Part shown: positions 1 through 64,000 of the stretch, one piece after another | Layout: every line of letters begins with the position of its first letter | Numbering within the stretch: position 1 is the stretch's first letter | From: Escherichia coli | GTDB taxonomy: Bacteria > Pseudomonadota > Gammaproteobacteria > Enterobacterales > Enterobacteriaceae | DNA: 64,000 nt | Assembly (NCBI RefSeq): GCF_030384885.1 | Contig: NZ_CP128613.1 | Direction: 5' to 3' (one strand) | Translations under genes and position numbers: made by a program | The notes under the pieces: model-generated | Databases searched by the model: none | Told to the model about the DNA's origin: nothing | What the model saw: only the letters and a program-made list of their open reading frames with translations

Positions 1-2623
1 AAGTAAATGCCCAGTTTTCTTTTGCGGGTGCGCCAGCTTCTGTCCAGGCGGTATACAGATCCCAGCCAAAGTCAGCCAGTGATTCGCGAGTGAAGGTTTC
101 TTTGATGATCTCCAGCCCAGCGTAGGCGGTAATGTCGCGAGGAAAGCTCAGCATAGTGCCCAGGTGGCGCATAGCGTCATCTGGTAGAGGCAGGTTGTTA
201 CTTTTAAGCCGTGGTCTGCGCCATAAGGTGAACTGATAAAAGCCGGGCAGTGGGGCGATTTTTGCGGGATATTCTTCCAGAGGATCGCTATCAAATAATG
301 TTGCCAGCGCAGCTAAAACATCAGGTTGATTATATCCTTGCGCGATTTTCTCAATCGTTTCTCGCTGGTTTAATTTCACTAGCAGGCGGAGCGCCTGGCG
401 GGCATATTCCCGATTTTGGCACGGTTTGCCCAGTGCCAAAGGCAGTAGCCCGGCGGCGGCATGGCGCGGGTTATTTGCCAGCCAATTAACGGCATCCTTG
501 TAAGCCATTTTTTTCTGTAACCGCTGCGCCATTGGTAAGGCTAGTTCACTGGCCCCAATAAAGAGGGTGAATATCCACAGTCGTTGATGATCTCGTTGCA
601 AGCAGGTCATAAACGCAGGAATGGCCGTACTACCAAAAACTGCCAGAATCTCTTTCTCACCTGAATATCGCTCCTCAATGATTATTTGGTTGAGAAATGA
701 AATCGCCTGTTGTCCCGGTAAGTAACAAAGCGCAGATAAATTCCAGCTTTTGTTGGCATTGTTGTGATATTTCGCAAACTCAGCTTTTAGTGCTGGAAAA
801 TCAAAGCGCAACAAGGCATCAACAGCGCTTTGCGGTATGTATTTTTTTTCATGTAAGTCATCTTCGCAATGCAGCCATTCATTAAAACCTAATTGCCAAA
901 GGATTTGTTGTTCTGGTGTAAAAGGAATGAAAGATGTCTCCCAGCTTTCTTTTTCAATTAGTGGTAGGTCGGTAAATAAGGTTTGCTGTGATGCCTGATA
1001 TTTCGCGATTTCACTGAATCTGGATATGTCAGTGTGACTGATTAACTCTGTAATTCCTGGTGTGATATCCGTGACGGCAGGAATGGGAAGCACAGGTAAA
1101 TCAAATACGGGTATTACATTTTTCTTCTTATTTATTATCCACGGTGGAGCGACAAATAGCTGCGGCAACATATCCGCAGTGGCATACTCACATTCTTTAG
1201 CTACTGACTGAGGACGACATTCAGATAAGATGCCTGCCGCTTTAGCATTAACCCAGGGAATGACGTCAGTGACTAACTCTGGCGTGACGGTAATCAGTTT
1301 GACAAGCGCGTTGCGCCACTGTGCATCTTCATGTATTGCCAGCAAAGTAGCATAAGCGGCAATAGCCGCAGCGGGATGTTTTTGGCAGGCTTTGCTTAAG
1401 TATTCCAGGTGCTTTTTCTTGCCATTTACACCGAGGATCAGAATTTGAATCGCATCCGGGTGATTCGTTTTCCATAGCCATTTGACAAGATCTTCAGTCT
1501 CGCTGATGCGCTCGAAGAGATAAGTGGGATTGTCAGAATGCTCTTCCACAAACTCAGTAAGTATCCGGCTTACACCGCGCCCCCCATTATTTGCCAGCAA
1601 CATTGCCAGATAAGCGCGAAAATCACGATACAACGGTGGGAAGTCGTATTTTTCTGCTGTAGTCAGAGCTATATCATCGGTTACTACCAGTCTTAACCAG
1701 GTTATCGCCGGAACGTTTTGGTCTGCATAATGTAGCGCCATAGCATTGGCAATATCCGGGCGTTCAGGGAGCAGTAACGCGGCAAAAGGTTGCCGTGCTG
1801 GGGATAGCGTCGGAATAGCAGTAAGCACTTTATCCACACAGCGTTGCCACTCATCTTCTGAAGCGAGTGAAAGATGATGACATAGACGTTGATGCCAACT
1901 CGGTAGCGATTCTGCTTCGTGATTAGGTGGAATGATGGTGGTTACTGCGCCTTTTACTGGTTTATATTTGAGTTGAAGAGCGAGAAGGGCGATTTCAACG
2001 GCACTTTCCAGACCACAGCGAATGACTAAGTCATCGACCAGTTCATCTTGAGAGTAAGAGTTCCAAAAGCCCCAGAGCAATGCTGCATCAGATTGCGCAC
2101 TCCCTGTCGGTTGATTACCCTGAACTCGCATTTGTAACTCAGCAAAAGCCTGCTGCCAGTTTTCTGGATAAGAGCGGTAATTATTGTCGGGGTCATATGC
2201 CCTGGTGTTATTCGCGATGCGCTTCCATATTTGACCATCTTTGTGCAGATAATTGATATCTCTGGGGCGAGAGCGATGTGGAAAAGCAAATCGGTTAATA
2301 TCGTCGGTTAGCGGAATGACTGCATCATCAGCCAGCCATGGGCGTTTGTTTTTACTCTCGGGTGAAGTTTCAACGTCAGGAGTGACTTTGGTGACGGGGG
2401 GGATATGCACGTTTGCCGAAGCGTCTTCCACATAGCCTTTTTTCGTTTTCTCAGCGATAAGCTTCAGTTCCGCTTTTTCCGCCGCCGCAGCATCCGCAAA
2501 GCTTTTTATCTGGCTTTGCCCTTGGGTGCCAACTTTTCCCCAACTGATATGCAACTCGTTACCTTGCTGCCCCACCGCCCAGAATTTATGCGATTTTTCG
2601 TCCTGGTAGATATAACTCTTCAT
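1..2623 (-). CDS. molR: MolR-like large WGR-domain protein, N-terminal ~874 codons; gene continues past the window edge
   Basis: Manual reverse-complement translation from ATG at 2623 gives MKSYIYQDEKSHKFWAVGQQGNELHISWGKVGTQGQ (WGR-type motif). No complete minus-strand ORF is listed in the track for this frame, consistent with an open frame running to position 1. Position downstream of metG matches K-12 molR. Confidence 0.65.
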   Translation of the reverse strand, partial: MKSYIYQDEKSHKFWAVGQQGNELHISWGKVGTQGQSQIKSFADAAAAEKAELKLIAEKTKKGYVEDASANVHIPPVTKVTPDVETSPESKNKRPWLADDAVIPLTDDINRFAFPHRSRPRDINYLHKDGQIWKRIANNTRAYDPDNNYRSYPENWQQAFAELQMRVQGNQPTGSAQSDAALLWGFWNSYSQDELVDDLVIRCGLESAVEIALLALQLKYKPVKGAVTTIIPPNHEAESLPSWHQRLCHHLSLASEDEWQRCVDKVLTAIPTLSPARQPFAALLLPERPDIANAMALHYADQNVPAITWLRLVVTDDIALTTAEKYDFPPLYRDFRAYLAMLLANNGGRGVSRILTEFVEEHSDNPTYLFERISETEDLVKWLWKTNHPDAIQILILGVNGKKKHLEYLSKACQKHPAAAIAAYATLLAIHEDAQWRNALVKLITVTPELVTDVIPWVNAKAAGILSECRPQSVAKECEYATADMLPQLFVAPPWIINKKKNVIPVFDLPVLPIPAVTDITPGITELISHTDISRFSEIAKYQASQQTLFTDLPLIEKESWETSFIPFTPEQQILWQLGFNEWLHCEDDLHEKKYIPQSAVDALLRFDFPALKAEFAKYHNNANKSWNLSALCYLPGQQAISFLNQIIIEERYSGEKEILAVFGSTAIPAFMTCLQRDHQRLWIFTLFIGASELALPMAQRLQKKMAYKDAVNWLANNPRHAAAGLLPLALGKPCQNREYARQALRLLVKLNQRETIEKIAQGYNQPDVLAALATLFDSDPLEEYPAKIAPLPGFYQFTLWRRPRLKSNNLPLPDDAMRHLGTMLSFPRDITAYAGLEIIKETFTRESLADFGWDLYTAWTEAGAPAKENWAFT

Positions 2624-2763
2624 CCGCGTTCCCTGTATTTATATCCAGTTATAAGCGGATGCTAGCAGTTAATGAAAAAAATTAAGAGCGTTGAACAAAC
2701 AAGAAAACAACTTTAGGAATTCATAAAGAAAAGGCGCTGTCGATGCAGCGCCTTGAAGGGGGA

Positions 2764-4797
2764 TTATTTCACCTGATGGCCCGGTTTAGCACCGGCATCC
2801 GGGCTTAGCAGGAAAATATCTTTCCCGCCAGGACCAGCAGCCATCACCATGCCTTCAGAGATACCGAAGCGCATTTTACGTGGTGCCAGGTTAGCCACCA
2901 TAATGGTGTGACGACCAATCAGTGCCTGCGGATCCGGGTAGGCAGAACGAATGCCGGAGAAGACATTGCGTTTTTCACCGCCGAGATCCAGCGTCAGGCG
3001 CAGCAGTTTGTCAGAACCTTCAACAAACTCTGCGTTTTCAATCAGCGCCACGCGCAGGTCAACTTTAGCGAAGTCGTCAAAGGTGATGGTTTCCTGAATC
3101 GGATCATCTGCCAGCGGGCCAGTCACGGGGGCGGCAGTGGCTTTCACTTCTTCTTTAGACGCTTCCACCAGTGCTTCAACCTGCTTCATGTCAATACGGT
3201 TATACAGCGCCTTGAACGGATTCACTTTGTGGCCCAGCAGCGGTTGCTGGATACCATGCCAGGTCAGTTCCGTATTGAGGAATGCTTCTGCACGCTCGGT
3301 CAGTTTCGGCAGTACCGGCTTCAGGTAAGTCATCAGCACGCGGAACAGGTTTATGCCCATCGAGCAAATTGCCTGCAGGTCGGCATCGCGGCCTTCCTGT
3401 TTCGCCACCACCCACGGAGCCTGTTCATCGACATAGCGGTTAGCCAGATCAGCCAGCGCCATAATTTCGCGCACTGCTTTACCAAATTCGCGGCTTTCCC
3501 ATGCTTCACCAATCACTTCAGCGGCATCCGTGAAGGTTTTGTACAACTGCGGGTCAGCCAGTTCGCTTGCCAACACGCCGTCAAAACGCTTGTTGATAAA
3601 GCCCGCGTTACGGGATGCCAGGTTTACAACCTTATTAACGATATCGGCATTCACGCGCTGGACGAAATCCTCGAGGTTGAGATCGATATCATCAATGCGC
3701 GAAGAGAGTTTCGCAGTGTAGTAGTAACGCAGGCTGTCAGCGTCAAAATGATTCAGCCAGGTGCTGGCTTTAATAAAGGTGCCGCGAGACTTGGACATCT
3801 TCGCGCCGTTCACCGTTACATAGCCGTGAACAAACAGGTTGGTCGGCTTGCGGAAGTTGCTACCTTCCAACATGGCAGGCCAGAACAGGCTGTGGAAGTA
3901 AACGATATCTTTACCGATGAAGTGGTACAGTTCGGCGGTGGAGTCTTTCTTCCAGTATTCATCGAAGCTTACGCTGTCGCCGCGCTTGTCGCACAGATTC
4001 TTGAAGGAACCCATGTAGCCAATCGGCGCGTCCAGCCAGACGTAGAAATATTTGCCCGGCGCGTTCGGAATTTCAAAACCGAAGTACGGTGCATCGCGGG
4101 AGATATCCCACTGTTGCAGACCGGACTCAAACCACTCCTGCATTTTGTTTGCCACCTGCTCCTGCAACGCGCCGCTGCGGGTCCATGCCTGCAACATTTC
4201 GCTGAAAGAAGGCAGATCAAAGAAGAAGTGTTCAGAATCACGCATTACCGGGGTAGCGCCAGAAACCACCGATTTCGGCTCGATCAGTTCAGTCGGGCTG
4301 TAGGTCGCGCCGCAGACTTCGCAGTTATCGCCGTATTGATCCGGGGATTTACATTTCGGGCAGGTGCCTTTTACAAAACGGTCCGGCAGGAACATGCCTT
4401 TTTCCGGATCGTACAGCTGAGAGATGGTGCGGTTTTTAATAAAACCGTTTTCTTTCAGGCGAGAATAGATAAGTTCTGACAACTGGCGGTTCTCTTCGCT
4501 GTGCGTCGAGTGATAGTTGTCATAGCTGATGTTAAAGCCTGCAAAATCAGTCTGATGTTCCTGACTCATTTCGCCAATCATCTGCTCCGGAGTGATACCA
4601 AGCTGCTGAGCTTTCAGCATGATCGGTGTACCGTGGGCATCGTCGGCGCAGATGAAGTTGACCTCGTGGCCGCGCATTCGCTGGTAACGGACCCAGACAT
4701 CAGCCTGGATGTGCTCCAGCATATGGCCGAGGTGGATTGAGCCGTTAGCGTACGGCAGTGCGCACGTCACCAGAATTTTCTTCGCGACTTGAGTCAT
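2764..4797 (-). CDS. metG: methionyl-tRNA synthetase
   Basis: Track ORF 2764..4806; HIGH-type motif (HLGHMLEH) and KMSKS motif present. Start moved to internal Met ([19 protein letters not shown]) to give the 677-aa length I recall. Confidence 0.93.
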
Positions 4798-4928
4798 AGT
4801 AGGCATTACTTCTTAATAGTGAAAAGGGGTTAGATAGTACCAAATGGGAAAATGTTAAGTAAGTACTTCTCTATATTCTTCAGGTAAACTATCAGCTGAT
4901 GGTTTATCTATACAAAAAAGGAGTCGGG

Positions 4929-6038
4929 ATGAACGAACAATCCCAGGCCAAATCACCAGAAGCCTTGCGCGCAATGGTCGCCGGGACACTGGCCAATTTT
5001 CAGCACCCAACCCTGAAGCATAACCTCACCACGCTGAAAGCGTTGCACCATGTCGCCTGGATGGACGACACGTTGCATGTGGAACTGGTTATGCCATTCG
5101 TCTGGCATAGCGCGTTCGAAGAGTTAAAAGAGCAATGTAGCGCTGAACTGCTGCGCATCACCGGGGCGAAAGCTATCGACTGGAAACTGTCGCACAATAT
5201 CGCCACCTTAAAACGCGTGAAGAATCAGCCGGGAATTAACGGCGTGAAGAACATCATTGCGGTCAGCTCCGGTAAAGGCGGCGTGGGTAAATCCTCCACG
5301 GCGGTAAATCTGGCGCTGGCACTGGCGGCGGAAGGGGCGAAAGTCGGCATTCTGGACGCCGATATCTACGGCCCATCAATACCCACCATGCTGGGCGCAG
5401 AAAATCAGCGTCCAACTTCGCCGGACGGTACCCATATGGCACCGATTATGTCTCATGGACTGGCAACCAATTCAATTGGTTATCTGGTCACTGACGACAA
5501 TGCGATGGTGTGGCGTGGTCCGATGGCGAGCAAGGCGTTAATGCAGATGTTGCAGGAAACCTTGTGGCCGGATCTCGACTATCTGGTGCTTGATATGCCG
5601 CCAGGCACCGGTGACATTCAATTGACACTGGCACAAAACATTCCAGTAACTGGCGCGGTAGTGGTCACCACCCCGCAGGACATTGCGTTGATCGATGCGA
5701 AAAAAGGCATTGTGATGTTCGAGAAAGTCGAGGTTCCGGTGCTCGGTATTGTCGAGAACATGAGTGTGCATATTTGCAGTAACTGTGGTCACCATGAACC
5801 GATTTTCGGTACCGGTGGTGCAGAGAAACTGGCCGAGAAATACCACACGCAGTTGCTGGGGCAGATGCCGTTACACATTTCCTTACGTGAAGATCTCGAT
5901 AAAGGCACGCCAACAGTTATCAGCCGTCCGGAGAGCGAATTTACCGCTATCTACCGCCAGCTGGCTGACCGCGTTGCAGCCCAGCTTTATTGGCAGGGAG
6001 AAGTCATTCCTGGCGAGATTTCCTTCCGCGCGGTCTGA
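4929..6038 (+). CDS. apbC: Fe-S cluster carrier ATPase Mrp/ApbC
   Basis: Track ORF 4899..6038; P-loop GKGGVGKSS and CSNCG motif; start moved to MNEQSQAKSPEALRA. Divergent from metG as in K-12. Confidence 0.9.
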   Translation: MNEQSQAKSPEALRAMVAGTLANFQHPTLKHNLTTLKALHHVAWMDDTLHVELVMPFVWHSAFEELKEQCSAELLRITGAKAIDWKLSHNIATLKRVKNQPGINGVKNIIAVSSGKGGVGKSSTAVNLALALAAEGAKVGILDADIYGPSIPTMLGAENQRPTSPDGTHMAPIMSHGLATNSIGYLVTDDNAMVWRGPMASKALMQMLQETLWPDLDYLVLDMPPGTGDIQLTLAQNIPVTGAVVVTTPQDIALIDAKKGIVMFEKVEVPVLGIVENMSVHICSNCGHHEPIFGTGGAEKLAEKYHTQLLGQMPLHISLREDLDKGTPTVISRPESEFTAIYRQLADRVAAQLYWQGEVIPGEISFRAV

Positions 6039-6067
6039 CGCGTATTAACCTTTTTGGTTGTTTTTCA

Positions 6068-6109
6068 TACACCGCAGAGATGTTACATTGATGCGGTGTA
6101 TTTGCTTTT
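6068..6109 (+). terminator. putative rho-independent terminator after apbC
   Basis: Inverted repeat tacaccgca...tgcggtgta followed by tttgctttt. Confidence 0.45.
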
Positions 6110-6300
6110 GCCGCATTAATGAACACTTATTTAATGCTGCGAATATTCTGCGGACCTTCGTCCGAAACTCTATAAAGTCGATTGATCGTACAGGCAATGC
6201 ATCATTATCATCCTTCGTGGCTGTGTAGTGGATGTACAGCTATAGTTTGTTATGCACTCATTCTATCCAGGCATAACCTTTACTACAGGGATAACGTTCA

Positions 6301-6582
6301 ATGAATAAGTACTGGCTATCAGGAATTATTTTTCTTGCCTATGGAATGGCTTCTCCCGCGTTCTCTTCACAGACTGCCACATTAACGATTAATGGCAGGA
6401 TCAGTCCCCCAACATGCAGTATGGCTATGGTTAATGGTCAACCTCAACAGCATTGTGGTCAGTTAACGTATGATGTTGATACCCGTCATCAGGTTTCTTC
6501 GCCAGTCAAAGGTGTGACGACAGAAGTGGTTGTTGCAGGTAGTGATAGCAAACGTCGAATCGTGTTAAATCGCTACGATTAA
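6301..6582 (+). CDS. yehE: small secreted protein YehE
   Basis: 93-aa ORF with N-terminal signal-like sequence; position between mrp and the yeh fimbrial genes. Confidence 0.7.
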   Translation: MNKYWLSGIIFLAYGMASPAFSSQTATLTINGRISPPTCSMAMVNGQPQQHCGQLTYDVDTRHQVSSPVKGVTTEVVVAGSDSKRRIVLNRYD

Positions 6583-6613
6583 TTTGCCACCCTGGTTTTT
6601 TAAGCGGATTTAG

Positions 6614-6653
6614 AAAGCTGAAATCATTCGCGTGAATGATTTCAGCTTTTTTA
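6614..6653 (+). terminator. putative rho-independent terminator after yehE
   Basis: Stem agctgaaatcattc / gaatgatttcagct followed by a T6 run. Confidence 0.6.
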
Positions 6654-6877
6654 TTGATATTAATAATACCATTTAAAAAAATCTGCATTAATTAATAGAT
6701 GTGATAAATATTTAATATGCTTAAGTATTTGTTGTATTTATATTGCAATAGTTAATTTGTTTTAAATCAATAAAACAATATGTTTACATTGCGGCAACTT
6801 TTTTGATGTGAGAAATTTGTTTCCAAGAGATACAGACTCTTAACAACCAAAAAATAAATTTTATTAAGGAACATATT

Positions 6878-7420
6878 ATGAAACGTTCAATTATTGCTGC
6901 CGCTGTCTTTTCTTCTTTTTTTATGAGCGCTGGGGTATTTGCCGCAGACGTTGATACCGGAACATTAACCATTAAAGGGAATATTGCAGAATCTCCGTGT
7001 AAATTCGAAGCAGGTGGCGATTCAGTAAGTATTAATATGCCAACTGTACCAACCACTGTCTTTGAAGGTAAAGCTAAATACTCGACCTATGATGATGCAG
7101 TCGGTGTAACCAGCAGCATGTTAAAAATTAGCTGTCCGAAAGAAGTTGCTGGTGTAAAACTCTCGTTGATTACCAACGATAAAATAACCGGAAACGATAA
7201 GGCGATAGCCAGTAGCAACGATACCGTGGGGTACTATCTCTATTTAGGTGATAACAGTGATGTCCTGGATGTTTCTGCACCTTTTAACATTGAGAGTTAT
7301 AAAACAGCGGAAGGTCAATATGCTATTCCGTTTAAAGCAAAATACCTGAAGCTGACAGATAATTCAGTGCAATCAGATGATGTGTTATCTTCTCTGGTTA
7401 TGCGTGTGGCGCAGGATTAA
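6878..7420 (+). CDS. yehD: fimbrial major subunit-like protein
   Basis: 180 aa with signal peptide; first gene of a subunit-chaperone-usher-adhesin array; AT-rich upstream region. Confidence 0.85.
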   Translation: MKRSIIAAAVFSSFFMSAGVFAADVDTGTLTIKGNIAESPCKFEAGGDSVSINMPTVPTTVFEGKAKYSTYDDAVGVTSSMLKISCPKEVAGVKLSLITNDKITGNDKAIASSNDTVGYYLYLGDNSDVLDVSAPFNIESYKTAEGQYAIPFKAKYLKLTDNSVQSDDVLSSLVMRVAQD

Positions 7421-7500
7421 TAAATAAAATTTCAAATTTCTCCAGGTAATAAACATGGCCGCTATCCCCATGGCGGCCTTTTAATTTAAGAGGCATTAAG

Positions 7501-8175
7501 ATGAAAGGATTATTAGCTTTACTCATTTCTTCTATGGTCCTTCCTGCGCATGCCGGAATTGTTATCTACGGGACGCGCATTATTTACCCGGCAGAAAATA
7601 AAGAAGTGATGGTGCAGTTGATGAACCAGGGAAACCGTTCTTCGCTGCTGCAGGCGTGGATTGATGATGGCGATACGTCGTTACCACCTGAAAAAATTCA
7701 GGTTCCTTTCATGTTAACGCCACCAGTGGCAAAAATAGGGGCAAATTCCGGGCAGCAAGTAAAAATCAAAATTATGTCGAATAAACTGCCCACTAATAAA
7801 GAGAGCATTTTTTATCTGAATGTTCTGGATATTCCACCAAATAGTCCAGAGCAAGAGGGCAAGAATGCACTGAAATTTGCAATGCAAAACAGAATCAAAT
7901 TGTTTTACCGGCCTGCGGGTATTGCACCGGTAAATAAAGCGACATTTAAAAAGTTACTGGTAAATCGCAGTGGCAATGGATTGGTGATAAAAAATGACTC
8001 AGCAAATTGGGTAACGATTTCGGATGTCAAAGCTAATAATGTCAAAGTCAATTATGAAACTATTATGATTGCCCCCTTGGAAAGTCAGAGTATTAATGTC
8101 AAAAGTAATAATGCGAATAACTGGTATCTGACCATTATCGATGACCATGGCAACTATATTAGTGACAAAATTTAA
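7501..8175 (+). CDS. yehC: periplasmic fimbrial chaperone (PapD-like)
   Basis: 224 aa with signal peptide; operon position between subunit and usher. Confidence 0.85.
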   Translation: MKGLLALLISSMVLPAHAGIVIYGTRIIYPAENKEVMVQLMNQGNRSSLLQAWIDDGDTSLPPEKIQVPFMLTPPVAKIGANSGQQVKIKIMSNKLPTNKESIFYLNVLDIPPNSPEQEGKNALKFAMQNRIKLFYRPAGIAPVNKATFKKLLVNRSGNGLVIKNDSANWVTISDVKANNVKVNYETIMIAPLESQSINVKSNNANNWYLTIIDDHGNYISDKI

Positions 8176-8190
8176 TTGCAGGAGCTGCCT

Positions 8191-10671
8191 ATGTTGAGAA
8201 TGACCCCACTTGCATCAGCAATCGTAGCGTTATTGCTCGGCATTGAAGCTTATGCAGCTGAAGAAACCTTTGATACCCATTTTATGATAGGTGGAATGAA
8301 AGACCAGCAGGTTGCAAATATTCGTCTTGATGATAATCAACCCTTGCCGGGGCAGTATGACATCGATATTTATGTCAATAAGCAATGGCGCGGGAAATAT
8401 GAGATTATTGTTAAAGACAACCCGCAAGAAACATGTTTATCCAGGGAAATTATCAAGCGGTTAGGCATTAATACCGATAACTTTGCCAGCGGTAAGCAAT
8501 GTTTAACATTTGAGCAACTTGTTCACGGTGGGAGCTATACCTGGGATATCGGAGTTTTTCGTCTCGATTTCAGTGTACCGCAGGCGTGGGTGGAAGAACT
8601 GGAAAGTGGCTATGTTCCACCGGAAAACTGGGAGCGGGGTATTAATGCGTTTTATACCTCTTATTATGTGAGTCAGTATTACAGCGACTATAAAGCGTCG
8701 GGTAATAGCAAGAGTACATATGTACGTTTTAACAGCGGGTTAAATTTACTGGGGTGGCAACTGCATTCTGATGCCAGTTTCAGTAAAACAAATAGCAATC
8801 CAGGGGTGTGGAAAAGCAATACCCTGTATCTGGAACGTGGATTTGCCCAACTTCTCGGCACGCTTCGCGTGGGTGATATGTACACATCAAGCGATATTTT
8901 TGATTCTGTTCGCTTCAGCGGTGTGCGGTTGTTTCGTGATATGCAGATGTTGCCTAACTCGAAACAAAATTTTACTCCACGGGTGCAGGGGATTGCTCAG
9001 AGTAACGCGCTGGTAACTATTGAACAGAACGGTTTTGTGGTTTATCAGAAAGAGGTTCCTCCTGGCCCGTTTGCGATTACAGATTTGCAGTTGGCCGGTG
9101 GTGGAGCAGATCTTGATGTCAGCGTGAAAGAGGCGGACGGTTCGGTAACCACCTATCTGGTGCCTTATGCAGCAGTGCCGAATATGCTGCAACCCGGCGT
9201 GTCGAAATATGATTTTGCGGCAGGTCGTAGCCATATTGAAGGGGCGAGCAAACAAAGTGATTTTGTTCAGGCGGGTTATCAGTATGGTTTTAATAACTTA
9301 TTGACGCTGTATGGCGGATCGATGGTCGCGAATAATTATTACGCGTTCACTTTGGGGACTGGCTGGAATACACGCATTGGTGCCATTTCCGTCGATGCCA
9401 CGAAGTCGCATAGTAAACAAGACAACGGCGATGTGTTTGACGGGCAAAGTTATCAAATTGCCTACAACAAATTTGTGAGCCAAACGTCGACGCGTTTTGG
9501 TCTGGCGGCCTGGCGTTATTCGTCGCGTGATTACCGGACATTTAACGATCACGTTTGGGCAAACAATAAAGATAATTATCGCCGTGATGAAAACGATATC
9601 TATGACATTGCCGATTATTACCAGAACGATTTTGGCCGTAAAAATAGCTTTTCTGCCAATATGAGCCAGTCATTGCCAGAAGGCTGGGGTTCTGTGTCCT
9701 TAAGTACGTTATGGCGAGATTACTGGGGGCGTAGCGGCAGCAGTAAGGATTATCAGTTGAGTTATTCCAACAACCTGCGACGGATAAGCTATACCCTCGC
9801 AGCAAGCCAGGCTTATGACGAGAATCATCATGAAGAGAAACGTTTTAATATTTTTATATCGATTCCCTTTGATTGGGGTGATGACGTTACGACGCCTCGT
9901 CGGCAAATATATATGTCTAACTCAACGACATTTGATGATCAGGGTTTTGCCTCAAATAATACGGGATTATCGGGAACCGTTGGAAGCCGGGATCAATTTA
10001 ACTATGGGGTCAACCTGAGTCATCAGCATCAGGGAAATGAAACGACAGCTGGAGCGAATTTAACCTGGAACGCGCCGGTGGCAACGGTGAATGGCAGTTA
10101 TAGTCAGTCGAGTACTTATCGACAGGCTGGAGCCAGTCTTTCAGGGGGCATTGTCGCCTGGTCGGGTGGCGTTAATCTGGCGAACCGTCTTTCCGAAACG
10201 TTTGCTGTGATGAATGCGCCAGGAATTAAAGATGCTTATGTCAATGGGCAAAAATATCGCACAACAAACCGTAATGGAGTGGTGGTATACGACGGAATGA
10301 CACCTTATCGGGAAAATCACCTGATGCTGGATGTGTCGCAAAGCGATAGCGAAGCAGAATTACGTGGCAACCGGAACATTGCCGCCCCTTTTCGCGGCGC
10401 GGTTGTACTGGTTAATTTTGATACCGATCAGCGCAAGCCCTGGTTTATAAAAGCGTTAAGAGCGGATGGGCAACCATTAACGTTTGGTTATGAAGTCAAT
10501 GATATCCACGGTCACAATATTGGTGTTGTCGGTCAGGGAAGCCAGTTATTTATTCGCACTAATGATGTACCGCCATCGGTTAATGTGGCAATTGATAAAC
10601 AACAAGGGCTCTCATGCACAATCACCTTCGGTAAAGAGATTGATGAAAATAGGAACTATATTTGCCAGTAA
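8191..10671 (+). CDS. yehB: outer-membrane fimbrial usher
   Basis: Track ORF 8176..10671 (831 aa); start moved to MLRMTPLASAIVALLLG for the ~826-aa length I recall; size and position typical of a usher. Confidence 0.88.
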   Translation: MLRMTPLASAIVALLLGIEAYAAEETFDTHFMIGGMKDQQVANIRLDDNQPLPGQYDIDIYVNKQWRGKYEIIVKDNPQETCLSREIIKRLGINTDNFASGKQCLTFEQLVHGGSYTWDIGVFRLDFSVPQAWVEELESGYVPPENWERGINAFYTSYYVSQYYSDYKASGNSKSTYVRFNSGLNLLGWQLHSDASFSKTNSNPGVWKSNTLYLERGFAQLLGTLRVGDMYTSSDIFDSVRFSGVRLFRDMQMLPNSKQNFTPRVQGIAQSNALVTIEQNGFVVYQKEVPPGPFAITDLQLAGGGADLDVSVKEADGSVTTYLVPYAAVPNMLQPGVSKYDFAAGRSHIEGASKQSDFVQAGYQYGFNNLLTLYGGSMVANNYYAFTLGTGWNTRIGAISVDATKSHSKQDNGDVFDGQSYQIAYNKFVSQTSTRFGLAAWRYSSRDYRTFNDHVWANNKDNYRRDENDIYDIADYYQNDFGRKNSFSANMSQSLPEGWGSVSLSTLWRDYWGRSGSSKDYQLSYSNNLRRISYTLAASQAYDENHHEEKRFNIFISIPFDWGDDVTTPRRQIYMSNSTTFDDQGFASNNTGLSGTVGSRDQFNYGVNLSHQHQGNETTAGANLTWNAPVATVNGSYSQSSTYRQAGASLSGGIVAWSGGVNLANRLSETFAVMNAPGIKDAYVNGQKYRTTNRNGVVVYDGMTPYRENHLMLDVSQSDSEAELRGNRNIAAPFRGAVVLVNFDTDQRKPWFIKALRADGQPLTFGYEVNDIHGHNIGVVGQGSQLFIRTNDVPPSVNVAIDKQQGLSCTITFGKEIDENRNYICQ

Positions 10672-10686
10672 TAATCGGGTGGCTCT

Positions 10687-11721
10687 ATGAAAATTCGCAT
10701 AATGTTATTTATATTAATTATGATGGTAATGCCTGTGAGTTATGCAGCATGTTATGGAGAGTTATCTGCCCAGCATAATTTTGCTGTTCAGGGGGATTTT
10801 GCACTGACTCAAACACAAACGGCAACATATGAGCATAATTTTAATGATTCGTCATGCGTGAGTACAAATACTATCACCCCTATGAGCCCGTCGGATATTA
10901 TTGTTGGACTTTATAACGATACCATTAAATTAAATTTACATTTTGAATGGACCAATAAAAACAACATCACGTTGTCAAATAATCAGACCAGTTTCACCAA
11001 TGGTTATTCGGTAACGGTGACACCTGCGGCCAGTAATGCAAAAGTGAATGTTTCTGCGGGGGGCGGCGGTTCAGTGATGATTAATGGTGTTGCGACATTA
11101 TCCAGTGCTTCATCATCGACACGCGGGAGTGCTGCAGTACAATTTTTACTGTGTTTATTCGGTGGCAAGTCATGGGATGCATGTGTAAATAGCTACAGAA
11201 ATGCATTGGCACAAAATGCAGGTGTCTATTCCTTTAATCTGACATTGTCATACAACCCGATAACCACAACCTGCAAACCGGACGATTTATTAATTACTTT
11301 AGAGAGTATTCCCGTTTCACAATTACCAGCTACAGGTAACAAAGCAACAATAAATAGTAACAAAGGGGATATTGTTCTGCGTTGTAAAAACTTATTAGGT
11401 CAACAAAATCAAACATCACGGAAAATGCAGGTGTATTTATCAAGTTCTGACTTGTTAACCAACAGCAACACAATACTGAAAGGTGCGGAAGATAATGGCG
11501 TAGGATTTATTCTTGAAAGTAATGGTTCTCCAGTCACACTTTTAAATATCACTAACAGCAGTAAAGAATACACAAATTTAAAAGAAATTGCGGCAAAGTC
11601 AAAACTTACAGATACAACGGTTTCAATTCCGATAACTGCCAGTTACTACGTCTACGATACAAATAAAATTAAATCTGGCGCACTGGAGGCAACCGCATTA
11701 ATCAACGTGAAATACGACTAA
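10687..11721 (+). CDS. yehA: fimbrial adhesin-like protein
   Basis: 344 aa with signal peptide; last gene of the chaperone-usher operon. Confidence 0.8.
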   Translation: MKIRIMLFILIMMVMPVSYAACYGELSAQHNFAVQGDFALTQTQTATYEHNFNDSSCVSTNTITPMSPSDIIVGLYNDTIKLNLHFEWTNKNNITLSNNQTSFTNGYSVTVTPAASNAKVNVSAGGGGSVMINGVATLSSASSSTRGSAAVQFLLCLFGGKSWDACVNSYRNALAQNAGVYSFNLTLSYNPITTTCKPDDLLITLESIPVSQLPATGNKATINSNKGDIVLRCKNLLGQQNQTSRKMQVYLSSSDLLTNSNTILKGAEDNGVGFILESNGSPVTLLNITNSSKEYTNLKEIAAKSKLTDTTVSIPITASYYVYDTNKIKSGALEATALINVKYD

Positions 11722-11778
11722 TAACAAGCAAGACGAGCAAGTGGCTAATAATAAAAAATAACAAGGTGTCTGCATTTC

Positions 11779-11805
11779 CACCTCATGATGAGGGGGCTTT
11801 TTTTA
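11779..11805. terminator. putative bidirectional terminator between yehA and rcnB
   Basis: Short palindrome cctca-tga-tgagg followed by gggcttttttt, between convergent genes. Confidence 0.4.
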
Positions 11806-12141
11806 GCGATGATAAAAAATCTCACCATCGTAGGCTTTAATGATTTTACCGTCGGTGTCGCTGATCAACACGTACGCGCCACCCATATAGGTCCAGTGCG
11901 TCCCGGCATCAGGCGCGGGCAGGTTACGTAACTGCCACTGCTTAATGTTGTACTCATCGGTGCGGTACATCTCTGGGACGGTATCGCCTGGTTTGAAATG
12001 CTTAAAGTCAGCAATGAAACTGCTTAACTCATACTTAGAAATTCCCGAGGTATTGGTCGAACCCGCGGTGGCTGGTGCGGCCCAGGCGGCACTGGTAACC
12101 AGCAAAAGCACACCCAGCAACATCTTATTTTTAATGGTCAT
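11803..12141 (-). CDS. rcnB: periplasmic nickel/cobalt homeostasis protein RcnB (YohN)
   Basis: Track ORF 11803..12321; start moved to internal MTIKNKMLLGVLLLVTSAAWA (signal peptide), giving 112 aa. Confidence 0.8.
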   Translation of the reverse strand: MTIKNKMLLGVLLLVTSAAWAAPATAGSTNTSGISKYELSSFIADFKHFKPGDTVPEMYRTDEYNIKQWQLRNLPAPDAGTHWTYMGGAYVLISDTDGKIIKAYDGEIFYHR

Positions 12142-12359
12142 AAACTCTCCACTTTGGGGATCTGTAATATCAGTCGCATATCTTTCCTGCCATACAATAT
12201 AACTGACAAGCGATATTTTGTTAGTGATCCCATGATTTCGTAAAAAGTGTAAATGAAAGGATGCCCTAAAAGCATCCTTAGCGAGCAGAGAGCCAGCGGA
12301 AATAGCTGATTTAAGAATCATCCTGGGCTGAAGATAACATGCAAGCCTAAAGGATTGAG

Positions 12360-13181
12360 TTATCGTATTATGCCCATAAAGCCATGTACGCCCATATACA
12401 CACCAACTAAGCCAATCAACAGACTGGAAAAATAGGGGGCGCGTTTAGCGAGAGTGTTAAATCCGCTCCAGCGTTTTGCGACCTGCTGAACGCTGATTGC
12501 TGCGCCAATGCCTACGGTGACCAGCGTTAACGCAAGGCCAATGCTGAAACTGACGACCAGTGTTGCGCCCAGTGTCAGGGCTTTCAACTGAATGCAAATC
12601 AACAGCACGGTAATTGCTGCCGGGCAGGGGATAAGGCCACCGGTTAAGCCAAATAACAAAATTTGCCAGTTGGTGACCTCTCTACCATCGAAGCGTCGTT
12701 TAATGTCATTGGCATGGGCTCGTGCATGAGCATCCTGATACTCCCCATGTTCGTGATGGTGATGATGTCCATGGTCGTGGTGATCTTCGTGATCGTGATG
12801 ATACTCATGATCATGCCCGTGCATATTCTCCAGCCAGTTGCGTTCGCCGCGCCAGGTACGCCAGAACATCCAGAACGCGGTGCCAATAATGATCACCGCG
12901 GAAATCAACTGGAGCCACGGTTCTGCAGATTGAGCAGTAAAACGTTTGCTGATCACCATCCCGCCAAAGGCAATCAACCAGACCACCGCGGTATGCGAAA
13001 TGGTTGCTGCCAGTCCGAGCATCACCGCCTGTTTAATGGTGCCTTTGATGGCGATGATAAACGCCGCCATCATCGTTTTTGAGTGCCCTGGTTCCAGGCC
13101 ATGAAGCGCACCAAGTAAGATGGCGCTGGGGATGAAGAACCAGGCATTTCCTTGCTGAAGAAGAGTGGTAAATTCGGTCAT
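12360..13181 (-). CDS. rcnA: nickel/cobalt efflux transporter RcnA
   Basis: 273-aa membrane protein with a His-rich loop (HGHDHEYHHDHEDHHDHGHHHHHEHGEY). Confidence 0.9.
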   Translation of the reverse strand: MTEFTTLLQQGNAWFFIPSAILLGALHGLEPGHSKTMMAAFIIAIKGTIKQAVMLGLAATISHTAVVWLIAFGGMVISKRFTAQSAEPWLQLISAVIIIGTAFWMFWRTWRGERNWLENMHGHDHEYHHDHEDHHDHGHHHHHEHGEYQDAHARAHANDIKRRFDGREVTNWQILLFGLTGGLIPCPAAITVLLICIQLKALTLGATLVVSFSIGLALTLVTVGIGAAISVQQVAKRWSGFNTLAKRAPYFSSLLIGLVGVYMGVHGFMGIIR

Positions 13182-13218
13182 GATAATAATTCTTAGTATT
13201 AATTCGGCAATCCGATTC

Positions 13219-13253
13219 TACTCCCCCCCAGTACCTGATACTACCCCCCAGTA
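13219..13253. promoter_or_regulatory. two RcnR operator sites in the rcnR-rcnA divergent promoter
   Basis: Directly seen: TACT-C7-AGTA at 13219..13233 and TACT-A-C6-AGTA at 13239..13253, matching the TACT-G6-N-AGTA operator on the other strand. Confidence 0.8.
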
Positions 13254-13301
13254 GAATAATAGTGCTATGATTTTTCATGTTCTTGTTAACCAGGTGTTGC
13301 C

Positions 13302-13574
13302 ATGTCTCATACAATCCGTGATAAACAGAAACTGAAAGCGCGTGCCAGTAAGATTCAGGGTCAGGTCGTGGCGCTCAAGAAAATGCTCGACGAGCCGCAC
13401 GAATGCGCAGCTGTTCTACAACAGATTGCTGCTATCCGTGGCGCGGTAAACGGCCTGATGCGCGAAGTGATTAAGGGGCATCTGACGGAACACATCGTTC
13501 ACCAGGGGGATGAGCTAAAACGTGAAGAAGATCTGGATGTCGTTCTGAAGGTGTTGGATTCATATATCAAATAA
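13302..13574 (+). CDS. rcnR: Ni/Co-responsive repressor RcnR (CsoR/RcnR family)
   Basis: 90 aa; divergent from rcnA; operator sites in the shared intergenic region. Confidence 0.9.
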
Positions 13575-13664
13575 TTTCACAACGTTATTGTAATCCCGCC
13601 GTTTTTCCTCGTTTACAACGTGTGCGCGGGACATTACCATCCATCTCTGCGATTCATCATCGCA

Positions 13665-13790
13665 ACCAAACGACTCGGGGTGCCCTTCTGCGTGAAGGCT
13701 GAGAAATACCCGTATCACCTGATCTGGATAATGCCAGCGTAGGGAAGTCACAGACCACCAGGTCATTGCTTCTTCACGTTATGGCAGGAG
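13665..13790 (+). ncRNA. TPP (thi-box) riboswitch in the thiM 5' leader
   Basis: Leader contains GGGGUGCCCUUCUGCGUGAAGGCUGAGAAAUACCCGUAUCACCUGAUCUGGAUAAUGCCAGCGUAGGGAAGUC immediately upstream of the thiM RBS/ATG; matches the classic thiM aptamer I recall. Confidence 0.88.
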
Positions 13791-13796
13791 CAAACT

Positions 13797-14585
13797 ATGC
13801 AAGTCGACCTGCTGAGTTCCGCGCAATCAGCGCACGCGTTAAACCTCTTTTACCAACACTCTCCTCTTGTGCATTGCATGACCAATGATGTGGTGCAAAC
13901 CTTTACTGCCAATACTTTACTGGTGCTCGGTGCATCGCCAGCGATGGTTATCGAAGCAGAAGAGGCCAGTCAGTTTGCGGCTATCGCCAGTGCCTTGCTA
14001 ATTAACGTCGGCACGCTGACGCAGCCACGCGCACAGGCAATGCGTGCTGCCGTTGAACAGGCAACACACTCCCAAACGCCCTGGACGCTTGATCCGGTCG
14101 CGGTTGGCGCACTCGATTATCGTCGCCATTTTTGTCATGAACTTTTATCTTTTAAACCGGCAGCGATACGTGGTAATGCTTCGGAAATCATGGCATTAGC
14201 TGGCGTTGCTAATGGTGGACGGGGAGTGGACACCACTGACGCCGCGGCTAACGCGATACCTGCTGCACAAACACTGGCACGGGAAACTGGCGCAATCGTC
14301 GTGGTCACTGGCGAGGTGGATTATATTACCGATGGTCGTCGCACCGTTGGCATTCACGGCGGCGATCCGTTAATGACCAAAGTGGTAGGAACTGGCTGTG
14401 CATTATCGGCGGTTGTCGCTGCCTGTTGTGCGTTACCAGGTGATACGCTGGAAAATGTCGCATCTGCCTGTCACTGGATGAAACAAGCCGGAGAACGCGC
14501 CGTCGCCAGAAGTGAAGGGCCTGGCAGTTTTGTTCCCCATTTTCTTGATGCGCTCTGGCAATTGACGCAGGAGGTGCAGGCATGA
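13797..14585 (+). CDS. thiM: hydroxyethylthiazole kinase
   Basis: 262 aa; preceded by the TPP riboswitch; overlaps thiD start by 4 nt. Confidence 0.92.
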
Positions 14586-15382
14586 AACGAATTAACGCTC
14601 TGACGATTGCCGGTACTGATCCGAGCGGTGGCGCAGGGATTCAGGCCGATCTTAAAACCTTCTCGGCACTTGGCGCTTATGGTTGCTCAGTTATTACTGC
14701 ACTGGTGGCGCAAAATACCCGTGGCGTACAGTCGGTGTATCGCATTGAGCCTGATTTTGTCGCCGCCCAGCTCGATTCGGTGTTCACTGATGTGCGAATC
14801 GACACCACTAAAATCGGTATGTTGGCGGAAACCGATATTGTTGAAGCGGTGGCAGAACGGTTGCAACGTTATCAGATCCAAAACGTGGTACTCGACACCG
14901 TTATGCTGGCAAAAAGCGGCGACCCTCTGCTTTCACCTTCGGCGGTTGCCACGCTGCGCAGTCGATTATTGCCACAGGTTTCATTAATAACGCCAAACTT
15001 GCCCGAAGCTGCCGCCTTGCTCGACGCGCCACACGCGCGCAACGAACAGGAAATGCTGGAACAAGGGCGATCGCTGTTGGCGATGGGTTGTGGCGCAGTG
15101 CTAATGAAAGGTGGTCATCTGGATGATGAGCAAAGCCCGGACTGGCTGTTTACCCGAGAGGGGGAACAACGGTTTACTGCACCGCGCATTATGACCAAAA
15201 ACACCCACGGCACTGGTTGTACGCTCTCTGCGGCGTTGGCTGCACTACGCCCGCGCCATACAAACTGGGCTGACACCGTACAGGAGGCAAAAAGCTGGCT
15301 TTCATCGGCGTTAGCCCAGGCCGACACGCTGGAAGTTGGCGACGGTATTGGTCCGGTTCACCACTTCCACGCCTGGTGGTGA
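14582..15382 (+). CDS. thiD: hydroxymethylpyrimidine / phosphomethylpyrimidine kinase
   Basis: 266 aa, ribokinase-like fold; translationally coupled to thiM. Confidence 0.92.
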
Positions 15383-15437
15383 GCACCGTACTATAGCTGC
15401 TTTGGTTATTGTCAGTCTTTGGCGCTGACATTCAGGG

Positions 15438-16265
15438 ATGAAACCAATGCAACTGAGAATCACCAGTCGAAAAAAATTCACCGCTTTATTATGCGCTCTG
15501 GGGCTCATTTCTATCGTTGCGATTTATCCGCGTCAGACGGTGAATTTTTTCTATTCGACAGCAATTCAGATTAAAGACTACATCCACTTCTACGGTTATC
15601 GCCCGGTCAAATCTTTTTCTATTCGCATTCCTGCCGCTTATACCATTCACGGAATAGATGTTTCGCGCTGGCAGGAGCGGATCGACTGGCAGCGGGTGGC
15701 TAAAATGCGCGATAACGGTATTCGCTTGCAATTTGCCTTTATCAAGGCGACGGAAGGCGAAAAGCTGGTGGATCCGTATTTTTCGCGTAACTGGCAACTA
15801 AGCCGCGAAAATGGCTTGCTGCGCGGGGCGTATCATTATTTCTCCCCGTCGGTATCCGCTTCAGTTCAGGCGCGATTATTTCTGCAAACGGTGGATTTCT
15901 CACAAGGCGATCTCCCTGCCGTGCTGGACGTAGAAGAACGGGGAAAATTATCGGCAAAAGAATTACGCAAGCGGGTAAGTCAGTGGCTAAAAATGGTCGA
16001 AAAACGCACGGGAAAAAAGCCGATTATTTACTCAGGAGCCGTTTTTTATCACACCAATCTGGCGGGCTATTTCAATGAATATCCGTGGTGGGTGGCTCAC
16101 TATTATCAACGTCGTCCGGACAATGACGGCATGGCCTGGCGCTTCTGGCAGCATTCCGACCGTGGACAGGTAGATGGCATTAATGGTCCGGTGGATTTTA
16201 ATGTGTTTAATGGCACGGTGGAGGAGTTGCAGGCATTCGTTGATGGGATTAAAGAAACGCCTTAA
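15438..16265 (+). CDS. yegX: predicted GH25-family lysozyme/muramidase-like exported protein
   Basis: 275-aa ORF with N-terminal hydrophobic segment; the true start may be the Met at 15447. Confidence 0.75.
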   Translation: MKPMQLRITSRKKFTALLCALGLISIVAIYPRQTVNFFYSTAIQIKDYIHFYGYRPVKSFSIRIPAAYTIHGIDVSRWQERIDWQRVAKMRDNGIRLQFAFIKATEGEKLVDPYFSRNWQLSRENGLLRGAYHYFSPSVSASVQARLFLQTVDFSQGDLPAVLDVEERGKLSAKELRKRVSQWLKMVEKRTGKKPIIYSGAVFYHTNLAGYFNEYPWWVAHYYQRRPDNDGMAWRFWQHSDRGQVDGINGPVDFNVFNGTVEELQAFVDGIKETP

Positions 16266-16316
16266 ATAAGAAGCAGTGATATACTCCCACCAGACTCCCT
16301 GGCAGGAAAAAGACAA

Positions 16317-17063
16317 ATGGAACAAGCGCATACCCAGCTGATTGCCCAACTGAACGAACGTATTTTAGCGGCGGATAACACGCCGCTTTATATTAAGTTT
16401 GCCGAAACGGTGAAAAATGCCGTGCGCAGCGGGGTGCTGGAACATGGCAATATTTTACCCGGCGAGCGCGATTTAAGTCAGTTAACTGGCGTTTCGCGCA
16501 TTACGGTGCGCAAGGCGATGCAGGCGCTGGAAGAAGAGGGGGTGGTGACGCGTTCGCGCGGTTATGGCACGCAGATCAACAACATCTTCGAATACTCGTT
16601 GAAAGAAGCGCGAGGTTTTTCTCAGCAGGTGGTATTGCGCGGGAAAAAGCCCGATACGCTATGGGTTAACAAGCGTGTCGTGAAATGTCCCGAAGAAGTC
16701 GCGCAGCAGCTGGCGGTCGAAGCGGGAAGTGATGTCTTTTTGCTTAAGCGTATTCGCTATGTCGATGAAGAAGCGGTATCGATTGAGGAATCGTGGGTTC
16801 CGGCGCATTTAATTCATGATGTTGATGCCATCGGAATTTCTCTTTATGACTACTTCCGCAGCCAGCACATTTACCCACAACGTACCCGTTCCCGCGTTAG
16901 CGCCCGGATGCCGGATGCCGAGTTTCAGTCACATATTCAATTAGATAGTAAAATACCGGTGCTGGTGATCAAGCAAGTGGCGCTTGACCAACAGCAACGG
17001 CCTATTGAGTACAGCATCAGCCACTGTCGCAGTGATCTATACGTTTTTGTGTGCGAGGAGTAG
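16317..17063 (+). CDS. yegW: GntR-family transcriptional regulator (HTH plus UTRA-like C-terminal domain)
   Basis: 248 aa; N-terminal winged-HTH region (GERDLSQLTGVSRITVRKAMQALEEEGVV). Confidence 0.85.
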   Translation: MEQAHTQLIAQLNERILAADNTPLYIKFAETVKNAVRSGVLEHGNILPGERDLSQLTGVSRITVRKAMQALEEEGVVTRSRGYGTQINNIFEYSLKEARGFSQQVVLRGKKPDTLWVNKRVVKCPEEVAQQLAVEAGSDVFLLKRIRYVDEEAVSIEESWVPAHLIHDVDAIGISLYDYFRSQHIYPQRTRSRVSARMPDAEFQSHIQLDSKIPVLVIKQVALDQQQRPIEYSISHCRSDLYVFVCEE

Positions 17064-18002
17064 TTCCTCGCGGGTTGGCGCGCAATCACCGCCGCGATGC
17101 CCGACAACCCACGACGCCACTGCATTGCCCAGCAATACGGCATCCGGCAGTGGCAGACCAGAGGCCAGCCCGGCAAGTACGCCACCGGCATGACTGTCGC
17201 CCGCCCCAATGGTGTCTACAACTTGCGTTGGAAATGCCGGAATGCAGCCAGAAGCGTCGTTGCTGAAATACCATGCGCCTTCTTTATCGAGACGAACGAT
17301 CAACGGCGCGGCAAATTTCTCCTGCCATTGCTTGCCAAGTGTTGTTATCTCTGCGGATAAAGCAAAACGTTCGGCGGCAATCTCAGCCTCCTGACGATTG
17401 AGTGACACTAAAGGTCGACAGGCCATGATCCGCGCCAGTAATGCGTCCGGGATATCGCCAATACGTGGGCCAAAATCGATAAACGGCGTCACGTCTTGCA
17501 GCTTTTCCAGCCATTCCACTAACAATTCGCCGCAGGGCGAGGCCAGTTGATAACCGGAAAAATAGAGCAGGCTGCCAGGCGCAACGGTTAATCGCGCCAA
17601 CCATTGGCGATTCCACTGATTTTCCACACCGCTGAATGACATAAAAGTGCGTTCGCCATCCGGCTCAACCAGCGCCAGACACCAGCCGTTATCACCTTCG
17701 GCGTTATCGATCTGGCTGATTAAGCCCTCTTTTGCCATCCGGTTGCGAATAATCTCCGCCCAAACCCCCTGACCGAGCGGCAAGGCATTACCCGCTTCGA
17801 TGCCGAGGCGCTTTAACGCCACGGCAATATTCAGTGCGCAGCCGCCAACGTTAACGCTCTGCTGTTTCAGTTCGATATCGCACCCACGCCAGGGGAGGGC
17901 ATAAGCGTCGGCGATCACGTCAATGACCGCCGCGCCGACGACCATCACCGGCTGACGCGTGGTTAATTCAGGCAGCAGCGTGTGTAATCGAGCGCCGCTC
18001 AT
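17037..18002 (-). CDS. yegV: PfkB/ribokinase-family sugar or nucleoside kinase
   Basis: 321 aa; GAGD motif near the C-terminus (DTIGAGDSHAGG); 3' end overlaps the yegW 3' end by 27 nt (convergent). Confidence 0.85.
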   Translation of the reverse strand: MSGARLHTLLPELTTRQPVMVVGAAVIDVIADAYALPWRGCDIELKQQSVNVGGCALNIAVALKRLGIEAGNALPLGQGVWAEIIRNRMAKEGLISQIDNAEGDNGWCLALVEPDGERTFMSFSGVENQWNRQWLARLTVAPGSLLYFSGYQLASPCGELLVEWLEKLQDVTPFIDFGPRIGDIPDALLARIMACRPLVSLNRQEAEIAAERFALSAEITTLGKQWQEKFAAPLIVRLDKEGAWYFSNDASGCIPAFPTQVVDTIGAGDSHAGGVLAGLASGLPLPDAVLLGNAVASWVVGHRGGDCAPTREELLLAHKNV

Positions 18003-19003
18003 ACCGCCTCCCGTTGTTGACGATACTTCGCCAGCGCTGTGGCATAGCGGTTGAAATCAAGCTGATTTACCGCATCCAGTTCCGCCTTTAACGCAGGATC
18101 GATAGCGTTAACGCCATGCAACGCGCCGCAAATTGCCGTCGCCATAGCACCGATGGTGTCTGTGTCGCCGCCAAGGTTAGCGCACAGGACGGCGCAACGG
18201 TTCGGGTCGGTTTGTGCCAGTTCAACCAGCGCAATGGCGCACGGAACGGACTCAATAGTGCTGGTACCTGCGCCAATGACCTGGTAAAGCTGTTCGCTGG
18301 CGGATTCGGTGCCGTCGGCATTGCGCACAATTTTCAGCGCAATCTCCAGGCGTGCCGCCAGTGAGGCGCTGAAGGTGGTGATGCGTTTTTGCTGTGCATG
18401 TCGCGCAATCGAGGGTAGAGAATCAACAATCGCTGACCAGCTTTCTCCGTCAATGGCACGGGAAATCGCCCATGCGATGACTACCGCACCTGCAACCGCC
18501 AGATCGGATTTATGGGTCGGGCTGGACGCCAGCGCCACATCATCAATAAAGGAATCAACATCGCGCGCCGGAAGCAAACAACCTAATGGCGAGACGCGCA
18601 TCGCTGCGCCGTTGGTCACGCCATTGTTTTCCAGTTCAGCAACGGGTTTACCGTCGCGAATGGCGTTGAGAGCAATCTTCGAGGTCGGACCTAGTACGTT
18701 TTTGTTAAAGGCGTCGAAACGCAGCGCCCAGTCGAGAATATTACGCCCAATCAGATCCGGATCGATCTCGCCTTCACGTTCCAGTAACGCATCCGCCAGA
18801 CACAGCGCCATTGAGGTATCGTCGGTGAATTCGGCGCGGTTAAAATAACAGGCCGCGTTATTCTCCTTTGGGCCAGGCAAAAAACGGTCAATCCAGCCAA
18901 AGTGTGCTTTAACGCGGCTGCGTGGCCAAAGCTCGGACGGCATCCCCATCGCATCCCCTAACGCCTGCCCGTAAAGAGCACCGAGAATACGTTCTGTTTT
19001 CAT
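17999..19003 (-). CDS. yegU: ADP-ribosylglycohydrolase-family protein
   Basis: 334 aa; 4-nt overlaps with yegV and yegT indicate an operon. Confidence 0.85.
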   Translation of the reverse strand: MKTERILGALYGQALGDAMGMPSELWPRSRVKAHFGWIDRFLPGPKENNAACYFNRAEFTDDTSMALCLADALLEREGEIDPDLIGRNILDWALRFDAFNKNVLGPTSKIALNAIRDGKPVAELENNGVTNGAAMRVSPLGCLLPARDVDSFIDDVALASSPTHKSDLAVAGAVVIAWAISRAIDGESWSAIVDSLPSIARHAQQKRITTFSASLAARLEIALKIVRNADGTESASEQLYQVIGAGTSTIESVPCAIALVELAQTDPNRCAVLCANLGGDTDTIGAMATAICGALHGVNAIDPALKAELDAVNQLDFNRYATALAKYRQQREAV

Positions 19004-20277
19004 TTAACTTCCCCTTGTGTCAACGCAATATCGCGATCATCGACCTTGATAGCCGTAATTTCGTTGTCGGATTCGCGGAAAAAAATCATGAACAGCACGG
19101 CGATAATGGCAATCATCACCGCGCCGAAAGTCCACATCCCGGACCAGTTGAAAGTCAGTCCGTTTACCGGTTCCGGATAAGCGAACATCTTTTCCATCAT
19201 CACACCGCCAAGACGATAGCCGAGCAAACTGCCGAATCCCTGGCAGCAGAGCGTGATCAGCCCCTGCGCAGCGGTACGCATATGCACGGGGGCTTTTTTA
19301 TCGACATAGATGTAAGCGGTAACGTAGTAAAAATCGTAACTTACTCCATGCAGCAAAATGCCGAGGAACAGTAACGCGTAGGTGAAATATTCATCCGCAC
19401 TACCGTAAATAAAGAAGCCATAGCGGATCGCAGCGGTGACCAGACCAAGTAATAATACCTTTTTGATACCAAAGCGTTTGGTAAAAAACGGCAATGCCAG
19501 CATAAAGAAGATTTCAGAGAACTGGCCGAGCGTCATCCAGCCGGTGGCATTTTTCATGCCGACTTCGGTCAGATAACCGTTGGCAAAGATGTAATAGAAC
19601 GCCAACGGCATCGCAAACAGGAATGAACAGAAGAAAAAGACGAGGAAGTTTTTATCGCGCAGCAGGATCAGCGCATCCAGTCCGAGCATGACTTTAATGT
19701 CCATTTTGCCGGTGCTTTTTGGCGGCGTGTCAGGCAGGAAAAACGCAAACACACCGAGCAGAGCAGAACTTCCGGCGGTAATCAGCAGCGGGATGTTAGT
19801 CGGAGAGATATCGGCATAACCCAGCATTTGCGGCAAGAATCCACATGCCAGACCGGAGGCAATCCAGCCGATAGTGCCCATCACACGAATGCGTGGGAAA
19901 TCACGCTCCACATCCGGCACGTTGGCAAAAGCGATACTGTTAGTCAGCGCAATGGTCGGCATATAGGTTAGCGAGTAGGCCAGCAGTAACGGGAAGAAGC
20001 CGGCAAAAGTGGTCTGTTGCGCAGCGAAATACATCAGCGCCGCACCAGCGAACATCAATACCGCCAGCACTTTCTGCGCCGAGAAAAAGCGGTCAGTGAT
20101 GGAGCCAACCAGAATTGGCGACAGGATCGCTGCAATGGCGGTACAGGCATACGACCAACCAATTTCTCCGGCACTAAAACCGCTTTTACTTAACCACAAC
20201 CACAATGGCACAAACCACGCGCCCCAGATAAACCATTCAACAAACATCATGAACGACAGCTTTGCTGTTGTTTTCAT
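19000..20277 (-). CDS. yegT: MFS nucleoside:H+ symporter-family transporter
   Basis: 425-aa polytopic membrane protein; first gene of yegTUV. Confidence 0.85.
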   Translation of the reverse strand: MKTTAKLSFMMFVEWFIWGAWFVPLWLWLSKSGFSAGEIGWSYACTAIAAILSPILVGSITDRFFSAQKVLAVLMFAGAALMYFAAQQTTFAGFFPLLLAYSLTYMPTIALTNSIAFANVPDVERDFPRIRVMGTIGWIASGLACGFLPQMLGYADISPTNIPLLITAGSSALLGVFAFFLPDTPPKSTGKMDIKVMLGLDALILLRDKNFLVFFFCSFLFAMPLAFYYIFANGYLTEVGMKNATGWMTLGQFSEIFFMLALPFFTKRFGIKKVLLLGLVTAAIRYGFFIYGSADEYFTYALLFLGILLHGVSYDFYYVTAYIYVDKKAPVHMRTAAQGLITLCCQGFGSLLGYRLGGVMMEKMFAYPEPVNGLTFNWSGMWTFGAVMIAIIAVLFMIFFRESDNEITAIKVDDRDIALTQGEVK

Positions 20278-20533
20278 CTTTTAATTCCTTCATGACAGGT
20301 AATGTAAGGTACGCGATGACAATACCATTTAATAATACCTTTTAAATACCTTTGTGGTGAAAAATTGACCGCGGTAACATTTTTTCTGATGAATCGAGCC
20401 AACAGAAAACGCTGAAAAAACATCCAAAAGATGGAAAAACTCGCCTGTAACGACCAGGATTATGATTGCCCGCAAAAGGCGGGCCAGGACAATCCATAGC
20501 CGATATCCAATCGGAATTTACGGGAGCATAGTA

Positions 20534-21586
20534 ATGACAGATATTGCGCAGTTGCTTGGCAAAGACGCCGACAACCTTTTACAGCACCGTTGTATGACTA
20601 TTCCTTCTGACCAGCTTTATCTCCCCGGACATGACTACGTAGACCGCGTGATGATTGACAATAATCGCCCGCCAGCGGTGTTACGTAATATGCAGACGTT
20701 GTACAACACTGGGCGTCTGGCTGGCACAGGATATCTTTCTATTCTGCCGGTTGACCAGGGCGTTGAGCACTCTGCCGGAGCTTCATTTGCCGCTAACCCG
20801 CTCTACTTTGACCCGAAAAACATTGTTGAACTGGCGATCGAAGCGGGCTGTAACTGTGTGGCGTCAACCTACGGCGTGCTGGCATCGGTATCGCGGCGTT
20901 ACGCGCATCGCATTCCATTCCTCGTCAAACTTAATCACAACGAGACGCTAAGTTACCCGAATACCTACGATCAAACGCTGTATGCCAGCGTGGAGCAGGC
21001 GTTCAACATGGGCGCGGTGGCGGTTGGGGCGACTATCTATTTTGGCTCGGAAGAGTCACGTCGCCAGATTGAAGAAATTTCTGCGGCCTTTGAACGCGCG
21101 CATGAGCTGGGCATGGTGACCGTGCTGTGGGCCTATTTGCGTAACTCCGCCTTTAAGAAAGATGGCGTTGATTACCATGTTTCCGCCGACCTGACAGGTC
21201 AGGCGAACCATCTGGCGGCAACCATAGGTGCAGATATCGTCAAACAAAAAATGGCGGAAAATAACGGCGGTTATAAAGCGATTAATTACGGTTATACCGA
21301 CGATCGCGTGTACAGCAAGTTGACCAGCGAAAACCCGATTGATCTGGTGCGTTATCAGTTAGCTAACTGCTATATGGGCCGGGCAGGGTTGATAAACTCC
21401 GGCGGTGCTGCAGGCGGTGAAACTGACCTCAGCGATGCAGTGCGTACTGCGGTCATCAACAAACGCGCTGGCGGAATGGGGCTGATTCTTGGACGTAAGG
21501 CGTTCAAGAAATCGATGGCTGACGGCGTGAAACTGATTAACGCCGTGCAGGACGTTTATCTCGATAGCAAAATTACTATCGCCTGA
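20534..21586 (+). CDS. fbaB: class I fructose-bisphosphate aldolase
   Basis: Track ORF 20462..21586; start moved to [16 protein letters not shown], giving 350 aa. Confidence 0.9.
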
Positions 21587-21613
21587 TACGCCTCATACGA
21601 ACAGCACTACCCC

Positions 21614-21647
21614 GTAGGGCGGATAAGGCGTTCGCGCCGCATCTGAC
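21614..21647. repeat. REP (repetitive extragenic palindrome) element
   Basis: gtagggcggataaggcgttcgcgccgcatctgac, typical REP consensus. Confidence 0.6.
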
Positions 21648-21670
21648 ATAAAACAACGTGCACTTTGTTA

Positions 21671-21698
21671 CGGCTTCCCCCGGGAGGCCGTTTTTATT
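21671..21698 (+). terminator. rho-independent terminator after fbaB
   Basis: GC-rich hairpin cggcttccc / gggaggccg followed by TTTTT. Confidence 0.65.
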
Positions 21699-21801
21699 GC
21701 CTGTCATTCTGGATTGATTTTCATATTGTCTTTTTTGTGATCGATATCGCGACATTTGGAAACAAAAAATTTCATTATATTTTGAAATCGAAAATAAATA
21801 A

Positions 21802-23959
<2,158 letters not shown>

Positions 23960-23968
23960 GGACGGTAT

Positions 23969-24418
23969 ATGACTAACCTGTTTGTTCGTAGCGGAATTTC
24001 TTTTGTCGATCGTAGCGAAGTTTTAACCCATATCGGTAATGAGATGATCGCGAAAGGTGTGGTTCATGAAACCTGGCCACAGGCATTAATTGCCAGAGAA
24101 GCAGAATTCCCCACCGGGATAATGCTTGAACAGCACGCCATTGCAATACCGCATTGTGAGGCGATTCATGCTAAGTCGTCAGCCATTTATCTGTTAAGAC
24201 CGGCGAATAAAATAAAGTTTCAGCAAGCTGATGATGATAACGACGTGGCGGTGTCGTTGATTATCGCGCTGATTGTCGAAAATCCGCAGCAGCAACTGAA
24301 GCTTTTGCGGTGCTTATTTGGCAAGTTGCAGCAACCAGATATCGTTGAAACGCTAATCACCATTTCTGAATCGCAATTAAAGGAATATTTCACACAGCAT
24401 ATTTTAGATTCCGAATAA
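23969..24418 (+). CDS. gatA: galactitol PTS enzyme IIA
   Basis: 149 aa; operon position. Confidence 0.9.
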   Translation: MTNLFVRSGISFVDRSEVLTHIGNEMIAKGVVHETWPQALIAREAEFPTGIMLEQHAIAIPHCEAIHAKSSAIYLLRPANKIKFQQADDDNDVAVSLIIALIVENPQQQLKLLRCLFGKLQQPDIVETLITISESQLKEYFTQHILDSE

Positions 24419-24452
24419 CCAAAAACCTCTGTACCAATAAAAAGGATTGATT

Positions 24453-24737
24453 ATGAAACGCAAGATTATTGTCGCTTGCGGAGGCGCGGTTGCGACCTCT
24501 ACGATGGCGGCGGAAGAAATTAAAGAGTTGTGCCATAGCCATAATATCCCCGTTGAAGTAATCCAGTGTCGGGTTAATGAAATAGAAACCTATATGGATG
24601 GTGTACATCTTATTTGTACTACCGCCAGAGTTGACCGCAGTTTTGGCGATATTCCGTTAGTTCACGGCATGCCTTTTGTTTCTGGTGTCGGTATCGAAGC
24701 ATTACAAAATAAAATTCTGACTATCTTACAGGGGTGA
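24453..24737 (+). CDS. gatB: galactitol PTS enzyme IIB
   Basis: Track ORF 24447..24737; start at [16 protein letters not shown] (94 aa), with the Cys of the CGG motif. Confidence 0.9.
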
Positions 24738-24740
24738 CCT

Positions 24741-26096
24741 ATGTTTTCAGAAGTCATGCGTTATATTCTCGACCTCGGCCCTACGGTCATGTTGCCGATT
24801 GTCATCATTATTTTTTCTAAGATATTAGGCATGAAGGCAGGCGATTGCTTTAAAGCGGGTCTGCATATCGGGATTGGCTTTGTTGGCATCGGCCTGGTGA
24901 TTGGCTTAATGCTGGATTCCATTGGCCCGGCGGCGAAAGCGATGGCGGAAAATTTCGACCTGAATCTGCATGTGGTCGATGTCGGCTGGCCGGGCTCTTC
25001 ACCAATGACCTGGGCGTCGCAAATTGCGCTGGTGGCGATTCCGATTGCGATTCTGGTTAACGTGGCGATGCTACTGACCCGTATGACGCGGGTGGTAAAT
25101 GTTGATATATGGAATATCTGGCATATGACCTTCACCGGCGCATTGCTGCATCTGGCAACCGGTTCATGGATGATAGGGATGGCGGGTGTGGTAATTCACG
25201 CGGCGTTTGTTTATAAGCTCGGCGACTGGTTTGCCCGCGATACCCGAAATTTCTTTGAGCTGGAAGGCATTGCTATTCCGCACGGTACGTCGGCGTATCT
25301 GGGGCCAATTGCGGTGCTGGTGGATGCTATCATCGAGAAAATCCCAGGCGTTAACCGTATTAAATTTAGCGCCGACGATATTCAGCGCAAATTTGGCCCA
25401 TTTGGCGAACCTGTCACTGTGGGCTTTGTTATGGGGCTGATTATCGGCATCCTCGCGGGTTACGATGTCAAAGGTGTATTGCAGCTGGCGGTAAAAACGG
25501 CGGCAGTTATGCTGCTGATGCCACGGGTGATTAAACCCATCATGGATGGTTTAACGCCCATCGCTAAGCAGGCCCGTAGTCGTTTACAGGCGAAGTTCGG
25601 CGGTCAGGAGTTCCTGATTGGCCTTGATCCGGCGTTGCTGCTGGGGCATACGGCGGTGGTATCGGCAAGCCTGATTTTTATCCCGCTCACCATTTTAATT
25701 GCTGTTTGTGTTCCGGGTAATCAGGTACTGCCGTTTGGCGACCTTGCCACCATCGGCTTCTTTGTTGCGATGGCAGTTGCCGTGCATCGTGGAAATCTGT
25801 TCCGCACCTTAATCTCGGGTGTCATCATTATGAGCATCACCCTGTGGATCGCGACGCAAACTATTGGTTTGCACACCCAACTGGCGGCTAATGCTGGGGC
25901 GTTAAAAGCCGGGGGCATGGTGGCTTCAATGGATCAGGGCGGTTCTCCCATTACCTGGTTACTGATTCAGGTTTTCTCCCCGCAAAATATTCCCGGTTTC
26001 ATTATTATCGGTGCCATTTATCTTACCGGTATTTTCATGACCTGGCGTAGAGCGCGCGGCTTTATTAAACAAGAGAAAGCCGTTCTCGCAGAATAA
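24741..26096 (+). CDS. gatC: galactitol PTS enzyme IIC
   Basis: 451-aa polytopic membrane protein. Confidence 0.92.
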   Translation: MFSEVMRYILDLGPTVMLPIVIIIFSKILGMKAGDCFKAGLHIGIGFVGIGLVIGLMLDSIGPAAKAMAENFDLNLHVVDVGWPGSSPMTWASQIALVAIPIAILVNVAMLLTRMTRVVNVDIWNIWHMTFTGALLHLATGSWMIGMAGVVIHAAFVYKLGDWFARDTRNFFELEGIAIPHGTSAYLGPIAVLVDAIIEKIPGVNRIKFSADDIQRKFGPFGEPVTVGFVMGLIIGILAGYDVKGVLQLAVKTAAVMLLMPRVIKPIMDGLTPIAKQARSRLQAKFGGQEFLIGLDPALLLGHTAVVSASLIFIPLTILIAVCVPGNQVLPFGDLATIGFFVAMAVAVHRGNLFRTLISGVIIMSITLWIATQTIGLHTQLAANAGALKAGGMVASMDQGGSPITWLLIQVFSPQNIPGFIIIGAIYLTGIFMTWRRARGFIKQEKAVLAE

Positions 26097-26143
26097 TTTT
26101 TACCTGAGGGGGAGTTTATCCCCCTTAATAATCAGGAGTTTTT

Positions 26144-27184
26144 ATGAAATCAGTGGTGAATGATACTGATGGTATCGTACGCGTTGCCCAACGAGTCATT
26201 CCTGAAATTAAACATCAGGATGAGGTGCGGGTAAAAATTGCCAGCTCGGGATTATGTGGTTCCGATTTACCCAGAATTTTTAAAAATGGTGCACATTATT
26301 ATCCAATAACGTTAGGCCATGAATTTAGCGGCTATATTGATGCTGTGGGATCCGGTGTTGATGATTTACATCCTGGCGATGCGGTTGCCTGTGTGCCGTT
26401 ATTACCCTGTTTTACTTGTCCAGAGTGTCTGAAAGGGTTTTATTCCCAGTGCGCAAAATATGATTTTATTGGCTCACGGCGTGATGGTGGGTTTGCCGAA
26501 TATATTGTCGTTAAGCGGAAAAATGTCTTTGCTCTACCTGCGCATATGCCTATTGAGGATGGGGCTTTTATTGAACCGATTACCGTTGGCCTGCATGCTT
26601 TCCATTTAGCGCAAGGTTGTGAGAATAAAAACGTTATTATTATTGGTGCCGGAACCATTGGCCTGCTGGCCATTCAGTGCGCTGTCGCGCTGGGAGCAAA
26701 GAGTGTGACGGCTATCGACATTAGCTCAGAAAAACTGGCACTGGCAAAATCTTTCGGTGCGATGCAAACATTTAACAGCCTTGAAATGAGCGCGCCGCAA
26801 ATGCAGCCCGTTTTACGCGAGCTGCGCTTTAATCAGCTTATCCTCGAGACGGCTGGCGTCCCGCAAACCGTCGAACTGGCGGTAGAGATTGCCGGGCCTC
26901 ATGCCCAGCTGGCGCTGGTGGGCACGTTGCATCAGGATCTGCATTTAACATCGACAACGTTTGGCAAAATATTACGTAAAGAGCTGACGGTTATCGGCAG
27001 TTGGATGAACTACTCCAGCCCTTGGCCGGGGCAGGAGTGGGAAACGGCGAGCCGGTTGCTGACAGAACGTAAGTTAAGCCTGGAGCCATTAATCGCTCAC
27101 CGTGGAAGCTTTGAAAGCTTCGCCCAGGCGGTGCGTGACATCGCTCGTAATGCTATGCCGGGCAAAGTGTTGCTTATTCCCTGA
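26144..27184 (+). CDS. gatD: galactitol-1-phosphate 5-dehydrogenase (Zn-dependent MDR family)
   Basis: 346 aa; GHEFSG zinc-ligand motif and GAGTIG Rossmann motif. Confidence 0.92.
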   Translation: MKSVVNDTDGIVRVAQRVIPEIKHQDEVRVKIASSGLCGSDLPRIFKNGAHYYPITLGHEFSGYIDAVGSGVDDLHPGDAVACVPLLPCFTCPECLKGFYSQCAKYDFIGSRRDGGFAEYIVVKRKNVFALPAHMPIEDGAFIEPITVGLHAFHLAQGCENKNVIIIGAGTIGLLAIQCAVALGAKSVTAIDISSEKLALAKSFGAMQTFNSLEMSAPQMQPVLRELRFNQLILETAGVPQTVELAVEIAGPHAQLALVGTLHQDLHLTSTTFGKILRKELTVIGSWMNYSSPWPGQEWETASRLLTERKLSLEPLIAHRGSFESFAQAVRDIARNAMPGKVLLIP

Positions 27185-27289
27185 AACCGCGGGCCAGCGT
27201 GATGCTGGCCCGGTATTGTGCAAAACAGATCATTCACCAATGGTCCCCCTTCGTTTACACTAGCCACAATTGAATATGGGTAAATGACG

Positions 27290-28063
27290 ATGAATTCATT
27301 CGAGCGAAGGAATAAGATCATCCAATTAGTGAATGAACAGGGAACCGTGCTTGTTCAGGATCTGGCGGGAGTATTTGCTGCCTCGGAAGCGACAATCCGT
27401 GCCGATTTGCGCTTTCTCGAACAAAAAGGCGTGGTTACGCGCTTTCATGGCGGTGCGGCGAAAATAATGTCCGGTAATAGTGAAACCGAGACCCAGGAAG
27501 TCGGGTTTAAAGAGCGATTTCAGCTCGCCAGCGCACCGAAAAACAGAATAGCGCAGGCGGCAGTCAAAATGATCCACGAAGGGATGACCGTTATTCTCGA
27601 CAGCGGAAGTACGACAATGCTTATCGCCGAAGGTTTAATGACCGCCAAAAATATCACGGTGATTACCAACAGTCTCCCGGCGGCGTTTGCCCTTTCCGAA
27701 AATAAAGACATTACTCTGGTCGTCTGTGGTGGCACGGTCCGCCATAAAACGCGCTCGATGCATGGCTCCATTGCCGAGCGTTCATTGCAGGATATTAATG
27801 CCGATTTAATGTTTGTCGGTGCTGATGGTATTGATGCGGTTAATGGTATTACGACCTTTAATGAAGGTTATTCGATTAGCGGTGCGATGGTCACAGCCGC
27901 TAATAAAGTGATTGCCGTTCTCGATTCATCGAAATTTAACCGTCGCGGTTTTAATCAGGTACTACCAATCGAAAAAATTGACATTATTATTACCGATGAT
28001 GCCGTGTCAGAGGTGGATAAACTGGCATTGCAGAAGACACGGGTGAAATTAATTACGGTGTAG
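27290..28063 (+). CDS. gatR: DeoR-family repressor of the gat operon; intact in this window
   Basis: Track ORF 27284..28063; start at MNSFERRNKIIQLVNEQG. One uninterrupted ORF with no IS sequence inside. Confidence 0.85.
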   Translation: MNSFERRNKIIQLVNEQGTVLVQDLAGVFAASEATIRADLRFLEQKGVVTRFHGGAAKIMSGNSETETQEVGFKERFQLASAPKNRIAQAAVKMIHEGMTVILDSGSTTMLIAEGLMTAKNITVITNSLPAAFALSENKDITLVVCGGTVRHKTRSMHGSIAERSLQDINADLMFVGADGIDAVNGITTFNEGYSISGAMVTAANKVIAVLDSSKFNRRGFNQVLPIEKIDIIITDDAVSEVDKLALQKTRVKLITV

Positions 28064-28144
28064 CATTGTTCTTTATGCCGGATAAGGTGTGTACACCGAA
28101 TCCGGCATCACTGATACTCCCTGAATTAAGAAAGAGAAATTTGA

Positions 28145-29044
28145 TTAACGCAATAATGGACAATCCGGTGGTAATCGACAGCGCAATGCTGCCGGAAGTA
28201 TTTCAATATGAAAGTTTTGTCCACTCAACGGTTCGCCATCAAGATTAAAGGTAATTTCGTGTGGCGCTTGTATATCGAACCACGCCGAAGCACCTTCGAT
28301 AATATTCGGGTTATCTTCGTCAGATTTTAAGGTTGATACGAGAGCCGGAAGAATTTCATCGCCGGTGAAAATGCGCAGTTGCAGTAAGCCGTCGTTAATT
28401 AATGCGTTCGGGCACAATTGCTGACCGCCACCTGCCTGACGGCCGTTACCAATACCAATGACTAGTGCGTCACCTTGCCAGTGAAAGTTTTCACCGCGGA
28501 TTTCACAACGGTCCGGTTGCAGTGTATCCATGCGCATTAAGCCGTGAATGATGTAAGAGACGCCACCCAGCGCTGCTTTTAATTTTTCCGGCGTTTCTGT
28601 GGTAATACGTGTCCCAAACCCACCCGTTGCCATATTAATAAAACAGGTTTGTTTGTTGACCTGCGCCATATCAATCGCAATAGCGTCACCAGCAATTGCT
28701 TGTTTCAGCGCCTTATCCAGTGCCTCAGGAATCCCTACACTGGTGGCAAAATCATTGGCGGTTCCTAATGGCAAAATTCCCAGCGCGGGTATGTCATCCC
28801 CCTCACACTGAATCAACGCCGTAGAAACTTCATTAATGGTGCCATCGCCACCACCGGCAATCACCGTTGCGACGCCCAACTTCCGGGCCTCTTCTACAAA
28901 TCGGGCGGCATCGCCTTTCTCCCAGGTGACCCGCACATGGATCGTCATTCCTTCCTCGCGCAACAGCATAATTGCTTCGCGCAAGGGTTGATTGTCAGTA
29001 CTTTTGCCGTTAAGAATCAGTAAGCTGGCGGGAAATTCTGCCAT
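28145..29044 (-). CDS. yegS: lipid kinase YegS (DAGK_cat family)
   Basis: 299 aa; GGDGT motif ([13 protein letters not shown]). Confidence 0.88.
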
Positions 29045-29457
29045 AATCGTATGCCTTTATGATTGGTCTGTAGATAGTGTAGAGCAGAAAAGAAAAGGTG
29101 GAGTCAGAACAGGATGAAAATCGGAGGATAAAAAGTCAGTTCAAGTATGGGGGATTCAGTGGTTACCACCAGGAGCTTGCAATGGGGACAGTGAATGTTA
29201 ACGGTAGCCACCGATAAATTTCAAAAAAGAACATATACCTAATATTCAACTAAACAGTGGCATCTTCAATATCTTATTCTAAATATATTAAAGCCCTCAT
29301 GGGGGTACCTGGGAAGGGCCTTCATGTTTGTAATTCCTACTTATGTAGGAAATGTTGTACAGAACATTTATTATAATCCTATTCAATTATAATAATCATG
29401 CCATTATTATATTTAAACACCATAGCGTGTCGTTGGTATTTAATGGGGGAAGGTGAG

Positions 29458-29775
29458 ATGAAAAAGACAGCTGCTATATCATTAATTAGTGTTTTTCTTA
29501 TGTCTGGTTGTGCTGTGCATAATGATGAGACAAGTATCGGTAAATTCGGTCTTGCCTATAAAAGTAATATCCAGCGTAAACTCGATAACCAATACTACAC
29601 TGAAGCCGAAGCATCTTTAGCCAGGGGAAGAATATCTGGTGCGGAAAATATAGTGAAAAATGATGCAGCTAATTTCTGTGTTACTCAGGGCAAAAAAATG
29701 CAGATAGTTAACCTGAAGACTGAAGGGGCAGGATTACATGGCGTCGCGCGTCTGACATTCAAATGTGGAGAGTGA
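29458..29775 (+). CDS. yegR: small lipoprotein-like protein YegR
   Basis: Track ORF 29398..29775; start at MKKTAAISLISVFLMSGCAV (lipobox-like). Confidence 0.7.
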   Translation: MKKTAAISLISVFLMSGCAVHNDETSIGKFGLAYKSNIQRKLDNQYYTEAEASLARGRISGAENIVKNDAANFCVTQGKKMQIVNLKTEGAGLHGVARLTFKCGE

Positions 29776-29945
29776 GAATATTTTTTTGTAAGCGTCAAAC
29801 ATGCGCGTTCTGGTTGTGCGTAGCCGGAGCCTGTACGAGCACGATGCCGTTAAGTGAAAGGCATCGTGCTATGAAGGGGGATTCTATCGATGTGGTCAAT
29901 GGAAGACGGTCACCTGGGATCAATCCGTCTCTATGGTTTATGCAT

Positions 29946-30032
29946 AAAAAATAAGCCCGTGTAAGGGAGATTACACAGGCTAAGGAGGTGGTTCCTGGTA
30001 CAGCTAGCATTTTATGGGTTATGTTTTTCAGC
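29946..30032 (-). ncRNA. cyaR: CyaR (RyeE) Hfq-dependent sRNA
   Basis: Reverse complement reads GCTGAAAAACATAACCCATAAAATGCTAGCTGTACCAGGAACCACCTCCTTAGCCTGTGTAATCTCCCTTACACGGGCTTATTTTTT, which matches the 87-nt CyaR sequence as I recall it, including the terminator hairpin and U-tail. Confidence 0.9.
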
Positions 30033-30116
30033 GAAACGGATGATAACCTTAATAAATGCAGCTGTATGTGATCGGTTTCTAAGAATTTTCCATCCGGGAA
30101 AAATAATCGAAATTAA

Positions 30117-31478
30117 TCACTTACCGTGGGGGTTACGCGTGGTTTCCCCGGAGAAATTACGCATCAGCAGCGCGTAATTTAGCTCAAGATCCTGCGGGAC
30201 CGGGATCCACACAGTATAACCATCGCCCGGTGCGACCGGCATTGCTTCGCCTTTGGCGTTTTCCATATGCTCAAGGGTAAAGTTAATGTTCCCTTGCGGC
30301 GTCATCAGCTCAAGGCTGTCGCCAACGGAGAATTTATTTTTCACCGCTACCGCCGCGAGGTCGCCCTTGCGCTCACCGGTAAACTCACCAACAAACTGCT
30401 GGCGGTCAGAAACTGAATAACCGTATTCGTAGTTCTGATAATCGTCGTGAGTATGACGACGCAGGAAACCTTCGGTATAGCCACGATGCGCCAGACCTTC
30501 CAGAGTTTCCAGCAGGCTGGTATCGAATGGTTTTCCCGCAGCTGCGTCATCGATAGCTTTACGGTAAACCTGCGCGGTGCGTGCGCAATAGTAGAAAGAT
30601 TTTGTACGACCTTCGATTTTCAGCGAATGCACGCCCATTTTGGTCAGGCGTTCTACGTGGGCAATGGCGCGCAAATCTTTTGAGTTCATGATGTAAGTGC
30701 CGTGCTCATCTTCAAACGCGGTCATATACTCGCCCGGACGCTGGGCTTCTTCGATCATAAACACTTTGTCGGTTGGCGCGCCGATACCCAGCGTCGGCTC
30801 AACATTTTGCACCGGAATTGGCTCGTACTTGTGTACGATGTTGCCAACGTCATCTTCTTTACCTTCCTGGACGTTGTACTCCCAGCGGCAGGCGTTGGTG
30901 CAGGTGCCCTGGTTCGGATCGCGCTTGTTGATATAACCAGAGAGCAGGCAGCGACCAGAGTAGGCCATGCACAGCGCGCCGTGAACGAAGATTTCGAGTT
31001 CCATATCCGGCACCTGATTGCGGATCTCTTCAATCTCTTCCAGCGACAGTTCGCGAGAGAGGATCACGCGGGTCAGGCCCATTTGCTGCCAGAATTTCAC
31101 CGTCGCCCAGTTCACTGCGTTAGCCTGTACCGAGAGATGGATCGGCATTTCAGGGAAGTGCTCACGCACCAGCATAATCAGCCCTGGATCGGACATAATC
31201 AGCGCATCCGGCCCCATTTCCACCACCGGTTTCAGGTCACGGATAAAGGTTTTCAACTTAGCGTTGTGCGGTGCAATGTTGACCACGACATAAAACTTTT
31301 TCCCCAGCGCGTGGGCTTCATTAATGCCGAGCTGAAGATTTTCGTGGTTGAATTCGTTGTTGCGCACACGCAGGGAGTAACGCGGCTGGCCCGCATAAAC
31401 AGCATCTGCGCCATAAGCGAAAGCGTAACGCATATTTTTCAGCGTTCCCGCCGGGGAAAGGAGTTCCGGTTTAAACAT
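30117..31478 (-). CDS. yegQ: peptidase U32-family protein
   Basis: 453 aa; conserved position next to cyaR. Confidence 0.88.
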   Translation of the reverse strand: MFKPELLSPAGTLKNMRYAFAYGADAVYAGQPRYSLRVRNNEFNHENLQLGINEAHALGKKFYVVVNIAPHNAKLKTFIRDLKPVVEMGPDALIMSDPGLIMLVREHFPEMPIHLSVQANAVNWATVKFWQQMGLTRVILSRELSLEEIEEIRNQVPDMELEIFVHGALCMAYSGRCLLSGYINKRDPNQGTCTNACRWEYNVQEGKEDDVGNIVHKYEPIPVQNVEPTLGIGAPTDKVFMIEEAQRPGEYMTAFEDEHGTYIMNSKDLRAIAHVERLTKMGVHSLKIEGRTKSFYYCARTAQVYRKAIDDAAAGKPFDTSLLETLEGLAHRGYTEGFLRRHTHDDYQNYEYGYSVSDRQQFVGEFTGERKGDLAAVAVKNKFSVGDSLELMTPQGNINFTLEHMENAKGEAMPVAPGDGYTVWIPVPQDLELNYALLMRNFSGETTRNPHGK

Positions 31479-31681
31479 AATTCTCTCGTTCTGATGACAG
31501 GTCAGATCCGCTTCACCTGATGAAGCGGTTGGGGGAGTGCCCCCACTTTAAGGGCGGGCATTGTAGCGCAATCGGTGGGGTTGACTCCAGTGACAATGTT
31601 AAGGGAAAGACTGCGCATTTATTTCGTTTTGACTCCGATAGTCGTCAGGTTCAATTGTTATCAGTTGACCTTAATTTGGTG

Positions 31682-33082
31682 TTAAAGAAAGGGAATATAA
31701 CCCCATAACTTGTTGTGAAGTTCCGGATTGCAGGTAAAAAGCGCCTGAAGTTGCTGACGCTGAGGAGCATTTGGTTGAATGCCCGAAAGATTGAAATTGC
31801 GTTGCCATATCGCGAGCTGTTTACCTGCAAATTCTTCAGTTAGCTTGTGTTGCGATTGCAGAAGAAGAATTAAACAGGCCCATTTGTTCAAGTTATGATA
31901 CAGCCGACAATATGCGCAAGCATGTTTAACTGACGGTGCGTTTTCCAGCAACTTACGTATTTCCTCGAACGTAAGCGGAACTCGACACCATACACAGATG
32001 TTAACCATAAATCGAAGCCCGGAGGCGTCCGGGTTAGCCAGTGTGGTCAGAATAATCCCTTTGACACCACCATCAGGATTGGCTTTCGCAAGAATATACA
32101 TAGCGGCTAATCGCATTGGGAATACATCCTGTGATAATCCCCATTCTGCCAGTTTTAAAATATTGGCATCATGAATGGAGTCCAGCCCGTATAAAGCTGC
32201 CCGGCGCTGTGAGGGAGTATATTCAGTCGAGGTGACAACATGACGCCAGAATTGCACAACATCCATGACGTCATTAAGCATGTTTTTAGCGCGTAGACGG
32301 ATCAACATATTGTTATCCAGCAGTAATGCGCTGTACAACGCCGGAGGAATTTCTATAGCTCGGTCAGTAAGGCTAAACAACGTTGCTTGTCGAATACGCG
32401 GCCAGCGGTCTTTTAACAGACGAGTTAATACCGCTTCGCTTAACGGTAATTGTTGACGCAGCCAGTGGGTGACCGCCAGCATTCGTAAACCTTCGTCGGG
32501 CTGCTTGAGTATTAAAAGCAGCGAAGATTCATCATTAAAGTAGCCATATTCAATCAGCGTTTGTAATACTGCGCGGGAGAGTTTTTTATCAGGGCAAGTA
32601 AGCCAACACGTTAATTGTGGACGGCTATTTTCTGTCAATAAAAATCTAAGTATCTCGTCTACAAATGCACGGTGATCGTAACGCTGGCATTGGAGAAGGT
32701 TACGTATCAAGGGAAGATTAACGGCAAATGCCGCTGCATTCTTATCCTTCTTTAAATGACGTAACGCTATGGTTGCAGCAAGGCGAACCTCTTTTACCCA
32801 GTCATTAGCTGCAAGTAATAATTCTTCTATAGCTGCAACATCCTCTTTTTGTCCCAGACATTGCACGGCCTTTTCTCGTATATATCCATTGTGGTGATGG
32901 GTAAGCTGGCAAAGAACCAGAGTATCGTTGAGATCACAATCATGCGCTATATAATTGCCTGGATCGGCTATCATCGACTGGAGTTGTTGCTGGATAAGAA
33001 ATAATTCACAGTCAACAGAATTATTCATTTCGACGTTAAACAAAACCCTGCGTGTAAATAATGTACGCAATCCTTTGAGCAT
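31682..33082 (-). CDS. hypothetical alpha-helical repeat (HEAT/ARM-like) protein, 466 aa; not a gene I recognise at this locus
   Basis: Complete ORF in a visibly AT-richer stretch than its neighbours; recurring hydrophobic/Ala-rich helical repeats (WVKEVRLAATIALRHL, LRMLAVTHWLRQ, PMRLAAMYILAKA); no signal peptide or TM segment evident. Confidence 0.6.
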   Translation of the reverse strand: MLKGLRTLFTRRVLFNVEMNNSVDCELFLIQQQLQSMIADPGNYIAHDCDLNDTLVLCQLTHHHNGYIREKAVQCLGQKEDVAAIEELLLAANDWVKEVRLAATIALRHLKKDKNAAAFAVNLPLIRNLLQCQRYDHRAFVDEILRFLLTENSRPQLTCWLTCPDKKLSRAVLQTLIEYGYFNDESSLLLILKQPDEGLRMLAVTHWLRQQLPLSEAVLTRLLKDRWPRIRQATLFSLTDRAIEIPPALYSALLLDNNMLIRLRAKNMLNDVMDVVQFWRHVVTSTEYTPSQRRAALYGLDSIHDANILKLAEWGLSQDVFPMRLAAMYILAKANPDGGVKGIILTTLANPDASGLRFMVNICVWCRVPLTFEEIRKLLENAPSVKHACAYCRLYHNLNKWACLILLLQSQHKLTEEFAGKQLAIWQRNFNLSGIQPNAPQRQQLQALFTCNPELHNKLWGYIPFL

Positions 33083-33204
33083 AATTTTCCTTATCAGTTA
33101 TGAGGAGAAAACTCATTTCATGATTAATAATTTCCTGAGGGATAGTAACTCTGTGATGAGAGAAAATAAAGCCGGACGCCAACAACCTACGCCCGGCATC
33201 GTAA

Positions 33205-33537
33205 TTACGTATTGTCTTTCACCGTCTGGCTTGTGCCATTGGCTTTAACGGAGGCAATTCCGGTTTCACGAGATTGCGCGGTGGCGTACATCTGGCTGGA
33301 GCCGATAATTTGATGATTGGCGGCTTTCAGATTGAAATAGAATTTGCCGTTGCTTGCTGTTTTTTTCTCATAGCGTTCTTCTTGTGGGCTGTTGCTACGC
33401 ACTGACGCGATGCCCTTTTCCGCAGAGGCTTTTGAGGTATACAGCTCGCTGGTGAGGATAGTCTCACCATTGCCCGCTTTTAGCACAAACCGGAATTGAT
33501 TATCACTGCTCCTACTGAGTTCAAACCAACCAGCCAT
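33205..33537 (-). CDS. yegP: YegP (UPF0339/DUF1508 tandem-repeat protein)
   Basis: Track ORF 33205..33576; start moved to MAGWFELSRSSDNQFRF (110 aa); internal duplication visible (FRFVLKAGNGE / FYFNLKAANHQ). Confidence 0.85.
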   Translation of the reverse strand: MAGWFELSRSSDNQFRFVLKAGNGETILTSELYTSKASAEKGIASVRSNSPQEERYEKKTASNGKFYFNLKAANHQIIGSSQMYATAQSRETGIASVKANGTSQTVKDNT

Positions 33538-33716
33538 AATGACTCCTTGATTGAAATTGCGTATCGAAAACAGCATCTAAAAGGACTGTTTGCCGATTAA
33601 AGTATGAGCGATTTTCAGGTGCTTGCCAGGGCGGAGAGATAATGTCAGATAGCCGACAATGCGCGGGATAATGCTGCCGGATGTGGCGTGAATGCCTTCT
33701 CCGGCAGGTAAAAATG

Positions 33717-34439
33717 TTAAACGATGCGGCAGGCGTCGGCTTCCCAGCGATAACCGACACCGTAGACGGCGCGGATAAAAGACTGCTCTTCGTCCAGAGC
33801 TTCCAGCTTGCGACGCAGGTTTTTAATGTGGCTGTCGATGGTGCGGTCAGTTACTACGCGGTAGTCGTCATAAAGATGATTGAGCAATTGCTCGCGGGAG
33901 AACACTTTTCCTGGTTCATGAGAGAGTGTTTTCAGCAGACGAAATTCCGCAGGCGTCAGGTCAAGCATTTTACCGCGCCATGAAGCCTGAAAACGACCTT
34001 CGTCGATAATCAACGGGCTTTCAGCATCCTGTTGCTGCAACTCACGCTGCGGTTTGCAACGGCGCAAAATGGTTTTGACGCGTGCTACCACTTCCCGTGG
34101 GCTGTACGGCTTGCAGATATAATCATCTGCGCCAATCTCCAGCCCGAGCAGGCGGTCGATCTCTTCGATTTTTGCTGTCACCATCACGATCGGAATGTCA
34201 GAAAAACGACGAATCTCCCGACACAACGTCAGGCCATCGGTGCCGGGGAGCATCAGATCCAACAGGATCAGATCCGGTGGTGTCTGGCGCACATATGGCA
34301 GTACCTGATCGCCGTGGCTGATAAGCGTCGGCGCATAGCTCGCAGCACGCAGATAATCAATAAGCAACTGCCCCAGCTTCGGTTCATCTTCCACGATCAA
34401 AATACGTGGCGTGTTTTCGTCGATTGGTAACTCGGTCAT
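33717..34439 (-). CDS. baeR: OmpR-family response regulator BaeR
   Basis: 240 aa; receiver domain plus winged-helix; overlaps baeS by 4 nt. Confidence 0.93.
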
Positions 34440-35839
34440 ACTTCTCTCTGTAAATCCCGTTCCAGCGGTAACTCTACTGTAATGCTTACCCCGCCAAAAG
34501 GCGAATGAGCGGCAACAATGCGACCATTATGTGCTTCAACAATGTTAAGACAAATCGCCAGCCCCAGGCCGGAACCGCCGCTGGCACGGTTGCGGGAACC
34601 TTCGGTGCGATAAAAACGCTCAAACAATTTTTGCAGTTGATCGTCACTAACGCCCGGTGCACTGTCGGCAAAGGTCAGGCGCACCGTTTTGTCATGTTGC
34701 TCGGCAGAGATATGCAGGCTGCCGCCGCTGTCGGTATAGCGCAGGCTGTTTTCCAGTAAGTTATTGAACAACTGCATTAAACGATCGCGATCGCCAAATA
34801 CGGTAATGCTGTCTGGCAGGGAAAATTTCAGTTTCAGCCCGCGGCTGGCGAAACGCTCACGAAATGCGCCACCCGCGACTTCCAGTAGCGGGATCAGATC
34901 CACCGACGATTTCTGGTAGGCGAGAGCGCCTTCATCAGACATCGACAATTGATGAAGATCATCCACCAGTTTGGTCAGTGTACCGACCTCTGCCTGTAAA
35001 GAAGCCACCGTCTCCGGCGTGAATTTACGCACGCCATCCTGAATAGCTTCCAGTTCGCCGCGCAGTACCGCTAAAGGCGTGCGCAGCTCGTGGGAGATAT
35101 CGGCCATAAAATCGCGGCGCATCTGTTGGTTTTTCTCCAGCGTGCTGGCGAGCTGGTTGAAGTCTTGCGCCAGTTTGCCCAATTCATCTTCACTGGTGGG
35201 CGTCACGCGAGTAGTGAAATCGCCCGCTGCCAGTTTGTGTGTACCGTCCACCAGTCGTTTGACCGGAGCCAGCAAACCGCGCGCCAGTGGGAATGTCGCC
35301 AGCGCCGCTAACAAGGTAGATAAAGCGACAATCAGCCAACTGGTTTGCCTCTGTTGTCTGTCAAAATTGATGTCGGTATTGCGGGTCAGTCGTTCAACAG
35401 GGGAGGCGATCACCGCACCCACTTCCGCCCCATTGACCATAATGGGCCGCCGTGTGCCGTCTGGTGGAATCGGTGCTCGCGGGCCAACCAGCACTTTGTT
35501 GTTTTGATCAACCACCCAGAATTGCGTGCGCCAACCGTGTGGCGGCATACCGGGGCCGGGCTTATCTTCGTTGTTATCATGCTCCAGCGAACGTAGGATC
35601 TGAAATACAAAGCGATCGTTATTACGCAGGAAGCGCCAGTTCCCGTGCTGGGCGTACTGCTCACCAAGCGCATCGCCGAGCATTTGCAGCCGTTGTTCAT
35701 TTCCATGCTTGATGTAATCGATAAAGCCGCGCTCAAAACTGATACGTACCGCCCAGTGCATCGTGATCAATAAGACAATGCAGGTGGCGAAAATCGCCAG
35801 AAACAGTTTGCCGGTAATACCGGGTCGCCAGAATTTCAT
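34436..35839 (-). CDS. baeS: sensor histidine kinase BaeS
   Basis: 467 aa; H-box HELRTP and HATPase motifs. Confidence 0.93.
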
Positions 35840-37251
35840 TGCGCGCTCCTTTTTCGCCGCGAAATAGCGACATTTTGATGCGTATCGTTCGGCACTCTGG
35901 CAAAGATAAACGCCGGAAGGGCGATGATAAACGCCATGCTAAGCCAGGTGTACATAAAGACGGTTTGTGTGGTGCTGCTGTCTACACTGACATGCTGTGA
36001 ACCAAAAAGCCCCAGCAACAGCCCGGCGATGGTGACGCCGATACTCATCGATAATTGCATAATCATCGACAGCAGGCTGTTGCCGCTGCTCGCCAGATTG
36101 TCTGGTAGATCTTTCAGCGTCAGGGTGTTCATGGAGGAGAAACGTGTCGAGTTGACCATTCCTTGTAAAAACAGGACGAACGGCAAAACGTAGTACCAGC
36201 CCAGCAGCGCGGTAGTCATAAACAGCAGGGTGACCAGCGACAGGCCCAGCGTGGTCGCCACCAGTACCCGACGATAACCAAAGCGATTCACTACCTGCAC
36301 TACAACTCGCTTCATTCCCATGCTGCCGAGCACCATCGGGATCATCATCAATCCGGCATGAAACGGCGAGAAACCGAGGCCAATCTGTAAGAAAACCGGT
36401 GTCATAAAGGGCAACATGCCACTGCCGATACGTCCGGCAAAGCTCCCCGCCAGGCCCAGCGAAAAGGTACGAGTGCGGAACAGTTTCAGACTGAACAGGG
36501 CGCGGTTGTTATTTCTGGCGTGCAGCAGATAAAGCACCAGTGCCACCACGCCAATCGCTGCCAGTCCGGCAATCGCCAGCGGCGATAAACCTGTACCTTT
36601 ACTGCCATCCAGCGCCAGCGTTAATACCGCCATGCCGACTGCCAGCAATAAAAAACCGGAGAGATCGAAACGCCGCGTCTGCATGGTGTAGTTTGGCATT
36701 AACATCAGCGTGGCGATCGCACCGATAATCCCTACCGGAATGTTGATCAAAAAGATCCAGTGCCAGGACGCGTATTCCACCAGCAGGCCGCCGAGCGCCG
36801 GACCAAGCAGCGGACCGACTTGCCCGGGCAGCGTAACAAAGGTCATCGCCGCCATATATTGCTCGCGCGGTACAATTTTCATCACCGTCAACCTGCCAAC
36901 CGGCACCATCATCGCGCCGCCAACGCCCTGTAACGCGCGTGCCAGCAACAGTTCGTTTAGCGTGCCGGAAAGCGCGCAAAACAGTGAACCGAGAGTAAAC
37001 AGTACGATGGCGGTAAAGAAAATATTGCGCACGCCGACTTTGTCCGCCAGCCAGCCGCTGGCGGGCAGCATCACCGCCACGGTCAGTACATAAGAGACAA
37101 TGACCATGTGCATATGCAACGGACTTTCCCCAAGGCTTTGCGCCATTGAGGGAAGGGCGGTGTTTACGATGGTGGTGTCCAGCGACTGCATAAAGAAGCC
37201 GAAAGCCACAATCCACAATTGCCAGCGGGTGCTGTCGGGAAGATCTGTCAT
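35836..37251 (-). CDS. mdtD: MFS transporter MdtD
   Basis: 471-aa polytopic membrane protein; operon position. Confidence 0.92.
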
Positions 37252-40200
37252 TTACTCAGTTACCGTTTGTTTAGGTTTACGCGAAAAACGCAGCCGCAGA
37301 CGGTCAAAAAAGAGATACACCACCGGCGTGGTATACAGCGTCAGGAGCTGGCTCATTACCAGACCGCCGACAATGGTGATCCCCAGGGGTTGGCGCAGCT
37401 CCGAGCCGTCACCGCCCGACAATACCAGCGGCAGCGCACCAAACAGCGCCGCCAGGGTAGTCATCATAATCGGGCGAAAACGCAGCAGACAGGCCTGGAA
37501 AATAGCTTCCTGCGGCGTCAGGTTACCGTGCCGTTGGGCTTCGAGCGCAAAATCGACCATCATAATGGCGTTTTTCTTCACGATGCCGATTAATAGCATG
37601 ATCCCTATCAGGGCGATTAGGCTGAACGGGGCATTGAACAGCTCCAGCGCCAACAGCGCTCCAACGCCCGCCGAGGGCAGGGTGGAGAGAATCGTCAGTG
37701 GATGCACGTAACTCTCGTAAAGGATACCCAGCACGATATACACCGTGGCGATGGCTGCGATAATCAGGATCACCTGCGAGTTCATCGTCTCCTGGAATAC
37801 CTGCGCTGTTCCGGCAAAACTGCCGCGCACCGTCGAAGGCACACCTAGCTGGGTCATTGCGCGGTCAATCGCCGCACTGGCGTCCGAGAGCGATTTTCCG
37901 GTCGGCAAGTTGAACGAGATGGTCGAGGCCGCCGATAATCCCTGATGATTCACCGACAGCGGGGCATTCGCCGGTTGCCATTTAGCGAAATATGACAGAG
38001 GGATCGCTTTTCCTTCGTTATTAATGACAAACATTTTTTCCAGTGCACTGATGTCCTGGGTATAGCGCGGATCCACTTCCATCACCACTTTATACTGGTT
38101 CATGGGCTGGTAAATGGTCGAGATTTGCCGCTGACCGAAGGCGTTATTCAACAGGCTGTTGGCGGCCTGCACGTCGATTCCCAGCCGTGCCATGGTATCG
38201 CGGTCGTAAACCAGATTCATCTCCGCGCCGTTATCCTGCTGGTCGGAATTCACGTCCGCCAGTTCCGGCAATGTCGCCAGTTTTTTGCGGATTTTCGGCT
38301 CCCATTCGCGCAGCGCCGCCAGGTCGTCGGAGAGCAACGTATACTGGTAACTGGCGTTCGACTGACGTCCGCCAACGCGAATATCCTGTACCGCCATCAG
38401 GAACAGATTCGCCCCCGGTTCTTTCGCCAGCTTCACCCGCAGACGGTCGATAATTTGCTGCGCCGTTTCGCTGCGCTCGTCGCGCGGTTTGAGAGTGATA
38501 AACATCATCCCACTGTTCACCCGCGAGCCACCGGTAAAGCCGGTGACATTATCCACTGCCGGATCGTCACGGATAATTTTCATAAAATCCTGCAACTTAC
38601 CACGCATCGCCTGAAACGAAATACTCTGATCCGCCTGTATCCCGCCCATCAACACGCCGGTGTCCTGCTCCGGGAAGAAGGTTTTCGGGATCGAGATATA
38701 CAGCCAGATATTCAAAGCAATGGTGCCAAGCAGCACCACGCCCACCAGACGGGTATGATTAAGCACCCATTTCAGTGACTTGCCGTAGCTTTGTTGCAGG
38801 GCTACCAACATGCGACCAAAACCACGCAGACGCTTTTGCTCGCGCGGCTTGCTGGCTTTTAGCATCCAGCCGCACATCATCGGCGTTAACGTCAGGGAAA
38901 CCAGCAACGAAATACCAATGGCGACAGAAAGCGTCACGGCAAATTCGCGTAACAGTCGGCCCGGCAATCCGCCCATCAACAGCAGCGGCAGGAACACCGC
39001 CACCAGTGACAGACTCATCGACAGTACCGTAAAGCCGACTTCGCGAGTACCTTGCAGCGCGGCCTGTAGCGGTTTCATCCCCGCTTCCAGATGACGGGCA
39101 ATGTTTTCCAGCACTACGATGGCGTCATCCACCACGAAACCAGTAGCGATGGTGAGCGCCATTAACGAAAGATTATTGAGACTGAAACCGCACAGGTACA
39201 TCGCCGCAAACGTACCAATCAGCGAAACCGGCACCGCAACGGCGGGAATAATTGTGGCGCGACCCGAGCGCAGGAATAAAAAGACCACCAGAATCACCAG
39301 TGCCACCGAGATAATCAGCGTTTGCTCGACTTCTTCCAGCGAGGCGCAAATGGTGGGGGAGCGATCCTGGGCAATTTGCAGATCAATCGCCGCCGGAATG
39401 GTCTCCTGCAACTCCGGTAATTTTGCCCGGATGCTGTCAACCGTCTGGATAATATTGGCTTCCGGCAGCTTGCGGATCATCAGCAAAATAGCCGGTTTGG
39501 CGTTGGTCATCCCGGCGTTGCGCACATCCTGCACTGAGTCGGTCACCGTCGCTACATCGCCCAGACGAACCGCGCCGCCGTTGTTGTAATGAATAATCAG
39601 CGGCTGATATTCAGCGGCGGTTTTCAGTTCATCGTTAGTCTGGATCTGCCAGCGGTGAGTGCCATCTTCCAGCGCCCCCTGCGGTTTACGCACGTTGGCA
39701 TTGCTGATGGCAGTGCGTACGTCGTCCAGCGACACGCCCTGATTAAATAGCGCCTGCGGGTTCAGCCCAACGCGCACAGCGGGCAACGAGCTGCCGCCGA
39801 CATCGACATCACCGACACCGTCGATTTGCGAAATTGTCGGAGCCAGTTGCGTCGAGGCGAAATCGTACAGTTCACCCTGCGAATAAGTATCGGATGTCAG
39901 CGTCAGGATCATAATTGGCGCATCCGAAGGATTCGCTTTGCGATAGGTCGGACGGCTTGGCATTCCGCTGGGCAGCAAACTTTGCGCGGCGTTGATCGCC
40001 GCCTGCACATCGCGCGCCGCGCCGTTGATATCCCGGTCAAAATCAAACTGCAAAATAATACGCGTGCTGCCAAGCGAACTGCTGGAGGTCATTTCACTGA
40101 CCCCGGCGATGCGCCCAAGTGAGCGCTCCAGCGGCGTGGCGACGGAAGACGCCATTGTCTCCGGCGATGCACCGGGCAGCGAGGCGCTGACCATGATCAC

Positions 40201-40329
40201 CGGAAAATCGACCTGCGGCAGCGGGGCGACCGGCAGCATACGGAAGCCCAGTATGCCGCACAGGGTAATGGCAACCGACAGTAAAATCGTCGCCACCGGG
40301 CGGTAAATGAAGAGGGCAAAAAACTTCAC
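37252..40329 (-). CDS. mdtC: RND multidrug efflux transporter subunit MdtC
   Basis: 1025 aa; AcrB-like. Confidence 0.95.
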
Positions 40330-43300
40330 TTACGCCTCCTCTTCATGACGAGCAAAGCGGCTTTTGGTCCACAATGCCAGGCGGTCGAACAGCAAATAAA
40401 TCACCGGCGTGGTAAACAGCGTCAGCACCTGGCTGACTATCAGACCGCCGACCATGCCGATACCTAACGGACGACGCAGTTCCGCGCCGACCCCGGTACT
40501 TAACATCAGCGGCAACGCGCCAAGCAGAGCCGCCAGAGTGGTCATCAGGATCGGACGAAAACGCAACAGACAGGCCTGGTAAATTGCATCGCGCGGCGAC
40601 ATGCCTTGCTCGCGCTCGGCAGCCAGCGCGAAGTCGATCATCATGATGGCGTTTTTCTTCACAATACCGATCAGCAAAATAATGCCGATGATGGCGATCA
40701 CATCCAGCTCACTTCCGGCAATCATTAGCGCCAGCAGTGCGCCAACACCTGCCGTTGGCAACGTCGAGAGAATGGTGATCGGGTGGATAAAGCTCTCGTA
40801 CAGAATGCCGAGCACGATATACATCGCCACCACCGCTGCGACAATCAGCCAGACAGTGCTGCCCAATGCCGACTGGAAGGCGAGGGTGCTGCCCTGGAAT
40901 TGTGTGGTGATATCCACCGGCAGATTCAGCGTCTTTTCGGTGTCCATAATCGCCTGCACCGCATCACCGAGAGAATAGTTATCCGGCACGTTAAAGGAGA
41001 TGGTCGTTACCGGGAACTGATCCAGATGGTTGATGGAGAGCGGCGCAAAACGCTGCTCAATTTTGGCAATTGAGCTTAGCGGCACCACGCCACCGTCGCT
41101 GCTGGTCAGGCGGATAGTATCCAGCGCCGCGAGGCCTGGGGTATTTTCGGTATTGTGCTCCAGCACCACGCGATACTGGTTAGCCTGAGTATAAATGGTG
41201 GAAATCAGTCGCTGACCAAACGCGTTGTACAGGGCGTTATCGACGTCCGCCATGCTGATCCCCAGACGGCTGGCGCTGTCGCGATCAACGTTGACATACG
41301 CCACCAGCCCTTGGTCCTGCCAGTCGCTGGAGACATCAGAAAGCTGTGGCAGCTGCTGGAGTTTTTCCACGAGTTGCGGCACCCAGGTGCTGAGCGCATC
41401 CAGCGATGTGGCCTGCAAGGTAAACTGGTACTGGGTGCGGCTGACCTGAGTATCGATAGTCAGATCCTGCGTTGGTTGAAGGAAGAGATCGACACCCGGC
41501 ACTTTATCTACTGCCGTTTGCAAACGGGCGATGACTTTTTGCACCCGATCATCACGTTCATCCAACGGTTTGAGGTTGATCTGTAAACGCGCACTGTTCA
41601 GCGACGGGTTAGTACCATCAACGCCAACAAATGAGGTCAGGCTTTGCACCGCCGGGTCCTGCAAAATCACATCAGCGACCTGACGTTGCCGCTGGGCCAT
41701 ATTGGCAAAGGAGCTGGATTGCGGTGCCTGCAAGGTGCCCTGAATAATGCCGTTGTCCTGTACCGGGAAGAAACCTTTCGGAATGAACACCCATAAGAGA
41801 ACGCTAAGCAGCAGCGTGCTGAGCGCTACGCTTAAAGTCAGCCACGGATGATTCAGCACTTTCGCCAGTCCACGACCATAGGCGGCAATTATCCTGTCGA
41901 ACATTTTTTCCGAGGCCCGGGAGAAGCGGTTCTGTTTACGCAGCGACTCCTGGCTGAGCATCCGCGCGCACATCATCGGTGTCAGGGTCAGCGACACCAC
42001 GGCTGAGATCAAAATCGCTACCGCCAGGGTAATGGCAAATTCGCGGAACAGTCGCCCGACGATATCGCCCATAAACAGCAGCGGGATCAGCACTGCAATC
42101 AGAGAGAAAGTCAGTGAGATAATGGTAAAACCGATTTCACCTGCGCCCTTGAGCGCCGCTGCCAGTGGTTTTTCGCCTTTTTCGATATAGCGGGAAATGT
42201 TTTCGATCACCACGATGGCGTCGTCGACAACGAATCCGGTGGCGATGGTTAACGCCATCAGCGTCAGGTTATTGATCGAAAAATCGAGAAACACCATGAC
42301 CGCGAAGGTGCCGATTAACGACAGCGGCACGGCGACGCCAGGAATGATGGTCGCCGGAATATTGCGCAGAAACAGGTAGATAATCATGACTACCAGCGCG
42401 ATAGCCATCATCAGTTCAAACTGGGTATCGTCGACTGATGCGCGGATATTGGTAGTGCGATCGGAAAGTACCGTCACTTTTACCGATTTCGGCAGACTCT
42501 CGGTAAGCTGTGGCAGCATCTGCCGAATGCTGTCGGCGGTAGAGATAATGTTAGCACCGGGCTGGCGCTGAACATTCATCACAATGGCCTGTTCTTTGTT
42601 CGCCCATGCGCCAAGCCAATTGTTTTCTGCGCCTTGTTCAACGGTTGCGACATCACCAAGACGAATCGGCGCGCCGTTCTGGTAGGCGATAATCAACTGG
42701 CGATATTCATCCGCAGATTGCATCTGGTCGTTCGCGGAAAGCGTGACCGCGCGGGAAGGGCCGTCGAGGCTACCTTTAGCCGAGTTAACGTTAGCGCCGG
42801 TAATGGCGGTGCGCACGGTTTCGCTGGTCAGGCCGAGGGCGGCAATCGCCTGGGCGTTAAGTTTGACGCGAACAGCCGGACGCTGACCGCCGGAAAGCGT
42901 CACCAGCCCGACGCCGGAAATCTGCGAGATCTTCTGCGCGACGCGGGTTTCCACCATATCTTCCACTTGGGTCATCGGCATGGCGGTTGAGGTGACGGCA
43001 AGCGTCATGATTGGCGGATCTGCCGGGTTCACTTTGCTGTAAACCGGCGGGTTAGGCAGATCGCTCGGCAACAAGTTGGTCGCAGCGTTAATCGCGGCCT
43101 GCACTTCCTGCTCGGCGACATCCAGCGGTAATGTTAGCTGGAACTGCAAAGTGATAACTGACGCGCCGCCGGAACTTTGCGACGACATCTGTTTCAGGCC
43201 GGACATCTGCCCGAACTGGCGTTCGAGCGGTGCGGTAACGGCAGAGGTCATGACATCCGGGCTGGCACCTGGGTAGAGGGTGACCACCTGAATGGTTGGA

Positions 43301-43452
43301 TAGTCCACTTCCGGCAGCGCCGAAACGGGCAGGGCACGATAACCGATAATCCCGGCGAGTAAGATCGCCACCATCAGCAGCGTAGTGGCGACAGGACGCA
43401 TAATAAACAGGCGCGACGGGCCGCCTGTGCTGCTCGGGGGTAACACCTGCAT
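40330..43452 (-). CDS. mdtB: RND multidrug efflux transporter subunit MdtB
   Basis: 1040 aa; AcrB-like; directly abuts mdtC. Confidence 0.95.
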
Positions 43453-44699
43453 CAGGAGCGTGCTCCTTTTTTCGCGTATTCGCGGCTGGTGGCTTTCTCT
43501 TCCGAAGTGGTGGCGCTTTGAGCTTCAACCACTTCCACTTTCGCCCCTTCGGTCAGACGATCAATGCCATCCGTCACTACGCGGTCGCCTGCAGAAATAC
43601 CTGCGCGGATCACCACTTTCTGACTGTCCTGAATGCCCGGCGTCACCAGATGTTTGCTGACCTTGTTTTCGCTATTCAGCACCCAGACAAAATGGCCTTC
43701 GTTGCCCATTTGCAGGGCGGCGGTGGGGATCACCACGGCGTTTTGTTCGGTGTCGACTAACATGCGCGCGTTAACAAACTGATTGGGAAACAGCGCATCA
43801 TCCTGATTATTAAAGCGTGCTTTCACTTTAATCGTACCGGTAGTGGCATCGATTTGGTTATCGAGACTTAACAGCGTGCCTTCACTTAATTTCTTCGAGT
43901 TGGTGCGATCCCAGGCTTCAACAACCAGCGGTTTTCCGGCTTTTTGCGCCTGTACTACGGTAGCGATATCGCTTTCCGGCAGGGTAAAGAGCAAATCGAT
44001 AGGATGCGTCTGGGTGATCACCACAATCCCGGTGGTATCACCACTGGAGATTTGGTTACCAACATCAACCTGCTTGAGACCAACGCGACCATCGACTGGT
44101 GCGGTGATGCGGCTCCAGTCGAGTTGCAGCTGTGCGCTGGCGACGCTCGCTTCATCAGCCTTAATGGTACCTTCGGTTTCACTGACCAGCGCCTGTTGGG
44201 CATCCAATTCCTGACGGGAGACGAGATTGGTTTTTGCCAGTTGCTGATAACGCGCTAAATCACGGCGGGCGTTGGCTAGTGTGGCTTTATCTTTTGCCAG
44301 TTGCCCCTGAGCTTGTGCTAATGCAACTTTGAACTGGCTGGGGTCAATTTCTGCCAGTAAATCGCCTGCTTTGACCTGCTGACCCTCCTGGAAATGTAAT
44401 GCCATCAGTTGACCATCTACGCGACTGCGCACCGTAACGGTGTTAGCAGCGGTAATCGTACCAAGCCCGGTGAGGTAACGCGGAACCGCCTGTTCCACGG
44501 CAGTTGCTGCCTGAACCGGGGCCAATGGGCCGGAACGCATACCACGGCGGCCACCGGCTGGCGACTGCTGTGCTTGCTTCGTCGCACCTGGCGCTGCGCT
44601 CTGGGATTCATTGCGGCCTTGCCAGAACCAGAAAGCGGCGATGGCGGCGATAACCACCACGATTACGATTACCCAACGGGATTTATAACTGCCTTTCAT
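43452..44699 (-). CDS. mdtA: membrane fusion protein (periplasmic adaptor) MdtA
   Basis: Track ORF 43452..44846; start moved to [16 protein letters not shown] (415 aa). Confidence 0.9.
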
Positions 44700-44744
44700 C
44701 GTTAAGAGTTTCTCTTCCTGAAACGTTTCGCGGAATGATACTAG

Positions 44745-44763
44745 TGTAGCCAGCCAATAAGGG
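44745..44763 (-). promoter_or_regulatory. putative BaeR box upstream of mdtA
   Basis: Minus strand reads TTTTTCTCCCTTATTGGCT, close to the BaeR consensus as I recall it (TTTTTCTCCATGATTGGCT). Confidence 0.5.
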
Positions 44764-44932
44764 AGAAAAATGGAGGAATTATGAAACACTGTCGGGAATC
44801 GTCTGAATGACGGGCACTTTTGCGAGCACGCATCCAGTAATAACACAGGAAACTATTTTATCTACGCGTTAGCGATAGACTGCATTCAGGGCAAAAGGAG
44901 GTAGGCCGACGATTTCAGCGGGACGCTGAAAC

Positions 44933-45073
44933 GGGAAAGCCCCTCCCGAGGAAGGGGCCTTAAATAAGGAAAGGGTCATGATGAAGATACTCATCATCGT
45001 GGTGCTCTTAGTCGTTAGCTACCCAGCTTACTAAGACTACCAGGGCGGGGAAAACCCCGCTCTACCCTCACTC
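44933..45073 (-). ncRNA. sibA: Sib antisense antitoxin RNA, unit 1 (approximate ends)
   Basis: Ends placed by analogy to the K-12 sibA/ibsA geometry (sib fully overlaps ibs on the opposite strand); not mapped from sequence. Confidence 0.45.
44978..45034 (+). CDS. ibsA: type I toxin Ibs, 18-aa hydrophobic peptide (MMKILIIVVLLVVSYPAY)
   Basis: ATGATGAAG... ORF preceded by an AGGAAAGGG RBS; matches the Ibs family. Confidence 0.75.
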   Translation: MMKILIIVVLLVVSYPAY

Positions 45074-45260
45074 CTGAAAATATGCCTTCACGGTCAGAAT
45101 GTCAATCCGCAGGCTTTGCAGTCTGCGATCCTGCCAGCAAATATTCTTTGCGAGTCGTTACGCAATAATCACAGATGAAACTATTTTATCTACGCGTTAG
45201 CGATAGACTGCATTCAGGGCGAAAGGAGGTAAGCCGATGATTTCAGCGGGACGCTGAAAC

Positions 45261-45401
45261 GGGAAAGCCCCTCCCGAGGAAGGGGCCTTAAATAAGGAAA
45301 GGGTCATGATGAAGTGGATCATCATCGTGGTGCTCTTAGTCATTAGCTTACCGGCTTACTAAGACTACCAGGGCGGGGGAAACCCCGCTCAACCCTCACT
45401 C
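45261..45401 (-). ncRNA. sibB: Sib antisense antitoxin RNA, unit 2 (approximate ends)
   Basis: As unit 1. Confidence 0.45.
45306..45362 (+). CDS. ibsB: type I toxin Ibs copy 2 (MMKWIIIVVLLVISLPAY)
   Basis: Second repeat unit; same architecture. Confidence 0.75.
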   Translation: MMKWIIIVVLLVISLPAY

Positions 45402-45588
45402 CTGAAAGTATGCCTTCACAATCAGATTGTCAATCCGCAGGCTTTGTAGTCTGCGATCCTGCCAGCAAATATTCTTTGCGAGACGTTACGCAATAATCAC
45501 ATGTGAAACTATTTTATCTGCAAGTTAGCGATAGACTGCTTGCATGGCGAAAGGAGGTAGGCCGCCGATTTCAGCGGGACGCTGAAAC

Positions 45589-45729
45589 GGGAAAGCCCCT
45601 TCCGAGGAAGGGGCCTTAAATAAGGAAAGGGTCATGATGAAGCTACTCATCATCGTGGTGCTCTTAGTTATTAGCTGGCCAGCTTACTAAGACTACCAGG
45701 GCGGGGGAAACCCCGCTCTACCCTCACTC
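45589..45729 (-). ncRNA. Sib antisense antitoxin RNA, unit 3 (approximate ends)
   Basis: As unit 1. Confidence 0.4.
45634..45690 (+). CDS. type I toxin Ibs copy 3 (MMKLLIIVVLLVISWPAY)
   Basis: Third repeat unit; same architecture. Confidence 0.7.
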   Translation: MMKLLIIVVLLVISWPAY

Positions 45730-45907
45730 CTGAAGTTATGTTACTCCACCCTTATTGTCAATCTGTAAGTCCACGTTCTTGCGGGGCGAATAGCAAAACC
45801 CTCTGCGCTTATGGGCCGAATTCTGAAAGTTGCTTTGCCTGCTCTTATTTCATTATTGCAGTCGGTATGATACCGGACCTCAATAATTCTCTAAGAAAGG
45901 ATTTCTT

Positions 45908-46567
45908 ATGAGCGAACAAATCACGTTTGCCACCAGCGATTTTGCCAGTAACCCGGAACCACGTTGCCCCTGCATTTTGCTGTTGGATGTTTCTGGTTCG
46001 ATGAGTGGTAGACCTATTAATGAACTTAACGCCGGATTGGTTACCTTTCGCGATGAGCTGCTTGCCGATTCGCTGGCCTTAAAAAGAGTGGAACTCGGTA
46101 TTGTGACGTTCGGCCCGGTGCATGTGGAACAACCATTTACCAGCGCCGCTAATTTTTTCCCGCCCATCCTGTTTGCCCAGGGAGATACACCAATGGGGGC
46201 CGCCATTACCAAAGCCCTGAATATGGTTGAGGAGCGCAAACGTGAGTATCGCGCCAATGGTATTTCCTATTATCGTCCGTGGATTTTCATGATCACTGAT
46301 GGTGCACCAACCGATGAGTGGCAGGCTGCTGCCAACAAGGTGTTTCAGGGGGAAGAAGATAAGAAGTTTGCCTTCTTTTCCATCGGTGTTCAGGGGGCGG
46401 ATATGAAGACGCTGGCCCAAATCAGCGTTCGTCAGCCTTTGCCTCTTCAAGGATTACAATTCCGCGAACTGTTTAGCTGGTTATCCAGTTCGCTGCGTTC
46501 GGTTTCCCGCTCCACGCCGGGAACGGAAGTTGTACTGGAAGCGCCAAAAGGCTGGACGTCAGTGTGA
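45908..46567 (+). CDS. yegL: von Willebrand factor A (vWA) domain protein
   Basis: 219 aa; MIDAS-type DxSxS motif ([11 protein letters not shown]); 4-nt overlap with yegK. Confidence 0.88.
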
Positions 46568-47325
46568 GCTGGCGTCTGGTCTATGCATCAGCCGTTGGAA
46601 CGTCGCACATCAGCGCTGACTTGTCTTGCCAGGATGCCTGCCAGATGCAGGTTGCCTGGCTAGAAGACCAGCAGCCATTATTGTCGGTATTTGTCGCTGA
46701 TGGCGCAGGCAGCGTCTCGCAGGGAGGCGAAGGTGCGAAGCTTGCCGTCAATGAAGCGATGGCTTATATATCGCAAAAAGTGCAGGGTGGGGAATTGGAG
46801 CTTAATGATGTCCTCGCCACGGATATTGTACTGACTATTCGTCAGCGACTTTTTGCCGAGGCAGAGGCCAAAGAATTAGCGGTTCGCGATTTTGCCTGCA
46901 CATTTCTGGGACTGATTTCATCGCCTAACGGCACATTGATTATGCAGATTGGCGATGGTGGCGTGGTCGTAGATTTGGGGCACGGTTTGCAATTGCCGCT
47001 CACGCCGATGGTGGGTGAATATGCCAACATGACGCATTTCATTACCGATGAAGATGCCGTTTCCAGACTGGAAATTTTCACCAGCACTGAGCGTGCGCAT
47101 AGAGTTGCAGCATTTACGGATGGTATTCAGAGACTGGCGTTAAATATGCTGGATAATTCTCCGCATGTGCCTTTCTTTACCCCGTTTTTCAATGGACTGG
47201 CGTCAGCAACGCAGGAACAACTCGATTTATTACCTGAATTGTTAAAGCAGTTTTTGTCCAGCCCAGCGGTAAACGAGCGTACCGATGATGATAAAACGTT
47301 AGCACTGGCTATGTGGACAGAATAA
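46564..47325 (+). CDS. yegK: PP2C-family Ser/Thr protein phosphatase
   Basis: 253 aa; Asp-rich metal-binding patches ([16 protein letters not shown]); coupled to yegL. Confidence 0.85.
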
Positions 47326-47389
47326 ACATCGCATGGCGGTTGAAGACAACGGTTCAACCGCCAGTTTAAGCAATCAATATAATGGCTGG

Positions 47390-47851
47390 CTAGCGAACTA
47401 ATTTTGCTCTTAGCTCGTCGGCTTCTTCTTTTGGATAGGTGACCAATAAAGGATCAATGGTATAACCACCGTAAATTTTATCCCCGCGCGTATACATCCA
47501 GTCTGAAATATCTTCTTTCTTGATTTTCCACTCCTGGCCATATTCTACGTTTGTAACAATACCAGGGTCATTGCTTATTATACCAATAAACATGCCGTTA
47601 GAATAAGTGACATCCGTGAGCCAGAAATGCTCGGTTTCTCCGCGATCGGTTATCGGGGCTTTGACTGCGAAAGTATCAGCATCTTTTTTATTCATAACTT
47701 CGATGAATTGATCGGTTTCTTTCCGCGCATGTTGAATGGCGTCAGACATCGCCTTTTTATCATAACCTCCTGTCACTAACGTATCCGAAATCTCACAATA
47801 GCTTGCGGTAGTAAAAAATAGCAGACACAACATAAGTAATATCTTTTTCAT
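47390..47851 (-). CDS. yegJ: small exported protein YegJ
   Basis: 153 aa with signal peptide (MKKILLMLCLLFFTTASYC). Confidence 0.8.
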   Translation of the reverse strand: MKKILLMLCLLFFTTASYCEISDTLVTGGYDKKAMSDAIQHARKETDQFIEVMNKKDADTFAVKAPITDRGETEHFWLTDVTYSNGMFIGIISNDPGIVTNVEYGQEWKIKKEDISDWMYTRGDKIYGGYTIDPLLVTYPKEEADELRAKLVR

Positions 47852-48051
47852 TTTTTCTCCAGAATCCCTGTGTAGTAAAAGTTAGCAAAAAACCTGTGGA
47901 AGTGAATCATTATCAGGTTGGAATTGAATTGTATCCTGATGAAATTGCATTATCATTTTTATTCTTGAGTGGGACTCTTCCAATATAGAAATAATTATAA
48001 TGGGCAGTGTTATTATTCATTGAAATATAATATGACTGCCCTTGAAACATT

Positions 48052-49998
48052 ATGAAGACAAATATAAAAGTATTTACATCGACAGGTGAATTGACCACTC
48101 TCGGGCGTGAACTGGGCAAAGGCGGCGAAGGCGCGGTTTATGATATCGAGGAGTTTGTCGATAGCGTTGCCAAGATTTATCACACGCCGCCACCCGCCTT
48201 AAAACAGGACAAACTTGCCTTTATGGCTGCGACAGCTGACGCGCAGTTGCTGAATTATGTCGCCTGGCCGCAAGCAACGCTTCATAGTGGACGAGGTGGG
48301 AAGGTTATCGGTTTTATGATGCCAAAAGTTTCTGGTAAAGAACCGATTCATATGATCTATAGCCCGGCACATCGTCGCCAGAGTTACCCTCATTGTGCGT
48401 GGGATTTTCTCCTCTATGTTGCGCGCAATATTGCTTCATCTTTTGCTACGGTTCATGAGCACGGGCATGTCGTGGGTGACGTAAACCAGAACAGCTTTAT
48501 GGTAGGCCGTGACAGCAAAGTGGCGTTGATTGATAGCGACTCCTTTCAGATTAACGCCAATGGCACACTGCATTTATGCGAAGTCGGCGTGTCGCATTTT
48601 ACGCCGCCAGAGCTGCAAACCTTGTCGTCATTTGTTGGCTTTGAACGCACAGAAAATCACGATAATTTTGGCCTTGCGTTGCTGATATTTCACGTCTTGT
48701 TTGGTGGGCGGCATCCTTATTCTGGTGTGCCGCTTATCTCTGATGCGGGTAATGCGCTGGAGACGGATATTGCCCATTTTCGTTATGCCTACGCGTCAGA
48801 CAATCAGAGACGTGGCTTAAAACCGCCGCCACGATCGATTCCGCTATCGATGTTACCGGGTGATGTTGCAGCCATGTTTCAGCAGGCATTCACGGAAAGT
48901 GGCGTGGCAACCGGGCGTCCGACGGCAAAAGCGTGGGTTGCGGCACTTGATTTACTACGCCAACAATTAAAGAAATGTACCGTTTCAGCAATGCATGTTT
49001 ACCCTTGTCATTTAACCGACTGCCCGTGGTGTGCGCTGGATAATCAAGGCGTTATCTATTTTATTGATCTCGGCGAAGAGGTGATTACCACCGTCGGTGA
49101 TTTTGTGCTGGCGAAAGTCTGGGCGATGGTGATGGCGTCAGTAGCACCACCAGCATTACAGTTACCATTACCCGATCATTTCCAACCAGCTGGCAGGCCG
49201 CTTCCTTTAGGCCTGTTACGGCGTGAATACATTATTCTGATTGAGATCACACTGTCAGCGTTATCGCTGTTGCTTTGCGGTCTTCAGGCAGAACCGCGTT
49301 ATATTATTTTGGTGCCTGTGCTGGCGGCTATCTGGATTATTGGCAGTCTGACAAGCAAAGCTTACAAAGCAGAAGTCCAGCACCGTCGTGAGGTATTTAA
49401 TCGTGCGAAAATGGACTATGACCATTTAGTCAGCCAGATCCAACAGTTGGGCGGGTTGGAAGGTTTTATCGCCAAACGGACGATGCTTGAAAAAATGAAG
49501 GACGAAATTCTTGGGTTACCGGAAGAAGAAAAGCGCGATCTGGCAGCACTTCAGGACAACGCAAGGGAACGGCAGAAGCAGAAGTTTCTGGAGGGATTTT
49601 TTATTGATGCTGCCTCTATTCCCGGCGTTGGCCCTGCGCGTAAAGCGGCGTTACGGTCTTTTGGTATTGAAACAGCAGCAGATGTTACCCGTCGTGGTGT
49701 TAAGCAAGTGAAAGGGTTTGGTGATCATCTGACCCAGGCGGTTATCGACTGGAAAGCGAGTTGCGAACGCCGTTTTGTGTTCAGGCCGAATGAAGCGGTA
49801 ACGCCAGCAGACAGACAAGCGGTAATGGCGAAAATGACCGCCAAACGACATCGGCTGGAATCGGCACTGATTGTCGGCGCGACAGAGTTGCAGCGATTCC
49901 GCCTTCATGCTCCTGCACGGACCATGCCGTTGATGGAACCATTACGTCAGGCAGCGGAGAAACTGGCTCAGGCGCAGGCTGATTTAAGCCGCTGCTGA
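48052..49998 (+). CDS. yegI: eukaryotic-like Ser/Thr protein kinase with central TM region and C-terminal domain
   Basis: 648 aa; glycine-rich GRELGKGGEGAVY, VAKIY lysine, catalytic-loop-like HVVGDVNQNSFMV, DFG-like IDSDSF; hydrophobic segment around residues ~400-440. Confidence 0.88.
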   Translation: MKTNIKVFTSTGELTTLGRELGKGGEGAVYDIEEFVDSVAKIYHTPPPALKQDKLAFMAATADAQLLNYVAWPQATLHSGRGGKVIGFMMPKVSGKEPIHMIYSPAHRRQSYPHCAWDFLLYVARNIASSFATVHEHGHVVGDVNQNSFMVGRDSKVALIDSDSFQINANGTLHLCEVGVSHFTPPELQTLSSFVGFERTENHDNFGLALLIFHVLFGGRHPYSGVPLISDAGNALETDIAHFRYAYASDNQRRGLKPPPRSIPLSMLPGDVAAMFQQAFTESGVATGRPTAKAWVAALDLLRQQLKKCTVSAMHVYPCHLTDCPWCALDNQGVIYFIDLGEEVITTVGDFVLAKVWAMVMASVAPPALQLPLPDHFQPAGRPLPLGLLRREYIILIEITLSALSLLLCGLQAEPRYIILVPVLAAIWIIGSLTSKAYKAEVQHRREVFNRAKMDYDHLVSQIQQLGGLEGFIAKRTMLEKMKDEILGLPEEEKRDLAALQDNARERQKQKFLEGFFIDAASIPGVGPARKAALRSFGIETAADVTRRGVKQVKGFGDHLTQAVIDWKASCERRFVFRPNEAVTPADRQAVMAKMTAKRHRLESALIVGATELQRFRLHAPARTMPLMEPLRQAAEKLAQAQADLSRC

Positions 49999-50010
49999 GC
50001 CATTTTTCAA

Positions 50011-51363
50011 TTAACGAAACACCACTTCTGCCCAACGTGCCAGCCCGGCGGTGACGGAGCCAAAGTCATCGCCGCCTGCAATCGGAATGCCCGGCAACTG
50101 TTCTGCCAGCGCTTTTTTAATCAGCGGCGATCGGGCGCTACCACCAGTCAGATAGATGACATCCGGTTTTTCCTGGGCGTTATCCAGCGCCAGTTGCACC
50201 TGTTCCAGAATTCGCGCCAGCGGCTGACTGAGGGCGTTTTCCAGTCCTTGTTGGCTAATCAGTGTTGCCAGTTCATCGCTGATAAACGGCAGCGATGCAC
50301 GAGTTTCTGCTGCGCTGGAAAGGGCGATTTTGCTCTCTTCCGCGCTGCGTACCAGCCGATAACTTAAACGCTGACGCCAGACTTTCTGTAACAGGGCCAC
50401 TTTCTCCGGTTCGCGGGCGTCGCGTACCAGGTCGTTAAGCAGACGACCGTTAGCACTACTGTAGAAATCACTCTGCGCTGGTACATCGTTGATGGCAACC
50501 GCATTCCACCACGGCAGGATCGGCAGGGCGATGCCTTTTTCAGTTTCGCCACCCATGCCCAGTAATGGCATCAGATTTTTAAACGCCAGTGCGATATCCA
50601 GATCGTTACCGCCAATACGGCAACCACTGTGACCCAGCAGGCTGGCTTCACGATCGAGGCGCGAACGCCACTGTGGCCCCATTAGCAGTAAAGAACAGTC
50701 AGTCGTACCACCGCCGATATCCACCACCAGTACGCGTTTTTCTTCCTGCAAGGTGGCTTCGTAATCCAGCCCAGCCGCCACCGGCTCGTACTGGAATACC
50801 ACGTCCTTAAACCCGGCACGCTTCGCTGCGCGCTCCAGAATCCCTTGTGCCTGGGCGTTTGCCTCATCGCCGCCCAGCCCCTGGAAGTTGATCGGGCGAC
50901 CAATCACCGCCTGGGTAATCGCTTCTGGCAGCTGTGTCTGGGCCTGCTTGCGAATGTGCAACATCATTGCGCAGACCAGATCCTCAAACAGTGCTACCTG
51001 CTGCGGTTTTAAGCCGCTGGCACCGAGGAACGATTTTGGTGATTTCACAAACCACACTTCTTCTGGATCATCAATGTACTGTGCCAATGAGGAAAGACCG
51101 AACTGCACGCTTTTCGCCGTAACATCAATATCTTCTTCGCGGTTATAACGAATCGCCCGACGCAGCAGCGCCTGCGTTTCATCGTCGTCTGCCGGAACAT
51201 CATGATGGCGGTACAGCCATTCGCTTACGGCTTCACGCGTTGGCGCGCAAAGCATTGAAGGCAGCAGCGTGCTGTCGTTTTCCATTTTCAGTAATTGCGG
51301 TTTACCGTCACGCATGACCGCGACTGAACAGTTTGCTGTACCGTAATCAAAACCAATAAACAC
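50011..51363 (-). CDS. yegD: Hsp70/actin-fold ATPase homolog YegD
   Basis: Track ORF 50011..51426; likely GTG start at VFIGFDYGTANCSVAV (450 aa); phosphate-1 and VLVVDIGGGTTDCSLL motifs. Confidence 0.85.
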   Translation of the reverse strand: MFIGFDYGTANCSVAVMRDGKPQLLKMENDSTLLPSMLCAPTREAVSEWLYRHHDVPADDDETQALLRRAIRYNREEDIDVTAKSVQFGLSSLAQYIDDPEEVWFVKSPKSFLGASGLKPQQVALFEDLVCAMMLHIRKQAQTQLPEAITQAVIGRPINFQGLGGDEANAQAQGILERAAKRAGFKDVVFQYEPVAAGLDYEATLQEEKRVLVVDIGGGTTDCSLLLMGPQWRSRLDREASLLGHSGCRIGGNDLDIALAFKNLMPLLGMGGETEKGIALPILPWWNAVAINDVPAQSDFYSSANGRLLNDLVRDAREPEKVALLQKVWRQRLSYRLVRSAEESKIALSSAAETRASLPFISDELATLISQQGLENALSQPLARILEQVQLALDNAQEKPDVIYLTGGSARSPLIKKALAEQLPGIPIAGGDDFGSVTAGLARWAEVVFR

Positions 51364-51436
51364 GAAATAATCCCCATGCCGGTGAAGAAGGGGCGTGACT
51401 TTAGCGAAATGTTGCCGTCGCGACAACCGGAATATG

Positions 51437-51449
51437 AAAGCAAAGCGCA
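51437..51449 (+). promoter_or_regulatory. putative Ada box in the alkA promoter
   Basis: AAAGCAAAGCGCA located ~50-60 bp upstream of the alkA ATG. Confidence 0.5.
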
Positions 51450-51496
51450 GCGTCTGAATAACGTTTATGCTGAAAGCGGATTAACAAGGAGATGCG

Positions 51497-52345
51497 ATGT
51501 ATACCCTGAACTGGCAGCCGCCATATGACTGGTCGTGGATGTTGGGATTTCTCGCCGCCCGTGCGGTGAGCGGTGTTGAAACGGTTGCGGACGATTATTA
51601 TGCCCGTAGTCTGGCGGTGGGTGAACATCGTGGCGTGGTGACTGCTATTCCGGATATAGCCAGCCATACTCTGCACATAAATTTAAGTGCAGGTTTAGAA
51701 CCTGTTGCCGCTGAGTGTCTGGCGAAAATGAGCCGCCTGTTTGATCTGCAATGTCACCCGCAGATTGTTAACGGTGCGTTGGGCAAGTTAGGCGCGGCGC
51801 GGCCCGGATTGCGTTTACCTGGTTGTGTTGATGCTTTTGAGCAGGGCGTGCGGGCGATTTTAGGCCAACTGGTGAGCGTGGCGATGGCAGCAAAATTGAC
51901 CGCCAGAGTGGCACTGCTTTATGGCGAACGGCTGGATGATTTTCCGGATTATGTCTGCTTCCCCACGCCTCAGCGGCTGGCTGCAGCCGACCCGCAGTCA
52001 TTAAAAGCGTTAGGTATGCCGTTGAAACGGGCAGAGGCACTGATTCATCTGGCAAATGCGGCGCTGGAGGGCACCTTACCAATGACAATACCGGGCGACG
52101 TAGAACAAGCGATGAAAACGCTGCAAACTTTTCCGGGTATCGGGCGCTGGACGGCGAATTATTTCGCCTTACGTGGTTGGCAGGCGAAAGATGTTTTCCT
52201 GCCGGATGATTATCTGATTAAACAGCGATTTCCGGGAATGACACCGGCACAAATCCGCCGTTATGCCGAACGCTGGAAGCCCTGGCGTTCTTATGCGCTG
52301 TTGCATATCTGGTATACGGAAGGCTGGCAACCAGACGAAGCATGA
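51497..52345 (+). CDS. alkA: 3-methyladenine DNA glycosylase II
   Basis: 282 aa; N-terminal MYTLNWQPPYDWSWMLGF. Confidence 0.92.
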   Translation: MYTLNWQPPYDWSWMLGFLAARAVSGVETVADDYYARSLAVGEHRGVVTAIPDIASHTLHINLSAGLEPVAAECLAKMSRLFDLQCHPQIVNGALGKLGAARPGLRLPGCVDAFEQGVRAILGQLVSVAMAAKLTARVALLYGERLDDFPDYVCFPTPQRLAAADPQSLKALGMPLKRAEALIHLANAALEGTLPMTIPGDVEQAMKTLQTFPGIGRWTANYFALRGWQAKDVFLPDDYLIKQRFPGMTPAQIRRYAERWKPWRSYALLHIWYTEGWQPDEA

Positions 52346-52353
52346 CGTTGGTC

Positions 52354-52437
52354 GCCGGATGTGGTGCGAGCGCCTTATCCGGCCTGGGGAATGAGCGATT
52401 TGTAGGCATGATAAGACGCGTTAGCGTCGCATCAGGC
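52354..52437. repeat. BIME-like pair of REP elements between alkA and dgcE
   Basis: gccggatgtggtgcgagcgccttatccggcc and gtaggcatgataagacgcgttagcgtcgcatcaggc. Confidence 0.7.
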
Positions 52438-52454
52438 AATGGGCAAACGCTCCC

Positions 52455-55400
52455 TCAGTTAATCGCGAAATAACTGTTATTCACCAGCAAATCCAACGGT
52501 TGGGCATCGGCAATCACATCACCATAAATCAGATCAACGCCGATGCCAGAAAGCGTATCCATCACTAAGGGTAAAACAACTGGCCCGGCGATAGTCTTCA
52601 CCCCGAGTCGCTGAGCGTGCCCCTGAATAATCGTAATCAGCATCTCATCCATCAAATTACCCTGCACGCTGGCGCATAGCTCACCGTCAAGTAGCAGGTA
52701 ATCTGCCATATTCGCTTTCAGCGTGTTGAAAATTTGCAGATCGCGACCCACCTGGCTGAGCACTATCCGACATCCCGCCAGCCGCAGTTTTTGCACGCTT
52801 TCTGCGTGATCGAAAACCGCTTCTGCCGGAATAATCAGATGTAATAACCGTGGTGGTAGAGGGTTATTTTCCAGTTGCTCAAGCAGTTCATTCACCAGCG
52901 AGGCGCTACTCAAACCGGCAACAGAAAGGGGGAGGGCGATGCTTAAGCCTTTACTGGCAATCGCTTTTGCGGTCTGCTGGAAAAATTCATGGAGTACCCG
53001 GCGGTCAAGAGCATGGTTAAGCGCCGGATCACCGAAGCTACGACGAAATGTTTGTTCATCAACAATCTCGCCTTCGCAACCCCAGAGTTTTAGTGATATC
53101 AACCACAAATTACGCGCTTCCGGGATCCGTGGCGAAGCGACGCCGTGGGCGATCATCATCAACTGATTCTCTTTAATCATCCGCCACTGTTCATCAATCG
53201 ACATCGCCGCCCGTTCGATATGTGCGTCAGCTTGCTGCGGTTCGTAAACTGTCACCCGGCCGCGGCCACCATTTTTGGAGGCATAACAGGCGATGTCAGC
53301 CTGCGACATCACTTCAACCGCCTGATGATTGTTGTCATCAATCAAGGTAATCCCGGCACTGGCACCTACCCGATGTACACGTCCTTCCCATATAAAGTGA
53401 TAGTCATTCACGGCGCTGATAATGCGTGTAGCGATAAAACGCGCACTTTCGACATTACAATCTGGCAGCAGCAGACCAAATTCATCGCCACCGAGTCGCG
53501 CCAGCACGTCGCTGGAGCGCAGCATACTCAGCATCAATGACGCCAGTTCGCGCAACAAAGCGTCGCCAGCGGCGTGTCCGGCGCTGTCATTCACCGCTTT
53601 AAAGCGATCAAGATCGATAAACACCAGGGCATGTCGCTGATGTGTACTGTTTACCGTTTGCAGCAGGATGCGTAGTTGCTTCTCAAAACTGGCGCGATTG
53701 GCGAGATGCGTCAGTGCATCATGGGAGGCGCTGTAGCTCAGCTGCCGTAACATTTTGCGTGATTCGGTGACGTCCTGAATCACCAGAACCGAACCAATAT
53801 TGCTGCCATCCAGAGTACTTAGCGGTGTAATACTGTAATGCACGTCGTAGCTGCCGCCGCTCCGGCAGTGCAACACCACATCTTGTTCAATCGCAGAACG
53901 TGAGGTGTCGGCACTGTAAATGTTCTCCATTAATGGCCCGTTGTCGCCAAAAGTAATATGCAACACCGTCAGGAGCGGAACACCTAACGCTTCTTCCTGC
54001 GTCCAGCCGCTCATCTTCTCCGCCACCGGATTCATAAAGGTAATTTTCATTGCCATATCAATACAGACCACGGCTTCGCCGATGGAATCCAGCGTAATGT
54101 GCAGGCGCTCTTTTTCCTGAAACAATGCCTCGTTAAGCTGTTTCACTTCGGTCATATCCATATTAATGCCGAGCAGGCGTTCGACTTCGCCTTCTTTATT
54201 CAGTACCCGGTTGGCGAGGGCGCGGATATGGCGAATACCGTCTTTCACGGTAATGCGAAATTCCAGTTTAAAGGGCGAGCGTGATTGCAACGAATCGCGA
54301 ATCACTTTTTCGGCGTGTGCGCGATCTTCCGGCAATACACACTCGTACCACACCTGCCAGTTCGGTTTGATATGCGGAGGAATTTCATACAACTCAAACA
54401 TCCGCTTATCCCAACTAAAAATATTCGGCTTCAGCTCCCACTCCCAGATGCCAATCCCGCCAGCTTCGTTAGCCAGCGTGATGCGCTCCATCAGTTGCTG
54501 GTTCACCTGTTCGGTGCGTTTTAGCTCGTTAATGTCTTCAATCTGAGCGATAAAATAGAGCGGCGTACCATCGGTGTGGTGCACCAGTGAGACGGCAAGC
54601 AACGCCCAGACAACATCGCCATTGCGGTTGTAGTAGCGTTTTTCCATTGAATAGGTGTTTATTTCACCGCTGATCAGCTTTTCAACCTGTTGGAGATCTT
54701 TATTGAGATCCTCCGGCCAGGTCAGTTGCTGAAAGGTAAGTCCGCGCAGTTCTTCCTGACTGTAACCGAGAAACTGGCAGAGCGCTTTGTTGGATTGCAG
54801 CCATTGCCCCTCGGTGCCCACTAATGCCATGCCGATGGCGGAATATTCCATCGCGTTCCGAAAGCGGGTTTCGCTTTCGGAAATGTGTTTGCGTTCCGCA
54901 CGAAAGGCATACATCACCATCGTCATGATGTTGGCGGGCAGCAGGATCAGCAAAAACGGTAGCCACGGCATATGGCTCATCAGGTATGTACGCGGCGTAG
55001 CAAGCAGGGAGGGATCAGCGGCCATCATCAGTGACACCATCATCACCGTGGTAAGGAAGATCAAAAAGGCTTCCATTCGTGGCAGGCGCACGGCGCTCCA
55101 CATCAACAGCACAATAATGAAAGTAAAAGGCCACGGCAGATACAGCATCGAAAGCCAGCTTAACGTCAGTGTGATGGCTAACGTGAGCAGCGACTCAAAA
55201 AGCAACCTTGGGTTGCGATGGCGCAGCAGATAGTGTGGTTTAAATAACAATCCCAGCGGCACCAGTGCCAGGGCGCCGATGGATTCTGACAGTACCCATA
55301 TCAAAAATGCCCTGAGAGGATCGTCTCCGGGCGTCAGCAGGATAACCAGAACACCCCCTAACAGAGGTGGAACAATGGCGCTGCCGAGTGCCAGACGCAG

Positions 55401-55772
55401 CCAGTCAGCCAGATTTTGCAAGGGGTTATACCACGGCAGCAATTTACGCAGTAGCACTGCCCCGACCACGGCTTCAACAATATTGATGGTTGTCCAGGTC
55501 ATGTTCAGCGAGCTGGTGGAAAAAAGCAGGATGGATGCGGCGATATTTCCCAGCGAGCAGCTCAGCGCAATCCCCGGCCACATGCGCCCGGCATGGCGAT
55601 AAAACGCCACCATCATGATGGACGTCGGGAACCACAATGGGGCGAGTTGGGTGCCAAACTGCGAAAGCTCAAGCGAGAAAAGGGTAAAGATAAACGAGAC
55701 TAAACCTAAACTGACCAGGTGAAACAGCGGGTGGGGCAGGGCAATTAATACATGCTGTGATTGTTTGCTCAT
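52455..55772 (-). CDS. dgcE: multidomain diguanylate cyclase DgcE (YegE): N-terminal membrane sensor, PAS, GGDEF, EAL-like
   Basis: 1105 aa; N-terminal polytopic region; GGDEF motif (RLGGDEFG); C-terminal EAL-like region. Confidence 0.9.
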   Translation of the reverse strand: MSKQSQHVLIALPHPLFHLVSLGLVSFIFTLFSLELSQFGTQLAPLWFPTSIMMVAFYRHAGRMWPGIALSCSLGNIAASILLFSTSSLNMTWTTINIVEAVVGAVLLRKLLPWYNPLQNLADWLRLALGSAIVPPLLGGVLVILLTPGDDPLRAFLIWVLSESIGALALVPLGLLFKPHYLLRHRNPRLLFESLLTLAITLTLSWLSMLYLPWPFTFIIVLLMWSAVRLPRMEAFLIFLTTVMMVSLMMAADPSLLATPRTYLMSHMPWLPFLLILLPANIMTMVMYAFRAERKHISESETRFRNAMEYSAIGMALVGTEGQWLQSNKALCQFLGYSQEELRGLTFQQLTWPEDLNKDLQQVEKLISGEINTYSMEKRYYNRNGDVVWALLAVSLVHHTDGTPLYFIAQIEDINELKRTEQVNQQLMERITLANEAGGIGIWEWELKPNIFSWDKRMFELYEIPPHIKPNWQVWYECVLPEDRAHAEKVIRDSLQSRSPFKLEFRITVKDGIRHIRALANRVLNKEGEVERLLGINMDMTEVKQLNEALFQEKERLHITLDSIGEAVVCIDMAMKITFMNPVAEKMSGWTQEEALGVPLLTVLHITFGDNGPLMENIYSADTSRSAIEQDVVLHCRSGGSYDVHYSITPLSTLDGSNIGSVLVIQDVTESRKMLRQLSYSASHDALTHLANRASFEKQLRILLQTVNSTHQRHALVFIDLDRFKAVNDSAGHAAGDALLRELASLMLSMLRSSDVLARLGGDEFGLLLPDCNVESARFIATRIISAVNDYHFIWEGRVHRVGASAGITLIDDNNHQAVEVMSQADIACYASKNGGRGRVTVYEPQQADAHIERAAMSIDEQWRMIKENQLMMIAHGVASPRIPEARNLWLISLKLWGCEGEIVDEQTFRRSFGDPALNHALDRRVLHEFFQQTAKAIASKGLSIALPLSVAGLSSASLVNELLEQLENNPLPPRLLHLIIPAEAVFDHAESVQKLRLAGCRIVLSQVGRDLQIFNTLKANMADYLLLDGELCASVQGNLMDEMLITIIQGHAQRLGVKTIAGPVVLPLVMDTLSGIGVDLIYGDVIADAQPLDLLVNNSYFAIN

Positions 55773-56088
55773 TACCGCTTTATCCGCAAGACCAGGTCGC
55801 CAGTATTCGTTTCTGTGTTTATGCTAGTACAAAAGTTTTACATTTTATATGCGAATTGCTCATAAAGTGACGTAAAGGCGGATAATTTGCGCAACTGCGT
55901 ATAACATTTTTTACCTTACATAAAACTGAACAACGTAATTTGCCACCGGGAATTCTTCGTCAACAATTACTCTGAGCGCGCGGCAACGCTATTCGACTGG
56001 TATCAGGCGGATGAAATCCCTATAATTGCCGCGTTTGGCGCTTCGTCGCCCCCTTCCTAACATCCAGGTTAATCAGGTCGCTAAATAT

Positions 56089-56730
56089 ATGACTGATCAG
56101 TCTCATCAGTGCGTCATTATCGGTATCGCTGGCGCATCGGCTTCCGGCAAGAGTCTTATTGCCAGTACCCTTTATCGTGAATTACGTGAGCAAGTCGGTG
56201 ATGAACACATCGGCGTAATTCCCGAAGACTGCTATTACAAAGATCAAAGCCATCTGTCGATGGAAGAACGCGTTAAGACCAACTACGACCATCCCAGCGC
56301 GATGGATCACAGCCTGCTGCTTGAGCATTTACAAGCATTGAAACGCGGCTCGGCAATTGACCTGCCGGTTTACAGCTATGTTGAACATACGCGAATGAAA
56401 GAAACGGTGACGGTTGAGCCGAAGAAAGTCATCATTCTCGAAGGCATTTTGCTGCTGACGGATGCGCGTTTGCGTGACGAACTTAACTTCTCAATTTTCG
56501 TTGATACCCCGCTGGATATCTGCTTGATGCGCCGCATCAAGCGTGATGTTAACGAGCGTGGGCGTTCAATGGATTCAGTGATGGCGCAATATCAAAAAAC
56601 TGTGCGCCCGATGTTCCTGCAATTCATTGAGCCATCTAAACAATATGCGGACATTATCGTGCCGCGCGGCGGGAAAAACCGCATCGCCATCGATATATTG
56701 AAAGCGAAAATAAGTCAGTTCTTTGAATAA
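56089..56730 (+). CDS. udk: uridine/cytidine kinase
   Basis: Track ORF 56026..56730; start at [22 protein letters not shown] (P-loop), giving 213 aa. Confidence 0.92.
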
Positions 56731-56821
56731 GCTTGATAAATTGTGTACCGTTCAGTGATAACCTGGTATGCCCTTGACGTAATTGGCGTTAAGGGAGTGA
56801 TGCGCGAAAGGAGAAAATGCC

Positions 56822-57403
56822 ATGCGTCTGTGTGACCGAGATATTGAAGCCTGGCTTGATGAAGGCCGTTTGTCGATCAACCCACGTCCGCCAGTGGAGC
56901 GTATTAATGGCGCGACGGTGGATGTGCGCCTGGGCAATAAATTTCGTACCTTCCGTGGTCACACGGCAGCGTTTATCGATCTGAGCGGTCCCAAAGATGA
57001 AGTGAGCGCCGCGCTCGATCGAGTGATGAGCGATGAAATCGTGCTCGACGAGGGCGAGGCGTTTTATCTCCATCCGGGAGAGCTGGCGCTGGCGGTGACG
57101 CTGGAGTCGGTGACGCTGCCAGCCGATCTGGTGGGATGGCTGGACGGTCGTTCCTCACTGGCGCGTCTGGGGCTTATGGTGCACGTCACCGCGCACCGTA
57201 TCGATCCGGGCTGGTCTGGCTGCATTGTGCTGGAGTTCTACAACTCCGGTAAGCTGCCGCTGGCGCTGCGTCCGGGCATGTTAATTGGTGCGCTGAGCTT
57301 TGAGCCGCTTTCCGGCCCGGCGGCGCGACCTTACAACCGCCGTGAAGATGCGAAATATCGCAACCAGCAGGGCGCGGTAGCCAGCCGAATCGATAAAGAC
57401 TAA
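56822..57403 (+). CDS. dcd: dCTP deaminase
   Basis: 193 aa; [17 protein letters not shown]. Confidence 0.93.
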
Positions 57404-57424
57404 TTCAGGCCCATTGAGGATACC

Positions 57425-59278
57425 ATGAGACGATTTCTGACGACGCTGATGATACTCCTGGTCGTGCTGGTGGCCGGGTTATCTGCGTTAGTGTTGCTGG
57501 TGAATCCGAATGATTTCCGCGACTATATGGTCAAGCAAGTTGCTGCACGTAGCGGTTATCAATTGCAGCTCGACGGGCCACTGCGTTGGCACGTCTGGCC
57601 GCAACTTAGTATCCTCTCCGGGCGAATGTCTCTCACTGCCCAGGGCGCGAGCCAGCCACTGGTTCGCGCAGACAACATGCGTCTGGACGTGGCGCTTTTA
57701 CCACTGCTGAGTCATCAACTGAGCGTTAAGCAGGTGATGCTAAAAGGGGCAGTGATCCAACTGACGCCGCAGACGGAAGCGGTACGCAGCGAAGATGCCC
57801 CGGTTGCACCGCGCGACAATACCTTGCCGGATCTGTCAGACGATCGCGGATGGTCGTTTGATATATCCAGTCTTAAGGTGGCGGACAGCGTGCTGGTGTT
57901 CCAGCATGAAGATGACGAGCAGGTGACAATCCGTAATATCCGCCTGCAAATGGAACAAGATCCCCAACATCGTGGTTCATTTGAGTTCTCCGGGCGGGTT
58001 AATCGCGATCAGCGCGATCTCACGATATCCCTTAACGGTACGGTAGATGCTTCTGATTATCCGCATGATTTAACGGCGGCTATTGAACAAATTAACTGGC
58101 AGTTGCAGGGTGCCGATTTACCAAAACAAGGTATTCAGGGGCAGGGGAGTTTCCAGGCCCAGTGGCAGGAGTCACATAAACGCCTTTCATTTAACCAAAT
58201 TAGTTTGACCGCCAATGACAGTACGCTGAGCGGGCAAGCACAGGTCACGCTGACAGAGAAACCGGAATGGCAGCTGAGACTGCAATTCCCGCAACTGAAT
58301 CTTGACAACCTCATCCCGCTTAAAGAAACAGCGAACGGTGAAAACGGTGCCGCGCAGCAGGGGCAGAGCCAATCAACATTGCCGCGCCCGGTCATTTCTT
58401 CGCGTATTGATGAACCCGCGTATCAGGGGCTGAAAGGCTTTGCGGCAGATATTTTGTTGCAGGCCAGTAACGTGCGCTGGCGCGGAATGAATTTTACAGA
58501 TGTTGCCACGCAAATGACCAACAAGTCGGGTTTGCTGGAAATTACTCAACTGCAGGGCAAGCTTAACGGTGGACAGGTTTCGCTGCCGGGCACGCTGGAC
58601 GCGACATCAATAAATCCGCGGATAATCTTCCAGCCACGGTTGGAAAACGTTGAGATTGGCACCATTCTGAAGGCGTTTAACTATCCGATTTCGTTGACCG
58701 GAAAGATGTCACTTGCGGGTGATTTCTCCGGTGCTGACATAGATGCCGACGCATTCCGCCACAACTGGCAAGGACAGGCGCATGTCGAAATGACGGACAC
58801 ACGTATGGAAGGGATGAACTTCCAGCAGATGATTCAGCAAGCGGTAGAGCGTAATGGTGGTGATGTGAAGGCCGCTGAAAACTTCGATAACGTGACGCGT
58901 CTTGACCGCTTTACCACCGATTTGACGTTGAAGGATGGCGTCGTGACGTTAAACGATATGCAAGGTCAATCGCCTGTGCTGGCGCTGACAGGGGAAGGCA
59001 TGTTGAATTTGGCAGATCAAACCTGCGACACCCAGTTTGATATTCGGGTCGTGGGTGGCTGGAACGGGGAAAGCAAACTGATTGATTTCCTCAAAGAAAC
59101 GCCAGTACCGCTGCGGGTTTATGGCAACTGGCAGCAACTTAATTACAGCCTGCAAGTGGACCAGCTGCTACGCAAACATCTCCAGGACGAAGCGAAACGT
59201 CGCCTGAATGACTGGGCAGAGCGGAATAAAGATTCCCGCAATGGCAAAGATGTGAAGAAGTTGCTGGAGAAGATGTAA
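57425..59278 (+). CDS. asmA: outer-membrane assembly protein AsmA
   Basis: 617 aa with N-terminal TM anchor. Confidence 0.9.
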   Translation: MRRFLTTLMILLVVLVAGLSALVLLVNPNDFRDYMVKQVAARSGYQLQLDGPLRWHVWPQLSILSGRMSLTAQGASQPLVRADNMRLDVALLPLLSHQLSVKQVMLKGAVIQLTPQTEAVRSEDAPVAPRDNTLPDLSDDRGWSFDISSLKVADSVLVFQHEDDEQVTIRNIRLQMEQDPQHRGSFEFSGRVNRDQRDLTISLNGTVDASDYPHDLTAAIEQINWQLQGADLPKQGIQGQGSFQAQWQESHKRLSFNQISLTANDSTLSGQAQVTLTEKPEWQLRLQFPQLNLDNLIPLKETANGENGAAQQGQSQSTLPRPVISSRIDEPAYQGLKGFAADILLQASNVRWRGMNFTDVATQMTNKSGLLEITQLQGKLNGGQVSLPGTLDATSINPRIIFQPRLENVEIGTILKAFNYPISLTGKMSLAGDFSGADIDADAFRHNWQGQAHVEMTDTRMEGMNFQQMIQQAVERNGGDVKAAENFDNVTRLDRFTTDLTLKDGVVTLNDMQGQSPVLALTGEGMLNLADQTCDTQFDIRVVGGWNGESKLIDFLKETPVPLRVYGNWQQLNYSLQVDQLLRKHLQDEAKRRLNDWAERNKDSRNGKDVKKLLEKM

Positions 59279-59296
59279 GTCATCCAGATGACATAT

Positions 59297-59336
59297 GCTG
59301 TAGGCCTGATAAGACGCGTAAGCGTCGCATCAGGCA
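59297..59336. repeat. REP element
   Basis: gctgtaggcctgataagacgcgtaagcgtcgcatcaggca. Confidence 0.75.
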
Positions 59337-59694
59337 ATCACGTAGATTACTTTCAGCAAATATGAATCATCTGTATAAGTAAGATACTTCAGCGAGGGTG
59401 TTGGTCCGGCTGTAAATCGCCGAATCGTTTCCTGTAGGCCGGGGCAGCCCACATGGATGTGGGCTGAGGGCGCGTTTTACAGGGATGTTACCTCGCGCCC
59501 GTACCCGATAGCCGAAAGGAATAAGATGAGGGGACCGCGCTAGCGGCGATTTACCGCCGGGAGCCCGGGTTGCCAGGGTGGTGGCGATTGAGCCACCCTG
59601 GCACGTTCACCGGCTTGAGCGTTCCAAAGTAGCGAGGAACATAAAGTGAACGGAACAGCCTCTAATGTCACATACTCTCCCGGTTGAATGAAAC

Positions 59695-59733
59695 GCCTGA
59701 TGCGACGCTTACGCGTCTTATCAGGCCTACATG
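59695..59733. repeat. REP element, inverted relative to the copy at 59297
   Basis: gcctgatgcgacgcttacgcgtcttatcaggcctacatg is the reverse complement of the 59297 copy. Confidence 0.75.
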
Positions 59734-59736
59734 CCA

Positions 59737-61320
59737 TCACACCTCGTACTCCATCTCGCCATCCTTACGCAGCGGAATAATCTGCACCTTCTGCACGCGA
59801 TGGCTTTCCACCTGCAACGTTTTAAGCAAATAATCCCCCACCTGAACTTCTTCGCCAGGTTTTGGAATACGCTGCAAATATTCCATCAACAGCCCGGCAA
59901 TGGTGTGATATTCACGTTTTTCATCCAGCGGCAGCGGCACATATTGCACCAGATCTTCCAGCGGCATATGACCATTCGCTGTCCATGAACCGTCGGCATT
60001 TTTCTGAATATCATGACGGGCATCGATCTCTTCCACTTCGTTTGGCAAGTTACCTGCAATGGTTTCAGTGACGTCACTTAATGTCACAATCCCTTCCACC
60101 GAGCCAAACTCATCCACCACAAAAGCAAAGTGTGTGCGGGCATTACGGAACTGCTCCAGGGCAGGTAACAACGGTAAAGTTTCCGGGAACACCAGCGGCT
60201 GGCGAATCAACACCCGCAGGTTGAGCGGTTCGCCGCGCAGTGACTGTTGTAACAGGTCGATAACGTGAACAACACCGAGCAAATCTTCTGCATCATCGCC
60301 GTCGGTAACGACCAGACGCGTGTGCTGATTTCGCTCCAGCAGCTGGCGGATCTCCTCTTCCGGCGCGTTGAGATCGATATGCTCAATATCGTGGCGCGAC
60401 GTCATAATGCTGCTGACAGTACGCTGGTTAAGATTAAGTACCCGCTCAATCATCCGCCGTTCCTGCGGATTAAAGATCTGCTGGTTACCATGATCCACCA
60501 GCATGGACGCGGTTTCGGCATCCAGTTCCGCATCTTCTTTTTGCCCGCTTAACAAGCGCATTACCGCTTCGGTAGTCCGCTGGCGCAGCGTCTGGTTAGC
60601 GGAAAGAAAACGTCGCCGGTTAAAGATAGCCAGTTGATTGAGCGCCTCGATCATCACCGAGAAACCAATGGCAGCGTACAGGTAGCCTTTCGGAATGACG
60701 AAGCCGAAACCTTCCGCCACCAGGCTAAAGCCAATCATCAACAGGAAGCTTAGGCAGAGAATAACGATGGTCGGGTGGCTATTAACGAACTGGGTTAACG
60801 GCTTGCTTGCCATCAGCATCAGGCTGATCGCGATAACCACGGCGGCCATCATGACCAGTAAATGGTCGACCATCCCGACGGCGGTAATCACCGAGTCAAG
60901 TGAGAAGATGGCGTCCAGCACCACAATTTGCGTCACCACGCCCCAGAACTTCGCACCTTTGCGTTGTGTGGGGTTATTGCTGTCTTTCCCCTCCAGCCGT
61001 TCGTTCAACTCCATCGTGGCTTTGAACAGCAGGAAGAAACCACCAAACAGCATGATTAAGTCGCGGGCACTAAAGGTAAACGAGCGGAAGCTGAACAGCG
61101 GTTGAGTCAGGGTGACCAGCCAGGAGATTGACGCCAGCAGTAACAGGCGCATTAACATCGCCAGCAGCAGCCCGGTAACCCGTGCGCGGTCGCGCTGCTT
61201 CGGCGGTAGTTTTTCGGCGAGGATGGCAATAAAGACCAGGTTATCAATGCCGAGGACCAGTTCGATCACAATCAGCGTGATTAACCCGGCCCAGATAGAC
61301 GGATCGGCAATCCATTCCAT
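59737..61320 (-). CDS. yegH: TerC-family membrane protein with CBS and CorC/HlyC domains
   Basis: Track ORF 59737..61386; start moved to [20 protein letters not shown] (527 aa). Confidence 0.88.
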
Positions 61321-61788
61321 AGTAAGTACAAAACCTATTCGTTGTATGACAAATGTCACAATTCGATCATGGATAAATCGGGGCAAAAATGCAATGTTGC
61401 AGCACTATTTATCTCATATAATTTGAGGGTTATAACCTCACATTATCCCTGAATTAAAAGTGGCAATAATAAAACATTATTTAAGAAATATCGCATATGG
61501 AGACACTATATTAATTATTGTCAACCTAAAGAAAGTCCTAAAAAACATATTGATTGACACTTAATATAATTCTTAAAAATAGCCAATTGCCGAATTGTTA
61601 CCTTGCCTGCTATTCCGTTAGCTGTAACACTTCCTCCTGCATTATTGGAAGCCAATATTCAATTACCATAATGCCACCTTATATCTGGAAAATTAATTCA
61701 CGGAATAACGCTTTTTCATAATCGACTGCATGATGAAAGAGTTAGAAAATCTAAACTAAATCAGTGTATTGGTAGCTAAAAAGCCAGG

Positions 61789-61796
61789 GGCGGTAG
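61789..61796 (+). promoter_or_regulatory. ops element (GGCGGTAG) of the JUMPstart sequence in the wza leader; RfaH-dependent antitermination site
   Basis: GGCGGTAGCGTG present ~190 nt upstream of the wza ATG in a long untranslated leader. Confidence 0.75.
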
Positions 61797-61978
61797 CGTG
61801 TCTGGATGCCTGAAAGACCAGTCTGAATTATTCTGTCAATAGCCTGCGGATGAAATCAATTTTTTTAGGACTGATGCCAGTTAAATTTTTGTTCAATTAA
61901 CTGCAAGGTAAATGTGCATGGCGACATTGCTATTAATAGTGCACAGGATAATTACTCTGCCAAAGTGATAAATAAACA

Positions 61979-63118
61979 ATGATGAAATCCAAAATGAAAT
62001 TGATGCCATTATTGGTGTCAGTAACCTTGATAAGCGGTTGCACAGTACTTCCGGGCAGCAATATGTCGACGATGGGTAAAGACGTCATCAAACAGCAGGA
62101 TGCTGATTTCGATCTCGACAAAATGGTGAATGTTTATCCGCTGACCCCGCGCCTGATTGATCAATTACGCCCACGCCCGAACGTCGCGCGCCCCAATATG
62201 ACGCTGGAAAGCGAGATTGCCAATTATCAATATCGTGTCGGGCCGGGCGACGTTCTTAATGTCACCGTCTGGGATCACCCGGAACTCACCACGCCAGCTG
62301 GTCAGTACCGCAGCTCCAGCGACACCGGCAACTGGGTACAGCCTGACGGCACCATGTTCTACCCGTATATCGGCAAGGTTCACGTAGTGGGGAAAACGCT
62401 CGCTGAAATCCGCAGTGATATTACCGGGCGCTTAGCGACGTACATCGCTGACCCGCAGGTGGACGTTAATATCGCCGCCTTCCGCTCGCAAAAAGCGTAT
62501 ATCTCAGGTCAGGTGAATAAATCCGGTCAACAGGCGATCACCAACGTACCATTGACCATTCTCGACGCCATTAACGCCGCAGGTGGCCTGACCGATACCG
62601 CTGACTGGCGCAACGTGGTGCTAACACACAATGGTCGTGAAGAACGCATTTCTTTGCAGGCGCTGATGCAAAACGGCGACCTCAATCAGAACCGACTGCT
62701 TTATCCTGGCGATATTCTCTACGTGCCGCGTAATGATGATCTGAAAGTATTTGTGATGGGTGAAGTGAAAAAACAGAGCACCCTGAAAATGGACTTTAGC
62801 GGTATGACCCTGACTGAAGCCCTGGGCAATGCTGAAGGCATCGACATGACCACCTCCAACGCCAGCGGCATCTTTGTCATTCGTCCGCTGAAAGGCGAGG
62901 GTGGGCGTAACGGCAAGATCGCCAATATCTACCAACTGGATATGTCCGATGCCACGTCGCTGGTGATGGCGACAGAATTCCGCCTGCAGCCTTATGACGT
63001 GGTGTATGTCACCACCGCCCCGGTTTCCCGCTGGAACCGTCTGATCAATCAGTTGCTGCCAACTATTAGCGGTGTCCGTTACATGACGGATACAGCCAGC
63101 GACATTCATAACTGGTAA
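61979..63118 (+). CDS. wza: outer-membrane polysaccharide export lipoprotein Wza (colanic acid)
   Basis: 379 aa; lipobox signal (LISGC). Confidence 0.93.
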
Positions 63119-63123
63119 TCGTC

Positions 63124-63567
63124 ATGTTTAACAACATCTTAGTTGTCTGTGTCGGCAATATTTGCCGTTCCCCGACGGCGGAACGCTTACTGCAACGTTA
63201 TCACCCGGAGCTGAAAGTGGAGTCCGCTGGACTCGGCGCGCTGGTTGGTAAGGGCGCTGATCCTACCGCTATCAGCGTCGCCGCAGAACATCAACTGTCT
63301 CTGGAAGGTCACTGTGCCCGTCAAATCAGCCGCAGCCTGTGTCGCAACTACGACCTGATTTTGACCATGGAAAAGCGCCATATCGAACGCTTATGCGAGA
63401 TGGCACCTGAGATGCGCGGCAAAGTGATGCTGTTTGGTCACTGGGATAACGAATGTGAAATCCCCGATCCGTATCGCAAAAGCCGGGAAACGTTTGCAGC
63501 GGTGTACACATTACTTGAACGGTCTGCCCGCCAGTGGGCGCAGGCATTGAACGCAGAGCAGGTATAA
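63124..63567 (+). CDS. wzb: low-molecular-weight protein-tyrosine phosphatase Wzb
   Basis: 147 aa; CVGNICRSP active-site motif. Confidence 0.93.
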   Translation: MFNNILVVCVGNICRSPTAERLLQRYHPELKVESAGLGALVGKGADPTAISVAAEHQLSLEGHCARQISRSLCRNYDLILTMEKRHIERLCEMAPEMRGKVMLFGHWDNECEIPDPYRKSRETFAAVYTLLERSARQWAQALNAEQV

Positions 63568-63569
63568 CA

Positions 63570-64000
63570 ATGACAGAAAAAGTAAAACAACATGCCGCTC
63601 CGGTAACGGGCAGTGATGAAATCGATATTGGTCGCCTGGTCGGCACCGTCATTGAAGCGCGCTGGTGGGTAATTGGCATCACCGCCGTATTCGCCCTCTG
63701 TGCCGTGATTTACACCTTCTTCGCTACGCCGATATACAGCGCCGACGCACTGGTACAAATTGAGCAAAGCAGCGGCAATTCGTTAGTGCAGGATATCGGC
63801 TCTGCGTTAGCCAACAAGCCGCCAGCATCGGACGCTGAGATCCAGTTGATTCGCTCGCGTCTGGTGCTCGGTAAAACGGTGGACGATCTTGACCTCGATA
63901 TTGCGGTGAGCAAAAACACGTTCCCGATTTTCGGTGCGGGCTGGGATCGCCTGATGGGACGTCAGAACGAGACAGTAAAAGTGACCACCTTTAACCGTCC
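63570..64000 (+). CDS. wzc: tyrosine autokinase / polysaccharide co-polymerase Wzc, N-terminal part; continues beyond the window
   Basis: ATG at 63570 followed by MTEKVKQHAAPVTGSDEIDIGRLVGTVIEARWWVIGIT; open to the window end. Confidence 0.85.
   Translation, partial: MTEKVKQHAAPVTGSDEIDIGRLVGTVIEARWWVIGITAVFALCAVIYTFFATPIYSADALVQIEQSSGNSLVQDIGSALANKPPASDAEIQLIRSRLVLGKTVDDLDLDIAVSKNTFPIFGAGWDRLMGRQNETVKVTTFNR

Follow-up and report, generated by a model that had tools for sequence, protein, structure and literature searches.

A divergent TRIP1/RRS-family element between inverted REP palindromes at the asmA-yegH locus of Escherichia coli

Introduction

In some Escherichia coli strains, the genes asmA and yegH are separated by a GC-rich, strongly folded segment enclosed by two inverted REP palindromes, which raises the question of what this segment is and whether it acts as DNA, as RNA or not at all. 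We analyzed it in a window of 64,000 nucleotides from E. coli contig NZ_CP128613.1; the window is the whole stretch of DNA considered here, and coordinates refer to it unless K-12 is named.

The answer we favor draws on a repeat family named TRIP1 (Rudd, 1999) and later RRS, "replication risk sequence," by Pham, Cox and Goodman (2023-2026; PMC10287960, PMC11194060), with work on RRS by Pham et al. (2023, 2024) and Kusi-Appauh et al. (2026) and on TRIP1 by Li et al. (2024; PMC10888264). Five TRIP1 loci have been published: aqpZ-ybjE, putP-ycdN, yohG-yohI, alx-sstT and copA-ybaP. In K-12, the lysO-aqpZ copy (TRIP1a or RRS-lysO; 915016-915281) and the yohP-dusC copy (TRIP1c or RRS-dusC; 2229122-2229394) give rise to post-replication gaps on the lagging strand; the Ter macrodomain has one of them to either side, some 650 kb from dif. 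Reported effects of RRS comprise gap formation both where it naturally lies and at ectopic positions, blocked polymerases, conditional essentiality and changes in supercoiling; they follow the orientation of the element with respect to the fork and have been reproduced in vitro with purified replisomes. The gap measures up to 2 kb and loads SSB and RecA, and the complementary strand, which has no G-quadruplex (G4), still yields gaps at a lower frequency. Gap triggering has been demonstrated for RRS-lysO and RRS-dusC only. We propose, with a probability of roughly 0.6, that the segment between the REPs is a full-length, divergent TRIP1/RRS DNA element that, if active, would most likely be a weaker, G4-poor gap trigger.

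Results

Two inverted REP palindromes enclose a non-coding segment

The segment lies between asmA and yegH, by the RefSeq annotation of an identical locus. On the asmA side, the left REP palindrome (59299..59335, + strand), which we take to be Z2-like, is a perfect inverted match to the right REP on the yegH side (59695..59731, - strand), the latter being its exact inverted copy: the 37-nt arms are 100% complementary, stand 359 nt apart and both give sub-threshold matches to the REP-derived Rfam family naRNA4. The inverted REPs of the initial annotation are thus present and their arms perfect, with a correction of 1-2 nt to each end. The enclosed segment has a GC content of 54% and its core one of 60.5%. 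Just two open reading frames were found in it, of 40 aa and 66 aa, both on the - strand and neither conserved; the longer begins at the junction of the yegH stop codon and the REP, which the common allele of the locus lacks, and single-base indels run throughout the family alignment. A coding role was rejected, in agreement with the first impression of this segment.

Could the two REPs themselves form the functional unit, as a gyrase- or HU-binding BIME-like site or as a stabilizer of asmA and yegH mRNA 3' ends, with the inner segment as a spacer? They adjoin a pair of convergent genes at their 3' ends, where REPs usually lie, their 37-nt identity is perfect, and BIME-2 sites have been discussed in the literature as topological barriers. 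However, conservation across species and genera lies in the enclosed segment and not in the REP pair, most genomes hold the element with a single REP, and a 359-nt spacer is, to our knowledge, not a known BIME architecture, making this reading highly improbable.

The enclosed core is assigned to the TRIP1/RRS family

A profile of the family matched positions 59391-59656 by nhmmer (E = 4.6e-75, profile positions 2-265), and nhmmer, BLAST and covariation together delimit a core at about 59390-59660, with the + strand as the sense, folding strand. BLAST of the segment against K-12 TRIP1a gave 85.7% identity over 189 nt, and at full length the core is 70-71% identical to TRIP1a and TRIP1c. Across Escherichia species, the asmA-yegH cores are 95.8-98.5% identical, and the adjoining coding ends in the same comparison are 85-96% (asmA 3' end) and 92-98% (yegH 3' end) identical. 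On this homology we count the asmA-yegH copy as a member of the family, and it stands out as a divergent, distinct subtype of TRIP1/RRS. The segment is not undescribed: where a new structured RNA had been suggested, it belongs to a family that is already published and whose best-studied members act, by experiment, in single-stranded DNA during replication and not in RNA (PMC10287960, PMC11194060, PMC10888264).

Other identities were considered and set aside. The nhmmer match and the family alignment exclude, in our view, that the similarity to TRIP1a and TRIP1c is merely that of generic GC-rich hairpins. The RSA repeat of K-12, with 6 uniform copies of 150/151 bp (PMC5172473), was rejected because the K-12 copies of the family comprise two of ~264 nt and two truncated ones. 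ERIC, BoxC and PU-BIME were rejected as identities of the core, with no such E. coli family in Cozzuto et al. (2008) and no other Rfam match. A phage origin was rejected for want of any phage match, and a plasmid origin because the "plasmid" matches were chromosomal segments or mislabelled chromosomes. A literal search of the literature for the sequence gave no match.

A strand-specific fold is conserved across enterobacterial genera

The core is preceded by a 5' leader (59350..59389, + strand) with a CTTTCAGCAA box and then an A/T-rich TATAAGTAAGAT stretch. Judged by eye, copies of several genera share an upstream box, cAGC(a/g)At, ~40 nt 5' of the core start cAGCGA, and the leader is ~60% similar to that of the opposite-orientation allele described below. 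No sigma-70 consensus promoter was found in this leader. Candidate -35/-10 elements picked out by eye in the leaders did not agree from copy to copy.

Next comes a TwoAYGGAY-like 5' domain (59406..59560, + strand) composed of a closing stem, P1, inner stems and two hairpins. P1 pairs 59406-59422 with 59544-59560 (17-nt arms, 94% complementary), and both P1 and the inner stems covary. Hairpin 1 (59445..59466, + strand) has 10-nt arms that are 100% complementary and a hexaloop, AUGGAU, closed by C-G; among 127 copies, both-side changes occur in 7 of 8 pairs. They occur in 7 of 9 pairs of hairpin 2 (59468..59500, + strand; helices 6 and 7), which reads GGGCGCG...CGCGCCC around the apical loop AGGGAU, and the GGA in the loops of both hairpins is nearly invariant. 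Downstream, hairpin 3 (59571..59603, + strand; helices 9 and 10) has 11-nt arms that are 100% complementary, the G-rich 5' arm being the place of the published RRS G4, and 8 of its 10 pairs covary. Hairpin 4 (59604..59652, + strand; CGTTCAC...GTGAACG; helix 11) changes between subfamilies from GTTCAC/GTGAAC to GCTCC/GGAGC. The 3' tail (59653..59694, + strand) holds CACATACTC, a conserved CACATgTTC-type box that recurs ~25 nt 3' of hairpin 4 in copies of many genera, and is homologous to the core-to-REP stretch of the opposite-orientation allele.

Both hairpins quoted in the initial annotation were recovered (59445-59454/59457-59466 and 59571-59581/59593-59603), and its description of a highly structured segment holds against shuffled sequences. 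As RNA, the + strand of the 281-nt core has a minimum free energy (MFE) of -132.1 kcal/mol (z = -5.7); as single-stranded DNA, the + strand reaches -75.6 kcal/mol (z = -7.8) and the - strand -68.2 kcal/mol (z = -7.05).

Covariation was assessed by MAFFT alignment, RNAalifold and pair counting in 127 copies drawn from some twelve enterobacterial genera. Over 55 base pairs, pairing amounts to 95.6%; shuffles give 80.2%, with none of 500 attaining the figure observed, and sliding the partners lowers pairing to about 40%. Compensatory changes, on both sides of the pair, occur in 41 of the 55, and RNAalifold found 36 of 50 pairs compensatory. On one strand, G-U exceeds A-C about 5 to 1 (84 versus 16), and the strand so favored is the published "sense/G4" strand. 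Judged by these counts, the family conserves a strand-specific fold; the segment, which at the outset might have proved single-copy and without covariation, is neither.

The family resembles a dispersed, formerly mobile repeat

The family occurs in nearly every E. coli genome (5418 of 5426; median, 3 places each), and among the matches listed it numbers at least ~152 copies at no fewer than ~81 distinct loci in ~35 genomes of enterobacterial genera. In K-12, the putP-efeU copy has an internal deletion, and a BIME occupies the place of a proX-ygaY copy. Packaging varies between genera: terminal inverted repeats of 27-32 nt surround copies in Silvania and Kosakonia, similar 12-nt end motifs occur in Phytobacter and in one Enterobacter MAG copy, a 16-nt pair in Leclercia, Klebsiella copies adjoin REPs, and 40 pairs of copies, mostly from Citrobacter, stand head to head with a conserved spacer. 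The Silvania and Phytobacter terminal repeats resemble what we take to be the consensus ends of ERIC (a GAATCCCCAG core) and BoxC (CCCTCTCCC/GGGAGAGGG). Among the matches listed, 77% of copies face the 3' end of a gene, divergent promoter regions are avoided, and solo copies between tandem genes are antisense at 12 loci and sense at 4. Because it occupies roughly 80 loci and has several types of inverted-repeat bracket, the family has the appearance of a dispersed, once-mobile repeat.

At asmA-yegH, a search for a target-site duplication around the REP-bracketed unit found only the 3-nt TGC repeated at the outer edges. The left REP is at the same site in all alleles compared, no clean empty site for the unit was found in the genomes compared, nor was any transposase or RAYT found as a partner. 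Of the MITE-like mobile unit suggested by the initial annotation, the dispersed, multicopy nature and the mobile-element-like features stand, and the REPs serve as 37-nt inverted termini; a target-site duplication to show that the REP-bracketed unit inserted as a MITE was looked for and not found. The element recurs at many other loci, but the other E. coli copies examined lack REPs, and the REP borders are not general borders of the family.

It is rather unlikely that the element is only a selfish or relic MITE-like repeat, its hairpins serving its own spread and its body carried as cargo between REPs in the manner of a long-spacer REPIN, with no host function at this locus. The counts of copies, loci and genomes above agree with such a reading, as do the several vehicles (terminal inverted repeats, Klebsiella REPs, head-to-head pairs), the decayed or deleted K-12 copies at asmA-yegH, putP-efeU and proX-ygaY, a range of 0 to 5 copies among E. 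coli genomes, the bias toward gene 3' ends and away from divergent promoters, and the absence of a replication-orientation bias. However, the core is conserved above neighboring coding sequence across Escherichia species, compensatory evolution has been kept across genera, no transposase or RAYT partner of the repeat was found, no target-site duplication flanks the REP-bracketed unit, and a host-level effect has been demonstrated for two family members. A selfish origin can be reconciled with the TRIP1/RRS DNA element that we favor, if the repeat first spread as a mobile element and some of its copies were later exapted.

The orientation of the asmA-yegH copy varies between strains

We count about 41 carriers of the window-type allele, which has two REPs and an orientation opposite to that of the common allele, among 5426 complete E. 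coli genomes; strains 2013C-4282 and UMNF18 and an ETEC isolate are among them. In the common E. coli alleles the copy at this locus is flipped (OV24 type), in some with a 5' truncation as well (K-12 type), the K-12 copy having lost its 5' half between GGGTA microhomologies. The element aligns plus/plus with K-12 and OV24 while the flanking genes are reversed, and both orientations are found across Escherichia species; from these alignments we count the locus as polymorphic for orientation. Two intact REPs accompany the window orientation only: the left-position REP is common to K-12, OV24, E. albertii and other Escherichia, and the right REP is confined to the window-type allele (also in Escherichia sp. 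E1V33 and E. coli SCPM-O-B-8794), with no intact yegH-side copy in K-12, OV24 or E. albertii. Homology of the flipped block extends to about 13 nt from either REP. A rearrangement in which the two inverted REPs took part is, we infer, the origin of the flip. By eye, the yegH side of the common allele holds a possible REP remnant that is apparently direct, not inverted, which speaks against a simple REP-REP inversion.

The G4 marks one branch of the family

The published RRS G4 sequence is GGGGGTGCAGGGGGCGGCGG, on the sense strand. The window stretch aligned to it is GGGTTGCCAGGGTGGTGGCG, and the exact RRS G4 is missing. In our own implementation of G4Hunter the two sequences score 2.3 and 1.15, respectively, and the maximum over 25 nt is 1.04 in the window copy and 1.84 in TRIP1a/c. 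A score of at least 1.5 is reached by 21% of the window subfamily (n = 94) versus 100% of the RRS-proper subfamily. By these scores, the G4 is a hallmark of the RRS-proper branch rather than of the homologous family at large.

The folding strand would lie on the lagging-strand template

The + strand of the window has a GC skew of +0.025, positive in 7 of 8 bins, and the gene order udk-dcd-asmA-yegH-wza is that of the K-12 left replichore in fork direction. [quoted passage not shown] In K-12, the asmA-yegH spacer is at 2,139.5-2,139.8 kb, 90 kb from RRS-dusC. With dif presumably at about 1,589 kb in K-12, the copy lies about 550 kb, not 650 kb, from dif in K-12 coordinates. The 64-kb window holds no partner copy and no symmetric partner was identified; the distance from dif, the lack of a symmetric partner and the rarity of the allele argue that the copy is not generally required. 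Family-wide, copies show no preference for either orientation with respect to the local GC skew (29 of 60 positive); most copies are hence not selected for lagging-template geometry.

The + strand, once single-stranded, would be expected to fold into the long closing stem, the two GGA-loop hairpins, a small hairpin and the two 3' hairpins. For RRS-lysO and RRS-dusC in K-12, experiments show that with this strand as the lagging template the fold (for its authors, a G4 in the 5' arm of hairpin 3) blocks polymerases, and the replisome leaves behind a gap of up to 2 kb with SSB and RecA. Gap formation by the asmA-yegH copy is what we infer; this copy would most likely be a weaker, G4-poor lagging-strand gap trigger, if it acts at all. 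The published mechanism depends on the G4, and the weakness of that motif here counts against such a role.

A TwoAYGGAY-like domain raises the possibility of an RNA

TwoAYGGAY (RF01731) was the sole RNA family matched, on the same strand every time. The window match (59439-59507, model positions 43-114) is partial and scores 29.1 bits, with a gathering cut-off of 43 bits; sister copies score 26.1-42.7 bits, among them K-12 TRIP1a (30.6), Silvania (38.2) and Citrobacter youngae (42.7), and most alignments span the full model (positions 1-168, 30.6-42.7 bits). Loop 1, AUGGAU, fits AYGGAY, loop 2, AGGGAU, has G for Y, the 17-bp P1 is present, and all three covary.

The segment might on this basis be a TwoAYGGAY-class RNA, a + strand transcript arising by read-through of asmA or at a weak promoter of its own, which would display two A(N)GGAU hexaloop hairpins atop a long stem and bind a dimeric RNA-binding protein such as CsrA. 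The near-invariant GGA in both loops, the excess of G-U over A-C and the position of the window-allele element, sense to asmA and 110 nt past its stop codon, would all suit such an RNA, and the loops of hairpins 1 and 2 fit what we take to be the CsrA/RsmE consensus, CAnGGAnG. TwoAYGGAY itself has been put forward as a CsrA-binding sRNA (PMC4333381). Yet every RF01731 score lies under the Rfam cut-off, solo copies in tandem contexts are more often antisense than sense among the matches listed, RRS effects follow fork orientation and recur with purified replisomes, and G-T wobble in single-stranded DNA accounts equally well for the strand asymmetry. No sigma-70-type promoter or intrinsic terminator was found at the borders of three loci (the window, K-12 TRIP1a and a Citrobacter pair), and an autonomous sRNA gene was rejected. 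In the accessible part of the CsrA CLIP table (Potts, 2017), ybjE, dusC and asmA are not bound, and the accessible supplementary text of that study does not name aqpZ, yohP or yegH; support for a CsrA target was not obtained, a result that is not decisive for an intergenic RNA. Weighing these points, we consider it quite unlikely that the segment is such an RNA.

More tentatively, TRIP1/RRS may be the enterobacterial branch of TwoAYGGAY, with the covarying fold and its two GGA hexaloops, not the G4, as the selected feature, a possibility we hold as real, if short of even odds. If true, the TwoAYGGAY "RNAs" of gut Firmicutes and Psychromonas would be DNA-level, strand-specific gap elements spread as mobile repeats or, alternatively, RRS would also act via a transcript or a GGA-loop-binding protein; either way, the asmA-yegH subtype, G4-poor but more conserved than the genes beside it, would by its nature allow the roles of fold and G4 to be told apart.

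Discussion

[quoted passage not shown] In the published view, RRS are two G4-containing, position-conserved repeats, a view that the asmA-yegH copy and its relatives qualify. BLAST-based surveys missed further divergent E. coli members (asmA-yegH, proX-ygaY), and the family occupies dozens of loci, with transposon-like packages and, at a single locus, an orientation that varies by strain. What is conserved across genera is a strand-specific hairpin architecture with compensatory changes, the G4 being limited to one branch. The window-type allele, a G4-poor relative in the apparent "active" orientation 90 kb from RRS-dusC, would thus offer a natural variant for testing the fold alone as a gap trigger. 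The near-threshold TwoAYGGAY match also ties an orphan motif of 2010 to an element with an assayable phenotype.

Among known systems, the pilE G4 of Neisseria gonorrhoeae, which serves antigenic variation, is the only other bacterial sequence reported to program replication gaps, but it consists of a short G4 sequence served by an sRNA promoter of its own and has neither a multi-hairpin fold nor a repeat family. With MITEs, ERIC/IRU and BoxC, the family shares small size, non-coding and intergenic nature, multiple and decayed copies and, in some genera, inverted-repeat ends; it differs in its far more elaborate covarying internal fold, and no transposase partner or target-site duplication was found. 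As in a REPIN or REP doublet, identical inverted REPs stand at the 3' ends of convergent genes, but the spacer of a REPIN is short and here measures 359 nt, unrelated and independently conserved, and REPINs are mobilized by RAYT, whereas the locus bears no sign of RAYT-mediated movement and its left REP is common to all alleles. TwoAYGGAY (RF01731; Weinberg et al., 2010) resembles the 5' domain in its long closing stem and two hairpins with A-Y/G-GGA-Y loops, a likeness that may reflect either homology or convergence. It lacks the conserved ~100-nt 3' extension (hairpins 3 and 4) of the enterobacterial element and is taken for an RNA, in contrast to RRS, which acts at the DNA level. Closest are TRIP1/RRS themselves. 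The window copy differs from them in lying outside the five published loci, in its bracket of inverted REPs, in the strain- and species-polymorphic orientation and weak G4 motif that set it apart from TRIP1a/c, and in a slightly lower GC content (60.5% in the core versus a published 62-65%). Its RNA MFE is comparable to that of full-length TRIP1a, c, d and e (-131 to -150 kcal/mol), and it shares with them homology over the whole core, the set of helices, the sense strand, GC-richness and an intergenic place by gene 3' ends.

The asmA-yegH spacer carries a TRIP1/RRS-family repeat

The asmA and yegH stop codons (59276-59278 and, on the minus strand, 59737-59739) bound a 458-nt spacer, and a repeat search of the window recovered both the inverted REP copies and the hairpins that the initial annotation had pointed out there. 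The inverted arms (59299-59335 and 59695-59731) are 37 nt long, 100% complementary and separated by 359 nt with no credible ORF, as had been proposed; because both give sub-threshold matches to naRNA4, a REP-derived Rfam family, we read them as REP palindromes. Another REP, at 52401-52440 and thus 7 kb upstream, matches the left arm with 95% identity.

Megablast of 59337-59694 against 5,426 complete E. coli genomes gave matches in 5,418 (median of three places per genome, maximum seven), with only 53/5,426 reaching at least 80% query coverage. The segment is thus multicopy, its other E. coli places being the lysO-aqpZ, yohP-dusC, efeU-putP and proX-ygaY spacers. We assign the window copy, with a probability of about 95%, to the TRIP1 family (Rudd, 1999) as a divergent member. 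In K-12, the lysO-aqpZ and yohI(dusC) copies are known as TRIP1a and TRIP1c (PMC10888264), which Pham, Wood, Cox and Goodman rediscovered as two 222-bp replication risk sequences (RRS), RRS-lysO and RRS-dusC (PMC10287960; PMC11194060). The idea of an undescribed element therefore fails for the family, which is already published; what is new is the locus and its allele. Li et al. surveyed 6,725 E. coli genomes and reported five TRIP1 types at five loci (PMC10888264), with asmA-yegH and proX-ygaY not among them, and a literature search found no paper describing an asmA-yegH repeat.

The window core (~59390-59660, plus strand) is 70-71% identical to K-12 TRIP1a and TRIP1c, 79% to the E. coli proX-ygaY copy and about 80% to Silvania and Enterobacter copies. 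Distant BLAST found the element in Citrobacter and Klebsiella (12 places in one Klebsiella chromosome) and gave no match in phage. Scanning one genome per species with a degenerate pattern gave at least 120 loci, and among those listed nhmmer located at least 172 copies; the genera represented among the matches listed are Escherichia, Citrobacter, Enterobacter, Klebsiella, Raoultella, Kluyvera, Kosakonia, Leclercia, Silvania, Phytobacter, Atlantibacter and Pseudescherichia. Near-identical E. coli- or Klebsiella-type copies in two Firmicutes assemblies, a 583-bp Bacillus sp. contig of coverage 0.7 (L116) and a Sporobacter MAG contig (L094), most likely reflect contamination or mis-binning and not true occurrence. 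Two subfamilies differ in the sequence of hairpin 4: subfamily A (GTTCAC/GTGAAC) comprises the window and proX copies and the inspected Citrobacter, Enterobacter and Silvania copies, and subfamily B (GCTCC/GGAGC) comprises TRIP1a, TRIP1c and the efeU-putP and Klebsiella copies.

A covarying hairpin architecture

The initial annotation had described the segment as strongly structured, and this holds for both nucleic acids: against dinucleotide shuffles, the 281-nt core folds at -132.1 kcal/mol as plus-strand RNA (z = -5.7; minus strand, z = -5.45) and at -75.6 kcal/mol as plus-strand ssDNA (z = -7.8; minus strand, -68.2 kcal/mol, z = -7.05). In an alignment of 127 distinct full-length copies, RNAalifold predicted 50 pairs, and compensatory double changes occur in 36 of these. 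For pair counting we used a 55-pair, 11-helix structure, with column shuffles and partners slid by 1-3 columns as controls. Paired cells amount to 95.6%, compared with 80.2% after column shuffling (0/500 shuffles reach 95.6%) and ~40% after sliding; the covariation score is 0.426 versus 0.159 in shuffles, and 41 of the 55 pairs change on both sides. The case that had been named as speaking against a structured element, a single-copy segment lacking covariation, is thus not what we find.

On the 50 RNAalifold pairs, G-U outnumbers A-C by 84 to 16, and the folding strand is therefore the plus strand, the published "sense" strand; RNA and ssDNA with G-T wobble fit this asymmetry equally well. Conservation extends to unpaired positions: GGA in each hexaloop, an AUAAG box, and GGCG in the loop of hairpin 3. 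At its central pairs, which are GC in 125 and 126 of the 127 copies, the G-rich arm of hairpin 3 never swaps sides, and this points to extra constraint on these G's.

In the core, the RNA family search that had been proposed matched only TwoAYGGAY (RF01731), always on the sense strand, and every copy scored fell below the 43-bit cut-off: window, 29.1; K-12 TRIP1a, 30.6; OV24, 31.5; Silvania, 38.2; Citrobacter youngae, 42.7. We therefore do not count the element as a member of this family. Most alignments cover the full model, and the element resembles TwoAYGGAY in its architecture, a long closing stem enclosing two hairpins with A-Y/G-GGA-Y loops, a likeness that may or may not reflect homology. 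In TwoAYGGAY, P1 is often very long (Weinberg et al.), and the motif has been proposed to be a CsrA-binding sRNA (Gardner and Eldai; PMC4333381). That the element works as an RNA of this type seems distinctly improbable: no promoter or terminator consensus was found at the element borders in the window, K-12 TRIP1a or a Citrobacter pair, and ybjE, dusC and asmA are not flagged in CsrA CLIP tables.

Separately, C4 antisense RNAs (RF01695; 68-78 bits, above cut-off) directly adjoin or separate element copies in Silvania confinis and two Citrobacter species (L053 5754-5940, L099 1189-1373 and L107 577-765, positions within each compared locus), with c4-a1b1 and isrK-like matches as well; these may be phage-immunity remnants that recur as neighbors of the repeat. 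In Phytobacter ursingii, a RyhB sRNA gene (RF00057; 69 bits, above cut-off; L135 1356-1423) lies ~200 nt from an element copy.

Dispersal and packaging

Among the matches listed, ~152 copies occupy ~81 loci defined by flanking proteins. Solo copies with both neighbors called lie between convergent genes at 19 loci, within tandem genes in antisense at 12 and in sense at four, and between divergent genes at three; in ~77% of cases the element 3' end faces a gene 3' end, and with 29/60 positive the copies favor neither orientation with respect to the GC skew around them, all among the matches listed. The conserved unit exceeds the core by a 5' leader, marked by a cAGCaAt box, and by a 3' tail, marked by a CACATgTTC box, so the window inter-REP segment is essentially the whole unit.

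Packaging differs between genera. Silvania and Kosakonia copies lie between terminal inverted repeats of 27-32 nt, CCCTCTCCCTGAGGGCTGAGGAATCCCCA ... TGGGGATTCCTCAGCCCTCAGGGAGAGGG (L071 543-574/973-1004 and L110 5350-5376/5777-5803), which contain CCCTCTCCC…GAATCCCCA, and a further CCCTCTCCC/GGGAGAGGG hairpin is located close to the 3' end; the repeats may resemble BoxC and ERIC ends. Matching 12-nt end motifs occur in Phytobacter copies and one Enterobacter MAG copy, a Leclercia copy has a 16-nt inverted pair without GAATCCCCA (L128 4307-4322/4713-4728), and REPs lie close to Klebsiella copies. Citrobacter and some other genera carry head-to-head pairs with facing 5' ends (40 among the matches listed, tail-to-tail pairs being absent from them), for example L011 4657-4919(-) and 4993-5252(+), with others at L106, L066, L023 and L089; most gaps measure 51-87 nt, with a few of 130-155 nt and four of 264-977 nt. 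Since different Citrobacter loci share a conserved spacer (…TTTTGCTGTTCAGATATATTCAAATAAAAA…) and the paired arms are of different subtypes, the ~600-bp palindromic unit is a repeat in its own right.

Alleles, inversion and decay

The element aligns plus/plus to K-12 and OV24 while asmA and yegH run reversed, so the leader-core-tail unit occurs in opposite orientations. The window-type allele, with two inverted REPs and the element sense to asmA, is present in ~41/5,426 E. coli genomes from diverse hosts, as two sub-variants (99.4-100% and about 95%), and in Escherichia sp. E1V33 and E. coli SCPM-O-B-8794. The opposite type, with a single intact REP and the element sense to yegH, occurs as a full copy in about one quarter of E. 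coli genomes, in truncated form in K-12, and also in E. albertii, Escherichia sp. MOD1-EC7003 and Silvania. The flipped block stays homologous to within ~13 nt of each REP; this suggests an inversion associated with the REPs, for which no clean path could be reconstructed. For a MITE-like insertion of the REP-bracketed unit, as first envisaged, the window edges and the K-12/OV24 comparison reveal no target-site duplication that would indicate one. In Silvania confinis a copy lies 65 nt downstream of yegH, making the locus either old or a hot spot.

TRIP1c also differs in orientation between yohP and dusC (K-12 L014 2123-2385(-); L007/L009 of other E. coli strains, 1995-2259(+)), the remaining spacer sequence being unrelated. 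Li et al. describe TRIP1c copies in forward and reverse orientation, together with inversions on the Mb scale that run from TRIP1a to TRIP1c (PMC10888264), to which this difference may be connected. Separately, in a 2.8-kb "Proteobacteria" MAG contig (L034; 1-139(-), 225-323, 424-686(+)), an asmA-yegH-type copy is joined to the final 33 yegH codons and to a TRIP1c-type copy with the K-12 yohP-side flank, which reflects recombination of two copies separated by 90 kb or else mis-assembly at the repeat.

K-12 has decayed at three loci. Its asmA-yegH copy (L004 5487-5759) lacks the 5' half present in OV24 (L006 1420-1870), the deletion endpoints sharing GGGTA microhomology (…CTATCGGGTACGGG… and …GCATTGGGTAAAAT…); its putP copy, TRIP1b, has an internal deletion (PMC10888264); and proX-ygaY holds a two-REP BIME (L016 5126-5316) versus a full subfamily-A copy in EC556 (L003 2969-3420), the two spacers having in common only the ~100 nt that adjoin ygaY. 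Such a pattern marks a repeat that was once mobile, and some of its copies may have been co-opted. The window copy itself could be functionally inert repeat DNA, a reading that fits such decay and that we consider unlikely: asmA-yegH cores of E. albertii, E1V33, MOD1-EC7003, SCPM-O-B-8794 and OV24 are 95.8-98.5% identical to it, compared with 85-96% for the asmA and 92-98% for the yegH 3' ends, so that constraint on the core is no weaker than on the coding sequence next to it.

Comparison with RRS-lysO and RRS-dusC

Both RRS-lysO and RRS-dusC are located ~650 kb from dif, and in each the lagging-strand template carries the sense strand. SSB and RecA accumulate on ssDNA at these sites, Pol I, II and IV are blocked by the sense strand once cloned, and the complementary strand also yields gaps in vitro, less frequently (Pham et al.). 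The elements are active at ectopic sites, at least one is conditionally essential, their deletion or inversion alters supercoiling genome-wide, and the effect is attributed to a G-quadruplex (G4), GGGGGTGCAGGGGGCGGCGG (Pham et al.). With a simple G4Hunter implementation, the RRS G4 20-mer scores 2.3 and the window sequence aligned to it 1.15; maxima over 25-nt windows are 1.84 for TRIP1a/c and, lower, 1.04 for the window copy. A score of 1.5 is reached by 33/33 subfamily-B copies versus 21% of the 94 copies in subfamily A. The G4 therefore characterizes the RRS-proper branch, and the hairpin architecture is what the whole family shares.

[quoted passage not shown] By analogy with the RRS, the window copy would act as a weaker, G4-poor trigger of lagging-strand gaps, a role we put forward tentatively. 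The chief value of these findings lies at the family level, where fold, G4 branch and dispersal bear on how the RRS work. In K-12 coordinates the asmA-yegH site is 90 kb from RRS-dusC and ~550 kb from dif, compared with ~650 kb for the RRS pair, and the window copy shares with the RRS their gap-forming orientation, the folding strand lying on the lagging-strand template.

Follow-up and report, generated by a model that had tools for sequence, protein, structure and literature searches.

The 658-bp intergenic region between yegH and wza (positions 61321-61978) of the stretch of E. coli DNA analysed here (64,000 nucleotides, referred to as the window) is very probably, at about nine chances in ten, the Rcs- and RfaH-controlled cps promoter and leader, orthologous to that of E. 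coli K-12. It is known as the already described control region of a well-studied operon, and it is intact in the strain of the window. The dependence of cps on Rcs and RfaH has been published (PMC2478693, PMC3673037, PMC9976346), and the Rcs control named in the original prediction is textbook for this operon (PMC2478693, PMC3673037).

Locus and extent of the intergenic region

The genes around the region were assigned from their open reading frames and sequence, and for yegH the RefSeq annotations of K-12 and strain 2013C-4282 were transferred to the window. The gene asmA (57425-59278, plus strand) is followed by yegH (59737-61320, minus strand), which starts with an ATG at 61318-61320 and is transcribed away from wza. 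On the other side of the AT-rich spacer lie wza (61979-63118, plus strand), a 379-aa open reading frame annotated as Wza in K-12 and close relatives and the first gene of the colanic acid operon, then wzb (63124-63567, plus strand) and the 5' part of wzc, which begins at 63570 on the plus strand and runs off the window end at 64000. The order and spacing of wza, wzb and wzc are those of K-12, where the yegH-wza spacer (K-12 coordinates 2137244-2137901) is likewise 658 bp long. The alignment with the K-12 cps promoter that the original prediction had proposed as a check gave 95% identity at this equal length. This identity, together with the position between yegH and wza-wzb-wzc, marks the region as the start of the colanic acid (cps/wca) operon; the original prediction had placed the operon start here, and the divergent yegH, the orthologous proteins, the open reading frames and the RefSeq annotation all agree with it. 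The non-coding region had however been put at about 590 bp from 61387, and this edge is wrong, since it follows from a TTG-extended open reading frame running to 61386, an over-extension past the annotated ATG of yegH in K-12 and 2013C-4282; the true spacer comprises the whole 658 bp.

The spacer is 99.8% identical to that of strain 2013C-4282 and about 95% identical to those of K-12 and O157:H7. It was found in 4831 of 5426 complete E. coli genomes, only 11 of the 5426 being at least 99% identical to the spacer of the window, which points to a minor E. coli lineage, or to a recombinant segment, as the source of the window. The GC content of the spacer is 27-38.5%, against approximately 50-57% in the flanks. 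Such a low value fits binding by H-NS, and in strain CFT073 the spacer is bound and silenced by H-NS/StpA (PMC9765446).

For the comparison between species one genome per species was scanned, which yielded 80 loci. The window was then aligned with 76 other Enterobacteriaceae species that have yegH and wza in divergent orientation across a spacer of 475-935 bp, giving 77 sequences. Conservation of the aligned spacers is sharply block-wise.

One conserved block (0.76), at 61340-61400, adjoins the yegH start and holds the palindrome TGACAAATGTCA (61347-61358). The best yegH-directed promoter-like site in that region consists of GTGACA at 61359-54 and TAGGTT at 61337-32, and the block is possibly a promoter or operator of yegH.

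The candidate RcsAB box and its neighbours

A sequence loosely resembling an RcsAB box had been proposed near 61480. The sequence TAAGAAATATCGCA is indeed present at 61482-61495 on the plus strand (box a), while the motif match taken by itself is no better than chance. When compared with the RcsAB consensus TaAGaatatTCcta, in the form in which PMC4325325 and PMC3950696 quote it from Wehland and Bernhard 2000, box a agrees at 9 of 14 positions, including T1, A3, G4, T10, C11 and A14, with 5 mismatches. It also fits the RcsB box, TN(G/A)GAN4TC(T/C)NA (PMC7913699), except at position 12, where it has G and C or T is expected. Apart from box a, no site on either strand of the spacer combines all six positions at which the RcsAB consensus is invariant. 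In the window as a whole, 14 instances of the corresponding pattern TNAGNNNNNTCNNA stand against an expectation of 22 (which comes to around 0.2 in 658 bp), and 4 instances of the RcsB-type core against an expectation of 11; moreover, box a lies outside the 3-mismatch neighbourhood of TaAGaatatTCcta, for which the window has four matches at no more than 3 mismatches where 3.7 are expected.

Box a stands out from chance matches through its placement and its conservation between species, and not through the motif match. The core T.RGA....TC is found at a fixed offset, 37-39 nt upstream of the conserved block around box b described below, in 53 of the 77 species, and some 10 nt further upstream (-48/-49) in 5 more, so that 58 of the 77 Enterobacteriaceae species have it. 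Conservation in box a is 0.79 compared with 0.46-0.47 in its flanks, and its profile per position follows the RcsAB consensus. The box is identical in K-12 and O157, and the variants seen in other genera (TAGGAAATATCGCA, TCGGATATTTCGCA and TGAGGATATTCCTA) stay within the consensus or move towards it. Sequences that drift inside a motif in this manner behave as a binding site and not as neutral DNA. Box a may on balance be regarded as a functional RcsAB box, or as the published one. Full-text literature searches for the box sequences returned nothing relevant.

Two further RcsAB-like boxes lie between box a and wza, and all three share one orientation. Box b (TAAAGAAAGTCCTA, 61527-61540, plus strand) is situated within the conserved block 61518-61543 and has an RcsAB-like right half, TCCTA; box c (TAATATAATTCTTA, 61562-61575, plus strand) is situated within the conserved block 61560-61579 and contains TATAAT at 61565-61570. 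By our own count box b matches TaAGaatatTCcta at 9 of 14 positions, its K-12 version at 10, and box c at 10 of 14, and both boxes fail at G4, position 4 being A in box b and T in box c. In box b the positions T1, A8, T10, C11 and A14 are invariant in 77 of 77 species and A3 is kept in 88%; in box c T1 is kept in 97% of the species and T10, C11 and A14 in 100%. Across the two boxes A3 is thus present in 88-97% of species, and both are variable at the lower-case positions of the consensus. A related word, TTTARGA, occurs nine times in the window, four of them in the spacer.

These two boxes give rise to an explanation that competes with an operative box a, namely that Rcs acts through box b, box c or both, next to the promoter, and that box a has an auxiliary role, serves the divergent yegH, or is conserved for some other reason. 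The blocks of boxes b and c are more conserved (0.90 and 0.92 against 0.79 for box a), the two boxes are invariant or nearly so at T1, T10, C11 and A14, box a does not exceed chance as a motif match, and in the 77-species comparison the core of box a is absent at the aligned position in Franconibacter, Superficieibacter and some Kosakonia. Nevertheless only box a has a conserved G4 along with all other capital positions of the consensus, and its variants elsewhere keep to the consensus or approach it. Moreover, a distant RcsAB site is normal, the boxes of the rcsA promoter being placed about 170 bp upstream of the start (PMC11879457). We therefore consider this explanation rather doubtful, while the preferred reading of box a as an RcsAB box allows that it may not be the sole or main operator, as it is one of three tandem boxes of which the two near the promoter are the more conserved. 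Box a is best seen as the distal member of an RcsAB-like array.

The array may once have been longer. In Escherichia a remnant of an Rcs-type box, CACTATTTATCTCA, is found far upstream at 61403-61416 on the plus strand, with only the right half present and the left half lost. The aligned place in many genera (Enterobacter, Lelliottia, Trabulsiella and others) holds a palindromic RcsB-type box, TGAGATTT(A/C)TCT(C/T)A, approximately 95 bp upstream of box a, and in three of the loci (L029, L046 and L056) a palindromic box lies approximately 132 nt upstream of the block of box b.

It is a speculative suggestion, and one that we think unlikely, that the wza control region holds unrecognised conserved operators beyond the textbook single RcsAB box and JUMPstart. 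One possible form would be three (ancestrally four) RcsAB-like boxes in the same orientation, 35-45 bp apart. A second possible form would be deeply conserved blocks in the leader downstream of ops, the clearest being TTTTTAGGACTGATGCCAGTTAAAT at 61862-90. Such boxes and blocks could be extra Rcs sites, sites of another regulator, or elements that control the translation of wza.

The promoter and the predicted transcription start

The predicted core promoter of wza lies at 61603-61631 on the plus strand, with a -35 element TTGCCT (61603-08), a 17-bp spacer, TG at 61623-24 and a -10 element AACACT (61626-31). With a simple sigma-70 matrix, which is a rough guide only, no sequence on the wza strand of the window scored higher than this site. 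In 71 of the 77 species the site aligned with it again ranked first, and TTGCCT-N17-TGCAACAAT is present in most genera. Conservation is 0.89 over 61602-31 and the extended -10 is nearly invariant. Transcription would start near 61638, which we regard as the probable start on these grounds; the leader would then be about 340 nt long and include ops some 150-160 nt into the transcript. Relative to this predicted start boxes c, b and a are centred at about -70, -105 and -150. A scan for consensus promoters and terminators gave one weak promoter hit (61645-72), fewer than in shuffled sequences, and no terminators, and found neither this candidate promoter nor the one considered next.

The main promoter could otherwise use the TATAAT at 61565-70 inside box c, which would put the start near 61577 and lengthen the leader to about 400 nt. 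The centre of box b would then fall near -41 to -43, making it a class II RcsB site, and that of box a near -89. This hexamer is a perfect -10 in Escherichia, it has no good -35, as would be expected of an activator-dependent promoter, and box b would adjoin the -35, the classical location given for RcsB-only boxes (PMC5651002). In most genera, however, the hexamer is TATTAA or TAATAT, and it is outside the top 12 promoter-like sites of the rough matrix, whereas the 61603-31 site ranks first in so many of the species. A main promoter at TATAAT therefore seems improbable to us. Both candidates are predictions, and both are placed upstream of ops, so that neither predicted start conflicts with the original prediction.

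An antisense open reading frame of 44 aa (61521-61655, minus strand) extends over the wza promoter and is called a 'hypothetical protein' by PGAP in many E. coli (WP_162829205.1, in O157:H7 strain 2159). It was rejected as a gene, the open reading frame at that place being anything from 5 to 87 aa long across the 77 species, and it looks like a spurious gene call over conserved promoter DNA.

The JUMPstart/ops element and RfaH

The ops motif had been reported at 61789-61796, and GGCGGTAG is found exactly there on the plus strand, where it extends to the full 12-nt ops GGCGGTAGCGTG (61789-61800), which agrees with the 12-nt ops consensus GGCGGTAGnnTG. It forms the end of a JUMPstart element of 39 nt (61762-61800, plus strand, that is the non-template strand) which matches Rfam RF01707 at 57.3 bits (gathering score 35; E = 2.3e-12) over model positions 1-38, the whole model. 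The JUMPstart lies 179-217 nt upstream of the wza ATG and ops 190 nt upstream; that it is part of the transcribed leader rests on the predicted upstream promoter.

The 12-mer occurs once in the 64-kb window, with 0.09 copies expected, whereas the bare 8-mer GGCGGTAG occurs 8 times with 1.26 expected. The other seven copies (at 5951, 24619, 26878, 30347, 42018, 42535 and 61202) all lack the last four bases of ops. Six of these seven are inside long open reading frames, three of which read in frame as GCG GTA codons (...G GCG GTA G...), and the copy at 24619 overlaps no open reading frame of at least 150 codons in our own scan. The 8-mer alone is for this reason undiagnostic, and it is the 12-mer with its JUMPstart context that is diagnostic. 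The excess of 8-mers was rejected as a set of ops sites, as the full 12-mer is absent from them and they are mostly coding sequence.

In 73 of the 79 related loci with usable upstream sequence GGCGGTAG is situated 186-199 nt upstream of the wza ATG, and the JUMPstart sequence is nearly invariant across related loci (conservation 0.89). In CFT073 the same 12-mer is found 190 nt before wza and carries an RfaH ChIP-seq signal in an hns stpA mutant (Hustmyer et al. 2022, PMC9765446). In the wild type of that strain H-NS is said to block initiation at the wza promoter (PMC9765446). The supplement of that study gives the wza start site as NA, and the RfaH peak, whose boundary lies 351 nt before wza, does not have the resolution needed to locate the start (PMC9765446). 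In addition, the genes downstream of wzc are stated to need RfaH (PMC3673037). The full-length JUMPstart match and the ChIP signal at the orthologous CFT073 site bear out the RfaH control that the original prediction had attached to the motif. That the element is a relic of sequence with no role in the operon is extremely improbable: the bare 8-mer is common in the window and a Pseudescherichia-like clade has lost the element and retains the operon, but the Rfam match is far over threshold, the window has no second copy of the 12-mer, nearly all related loci carry the motif at a fixed position, and RfaH is detected at the orthologous site.

In fold energy the RNA hairpin of JUMPstart does not stand out (z = -0.99). 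In the established view it is the non-template DNA strand of ops that acts in the paused complex; an undistinctive RNA fold fits this, without lending it independent support.

The clade mentioned above comprises three loci (L037, L038 and L041, from MAG UBA7338, Escherichia sp. ESNIH1 and Pseudescherichia vulneris, respectively) in which the spacer has only 475-476 bp and no JUMPstart/ops. They retain the upstream Rcs-like boxes and wza and appear to have lost the RfaH loading site naturally.

The leader and the translation of wza

The part of the leader between the promoter and the JUMPstart (61640-61760, plus strand) is the least conserved (0.55), and its length changes between genera. Downstream of ops two blocks stand out on the plus strand, TTATTCTGTCAATAG at 61827-61845 (conservation 0.86) and TTTTTAGGACTGATGCCAGTTAAAT at 61862-61890 (conservation 0.89), the latter having the word TTTAGGA in common with the upstream boxes. 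Conservation rises to 0.94 in the region before the wza ATG (61940-61978, plus strand). A search for covarying RNA structure from ops to the ATG (RNAalifold, 44 species) yielded the JUMPstart hairpin, two short helices and nothing else, compensatory changes being absent, and JUMPstart was the only Rfam match in the leader.

No Shine-Dalgarno sequence was found for wza, the sequence CCAAAGTGATAAATAAACA directly upstream of the ATG having no GGAG-like run. RfaH-mediated recruitment of ribosomes has been proposed for RfaH operons, and the lack of a Shine-Dalgarno sequence would fit such assistance. By analogy with those operons, recruitment by RfaH may help the translation of wza.

Proposed mechanism and significance

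Phosphorylated RcsB together with RcsA would bind one or more of the three RcsAB-like boxes a (61482-95), b (61527-40) and c (61562-75), and this binding would activate the extended -10 sigma-70 promoter at 61603-31, or lift its silencing, with a start near 61638. RNA polymerase would then transcribe the leader of about 340 nt and pause at ops approximately 150-160 nt into it, where RfaH would load on the exposed non-template strand, replacing NusG. Once loaded, RfaH would make elongation through the operon of about 20 genes (wza-wzb-wzc-wca...) resistant to termination and to H-NS. As regards the loading step, RfaH occupies the orthologous ops of CFT073 when the promoter is active (PMC9765446).

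As the Rcs boxes, the promoter, JUMPstart/ops and wza are all intact, the operon should have its usual Rcs- and RfaH-dependent inducibility in the strain of the window. This region is the switch for the colanic acid slime, which bears on mucoidy, tolerance to desiccation and acid, phage resistance and biofilm architecture in E. coli. The current understanding of the operon is left unchanged by the analysis; the footprint over 77 species is a modest by-product that shows which bases are constrained. It could guide the engineering of the promoter or a re-examination of the number of Rcs sites used.

Comparison with known systems

The closest relative is the K-12 cps (wza) promoter itself (Stout 1996, J Bacteriol 178:4273, as cited in PMC2478693 and PMC9976346). 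Box a, box c, the -35 and -10 hexamers and the JUMPstart are identical in the two, and box b differs at one free position. On the K-12 sequence NC_000913.3, boxes a, b and c correspond to 2137727-2137740, 2137682-2137695 and 2137647-2137660, the predicted -10 to 2137591-2137596, the predicted start to about 2137584 and ops to 2137422-2137433. The differences amount to about 30 substitutions and two 1-bp indels in the spacer, concentrated at 61685-61755 just upstream of the JUMPstart.

Among systems with an RcsAB box, the wza region resembles the rcsA promoter in that its box a is far upstream, and the RcsB-type half of box a faces the promoter. Boxes b and c depart from the RcsAB consensus, as they have the same right half but no G4. 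The RcsAB-activated EPS operons behind the amsG promoter of Erwinia amylovora, where the site has been footprinted, and the cpsA promoter of Pantoea stewartii follow the same logic, with a distant RcsAB site ahead of the first gene and a long leader; they begin with a glycosyltransferase gene and not with wza. When a Wza homology search was made for Erwinia, the best 120 matches were all from close relatives within the Enterobacteriaceae.

With respect to the JUMPstart/ops elements of rfb/wzx, waaQ (rfaQ), kps and hly, the wza leader has the same 12-nt GGCGGTAGCGTG as wzx and rfaQ of CFT073 and likewise carries ops on the non-template strand of the leader, before a long H-NS-bound operon for a surface polysaccharide. 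The distance to the first gene differs, as ops lies 190 nt before wza but 40-71 nt before wzx and kpsM and 634 nt before hlyC. Unlike in those systems, the promoter of wza stays off in standard culture and depends on an initiation signal (Rcs), which explains why RfaH occupancy was seen only in the hns stpA mutant (PMC9765446).
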